A stretch of DNA of 62,836 nucleotides, the filler included, from Collodictyon triciliatum (taxonomy: Eukaryota), in assembly GCA_043381765.1 (NCBI GenBank). It is 13 parts of 13 records of this genome, joined end to end, with 100 filler letters (N's around TTAATTAATTAA, not from the genome) between each part and the next. Parts side by side here need not be neighbours in the genome. Positions count along the whole stretch, not along the records: positions 1 to 5,008 come from JBHJMP010005563.1; 12 more parts are not named here. One strand, given 5' to 3'. Positions 1 to 62,836 of this stretch are shown here, piece by piece. Each line of letters starts with the position of its first letter. The stretch's first letter is position 1. Under the pieces are notes generated by a model. That model did no database searches. It saw only the letters and a list, made by a program, of their open reading frames with translations, and was not told the DNA's origin. The position numbers and the translations under genes were made by a program.

Positions 1-2049
1 AGTTCAATGAATCATGTTAATATGGTGACTGTGACAAATATGTCCTTTAAAGAGAGTTCAATTAAAAATCACTATATTTGGGACTTATGATAGAAAATGA
101 GATAATAATTGACATTAATCAGATAAATAAATGCATAATAATACGGGGTGTGAATCATGAAATCTATTAGAGATGATATCCAATACTCACACAACACCTT
201 TTAATATTGCAATCAGTTGTTAATGAAATTTTATCGAATATTAGGATGTAGTTCATCGCTTGAGCCCCTATTTTGTACATAGATGGTTATTCTTCAAGGG
301 TCGACATATTTTATATTTTATTTATAATCAATAATATAGTTAACTGAAAGACAATTTTCCAAGTTATATTAAATCATAATTTTAATTTCTATCAGATACT
401 ATCGAAACCCATGTTCTAAAGAAAACTTTTTGTTTGCTCCTGTATGATATTCATTCGATGTACTCCAGCGAACAGTAATTTATTTTATCATTGAACAATA
501 TAAGTTATCGAATAATATGACTATTATACAGTTATGATTATCTGATTAATTATATGCATATAATATTATACGAAAACAATAAACGAATTGAATCAGTATA
601 TCTCGATGAATATGCACATTATGAGAATGAATAATTAATAGCTTGATTAATTTTTATTGGAATTTCTTGGTATTTGTATTTTTCATTTAGAGGAATATTA
701 AGATAAATGTTCAACAAATAAAGCAATTTTTCAAAGGATACCACTAGTTCTGGTTATGAATATTTTGTGAGATTATATTTTACAATATTTTGATGAATAA
801 TCTATTAATACATGCACTTAAATTAATTATCGTATATGTCATTTTATTTTTAATGTTTTTTCCATTAAATATCTAATAATCAATCAATATTCCAATTAAA
901 CATTATTAAAATTATATGTCATTAACCACTTCTTACTTTTAAACATCATATCATCCGCTCATCTAATTTTTGTAATGCTGAGAAAACAAGGACTTTATGT
1001 ATGATATATTTTTATCGATTAATTAAATATATTGGATGTTTTGTGCATTAAGATGCCGTTATTAAGGAAACATGATTAAACAACCAATTTATTAATTATT
1101 TCCTTACTTTATCAATATTTATATACGATATATGTGAAAAATATAACCAAATGATTGACACGGTTTTCCTTGATGACATGTTTTATTTATAATTGTGATA
1201 TACATTTAATTTCTTGATAATCATAACATATGTCTGTTTTATCATATTGAATCCTATTAAAATCGTGCAAATTGCTTGAATAATAGTAATTAATTCCATA
1301 TTTTTAATTACAGGTGTGATATTTTTTGATTTAAAAGTGCATATAATTGATTGAAAAAGTCTGTTGTGGAATCGTCAGCTATTGTGTTTATCACAATTTA
1401 TTGATTTATCACTTAGACGAACCAAACCTATTCTTCTCAAACTGAAACATGTATTATCCTATCATTTAAACTTAAACTTGATTTTTTTGATTTATTCTCA
1501 TGTCCTATTCACAATGAGGCTAATTTGCATGAGTCCCATACTTAATATTGTTTTCCGTATGTCGTAAATTGGTTTGTTTGTTTAAGGCCTGTTTCATCTA
1601 ATAATTGATTAGTGATTTTCCTATAAGTATCACATCAAAATCTACTTATAACTCGTACAAAAATGACCTTGCATAAAATATAACCGAAGACTAATGAATT
1701 TTTTCAGTTTTATCCTAATTTGTGAGTTGATATCGATTTACTTTGATATGATGACTATTTTGCATTTTTAATATAAATAAATTAATTGAATAAGTCACTA
1801 TACCATCAAATAAAATTGTCATATTTATCAATGTATGTGAAAAAGTGTATTCATATTTTGAGAGATTTTATTATATGAGTATTATTGAAGTTATGTGTAG
1901 ATAATCTATCTATGTATTTTTGAATGAATCAATTAAAATTTGAGTATAATGATTCAAAATTAGATGTTTAGGAAAATTTGTAGATTGGGTATTGCACCAC
2001 TTCATAAAATTTTGTATAAATGTTTAAGCACTCATCACATTAGTTTAGA

Positions 2050-5008
2050 ATGGGATTGAACTCAAAGTCGTTTGCAGCTCTGTTGCTGTTGGGTTAGTCA
2101 TTTATGATATTTTAATTTTTCTGATTTTATAAATTCAAATTACATAGAATTTTGATCAATATATCTTTAGGATTGATACTCCACTGCCAATTGTGTCTTG
2201 TTGAAGGACAAAGTAGTTTGATTCGCACATTGACCGGTCATACTAGTGGTGTTTGGAGTGTTGCTGTCACTCCTGATGGCTCAAAAATTGTTTCTGGGAG
2301 TTATGATAGAACAGTAAAAATCTGGAATATTTCTGATGGAGCTTTGATTCGTACATTGACCGGTCATACTGGTACTGTTTACAGTGTTGCTATTACTCCT
2401 TATGGCTCAAAAATTGTTTCTGGAAGTTCCGACAAAACAATAAAAATCTGGAATCTTTCTGATGGAGCTTTGATTCGTACATTGACCGGTCATACTAGTG
2501 GTGTTTGGAGTGTTGCTGTTACCCCTGAAGGCTCAAAAATTGTTTCCGGATGTGATGGTAAAACAGTCAAAATTTGGAATCTTTCTGATGGGGCTTTGAT
2601 TCGCACATTGACTGGCCATACTGGTACTGTTTGGAGTGTTGCTGTTACTCCTGATGGCTCAAAAATTGTTTCTGGGAGCTACGATAATGCAATCAAAATT
2701 TGGAATCTCTCTGATGGAGCTTTGATTCGCACATTGACTGGCCATACTGGTACTGCTCGGAGTGTTGCTGTTACTCCTGATGGCTCAAAAATTGTTTCTG
2801 GGAGCAGTGATAGAACAGTCAAAATTTGGAATCTCTCTGATGGAGCTTTGATTCGTACGTTGACTGGCCATACTGATTATGTTGAGAGTGTTGCTGTTAC
2901 TCCTGATGGCTCAAAAATCGTTTCTGGAAGCTGGGATAAAACAATCAAAATTAGGAATCTTTCTAATGGAGCTTTGATTCGCACATTGGCTGGCCATACT
3001 AGTGATGTTTACGGTGTTGCTGTTGCTCCTGATGGCTCAAAAATTGTTTCTGGAAGTGTTGATGAAACAATCAAAATCTGGGCACTTTGTGTTGCTGGTC
3101 AGTTTTATGATTCAGTCTCAAAGTCTTGTCAACTATGCCCATCCGGTAGCTACAGTGCTGGAGGAACGTCATCTTGCAATCTATGCCCAAGTGGCACATA
3201 CAACCCATTAACAGGTTCTACAAATGTTGGTGCTTGTCTTTCATGCGCAGCTGGAACATACAACCCATCAACAGGTTCTACAAATGTTGGTGCTTGTCTT
3301 TCATGCGCAGCTGGAACATACAACCCATCAACAGGTCAGTCTGCTTGTCTTTCATGCGCAGCTGGCACATACAATCCATCAACTGGTTCTACAAGTGTTG
3401 GAGCCTGTATTTTTTGCGAAGAAGGAAAATATAATAGCAAAACTGGTCAGCTATCGTGCCCTAATTGCGAACCAGGAACATATAGTCCCTCAAAAGGACA
3501 GACATCGTGTTTTGACTGCCCATTAGGTTTCTACAATCAGGAATCAGGAAAAACATTTTGCACACCATGCGGCCCAGGAACGTATTCGAATTCGACAAAA
3601 GGTAAATCTTGTGAAAAATGTCCAGCCGGAACTTTTAATCCAAATGTTGCGTCACCCAACATAACTAACTGTCTGCCATGTCCTCAAGGAAGATACTCAT
3701 CAAAATCAGGCGAATCAACATGTGAACTTTGTCAATCTGGTTCTTACAATCAATATCCAGGTCAGATTGGGTGCACTAATTGTACTGATGGAACTTACAA
3801 TCCTAGATTTGGTTCAACAAGCCAGGCATCATGTATTAAATGTTCGGTAGGTAGTTATGGTAATAAACAAAGAGAAGAATGCATATCGTGCCCAGCTGGA
3901 ACATTCAACAATAAAACTGGTTCATTCAACCAATCGTCATGCATTTCATGTCACAACGGAAGCTACAGCTCAGAAAGAAGCGCAGCATGCAGTTTATGCT
4001 TATCAGGATTCTATCAAAAAGAAGAAATAACAAAAGACTCGAAATCATGCCAAGCTTGTCCGAAAGGCTCATTCAACTCAAACTCCGGCTCATATGGAAA
4101 CAAATCATGTACTGAATGTCCACAAGGTACTTGGAATGATAAGGATGGTCAAGCATCATGCACTTCGTGTCCAGCTGGGACATTCAACAATAAAACTGGC
4201 TCATTCAACCAATCGTCATGCATTTCATGTCACAACGGAACCTACAGCTCAGAAAGAAGCTCATCGTGCAGTTTATGCTCACCAGGATTCTATCAAAAAG
4301 AGGGAATCTCAAAAGACTCGAAATCATGCCAAGCTTGTCCGAAAGGCACATACAACACAAACTTCGGCTCACATGGCGACGAATCATGCATTGAATGTCC
4401 ACAAGGCACTTGGAATGATAAGGATGGTCAAGCGTCATGCACATCATGTCCAGCGGGTACATACAATAATAAAACTGGCGCATTGAATATATCACAATGT
4501 ATTGAGTGCGCAAATGGAAGCTATAGCTCAGAAAGAAGCGCTTCATGCAGCTTATGCTCATCAGGATACTATCAAAAAGATGGAATCACAAAAGACTCGA
4601 AATCATGCCAAGCTTGTCCAAAAGGAACATTCAACTTAAACTCCGGCTCTTATGGAAACAAATCATGCATTAAATGTCCACAAGGCACTTGGAATGATAG
4701 AGATGGTCAAGTATCATGCACATCATGTCCAGCTGGTACATTCAACGATAAAACTGGCTCATTCAATCAATCATCATGCATTTCATGTCCAAGTGGAAGC
4801 TACAGCTCAGCTGGAAGTGCATCATGCAGCTCATGTTTATCAGGATTCTATCAAAAAGAAGAAATAATCAAAGATTCAAAATCGTGCTATGCTTGTCCAA
4901 AAGGCACATTCAACTCAAACTCCGGCTCATATGGAAACAAATCATGTATCGAATGTCCACAAGGTACTTGGAATGATAGAGATGGTCAAGCATCATGCAC
5001 ATCATGTC
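2050..5008 (+). CDS. Signal peptide + 7 highly similar WD40 repeats + Cys-rich (GCC2_GCC3/ephrin-receptor-like CxxC) repeat protein; 3' partial
   Basis: Exon 1 is 2050-2092 (ATG GGA TTG AAC...), followed by a GT-AG intron at 2093-2170 (gttagt...tttag). It joins in frame to the 970-aa ORF, giving MGLNSKSFAALLLLGLILHCQLCLVEG|QSS. Seven GH...W(N) repeats span 2218-3081, then CPxGTY/CxxC repeats run to the contig end. Confidence 0.9.
2218..3081 (+). repeat. 7 x 126-bp (42-aa) WD40 tandem repeat with high internal identity
   Basis: The consensus LIRTLTGHTxxVxSVAVTPDGSKIVSGSxDxTxKIWNLSDGA is repeated, with similarity visible at the DNA level; the last unit stops at the Trp. Confidence 0.95.
3889..5008 (+). 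repeat. About 4 x 279-bp (93-aa, 10 Cys) coding tandem repeat
   Basis: The CPAGTFNNKTGSFNQSSCISC...GQASCTS unit recurs at 279-bp spacing (3889, 4168, ...). Confidence 0.95.
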
Positions 5009-5108
5009 NNNNNNNNNNNNNNNNNNNNNNNNNNNNNNNNNNNNNNNNNNNNTTAATTAATTAANNNNNNNNNNNNNNNNNNNNNNNNNNNNNNNNNNNN
5101 NNNNNNNN
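5009..5108. other. Artificial contig spacer (44 N + TTAATTAATTAA + 44 N), recurring about every 5.1 kb (12 in the window)
   Basis: An identical linker with stops in all six frames starts at 5053, 10159, 15265, 20371, 25487, 30591, 35695, 40798, 45900, 51001, 56097 and 61193. Confidence 0.99.
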
Positions 5109-5170
<62 letters not shown>

Positions 5171-5208
5171 AAAAAAAAAAAAAAAAAAAAAACAAAAAAA
5201 AAACAGAC

Positions 5209-8200
5209 TTGCGCAATGAATCCTTTGTCGTCAGAACCACCAGCAACATTATTCTTAATGATAATATTAGAACAGGGCGTTCCCTTTTGCACCGCACATA
5301 TATCGTAGTTTGCAATGATGACAGTTTCTTCAGGATTGAAGAATGCTACAATGAAGTAAAACCGTGGATTGCAATTTAACATCTTTGCAGTGAAAAAGAT
5401 TAATCAATATATCTTGCACCATGGCAAACCTGAATTATCGAAGGAACCTGTGACCAAGTTGTGTGTGATTTCAACATTAGATGCTGACCGAAGAATCACC
5501 GATGAGAGAATGGTCTTGTATATAACGTTATGGGATAATGTTCCTGGCGTTTTCTCGATATAAACGGCAGCGTTGAAAGAGTCATGAATTGAAGAGTTCA
5601 CTATTGAGAATGAGGTCGAGGAAATGGCATCGACTGCTGAGCGGAGTGTCAAGTACTGCCCACAATTTGAAACTTCAACATTGTACATGGTAAGCACCCC
5701 AGACCTGAAAAACTACAAAATAGGTTTGATAGTCTTGTCAGTAACTGTGGCGAACAAAGAGGGGCGATAGATATGTTCAGAATTCATTAGAGAACACAAT
5801 TTCATACTTCATCATCTTGGAACGAGCTCGACAGTATGTGGCAACCAATCTTATCGGGGTCAATACTCCCAGACAGTTTTACATTTCTAGATCTGTAGAG
5901 TGAAATAAATAGATATTAAATATGCTTATAAATATTACTCCAGCAAAAGTGTGGACAGAGGAAATAAAATCTTAAAAGGGGTTACAAATCTTGTGAATTT
6001 TGGTCAAGCGGGAAGGGGAAAAAGAAACAATCTGTTCAGGCTTATCACTCACAACAATCCAACTTCAGCTCGAATTTCGATTGAAAATCCTTTTTCGGTT
6101 TGTGTAGATGGAGCACCATAGTGACCATTCACAAGGGGTGTGGCAAGATTAATTGTGCGGGAGTCTGCAGACACCGACAAGATGACAACAACTTCTTGAC
6201 TTTTCTGGGGCATATCAGTGGACGTGATGATGATACTCTGTCCTGCTATCCAGTTCACCGGATCGCAGAGCGTTATACTATTGTCACCCTTGTGCGATGG
6301 CTTTATATATATGAGAATGGGGTGGTGGGTCCAATTTAATAAGGAACAATTTTTGCACTACACGATTGTAAATTAAACCCTTATTCGTATTTGGGTTATT
6401 AGCAAATAAATCACCTTGCACAGCCGAGTCCATGAGGGAGCAAACGGGTAGCCATACAAGAATGTACTTCCAAAGTTTGCTAGTACCTTAGCACCCGCAT
6501 CGATGTCATCTGATATGAGCAATGGGAACGAGTTAATGTCCCCATTGAATATGACACTAACCGTATGGTTGTATGGAACAGGCGATGTTTGGGAGCCAAT
6601 AGTGAAATTCCCTCCTCGCACAAACAGGGTTTCGACTTGCAGAGAAGATGATATTCTATAATCCCGATGATTTCGAGATCGATGGTGATATTGAGAAGAG
6701 ATATCCAAAAAAATAATAAATTAAAATGCACAATGCCATTACAATATGAGTAATGATATACTTGTTTCTAGTGATTTGATGTTGAAGAGTGTATTCAATT
6801 TAACCTGGTTCCGTTAATGATGAGCTCCCCTTCAATATAAAGATTTCCAAGCTTTGGAGGGTCTAAATCTAGAATGACATGCCATCCGTACGGAATCAAA
6901 ACATCATCACCTGCTTTAGGCAGCTTCTTATCGGGCCACATTGTTGCGTTTGACCACATTCTGAAGAAGTTTTCATTTTTGTCCACAACTGGTGGTTTGA
7001 GGCATCCTGTTGCCGGACATAAGAATCCCTGAATCGTTAGAGTCGATTGCGGCCCATTGCCTGAAATTAGAACTGTTAAAGTGCGGATGTCCTTGTTGTG
7101 GAAGAATGACCCAGTTTGATTTGTGACGGTAGGTATCTCATTGAACTCCAGTGTCGGACGGCCATCTTGAGTTATAGTGAAATGATCGATGAAAGAGAAG
7201 TACGGAAAAGTCAGGTAATACCTAGATAGAATATTATTAGTGGGCTTTAGTGGTTGTTTTTTTTTTTGAGGTCGATTCAAAGATTTGTAGAAATTTATAT
7301 GCTCGCTACCCAAGAAAATTCTCAACAAATATCATATTTGATAAGTCTCTGGTGTTGTGGGTTATATATTTTTTTGGAAGTAGATCGTGACGGCGTCTTT
7401 AACATACCAATCTCCAGAGGACATGTAACTGGCTTGTAGCTTGAGATTCATGAAGTCGGAATTGGAATTGATTCTCACTGTATAATTTTGGTTCGTTGCC
7501 ATGCCAATAGCCCACCCACGATTGGGATCTTTGCTCTTTCTCCAAGGTACTCTTGACAAGTCATTTGGGGTCTGGGAGTTTGTATTTCCAATAAGTAGGT
7601 CCTAATACCGTGGATTTTTTTTTTAAAAAAAAAAAAATTAAAAAAAAAAACGGGTATCTGAGGTCACGTGTAATACAAGAGAAATTACTATTCGAGGGTA
7701 GGATCTGCTGGAATCGAAAAAAAAAAAATGTGTATTGTTATCTAATGTTATTTATCTTTTACTGTATTTGTTAAGTTTTAACGAACCATGAAATCTAGAG
7801 TTCCTTGAGGCTCCTGACCGAAAATTGCTAGTCTTCGAATACGAACTCCTGGTTGACAAACGAGACCATCCATGACAGAGTCTTTGTGGCAGTAGTCGTT
7901 GATATAATTGTGAGGCCAGAAATAAGTGGCAAATCCCCCAGCAGCTCCTGTCAGTGTGCCATCCAAATCATGGAAAATACCCTGAGCAACGAGGTGAGTT
8001 AAATCAAACTGTTGAGGCTATCTGTTTCGTTATCGTACAGAGCGGGGGAGTAATTCGTCTAAACCTTTCATACAAAACCAGGATGATATCTGAGTTGAAA
8101 AAGGAAATGAAAAACTACATGGCTCAAGCGTACAAGTATTACCTTGAAAGGGAATCCCCACACAACTTTCTGATCTGTATTTATAAATTGAAGTCCTGAC

Positions 8201-9875
8201 ATTGTTAATGTTCGTGCATCATTGTCTGTAGAGGCCGGATGTGTGCAAGCACTGCATGAGCTTAGGGCCTAAAAGTAATGATATTCATTTATTAATTTAT
8301 TATACTATTTCACTTGAGAACTTTTGGAAAAGATAGTAAACTGAGGTGATGAGATATTGTTGAAATGCATAAAGCTTGAGTGCGTGGCTGGATATGTGCT
8401 ACTAACCCTGGATGATGAGGGGAAGTTTACGAAAGTAATATTACTGATGGAGTACCGGTCAGCACGGGGGCCAAAATAACCTGTTATGTGTATATTTGTT
8501 GACATGGTTGATTAGTTAGTGGATTCCTTTGCGTTACTTTTTGTAAATTAAAGGCCATTACATGAAGGGAGAGGATGTACTATTTTACAGCGTGGGACAT
8601 ACCTGTAGAGCCCGGCATTATGGGGCCACCGAAAGTATTATTTGAATTTCCAACAATTATCGCATTCATGGTGGTGGCATAACCTTGCTCAACAAAAACT
8701 TCAGAGATTTCCATTCCGCGAGTATTATCTTAATCATAAACGAGGGGGATCATTTAATATTTTTTTTAGTTTTTCTTCTAATAATTGGGGTTGGAAAACT
8801 CTTTGTTTTTTTTTAAAGCAAACTTGCTTTTAAATACATACCAGCAATTTTGAAGTTGACGAACTTGATTCCTCCAACAAATGAGCCTATGACTCCATTT
8901 TTAAGGTTTTTATAGGCAGTAAAGTTGTAGAAATATGCTTCCAAAGGGGGATTATATGAATTGAATATTGGGCCGCATGGATTGGTCAAAGGGGTAAACT
9001 GGTGGAATATTCGTAGCCCATATTTGACATTTGAATGGGCCGAATTTCCAATGAATGATCCAAGCGGGTTTCCTGGAGGACACACTGATTTCGTTGCTGA
9101 AGGGCCTGTTGGATTTGGTTGTAAGTCAAACCAAAAACCATACCTTTCACTACCAGCCGCTGTATTATTTATGAAGTGATTGTCCGGGTTTGTTATCTAT
9201 TGATTTTATGTTATAAAGTTATGAAATATGCATGATGTGGGAGCAACAACCTCATGTGACTAATAAACAGAAATGAAGAATAGGGTATGCATGAAAAAAT
9301 AGATGAAAAAAAAAGCGAGAAATTAAACAAAACTGCTGTATACCCAAAAGGTAGCAGGTGTTTGGTCAGTAGTGAGTAAGCTGTTGGAGACTTTTGTTAC
9401 CAGACCAAGGTTGTTGGTCAGAATATTGTCAGTTTCTATGGCATCTTCGATAAAGAATGTGTGTCCAAAGACATTGAAAGCGATGTTGTTGTCGATTCTA
9501 TAGAATTATTTGAGTATTTGATAAGGTCAGAACGAGAAGATTTCATTCTTTTTTTCAGAAAAAAAGCTTGAAGAGATAATATTGGTGGGAATGTATTAAT
9601 TATTTTAACGATTGTTTAGTTTATTTTTTTAAAAAAAAAATATTCCATTAATACCAGTGATGAGGAAAGAAATGGAGAAAAGTATACTTCAATTGATGAA
9701 CTCCGTGTATCGTGAAGGCGCGATTATATGTATCATGTACACTGCATCCCTTCACAAAGCTTTGACCAACAATGCCGATCATATGGAAATGAATCGGGTA
9801 TCTTCCTAGTCGGAATGCTTGTCCTGCTTGTGCAACTTCGACGAAAGAAAGTCTTCCCACAGTGGATTCATCTCC
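5209..9875 (-). CDS. Fibrocystin-L/PKHD1L1-like protein (G8 domain + parallel beta-helix repeats), multi-exon, partial at both ends
   Basis: Spliced GT-AG exons give AGQAFRLGRYPIHFHMIG, HTFFIEDAIETDN, FWITNPDN, the G8 start WSNATMWPDKKLPKAGDDVLIPYGWHVILD, and IRAEVGLL. Confidence 0.88.
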
Positions 9876-10214
9876 CTTTGATAGTTCCAGAGAAAAATGA
9901 CAAATAAAAATAAGATAAATGGAAACTCACAAAGTAGTTCAATTTCATGTATAATCTGGAAAGCTATAAAATAAGAAATAGTAACATATATTATATGAAT
10001 TGCTTGAATAAGATAAGAAAGAAAAGAGAAAGAGAAAGAGAAAGAGAAAGAGAAAGAGAAAGAGAAAGAGAAAGAGAAAGAGAAAGAGAAAGAGAAAGAG
10101 AAAGAGAAAGAGAANNNNNNNNNNNNNNNNNNNNNNNNNNNNNNNNNNNNNNNNNNNNTTAATTAATTAANNNNNNNNNNNNNNNNNNNNNNNNNNNNNN
10201 NNNNNNNNNNNNNN

Positions 10215-13200
10215 TTGATTGAATGAGCCAGTTTTGTTGTTGAATGTCCCAGCTGGACATGATGTGCATGATGCTTGCCCATTTTTATCATTCCAAGTAC
10301 CTTGTGGACATTCGATACATGATTTGTATCCATACGAGCCGGAGTTTGAGTTGAATGTGCCTTTTGGACAAGCATAGCATGATTTTGAGTCCTTTGTGAT
10401 TTCTTCTTTTTGATAGAATCCTGATGAACATAGACTGCATGATGCGCTTCTCTCTGAGCTGTGGCTTCCATTTGGACATGATATGCAAGATGATTGATTA
10501 AATGAGCCAGTTTTATTATTGAATCTACCAGCTGGACATGATGTGCATGACGCTTGACCATCTCTATCACTCCAAGTACCTTGTGGACACTCAATACATG
10601 ATTTGTTTCCATACGAGCCGGAGTTTGAGTTGAATGTGCCTTTTGGACATACATAACATGATTTTGAATCTTTTGTGATATCTTCTTTTTGATAGAATCC
10701 TGGTGAGCATGAGATGCATGATGAACTACCAGCTGAGCTGTAGCTTCCATCTGGACATGAAATGCATGATGATTGATTGAATGAGCCAGTTTTGTTGTTG
10801 AATGTCCCAGCTGGACATGATGTGCATGATGCTTGCCCATTTTTATCATTCCAAGTACCTTGTGGACATTCGATGCATGATTTGTTTCCATGTGAGCCGA
10901 AGTTTGAGTTGAATGCGCCTTTTGGACAAGAATAGCATGATTTTGAATCTTTTGTGATTCCTTCTTTTTGATAGAATCCTGATGAGCATAAGCTGCATGA
11001 AGAGCTTCCAGCTGAGCTATAGCTCCCATCTGGACATGAAATGCATGATGATTGATTGAATGAGCCAGTTTTGTTGTTGAATGTCCCAGCTGGACATGAT
11101 GTGCATGATGCTTGACCCTCTCTATCATTCCAAGTACCTTGTGGACATTCGATACATGATGCGTTTCCATATGAGCCGGAGTTTGAGTTGAATGTGCCTT
11201 TTGGACAGGCATGGCATGATTGTGAGTCTTTTATGATTTCTTCTTTTTGATAGAATCCTGATAAACATGAAGTGCATGATGCGCTTCTTTCTGAGCTGTA
11301 GCTTCCGTTTGAACATGAAATGCATGATAATTGATTGAATGAGCCAGTTTTATTGTTGAATGTACCAGCTGGACACGATGCGCATGATGCTTGACCATCT
11401 CTATCATTCCAAGTACCTTGTGGACATTCGATACATGATTTGTCTCCATATGAGCCGGAGTTTGAGTTGAATGTGCCTTTTGGACAGGCATGGCATGATT
11501 GTGAGTCTTTTTTTATTCCATCTTTTTGATAGAATCCTGGTAGGCACAAACTACATGATGAGCTTCTTTCTGAGCTGTAGCTTCCGTTTGGACATGAAAT
11601 GCATGATGATTGATCAAATGAATCAGTTTTGTTGTTATATGTACCAGCTGGACACGATGCGCATGATGCTTGACCATCTCTATCATTCCAAGTACCTTGT
11701 GGACATTCAATACATGATTTGTTGCCATATGAGCCGGAGTTTGAGTTGAACGTGCCTTTTGGACAAGCATAGCACGAACTTGAGTCTTTTGTGATATCTT
11801 CTTTTTGGTAGAATCCTGATAAGCAAAGGCTGCATGATGCACTTCCAGCTGAGCTATAGCTTCCATTTGGACATTCAATGCATGATGATTGGTTAAATGA
11901 GCCAGTTTTATTGTTGAATGTACCAGCTGGGCATGATGTGCATGATGCTTGACCATCTCTATCATTCCAAGTACCTTGTGGACATCCAATGCATGATTTG
12001 TTTCCATATGAGCCGGAGTTTGAGTTGAATGTGCCTTTTGGACAAGCACCGCATGATTTTGAGTCTTTTATGATCTCTTCTTTTTGATAGAATCCTGATA
12101 AGCATAAGCTGCATGATGCACTTCCAGCTGAGCTATAGCTTCCATTTGGACATTCAATGCATGATGATTGTTTGTATGAACCAGTTTTATTATTGTATGT
12201 ACCAACCGGGCATGATGTGCATGATGCTTGACTATCTCTATCATTCCAAGTACCTTGTGGACATTCGATGCATGATTTGTTACCATATAAGCCAGAGTTT
12301 GAGTTGAATGTGCCTTTTGGACAAGCGTGGCATGATTTTGAGTCTTTTGTGATATCTTCTTTTTGGTAGAATCCTGATAAGCATAAGCTGCATGATGAGC
12401 TTCTTTCTGAGCTATAGCTTCCATTCGGACATGAAATGCATGAAGAATTATTGGATGAACCAGTTTTGTTGTTGAATGAACCAGCTGGACATGATGTGCA
12501 TGATGCTTGACCATCTCTATCATTCCAAGTGCCTTGTGGACATTCAATACATGATTTGTTGCCATATGAGCCGGAGTTTGAGTTGAATGTGCCTTCTGGA
12601 CAAGCGTAGCATGATTTCGAGCCTTTCATTATTCCTTCTTTTTGATAGAATCCTGATAAGCATAAGCTGCATGATGAGCTTCTTTCTGGGCTGTAGCTTC
12701 CATTTGCACATGAAATGCATGATGATTGATTGAATGAGCCAGTTTTGTTGTTAAATGTCCCAACTGGACATGATGTGCATGATACTTGACCATCTCTATC
12801 ATTCCAAGTACCTTGTGGACATCCAATGCATGATTTGTTTCCATGTGAGCCGGAGTTTGAGTTGAATGTGCCTTTTGGACAACCATAGCATGATTGAGAA
12901 TCTTTTATTATACCTTCTTTTTGATAGAATCCTGATAAGCATAAGCTGCATGATGAGCTTCTTTCTGGGCTGTAGCTTCCATTTGAACATGAAATGCATG
13001 ATGATTGGTCAAATGAGCCAGTTTTATCGTTGAATGTACCAGCTGGACAAGATGTGCATGACACTTGACCATCTATATCATTCCAAGTACCTTGTGGACA
13101 TTCGATACATGATTTGTTGCCATATGAGCCGGAGTTTGAGTTGAATGTGCCTTTTGGACAACCATAGCATGATTGAGAATCTTTTATTATACCTTCTTTT

Positions 13201-41400: not shown

Positions 41401-43089
41401 AAACAAAATAAAAAATGGCAAAAAATGGCCCAGTAAGATGGGTTTATAAGCAAAGTGAATTGGCTTTGACTTGGACTTTCTGGAAAAAAAATTAATCGAA
41501 CGCGATGGATTCTGTGAACGATGCACTTAAACAGAGCTTTGCAACAAATGGTGTGATGAGGTTACTCAAGAAATGGGTCGCAGTGGGTCAGCACAATTCA
41601 GATACATATATTTACCACGGGCTAAAGGCATTCAATCAAGTAACAATACAAAAAAAAATCAAATACAGCATTATATCCAAATGGAAAGTTCTTTTTTTTT
41701 TTTTAAATAAAATTAGCGACTTTTACATGTTTCGTTTGCTGGTTACGCATTCATTGTCTGATTTAAATCAGTCGCGACACTTAGTTTTTGCCGGAAGTTA
41801 GGCCTCGGATTGAACTCAAGTCAGGGCTTTGGTAGTTACAGCTTTTAAGGATTGTATGAAGCTCGACGCACAATAGATATATTTAGATGAGTCATGAATT
41901 TTGTTTCTATACTACAACGACCTTCACATGAATCCAAAACGCGTTCGTACTTTCAACCAAGGCGCAACAACTAGGGCGGGCTGTAGAATCATAATAAAAC
42001 CCTTTCTTTAACTAAATATAAAAGGAAAAAAAAATCAATGAGCCACATTAACCTCAACGACTGTATGAGATCAGTAACTTACAAAAAAAAAAGATTCGTA
42101 ACAGTGATCTAATAAGTTATTATTTTTACAGAATATCCAATAATATTATATGTTCCTTTTGAAAAGTAAAAAAAGGAACATTATAGCATAAACCTTTGCT
42201 TTGTGTTGGGTTTTGTAAGCCATTATAATGAGTCAATATAGATACTCGAAAGGCGGTGCGCGTCAATTAACCCCGCATCAAATATCAGCCTTTTAAAAAT
42301 ACATAGATTCAAATAAAACTGTATTCATCTATGTGATGCGTTTGATCAATAAACTACTGATAAAAAGAAAGAAAAGGAAGAAGTAACAAGCTAGTAAACT
42401 AGACTTTGGATTCCAATATTGATATGTACCTGCAGTGCTTTCAAGAGCAACAATAAGCAGTGAAATGTATCAAAGTGCTTTGATTTACTGGTTTTTTAGG
42501 TCACGGACTGCATTCTTTCCATCAGATATCTGATTGGATAAGGTCGATATGTGGGTCATTTGATGCGCACAATGTGCTTTTCTCTTCAACTAATACAATG
42601 CGATGTTCTGGTGCTTTTGTGTTTTGTTATGTATATGATAATGTGATGTTAATGTGAATGTACTTTCCATAGGTTCGCATTTTATTATGTGCAGTTGTAA
42701 TATTTCCCTCTGTTCAAAGGCCGTTATAAAAAAAGTATCAACCAAGAGTTGATAATGTGATGGAAGAGATGGATTGGGTTGCAGTATTAGAAAACAATAT
42801 CTATTCCAAGCTATATTTACTTTGAAGACAATCACTAACCCGCTTATTCAGTTAACCAAGACGCTAGCCCCATTTTTTCCCCTTCACTCTGTCCATTTTC
42901 CCTTGATTTTTTTCGTATTTATGTTCGTATGTGTTTGATGAAACAAAAAATTATGATAAGAAAACATTTACTCATGTCTTTGTACTAATAAAATGTAAAA
43001 TATTATCAATTCCATAACAAGAAAAATAGCTAACCAATAAATAGCAGATCAACTCACAAACACACCTCCACCAACGAAAGCACACAGAC

Positions 43090-45855
43090 AGTCAAGAACG
43101 AAAGCCAAAGACCAGCAAAACACAACTGATCTATTGAATCCCTTTTGCTTGGACACTTATTATTTTTAAAAAACACAAAAAAAGCCTTCGATCAACATAA
43201 GGTCAAGCAAACTGAATAACCCAACATGAAAACATACCTTTATCTTTTTTTACAAGAATCGAAGGTTTTTACCTAAGTCTTTTACCTTTGTCAGAAAGTC
43301 AAAAGACTTGATCGAGAATGGGGTAGCCTATCAACAGCTGGCAAATAAAAATAAAATGAAAGAAACAAGAACGGGCCAAAGATGAGTCCCTTCAGCAAAA
43401 CTTCATGTGAATGGCTCTAGTCTTGCCCAGCATTATCCCTGGGTTATGTTACACACGACCGACCAAAACTCAAAACTCGAAACGCATGAAAACTTATCTA
43501 CATATCCAAATAACATTAGATTTAACTATTCCTCCCTCCTGCAAAGGTTTTAGGGCCCTCATCGTTGCAAATATTCGAGAGCCAAGGAGAGCTGGCATCT
43601 TCCGGATTTCCGAGCCTTTCTGTTGCAAAGCATTGTTGGCCACACATCCACACTATATGAAATATCCTTTTTTTATTTTTTATCGAAGCTTTAGCTGACT
43701 AGTCATTTCTGAAAAACAAAGAAGTTTAAGTGAATTCCATTCCATTCTCATGCAGCTTGTGACGCTTTCTAGGAGCTTCGGGGCGATTGAATCTCTGGTT
43801 GCTCTGCCCACAGTAAGATCACTTCGATGGAGATCCTTCAAACGTAGGCTTTAAGAACGTCTCTTAGATCTTGGATTTGCTTTCAGGTTGGTTTTTGATC
43901 TGTTTGCTTTTCTCCTCTCAACTCGGCTTTTTTCATGGGATTCGCATATTGGTGGAAAAAATAAAGCCCTCGTTTATACATAGTTTCCTTTATTCGAAAC
44001 AAGTGAATGAAGGAGTTTTTTTTAAAATTTTTACAGGACGCCGTGGTTGTTGCATCTTGGTTGAAAGCAGTGACACGTTTCGGTTGAGAAGTCCAGGGCA
44101 GCAGCGTATAGAATCTGGATTTGTGGCTCATCAATATGCACCCGATAGGGTCGAGAATAGTTGCAACCTTTAAGAGGTGCGACTACAAAGGACTCTAACT
44201 TCAATTTGATCGGAGGCAAAATTCTCCCTGGGGCGAAAGCGCACGCGACTATCCTGTCCTCCTTTACTATCAGATTTCTTATTTTTGTTCATTCTACAAG
44301 ACTACAAATTCAATACCCTTGACTTATGTATATCTAGTATTTAACAGATAAAGTACAACAGCCGACAAACCAGCATAACTTATTCAGCATAGGCATTAGC
44401 GGAACCAGCAAGAATACTGTTAATTATTTTTGCAGACTCTGAATACTATACCTTTATTTTTTTTATTAGCAACTACAGCATTAATCAAAATTTTTGGAAA
44501 CATAAATAAGGAATTATCCATTCTTATAGTCTGAAGACCGTCGTCCATTCAACTTGACTCCTTGAATCTCAAAATCATACTTTAATCAACCAGATTCAGG
44601 TATGACACATATTTGTGAAAATCTCTACATGTATTTTTATGACTAAATAAACGGTAGATTCTGATACTTTGCCATCCTAGTTAATTTTTACGTTTACCTT
44701 TCACAAGGCATATATGATATTGAATGATGCATGAATCAAAAGATAGCCAAGTTGGATAAAATCAATCATGAATTTATTTCAACGATATCAGAGGGGGTTT
44801 CATTGAAACGAAAAAAATCTACACAGTCAATACAAAATTTTTGACTATTTTTTTTATTATTCCATTCCATTTTGTGCAGAACGGTGGATATATTGGCTTT
44901 GGTTCGCTAGCCATCGTTTGCATGGACGCTACTTGGTGGCCGGGTGGCATAGAAGTAATCGGTACTCAGGAATTGCATCGTGCGGTTTGGCCTGTAGTCT
45001 GGGTCTTGTGCTTGCATAAGGAGGAAGACCAGGACAAAATTTTCAACTATTTAAATATTTTGATTATTTCTCAGGATGAACTCAAAAAAAACCATTTTTA
45101 ATAGCACTGCATGAACTTTCAGAAAGGGGTCATCTGTCATCCCATTTCATCTTACAAGGAACTCTGGAGCTTTCATTTTTTGGTGATAAATAAGTCATCC
45201 AGTAAGTTGACCAAGCCAATTCATAGTATCGAAAGGAAATTAATTTCAAGGTTTCAAGTTCCATTAATCTATTTTTTTACAATAATTAAAGAAACTCATA
45301 ATTAAAACTTTGAGGGCATTACAAAGAATAGTGCAATCATCGGGCCAGATTGACCAAGATTCTGATAGTAAAAAAGTATGATTCTTGTCTAATTTTACCT
45401 TCTAATTCTCATCATAACTGAAAAGCACGTAAAATTTTTAAATTTATACGACAGAAAATTCGTCACATGTTTGATATTCAACGATAGAAAAACCAAATAC
45501 GCACATTTTAAGTACATGTGTGTAAAGCCTAATTTTTAGCAGACTATCAATCAAACTTCATTCTTAATTTAGGTCTCATTTTGATAAATGGTTCAATCTG
45601 ACAACTTCATAGACTAGCCAAAAGAATCGCTTTACTTTATTTAATCTACCGTATTAAGCATTAATTGTTCATCTTCAATCGGAAAATGTTCAAACTAAAG
45701 TCATGGACAAAACTCAGATACAGTTGCAAATGGAAGGGACAAAAGACAAAATCCGTGGGAAAGGGAACTGTTTCGATCTACTACTTGGAGGAGGGGGGAG
45801 GGGTGGTGGATCGGCGGCTCCTAGTTTTCCCGATGGTCTGAAGTAAAGGTCTAAG
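43090..45855 (+). mobile_element. Ancient, heavily decayed L1-like LINE ORF2 (copy 1)
   Basis: Colinear similarity to about 56640-59750. Residual motifs: FLQES (endonuclease), DKWFNL and KWKGQKTKSVGKGTVSIYYLEEGGGVVD (post-RT W.G...EEGG.G..D motif). Many stops. Confidence 0.6.
44851..45033 (-). mobile_element. 5'-truncated young LINE 3' end nested in the old LINE, 19-bp TSD with 2 mismatches
   Basis: Reverse-complement match to about 59212-59376. ACAAAATTTT(TG/CA)ACTATTT occurs at 44832-44850 and 45034-45052. Confidence 0.85.
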
Positions 45856-45976
45856 NNNNNNNNNNNNNNNNNNNNNNNNNNNNNNNNNNNNNNNNNNNNT
45901 TAATTAATTAANNNNNNNNNNNNNNNNNNNNNNNNNNNNNNNNNNNNNNNNNNNNAAAAAAAGAAAAAAAGAAAAA

Positions 45977-46040
<64 letters not shown>

Positions 46041-46049
46041 AGGAGAGCT

Positions 46050-46142
<93 letters not shown>

Positions 46143-46348
46143 ATATCCTATGAATCACGGCAGGCTTGATAGTGGGAGGGTTTTTATCTTTTTATACATA
46201 AATGAACACATTAATCTTTCTACTGATCTTCAGAAGGACATCAAAAGTGTCGATCACATTCCATACTCGTTTTGTGGCATGGCTCGATCTTTGATTTTCT
46301 TTTAAAAATAGAGTTACTCAACCCTCACTCATGTTATTTTAGTCAACA

Positions 46349-48240
<1,892 letters not shown>

Positions 48241-49472
48241 TCATTTAAATCCAACACCACAATTTCCTATTCTTAAGTTAAAAAAAAAAAAAAAAAGAGA
48301 ACCCCATATGCCGACTAAAAGCTTAAATATATCTACCCTCCTCGCCTCACCTCACCTTGGCAAAAAGGGGTCTATATAATAAAAATCCAACGACAAACAG
48401 ACACCCATTCTTACGAATTTCTCATGCCATGCCCAGCCGCCATGAGGGTCCCACAGCCGACTTTTTCGCATGTTTGTAATCTTTGCGTGGTATTGACCTT
48501 GAAGAGCGTTTATCTCGCTCGGGTCAATATCATCATTTCCAGTCCATATCGGAAGAGAGTTGGATGATTCGAAGCCTAGAGCACAGGTGGGGGTGTGGCT
48601 CTTTGACTATTTTTTTTATTAAAACTTGGTATACATATATATTTTCAAAAGAAACATTTATTTATATATACTCAACATGCTTTTGGCGTATAACTTTTTA
48701 CGATTCCTATTATAAATTCCACATATGACAGTGGGAGGTTGTCGAATGCCCAGTTTGCAATTGTCAACAAACAAAAATAGGTGCGGGAGAGAATTTTTCG
48801 CTTAATATTTTTTAATGTATATATATAAATATAATATGATATTATTGATTATATACAATGGTTATAACGCTCAAGTATTTGAATAAATTGGATTATATTA
48901 TATTCTCCATTATTGTTTTATGATAATTAAGGAAATTGACGACTTTTATATTTTTTCGAAAATAGGACCTCTCTAAAATGGGTCTCCATCTTTGTTCTAA
49001 ATAGAATAGCTATTTTTGTTTTCCATTTTTGCAGCTCCATAGTTGTTTCCAAGACCACACACAAGAACAATCCAAGAGTATATAAAGGCTGCTGCCACTC
49101 CCAAGTCTATATAGTGAATGGCTCTGTGCCTTGGCTGACTGGCCTGTCGTTCGTTCGAGTCACCAGCTCCCGAGTCCGAGTTTTATCGCTCGGTACACTT
49201 CATCAGAGAAAGCACCAAAGTCAATGAAAACCGCGAAATACGTTTACAAAAGCAGGAAGTAAACGAACGAACATGAATGAGGAGAAGAAGAGGAAAGGCA
49301 ATCGACGTGATAGCCCATCTTTACAAACATAATACTAACTAGAAAAAACCACATTGCTGACGCAAACACATGTCCGATGAATTAAATATCTAACGAGCAT
49401 CCAAACACACAGACAAGCAAACCAAGCGACAAAGTCAAGAGCCGCCTCCCAACCACTACACAGCTAGTAACA

Positions 49473-50689
49473 ATGTCGACAAAGAAAGCACAAGGAAAAA
49501 GCGCAAGTCAAACACAAAGCAAACCGCAAAGCTCAAGCCCAAGCTCAAGTAACAGTAGCGCCTCCAAGACAAAGAAAGAAGGCAACGCAAAGTCCCAAGG
49601 TAGAAGCTTACCATGGCCATTATTTCCCCCTCTTTTCATCGATCTTGAAATCAACACTGTTTCCTGCTTAAAGCAGAACATATTACAATTATCACGCACG
49701 ACTCTTGCATTGAGCACCGTGGACAGCGACCGGTACCCTGCACATACTCTCCATACTCACCGCTTGAATCTGCCTCAGTTCACGGACTGGACGATTGGTC
49801 CACATCCTGGGAGGAATGCGTGCGCACTGGGCGCTCCTGGGGTGGGCGCAGCTTCGGCGGCCGTGGAATCCAAAAGATCAAAGGCCGAGCCTCGGACATC
49901 CGCGTGGAGAACATCACACTGGAGACACCGACCGGATTAACACTCCTTTCCAACGCAACGCTCCGTCTGAGTGCACGAACGAGATACGGGCTGATTGGGC
50001 GAAACGGGTCGGGAAAAACCACCTTTCTTACCAGGATTGCGCACTCGGCTTTGCCTGGGTTTCCTCTCTGGATTAGCACCGTGTGGGTTGGGCAGGAGAT
50101 TGAGGGGACCGAACGCCTGCCTGTTGACCAGCTCCTCGAGTCCATGCGGCAAGCTCGCTTACGCCGTGTTGACCCCCTTGGGGATGCATCGGCAAAGAGC
50201 CAGAGTGGTGCCAGTGGTGATTATCAGGAAGACCAATACGGCGATGAAGGAGATGAAGGAGAAGAAGATTATGATGCAGAGAACTACGACGACGATGAGG
50301 ATAGCGACGGCTTTGACGAGGAGTTTGATCAACTTCCCATGCCAGAGAAGGCCATGCGTGCGCTCAAAACAGTGGGGTTGACTGAGAAGATGCTTGAGAA
50401 GCCAACCTCCCAGCTTTCAGGAGGGAATCGTATGCGTGTGGCTCTTGCAGAGGCCCTTGTCATGCAACCAGATCTCCTCCTTCTGGACGAACCGACCAAC
50501 CACTTGGACTTTGCTGGAATCCGTTGGCTTGAAAAGTTCCTGACAGAGACGTATAAAGGCACCGTAATCATCGTCTCTCATGATAGAGTATTTCTTAACA
50601 ACGTTGTCAATGAAATCATCTATCTGCACGAGCAGCGTTTCACCCAGCACCCTGGAGATTTCGATGGTTTCCTGGAACAAACTGAAAAC
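49473..50689 (+). CDS. ABC-F family ATPase (GCN20/ABCF3-like), first NBD only; 3' partial
   Basis: RYGLIGRNGSGKTT, LSGGNRMRVALA, LLLLDEPTNHLD and IVSHDRVFLN. Intron at about 49600-49778. Confidence 0.92.
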
Positions 50690-50797
50690 GTATGTCACTT
50701 TCTTTATGCGATATTTTCTAATTAGAGAAAAATAATGACGAAAATTATATAATTGAGCGAGAAAAACAAAAAACAAAAAAACAAAAAAACAAAAAAA

Positions 50798-50849
<52 letters not shown>

Positions 50850-51213
50850 AAAAAAAAAAAAACAAAAAAAACAATAAAAACAATAAAAACAATAAAAACA
50901 ATAAAAACAATAAAAACAATAAAAACAATAAAAACAATAAAAACAATAAAAACAATNNNNNNNNNNNNNNNNNNNNNNNNNNNNNNNNNNNNNNNNNNNN
51001 TTAATTAATTAANNNNNNNNNNNNNNNNNNNNNNNNNNNNNNNNNNNNNNNNNNNNATTCCATCGTATTAAATCGAATGTAGTTATTTATTCATTTGTTT
51101 GTTTGTTTGTTTGTTTGTTTGTTTGTTTGTTTGTTTGTTTGTTTGTTTGTTTGTTTGTTTGTTTGTTTGTTTGTTTGTTTGTTTGTGGTATGATCGTTTC
51201 ATACACGGCCCAG

Positions 51214-51360
51214 GACAAGCACGGGATTCTCTGCACCAAAACGCCAGAAAGTATTGTCATTGCCACGTATGACGAAAAAATGGTGCCGTCAATCGCAGTG
51301 GAACTGCTCGAAAGACTGGGAGATATAATCCGTCGTATTGAGATTCAATTTGCCCGCTGA
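51214..51360 (+). CDS. Profilin-like protein, last exon
   Basis: GILCTKTPESIVIATYDEKMVPSIAVELLERLGDIIR fits the profilin C-terminal pattern. Confidence 0.75.
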   Translation, partial: DKHGILCTKTPESIVIATYDEKMVPSIAVELLERLGDIIRRIEIQFAR

Positions 51361-51739
51361 CCCTCCTCCCATTTCTTCCAAAACACCCTCAGTTCATATG
51401 TTGAAACCAGCATGTAGCGTCCCTGACAAAGAGGGAGTCACGAAACTGCTGCACAGAGAAACAAAACAACACTGGAACCAAATAGACCCATTCATGGGAG
51501 AAGAGGATGTCGAATAAACCATGTTTGTTTCTAGATTGGAGAGAAATTTAAAGGTGGAAAATAAGAAAAGAAAAATGAAAGAGATAATCTGATAGGTGGG
51601 CAACATCGCTGGTTGGATTGTTCAAATTGCCGTGTCGGCATTCCATTTTATTGTACGAAAGCTATCTTAGTGTCATCTTGGCGAGCTTTTTTTCTTAAGC
51701 GTTCCCTCTCGGATGCCATTCTGGTCTGTGTTCATGGCC

Positions 51740-53320
51740 TTACCCAATCACCTGGTAGTGTTGGTCATCAATAGTAGTGTACTAGACAATAGAGATACAG
51801 TGAGCTAAACGAGTAATTGCGAGTATATGCTGTTAAAATCTAAAGAGATTTTTGTATGGTGCAACAGAGTCCATCCACTGAATATGCTTAACAATCAGGG
51901 GAGACTTTCATTCGTTGGAGTGAGAAATGGATATGCTTACCAATAGCGCATCGGAGCTCATGGACTCCAGTGTGCGTCTGAAACAAAACATAGAATTATC
52001 ATCGATGCATCAAGGTAAATATGTAGTCTTTTGTGCAAGAAAAATAGCAATACATACATTAAAACTAAAGGAAATGTTATCACGTTATTGTAATCCTGTC
52101 ATAAAGTCGCAGTCCGTGTGTAATTTCATCCACACTTGGCCCCGATGGATTCTTGCAACCTCGAATGAAATCTAGAATCTGAAAAAGGAAAAGAAGAGTT
52201 AGGATTTTCAGTCGCTAGAAATGAGAGATTAGGGTGCGACCATTTTGTGACAAAGACTGTGCACTGAAACGATAGAGGAAAGGACCACAGAGACTGGATG
52301 ACATACTGCTGTTTCAAGTACACCCATGGTTGGTGGTTTTTCATCAAACATTCTGTCCAGGGATACTGCGCTATTTGCTTGGTTAATTCCAAAGGTCCCG
52401 TTTTTTGATGTCACTGGTCGGTTAGGTGACACATTCATCTAATGCAGAGTGAAAGCAAATGGTTTAAAGCGAGTTACGCAGTCTGAAATGGTCACCTATT
52501 AAATGCAGTTAGATATACTCATCAATCAAGCACATCCTCTTATTTTTTTATCATGCAAATTTCATAAAATAACTTACTCTTTGGCTTGAGTTGTAACAAT
52601 GTACATATATGGCTTCAAGGTTATGGTAGGTGATTTCATTATGGTCATAGACAGGTATGACCTTGAAAGCTATGAGCGACTTTTGGTTTGCGTGCGTCTG
52701 TACTCGCCCAAAGACCCTCACGTAGCAACCATCTCTACATGGTATGATTAAAAATCACAACACTTTTCTTTGTTTCTTATTTTCTTTTGGAAGGAAAACT
52801 GTGGCCTGATTTTTTTTAATTTATGAACTAAAAAAAAAATGCGTACGAAATTGAGTCATGTGTTGCCGCATCCTGAAACATGCGAACTAGAATTTTCCCA
52901 GTCCCATCATCAAGCTCAAATATAATCAGGGTTGATTGGATAGATACATTTGAAGTGGCACCAACCACAGTGACTTGGGATGTCTCTCGTCCATCTATCA
53001 AGTAGTGGTCCTCTCCATTCTGCACTTCCGCCGTACAGATTTGGCGCAGCATCACGGGGAGTAAGCTTCGTTGTTCGTTTGGATTACGGTTAACCTGCAG
53101 AGTAGCAAGGAATTAATCCTGGTTGCAAGTAGTATCTCGGTGACGGATGATAGTAGACGTTAGGCCCTTTTGTACGGAATGTACTCACTTTCTGGTTTGC
53201 GGATGTCTCATCCAGGGTATTTTCAAGTGTGTTGCTATTAAAGAATCCTCCATCGTTCCCATGCACATTTTGCTTGATGAATGATCTCCCTCCGAGGGCA
53301 GAGGTCGAGGAGTTATACAT
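51740..53320 (-). CDS. RPA2: Replication protein A 32 kDa subunit
   Basis: SLLPVMLRQI, LDDGTGKI, YVRVFG, DHNEITYHNLEAIYVH and the winged-helix end YTTIDDQHY. Confidence 0.92.
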
Positions 53321-53982
53321 CTTTTTTGTCTAGATAATCTTGTCTTGTCTTGTCTTGTCTTGTCCTGTCCTGTGGTATTTAACAACCGCGGCGATGAAAA
53401 GCTAGCTATGTGTAGAAGCAAGAATGTTGATGTTGCGGTCCTGGTGGTTGCGGTGGTTGTGACTGGCATACAGCAAAGGAGACCACGACCCGCAATCACC
53501 CTGCACTGGCTGGAACGATTATATACACCCGCGGATTATAAATCCACATAGTATATTTGTCTGAAGTTTCGCCGAAACTTCAGGTTGTGCGACAACCGCT
53601 TCAGAACCTCGTCCATCAACTCGGAAATCTTCATTTACCCACATAGTGTATTGCTAGTGATAAACAATATTTGTTAAAAAAATCATATATTTATTCAATT
53701 TTAATCAATTAATGTGATATAATTGTAATAAATTTATAATTTCCATAAATGAATGGATTGGGGAATTTTATCTCTCCTGTCAACTCACTACCATCCGTTT
53801 GTTCGGCTGTTTTGATTTGCTTGTGATGGCCAGGGCTGCACACGAGCGTATTGCTGCGGCTATTCGGTGCCGCTTGCTGAATCGTTTGAGATGGACTCAG
53901 TTGCTGGAGTCGTATAATCCACTGAGTTTTCTTAATACCATAGATTCGATCCGTTCTAGAAAAGCGCACAGTTTCGAATCCT

Positions 53983-55902
53983 ATGTAAGTGGTTTAAATC
54001 TGTGTGCTGGTATACCTTAAAAAAAACAGTTGTATAATTGAAGTCTGGGTACCATAAAGCCGCCCAGTTTCCCGACTGTCTTTTGTGTCTTATAACCGTG
54101 TAGATAATGCTTGGCTGGAAAAATGGGTAATAATTTCCTGAATACCAAATACTCATTGTCCACCCAGGTCGTTCTTTACGAAGAAAAAGTCAGACTCCAC
54201 GAGCAGTTTTTCCTCATCATTTATTGGAAGATCAGCAGAAGCTATTAGCGATGTTTCAACAGAACCGAGAGAAGACTCTCCGGTGGCGCCGAGTCTGATG
54301 CGCACAAATGCTTCCTTATCTCAGTCGCAAATCGTTGTCGAAACCGTCACGCAAACTCGTACACCTCCAGGTTTTTCTGATAATCTGAAGCATATACCAA
54401 AATACAAATAAAATATAGCCCATAAAGGTATTCTTTGTGTCGTAGTACGTTCCTGATCTCATATTTTTTGTATGGTCCGGTATTTTATTTTATTTATTTT
54501 TTTGTTCTCTTGCGTGAAGAAATAATATCATTATGTCTCCTTTTTTTTTTTTATTGTATGCACACATACTCAATTTAAAATGGTCTGTTGAAATATCTGG
54601 CCACTGGGCCCAAATCCTTAACCAGGGAAGGGAAAAGGTCTAGTTCCAAGCTATTAGTAGATTCATTTTTCTTTCCTTACCAAAGAACCTAGGATTCAGA
54701 TGGTACCTATGACGTTTGAGGATTCGTTAAGGAACTTGCAAGATTCTCGTGATATGGATAGAACTCCGGTAGCGTTGATTACTGTGTCTTAATGATTCAT
54801 TCCTTGATAGTAACTCCGATGATTCCCCGAATTTTTGGATGCATTTTTTTTTTTGTTAAATACAAAGTACGATGTATGATTATTATGTCGTTTGCAGCCA
54901 GTAGTCCCAATTCCACCTCCAATTCATGATGGTGGCGCACTTGAATCAAGGCCCAGCTTCATAATGATTCCTTCAGATAATTTTTTCCTATTTCATGATG
55001 ATGTAAGTGTTTCTTCGTGTGCAGATTTTGATTATTTTCTTTTATTTCTTCCTGGCTTCACTTCTTAGCTTTTATGTTGCTTAAATTATACGGTGATAGC
55101 GTTACCTCTTTTTTTTCTTCTTCTTGCTGTTCTCTCTCAAAACAAACATATTGAATTGTATCAAAACTTTCTCCAAACATAGCGTGTCGATAAAAAAGGC
55201 TGGCTAACAAAGGAAGGTAGCGACTTCGTCAAAATGTGATGACAGTCATGAATTTTTTCCCATTTTTTTGGCTATTACTGAGATGAATTTTCTTGCCAAT
55301 ATAGGGAGAATCGTAAAGAACTGGAAAAGAAGATGGTTTGTATTGCAAGGAAATTCCCTGAAGGTTGGTCTTTGGTTCATTGAGAAAGGGGTGGCATAAT
55401 TTCTGATAAAATACCAACCAGGTCCTCGTTCTTTAATTATTAGTATTATGAAGATGACAGTGAAAGAGAAATGAAGGGATTTATCGACATAAATACATCT
55501 GTGGTTAGGGCTAGTATTCGAGAAGGAAAGGTAATTAGAAAAAAGAGAAATATTCCTATTATACTTGACCGCGAAATGAACTATGTAGTATGTTTTACCA
55601 CTGGAATTTTAAGAAATCGCTAAAACTCATGTTAGCAATGCCTCGAAATCCTTGTTGAGGGAAGAAAGTTGGTGTTCCATACAGATGAGCCGGATGAACA
55701 ACGAGAATGGGTGGGTTTAGTTCGATATTTCCTCTATGCATGAACTATTTCCTCTCCGTCTATTTATATTGCATCCTTACTCATGGAAAAATCCATTGCA
55801 GATGATGACGCTCACTAACAAAATCAGCTGTTTGTCGTATATCAAGAAATCGAGGATGATGAAATTAAAACCAAATGAAGCAGTGATACATTTCTTACAA
55901 AA
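53983..55902 (+). CDS. PH-domain protein with S/P-rich N-terminus, 3' partial
   Basis: Spliced KKGWLTKEGRIVKNWKRRWFVLQGNSLKYYEDD...KGFIDI...EQREWM. Confidence 0.85.
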
Positions 55903-56200
55903 GTAACCACATTATGTTTCTTATATCTTCCCCAAATTTTGTTCTTTTCTTTTTTTTCTTTTTTTCTTTTCTTTTTTTCTTTTTTTCTTTTTTTCTTTTT
56001 TTCTTTTTTTCTTTTTTTCTTTTTTTCTTTTTTTCTTTTTTTCTTTTTTTCTNNNNNNNNNNNNNNNNNNNNNNNNNNNNNNNNNNNNNNNNNNNNTTAA
56101 TTAATTAANNNNNNNNNNNNNNNNNNNNNNNNNNNNNNNNNNNNNNNNNNNNATAATAGTAATAATAGTAATAATAGTAATAATAGTAATAATAGTAATA

Positions 56201-56258
<58 letters not shown>

Positions 56259-56639
56259 AAGTAACGGAATATGTAGCAATATTAACTATGATATCAATAC
56301 CTGTTTATTTACTTACAAGACAATGGCTATCCCGCTTATTCAGAAAATCAAGATATTAACCTCTTTTTTTTCACTTTCGCCCAGTCCAAATTTTTCCTTT
56401 GATTTTTGCTCTTTATATCTTATGTAACCAAACTTTTTTTCCTTTATTCGTGTGTGACAAAAGTAAAATAAAAAAAACTTATTTATATATTTGTCTTGTA
56501 ACACACAGAAAAAAACCACCTCACATCCGACAAAAACAGACTTAAACGAAAACAAAAAACGACATAATACATATAGCTAATCATTTCCAATTTCGCAATT
56601 CTATCGCCAAGGTCTTACTGTCTCCGAAGTATCAATACC

Positions 56640-62836: not shown

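Follow-up and report, generated by a model that had tools for sequence, protein, structure and literature searches.

G-beta-type WD40 propellers are textbook intracellular scaffolds. At one locus of the eukaryote Collodictyon triciliatum, seven WD40 blades stand in front of a long cysteine-rich stalk, and we asked whether this gene encodes a propeller that works outside the cell and what the differences between its blades could mean. The locus lies in a window of 62,836 nucleotides (filler included), the whole stretch of DNA that was analysed. Because the window is a chain of unrelated contigs of about 5 kb, 12 of them at full length and a 13th cut by the window end, the neighbours of the gene in the window are uninformative. 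A link to the neighbouring G8/beta-helix gene was considered and discarded, as that gene lies on a different contig and the contig end nearest to the helix carries no CxxC modules. Rfam gave no match in the window.

A stop-free stretch of 979 codons unites the WD40 head and the Cys-rich stalk in one frame (2171-5008), which runs off the contig; the break at 5008 is a contig end and not a gap within a scaffold. Tandem Repeats Finder reported a 126-nt period in the head (6.9 copies at 2217-3081, 86% matches, score 1184) and a second repeat in the distal stalk (85% matches, score 1619). In Pfam, the WD40 family (PF00400) matched seven stretches with 261.5 bits against a cut-off of 27, and Ephrin_rec_like (PF07699, GCC2_GCC3 arrays) matched 15 stretches with 340.7 bits against a cut-off of 23.1. 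We counted at least 34 CxxC..G.aromatic motifs in the stalk up to the contig end, and its 637 residues contain 70 cysteines, compared with 2 in the 296-residue head. Such a cysteine density is typical of extracellular disulfide-bonded modules, and a protein with dozens of CxxC modules would not be expected to fold in the cytosol. An earlier, sequence-only reading of this DNA had described seven near-identical 42-residue WD40 repeats followed by CxxC repeats, with no NACHT domain. All sequence features listed in that reading lie at the coordinates it gave; Tandem Repeats Finder and Pfam place both sets of repeats where it had them, the Pfam scan of the long frame gave no match to NACHT, NTPase or HET domains, and the 2 kb upstream of the gene contain no reading frame of more than 70 codons.

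Table 1. Features of the gene and of its paralog, in positions of the window
Feature	Position	Strand	Basis or remarks
Predicted exon 1	2050..2092	+	Start codon, 14 codons and one base; n-region and first half of hydrophobic core, signal-peptide-like
Predicted intron, 78 nt, GT-AG	2093..2170	+	Donor GTTAGT; pyrimidine-rich tract leading to TAG acceptor
Exon 2 start	2171..2208	+	Second half of hydrophobic core and c-region, Val at -3, Gly at -1
Seven 42-residue WD40 blades, closed propeller	2215..3096	+	Tandem Repeats Finder, Pfam, AlphaFold2, Foldseek
Junction and proximal non-tandem stalk, Ephrin_rec_like/TNFR-like CxxC modules	3088..3878	+	Pfam; 59% identity to paralog
Distal stalk, 4.1 copies of tandem 279-nt units (93-residue, ten-cysteine)	3879..5008	+	Tandem Repeats Finder; 84% identity to paralog units
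Paralog junction and stalk, at least 74 CxxC modules, cut by contig end	10215..14390	-	Translation, motif count, alignment
Paralog head, more diverged WD40, first blade cut by contig end	14391..15218	-	Translation; seven blade matches; 55% identity to head

The long frame has no in-frame methionine of its own and, given a stop at 2122-2124, cannot begin further upstream. The sequence-only reading had proposed that a short upstream exon completes a signal peptide. The ATG at 2050 has an A at -3 and a G at +4 and follows an in-frame TAG (2041-2043), and the predicted exon, which ends in phase 1, continues into the long frame without a shift. In the predicted spliced protein, hydrophobicity (Kyte-Doolittle mean over 9 residues) is highest across the junction of the two exons, at 3.19, and drops below 1 by residue 19; the hydrophobic segment directly adjoins blade 1 on its N-terminal side. 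The upstream 1.2 kb contain 20 in-phase candidates running from an ATG to a GT, of which this exon is the nearest and the most economical; at least two of the other 19 (1514-1556 and 1694-1721) would likewise yield a hydrophobic start. Hydrophobic mini-exons arise easily in AT-rich DNA, which weighs against the signal-peptide call. As to the proposed exon, ATG, donor, acceptor, phase, hydrophobic profile and the residues at -3 and -1 all fit, and the splice itself is a prediction. The intron style of the neighbouring G8/beta-helix gene was tried as a control for the 78-nt intron and abandoned, the splice-site candidates being ambiguous there. A TATAAA lies at 2015-2020; such words are frequent in AT-rich DNA, and we gave it no weight.

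The head was modelled with AlphaFold2 from the single sequence. Of 420 residues, 249 reached a pLDDT of at least 90, all within the head, and values exceeded 90 across most of residues 20-310. From residue 323 onwards, in the stalk region, pLDDT was below 50, and we left this part out of the analysis as unreliable. The model has 28 strands in a four-per-blade rhythm, and the first strand of the propeller closes blade 7. A Foldseek search with the head model retrieved the 7-bladed designer WD40 protein 7big_A (rmsd 0.7 over 289 columns, TM 0.98), with a Nostoc propeller (2ymu) as the best solved relative (52% identity, rmsd 0.8; phmmer E 2.9e-241). Among the WD40 signature residues, Gly-His is present in 7 of 7 blades and the turn Asp and the Trp in 6 of 7 each. 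In most blades Asn replaces Asp after the Trp; the resulting N-x-S sequons lie in the C-D loop of six of the seven. The model thus describes a closed propeller with four-stranded blades, and the evidence taken together supports a single gene: its start resembles a signal peptide, its head is a canonical WD40 propeller, closed and with seven blades, and a long stalk of CxxC modules follows.

With slightly more than even confidence, we favour the view that this gene encodes a very large protein of the secretory pathway, composed of a cleavable signal peptide, a WD40 ligand-binding head and a disulfide-bonded CxxC rod. It would belong to a small or larger family of such proteins, in which the canonical seven-bladed propeller that follows the signal peptide serves as the head and is carried by a rod of many Ephrin_rec_like modules. 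Both ends of the propeller chain probably lie on the bottom face, so that the top face would be held pointing away from the cell, a geometry derived from topology. By analogy with the top faces of cytosolic WD40 proteins, this face, with five variable positions per blade, may bind a protein, a peptide or another ligand outside the cell, and the scaffold, like the six loop sequons of the opposite face, would be kept constant. The blades may have arisen by tandem duplication and diverged later mainly at the contact positions. We infer secretion, the orientation of the head and its binding role.

The seven blades share a mean pairwise identity of 77% in protein (range 0.64-0.86) and 84% in DNA. 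A column table of the blades identified unit positions 11, 12, 14, 30 and 32 as variable, and it agrees exactly with the residues that the sequence-only reading had listed: SG, GT, SG, GT, GT, DY and SD at positions 11-12, directly after GHT; W, Y, W, W, R, E and Y at position 14; and YDR, SDK, DGK, YDN, SDR, WDK and VDE at positions 30-32. The five most variable columns together hold 20 residue states, a sum reached by about 1 in 100,000 random five-column draws (100,000 draws; the columns were chosen post hoc). These hot positions lie just before and at the second residue of strand A and on both sides of the Asp after strand B; the variable residues sit in the D-A and B-C connections of the propeller, and the A-B and C-D loops are almost invariant between blades. 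Trp, Tyr and charged residues predominate at the hot positions (Trp, Tyr, Arg, Asp, Glu). The variable columns fall on R1-2, R1 and D-1, the hotspots of the WD40 top face (Wu 2012), and codons 7, 9, 25 and 27 of HET-E/HNWD (Paoletti 2007) correspond one for one to unit positions 12, 14, 30 and 32. The suggestion that the variable sites are the top-face positions of HET-E/HNWD was thereby borne out, with sites clustered and not scattered. Clustering in loops is by itself no proof of a binding role, since in any WD40 protein constraint is weakest in the exposed loops.

We compared synonymous and non-synonymous differences between blades. Pairwise dN/dS was 4.5 at the hot codons and 0.29 elsewhere (seven blades, one gene); the latter value indicates that the scaffold is under purifying selection and that the gene is not decaying. 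In a count of minimal changes, the hot codons had 15 non-synonymous and 2 synonymous changes and the other codons 19 and 16, and non-synonymous state changes amounted to 3.0 per hot codon compared with 0.51 elsewhere. With the minimal changes, a Fisher test gave p 0.028 for codons chosen post hoc and p 0.055 for those fixed a priori. A binomial test showed no significant excess over neutrality (p 0.14; it used a hand count of 17/18 changes, and the script counted 15 and 2). A dN/dS above 1 at the hot codons is suggestive and not significant. For diversifying selection at the contact positions of the blades, the pairwise ratio has the expected direction, and significance against neutrality was not reached.

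These statistics leave room for a different view of the head. The gene could encode a structural coat, matrix or adhesive protein in which the propeller is a constant module for assembly or oligomerisation and the blade differences reflect relaxed loop constraint after duplication, a tentative reading that we consider rather unlikely. An array that is long, repetitive and rich in cysteine, as in this stalk, is a typical feature of coat and matrix proteins. The binomial test and the Fisher test on a priori codons would fit relaxed constraint, as would the synonymous divergence between blades of 0.2-0.3, which implies that the blades are not very young. The head of the paralog (Table 1) also lacks aromatic-rich hot positions; its residues there are mostly small or polar (Asn, Ser, Arg) and less like the typical hotspot set. 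However, relaxed constraint would be expected to affect loops generally, whereas the variable columns are exactly the three published contact positions and their immediate neighbours, the A-B and C-D loops have barely changed, the minimal changes are skewed towards non-synonymous ones at the hot codons (15 to 2, compared with 19 to 16), and Trp, Tyr and charged residues dominate there. This pattern counts against the structural reading.

The paralog lies on a separate contig and has the same junction between head and stalk, with 62% identity over 359 residues. Identity between the two copies is 55% in the head, 59% in the proximal stalk and 84% in the distal stalk units. The C-termini are absent from both copies, as each contig ends inside the stalk. 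Two freshwater metagenome contigs from two studies (X3 and X4) also pass directly from the end of a blade to the start of the stalk, with 44 and 37 letters on the shorter side. Hence, the fusion of head and stalk is real, since the paralog and the metagenome contigs from two studies all carry this junction. Short contigs, numbering 116 to 195, lay on the gene at 85% likeness or more in three of four freshwater runs, over head and stalk.

A more far-reaching proposal, which goes beyond the sequence-only reading, is that of a variable-receptor repertoire, that is, a germline family of extracellular WD40 receptors on long stalks in a free-living freshwater protist, whose many members would, like HNWD genes, swap blades through recombination or gene conversion and diversify at top-face codons, with heads for the recognition of prey, kin or non-self. 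The variability pattern resembles that of HET-E-type repeats, and an internal identity of 0.77 in protein and 0.84 in DNA would permit unequal exchange. The presence of two family members among the 12 full-length contigs of the window, the many similar short contigs in freshwater runs and the homogenisation of the distal stalk units between the paralogs, relative to head and proximal stalk, would also suit such a family. On the other hand, we observed no blade exchange event, and the selection statistics fall short of significance. Metagenome joints were examined as possible blade-number variants and rejected, because the skipped lengths are not multiples of 126 nt and may stem from other organisms. 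We consider a repertoire of this kind improbable on the present evidence. It is very improbable that we are dealing with an artefact or an intracellular protein (misjoined WD40 and Cys-rich genes, a cytosolic NLR-like protein with upstream NTPase exons, or a pseudogene): the assembly is highly fragmented into contigs of about 5 kb, tandem repeats are prone to collapse and the closest WD40 relatives are linked to NACHT, NB-ARC or kinase domains, but the junction recurs on independent contigs, the 2.9-kb frame is intact with its scaffold under purifying selection, the upstream 2 kb offer no frame of more than 70 codons, blade 1 follows directly on a hydrophobic segment, and dozens of CxxC modules are unlikely to fold in the cytosol.

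We searched for the same domain combination elsewhere. No other protein among 467 collected proteins or 80 metagenome loci had WD40 head and stalk together, and three or more WD40 blades with an Ephrin_rec_like stalk occurred in 0 of the 465 other collected proteins; the pool for this two-domain scan included a representative search with the junction profile, which was flooded by giant Cys-rich proteins. The whole-protein homolog search was dominated by multi-blade WD40 proteins, and the WD40 relatives closest in sequence came from cyanobacteria, fungi and Reticulomyxa and were linked to NACHT, NB-ARC or kinase domains. The ESM Atlas returned generic WD40 clusters only, with scores of at most 0.84, below the level that counts. 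Three candidates were set aside: P0210, proposed as a two-domain protein, has WD40 only; P0461 shares the stalk-start motif, but its head is not recognised as WD40 by Pfam; and P0376, with 62 Cys motifs, has a single weak match resembling a blade (E 0.047), which was treated as chance. Within this collection (467 proteins, 80 loci), no second case of a G-beta-type WD40 head on an Ephrin_rec_like stalk was found.

If the protein is secreted and a disulfide-rich rod presents its binding face to the outside, the WD40 fold would have been recruited for extracellular recognition, in parallel to the recruitment of RCC1 and Kelch propellers in other protists and of the RCC1-like propeller in plant CRINKLY4. 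Blades that are nearly identical yet differ at contact codons would then provide a natural test, outside the cell, of the rules derived from cytosolic WD40 proteins and fungal NLRs. Should the family prove large and variable, it would represent a novel type of surface receptor repertoire in a eukaryote that has been little studied; a true repertoire would form the extracellular equivalent of immune receptors based on repeats, made from a fold regarded as almost exclusively intracellular. Should it not, the gene would still be a clearly delimited new combination of domains that deserves an entry in family databases.

Among known systems, the HNWD proteins of Podospora anserina (HET-E, HET-D) share with the gene here highly similar 42-residue WD repeats and two pairs of strongly variable codons flanking a conserved Val and a conserved Asp; the variable residues are described there as forming the interaction surface of the propeller (Paoletti 2007). 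HNWD proteins are cytosolic and have HET and NACHT domains before the repeats, whereas the gene here has a signal-peptide-like start before them, a Cys-rich stalk after them and no NTPase. Selection and repeat exchange have been demonstrated for HNWD; here the pairwise dN/dS is 4.5, the tests fall short of significance (Fisher p 0.055 for the a priori codons, binomial p 0.14) and no exchange event was observed. The gene also resembles the highly repetitive WD40 class of bacteria, protists and fungi (Hu et al. 2017), which has an internal identity of at least 0.7 (0.77 here, although the calculation may differ in detail) and diversity confined to predicted hotspot sites; the sections consulted do not mention a signal peptide or a secreted form. 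The partner domains of the WD40 relatives that we searched are NTPases, kinases, TIR, caspase-like and similar domains, and not Cys-rich stalks.

CRINKLY4/ACR4 of land plants has the same order of parts, a signal peptide, a seven-bladed propeller (WD40 according to its authors) and a Cys-rich TNFR-like domain. In CRINKLY4 the signalling function resides in the propeller, on whose front side there is a putative binding groove. It differs in having one conserved disulfide per blade, viewed by its authors as an adaptation to the outside, and an N-terminal strand buried in the centre, whereas the head here has only two cysteines, which counts against an extracellular head. The nearest folds of CRINKLY4 are BLIP-II and UVR8, while the head here is of the G-beta WD40 type, and its single Cys-rich domain leads to a membrane helix and a kinase, compared with at least 34 stalk modules up to the contig end here.

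Closer in overall design are protist proteins with an RCC1, Kelch or NHL propeller and an Ephrin_rec_like array (P0124, P0140, P0232, P0135), which share the hydrophobic start, the head and the long array, and whose stalks are 34-45% identical to the stalk here. P0124 (RCC1 head) and P0140 (Kelch head) have signal-like starts, P0124 ends in a hydrophobic tail, and proteins with an RCC1 or Kelch head on an Ephrin_rec_like stalk are common in databases. A propeller head followed directly by an Ephrin_rec_like array in one protein is thus found here as in these stalked-propeller proteins, which use another propeller superfamily as head. In animals, propellers are combined with Cys-rich modules in the Sema-PSI unit of semaphorins and plexins, the YWTD-EGF unit of LDL receptors and the Kelch propeller of attractin, whose Pfam family name, Beta-prop_ATRN-LZTR1, turned up in the domain searches of the protein collection. 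These receptors likewise place a propeller binding head beside small disulfide-rich spacers; the propeller families are unrelated, no sequence relationship is known between them, and the likeness would be one of design only. The earlier statement that the architecture is not a described family was therefore overstated, given the analogues in CRINKLY4 and in RCC1- or Kelch-headed protist proteins and the published hotspot variability. The stalked-propeller design is not unprecedented and the hotspot variability of highly repetitive WD40s has already been described; compared with the protist stalked propellers, what is particular to the gene here is a head of near-identical blades with hotspot variation.

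The WD40-stalk gene, which sits on contig 1 (1-5008), encodes a WD40 propeller head joined to a cysteine-rich stalk, and this architecture is real. Pfam recognized WD40 in seven stretches of its frame, and Tandem Repeats Finder described the head as 6.9 copies of a 126-base unit. The seven 42-residue blades share a mean identity of 77% at the protein level and 84% at the DNA level. An AlphaFold2 model of the head, made without an alignment, had pLDDT values mostly >90 for residues ∼20-310, with four strands per blade. It matched a seven-bladed designer WD40 protein with an rmsd of 0.7 and the Nostoc propeller 2ymu, also the top sequence match to the head among solved structures, with an rmsd of 0.8. 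The first strand behind the signal-like segment closes the last blade, as is common in WD40 propellers. Ephrin_rec_like modules start directly after this blade in the same frame (15 stretches by Pfam, 34 CxxC motifs), the 637 stalk residues include 70 cysteines versus 2 in the head, and 93-residue units are repeated in tandem over the last 1.1 kb before the contig end.

The fusion of head and stalk is not an assembly artefact, as it recurs in the paralog, a second family member in the window, and in metagenome contigs. Gene and paralog are 62% identical over 359 aligned residues of the junction and proximal stalk (59% for the proximal stalk alone). The paralog head is more diverged, with 55% identity to the gene's head, and its distal stalk units are 84% identical to those of the gene; both copies are cut off before the C-terminus. 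Four freshwater metagenome studies contained 116, 4, 195, and 117 short contigs matching the gene with 85-100% likeness, and fragments identical to the gene were present in a freshwater metagenome. In two of the four studies, a contig bridged the blade end and the stalk start. The metagenome contigs represent relatives or other family members and are no proof for this locus, but they show that the junction occurs outside this assembly. The bridging contigs (on 2703-3084 and 2952-3084) have a linker that is four residues longer and keep the canonical Trp-Asp pair; in the gene's own last-blade linker the pair is reduced to Trp-Ala.

Since the long frame lacks its own Met and contains a stop at 2122-2124, it requires an upstream exon. 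The ATG at 2050 is preceded by an in-frame TAG and followed 43 bases on by a GT donor. The predicted 78-base intron has its acceptor TAG ending at 2170, and the join is in phase with the stop-free 2.9-kb frame that reaches the contig end. The predicted spliced N-terminus has a short n-region with one Lys, a hydrophobic core of ∼19 residues across the splice junction (9-residue hydropathy peak of 3.19), and Val and Gly at positions -3 and -1. This predicted exon is the nearest of 20 in-phase ATG-to-GT candidates within 1.2 kb upstream, of which at least two others would likewise give a hydrophobic start, as AT-rich DNA favors such segments. The hydrophobic segment with which exon 2 opens, immediately before blade 1, is independent of the choice of exon 1. 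The features listed by the sequence-only reading (a candidate short exon, seven blades, and a CxxC stalk) are all present.

The variable blade positions had been likened to those of the fungal proteins HET-E and HET-D, and this comparison is exact. Columns 11, 12, 14, 30, and 32 carry 3, 4, 4, 5, and 4 different residues, respectively, in the seven blades, while the remaining columns carry at most 3 and mostly 1 or 2. In the HET-E/HET-D family, according to Paoletti et al. (2007), codons 7, 9, 25, and 27 are under strong positive selection, with one pair on either side of codon 8 and the other of codon 26, both of which are purified. A shift of five turns them into columns 12, 14, 30, and 32 of the gene, which flank a conserved Val and Asp. 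Likewise, the top-face contact hotspots R1-2, R1, and D-1 of WD40 proteins, as given by Wu et al. (2012), correspond to columns 12, 14, and 30. The hot columns are located in the model just before strand A, at residue 2 of strand A, and on both sides of the Asp following strand B. Pairwise dN/dS (Nei-Gojobori) was 4.5 at the five hot codons and 0.29 at the other codons. Minimal state changes numbered 15 non-synonymous and 2 synonymous at hot codons, and the other codons had 19 and 16, respectively (Fisher p = 0.028 with the hot set, which was chosen post hoc, and 0.055 with Paoletti's four codons). Purifying selection on the blade scaffold is clear. At the hot codons, the data hint at diversifying selection, but the excess over the neutral expectation was not significant (binomial p = 0.14, from a hand count of 17/18 and not the scripted 15 and 2). 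Variability confined to hotspots is already known as a pattern, since Hu et al. (2017) report conservation outside the predicted hotspot sites, but not at them, for the highly repetitive WD40 proteins found in bacteria, protists, and fungi.

Judging from what is generally known of such modules, a signal-like start together with dozens of disulfide modules points to the secretory pathway. Because the strands in a WD40 blade run as a meander, one face carries the D-A and B-C connections and the opposite face carries the A-B and C-D connections. Strand D is where the chain enters the propeller, and it exits by strand C of the last blade, placing both ends on the face opposite the hot positions. 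The stalk may support the propeller so that the variable face, rich in Trp, Tyr, and charged residues, points away, and the head would be a putative binding module using its top face as cytosolic WD40 proteins do. In six blades, the C-D loop, which lies towards the stalk, contains an N-x-S sequon. That the gene encodes a recombination-diversified recognition receptor is a possible reading that we consider unlikely.

The window consists of 12 pieces of 4996-5016 bases and one cut piece, almost exactly in descending order of size, linked by 100-base N spacers with a six-frame stop linker (N44-TTAATTAATTAA-N44). Each piece is a contig from a highly fragmented assembly, and adjacency in the window is therefore uninformative on gene neighborhood; the apparent gap at 5009 is a contig end. 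The source is a eukaryote with AT-rich DNA, in which spliceosomal introns and long microsatellites occur; the very long simple repeats probably account for the breaking of its assembly into ∼5-kb pieces. The gene on the second contig has domains known from extracellular proteins such as fibrocystin and CEMIP-like proteins; the end of its contig lacks CxxC modules, and no tie to the WD40 family was found. The ABC transporter frame is, by eye, richer in GC than the WD40-stalk gene and could derive from elsewhere in the genome or from a contaminant.

Positions of genes, repeats, and spacers in the window
Feature	Position	Strand	Remarks
WD40-stalk gene	2050-5008	+	contig 1
Second family member (paralog)	10215-15218	-	separate contig; same order of parts as the gene
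CEMIP-type / right-handed beta-helix + G8 gene	5407-9926	-	second contig; multi-exon; two helix regions
ABC transporter ATPase frame	49649-50725	+	tenth contig; intronless; 358 codons; PF00005, E 1.8e-19
GA/CT-rich microsatellite	20427-21880		∼1.4 kb; very long
Poly-A run	5109-5203		95 bases; start of a contig
GA, GT, and ATT runs	10017-10114, 46000-46100, 46700-46900		other contig ends
Spacers (examples)	5009-5108, 10115-10214, 15221-15320		

We scanned the matches listed by three homolog searches (120 each) and by a further search covering 1.84 billion representatives (150) for proteins with both domains. Among these 467 proteins, 176 had at least three blades and 283 at least three CxxC motifs; both domains occurred together only in the window's two proteins, within samples that were ranked by score and drawn with no architecture query. 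None of the 80 metagenome loci encoding stalk relatives had a WD40 match, and we found no description of a WD40 head on an Ephrin_rec_like stalk in the literature. As far as seen in these matches, loci, and publications, the domain combination is new. P0461, a protein of 1346 residues from the search of representatives, has a stalk whose opening (residues ∼505-530) carries a Cys-Val-Ala-Gly motif almost identical to that of the gene; Pfam detected no WD40 or other family in its 500-residue head, which may represent a further type of head within this stalk lineage. The matches listed also included four proteins of Reticulomyxa filosa annotated as NB-ARC or WD40 (P0281, P0341, P0346, and P0353), which match the blades with 38-57% identity. 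Reticulomyxa filosa is a freshwater foraminiferan with a fragmented, repeat-rich genome, and its NB-ARC-linked WD40 proteins are a weak lead to the kind of organism and to a cytosolic protein from which the head domain may have come.

The sequence-only reading had recognized no described family in this architecture, which, as far as seen, holds for the pairing of WD40 head and stalk but not for the stalked-propeller design, which is already known. Many protist proteins have an RCC1, Kelch, or NHL propeller ahead of the same Ephrin_rec_like stalk. CRINKLY4, as described in a preprint, has a signal peptide, a seven-bladed propeller to which its signalling function was located, and a Cys-rich domain. 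It shares with the gene a seven-bladed propeller followed by a Cys-rich part, but each blade of the CRINKLY4 propeller contains a disulfide, and the fold is closer to BLIP-II and UVR8 than to G-beta. Overall, the protein is a variant of stalked-propeller surface proteins and a new setting for the highly repetitive WD40 class.
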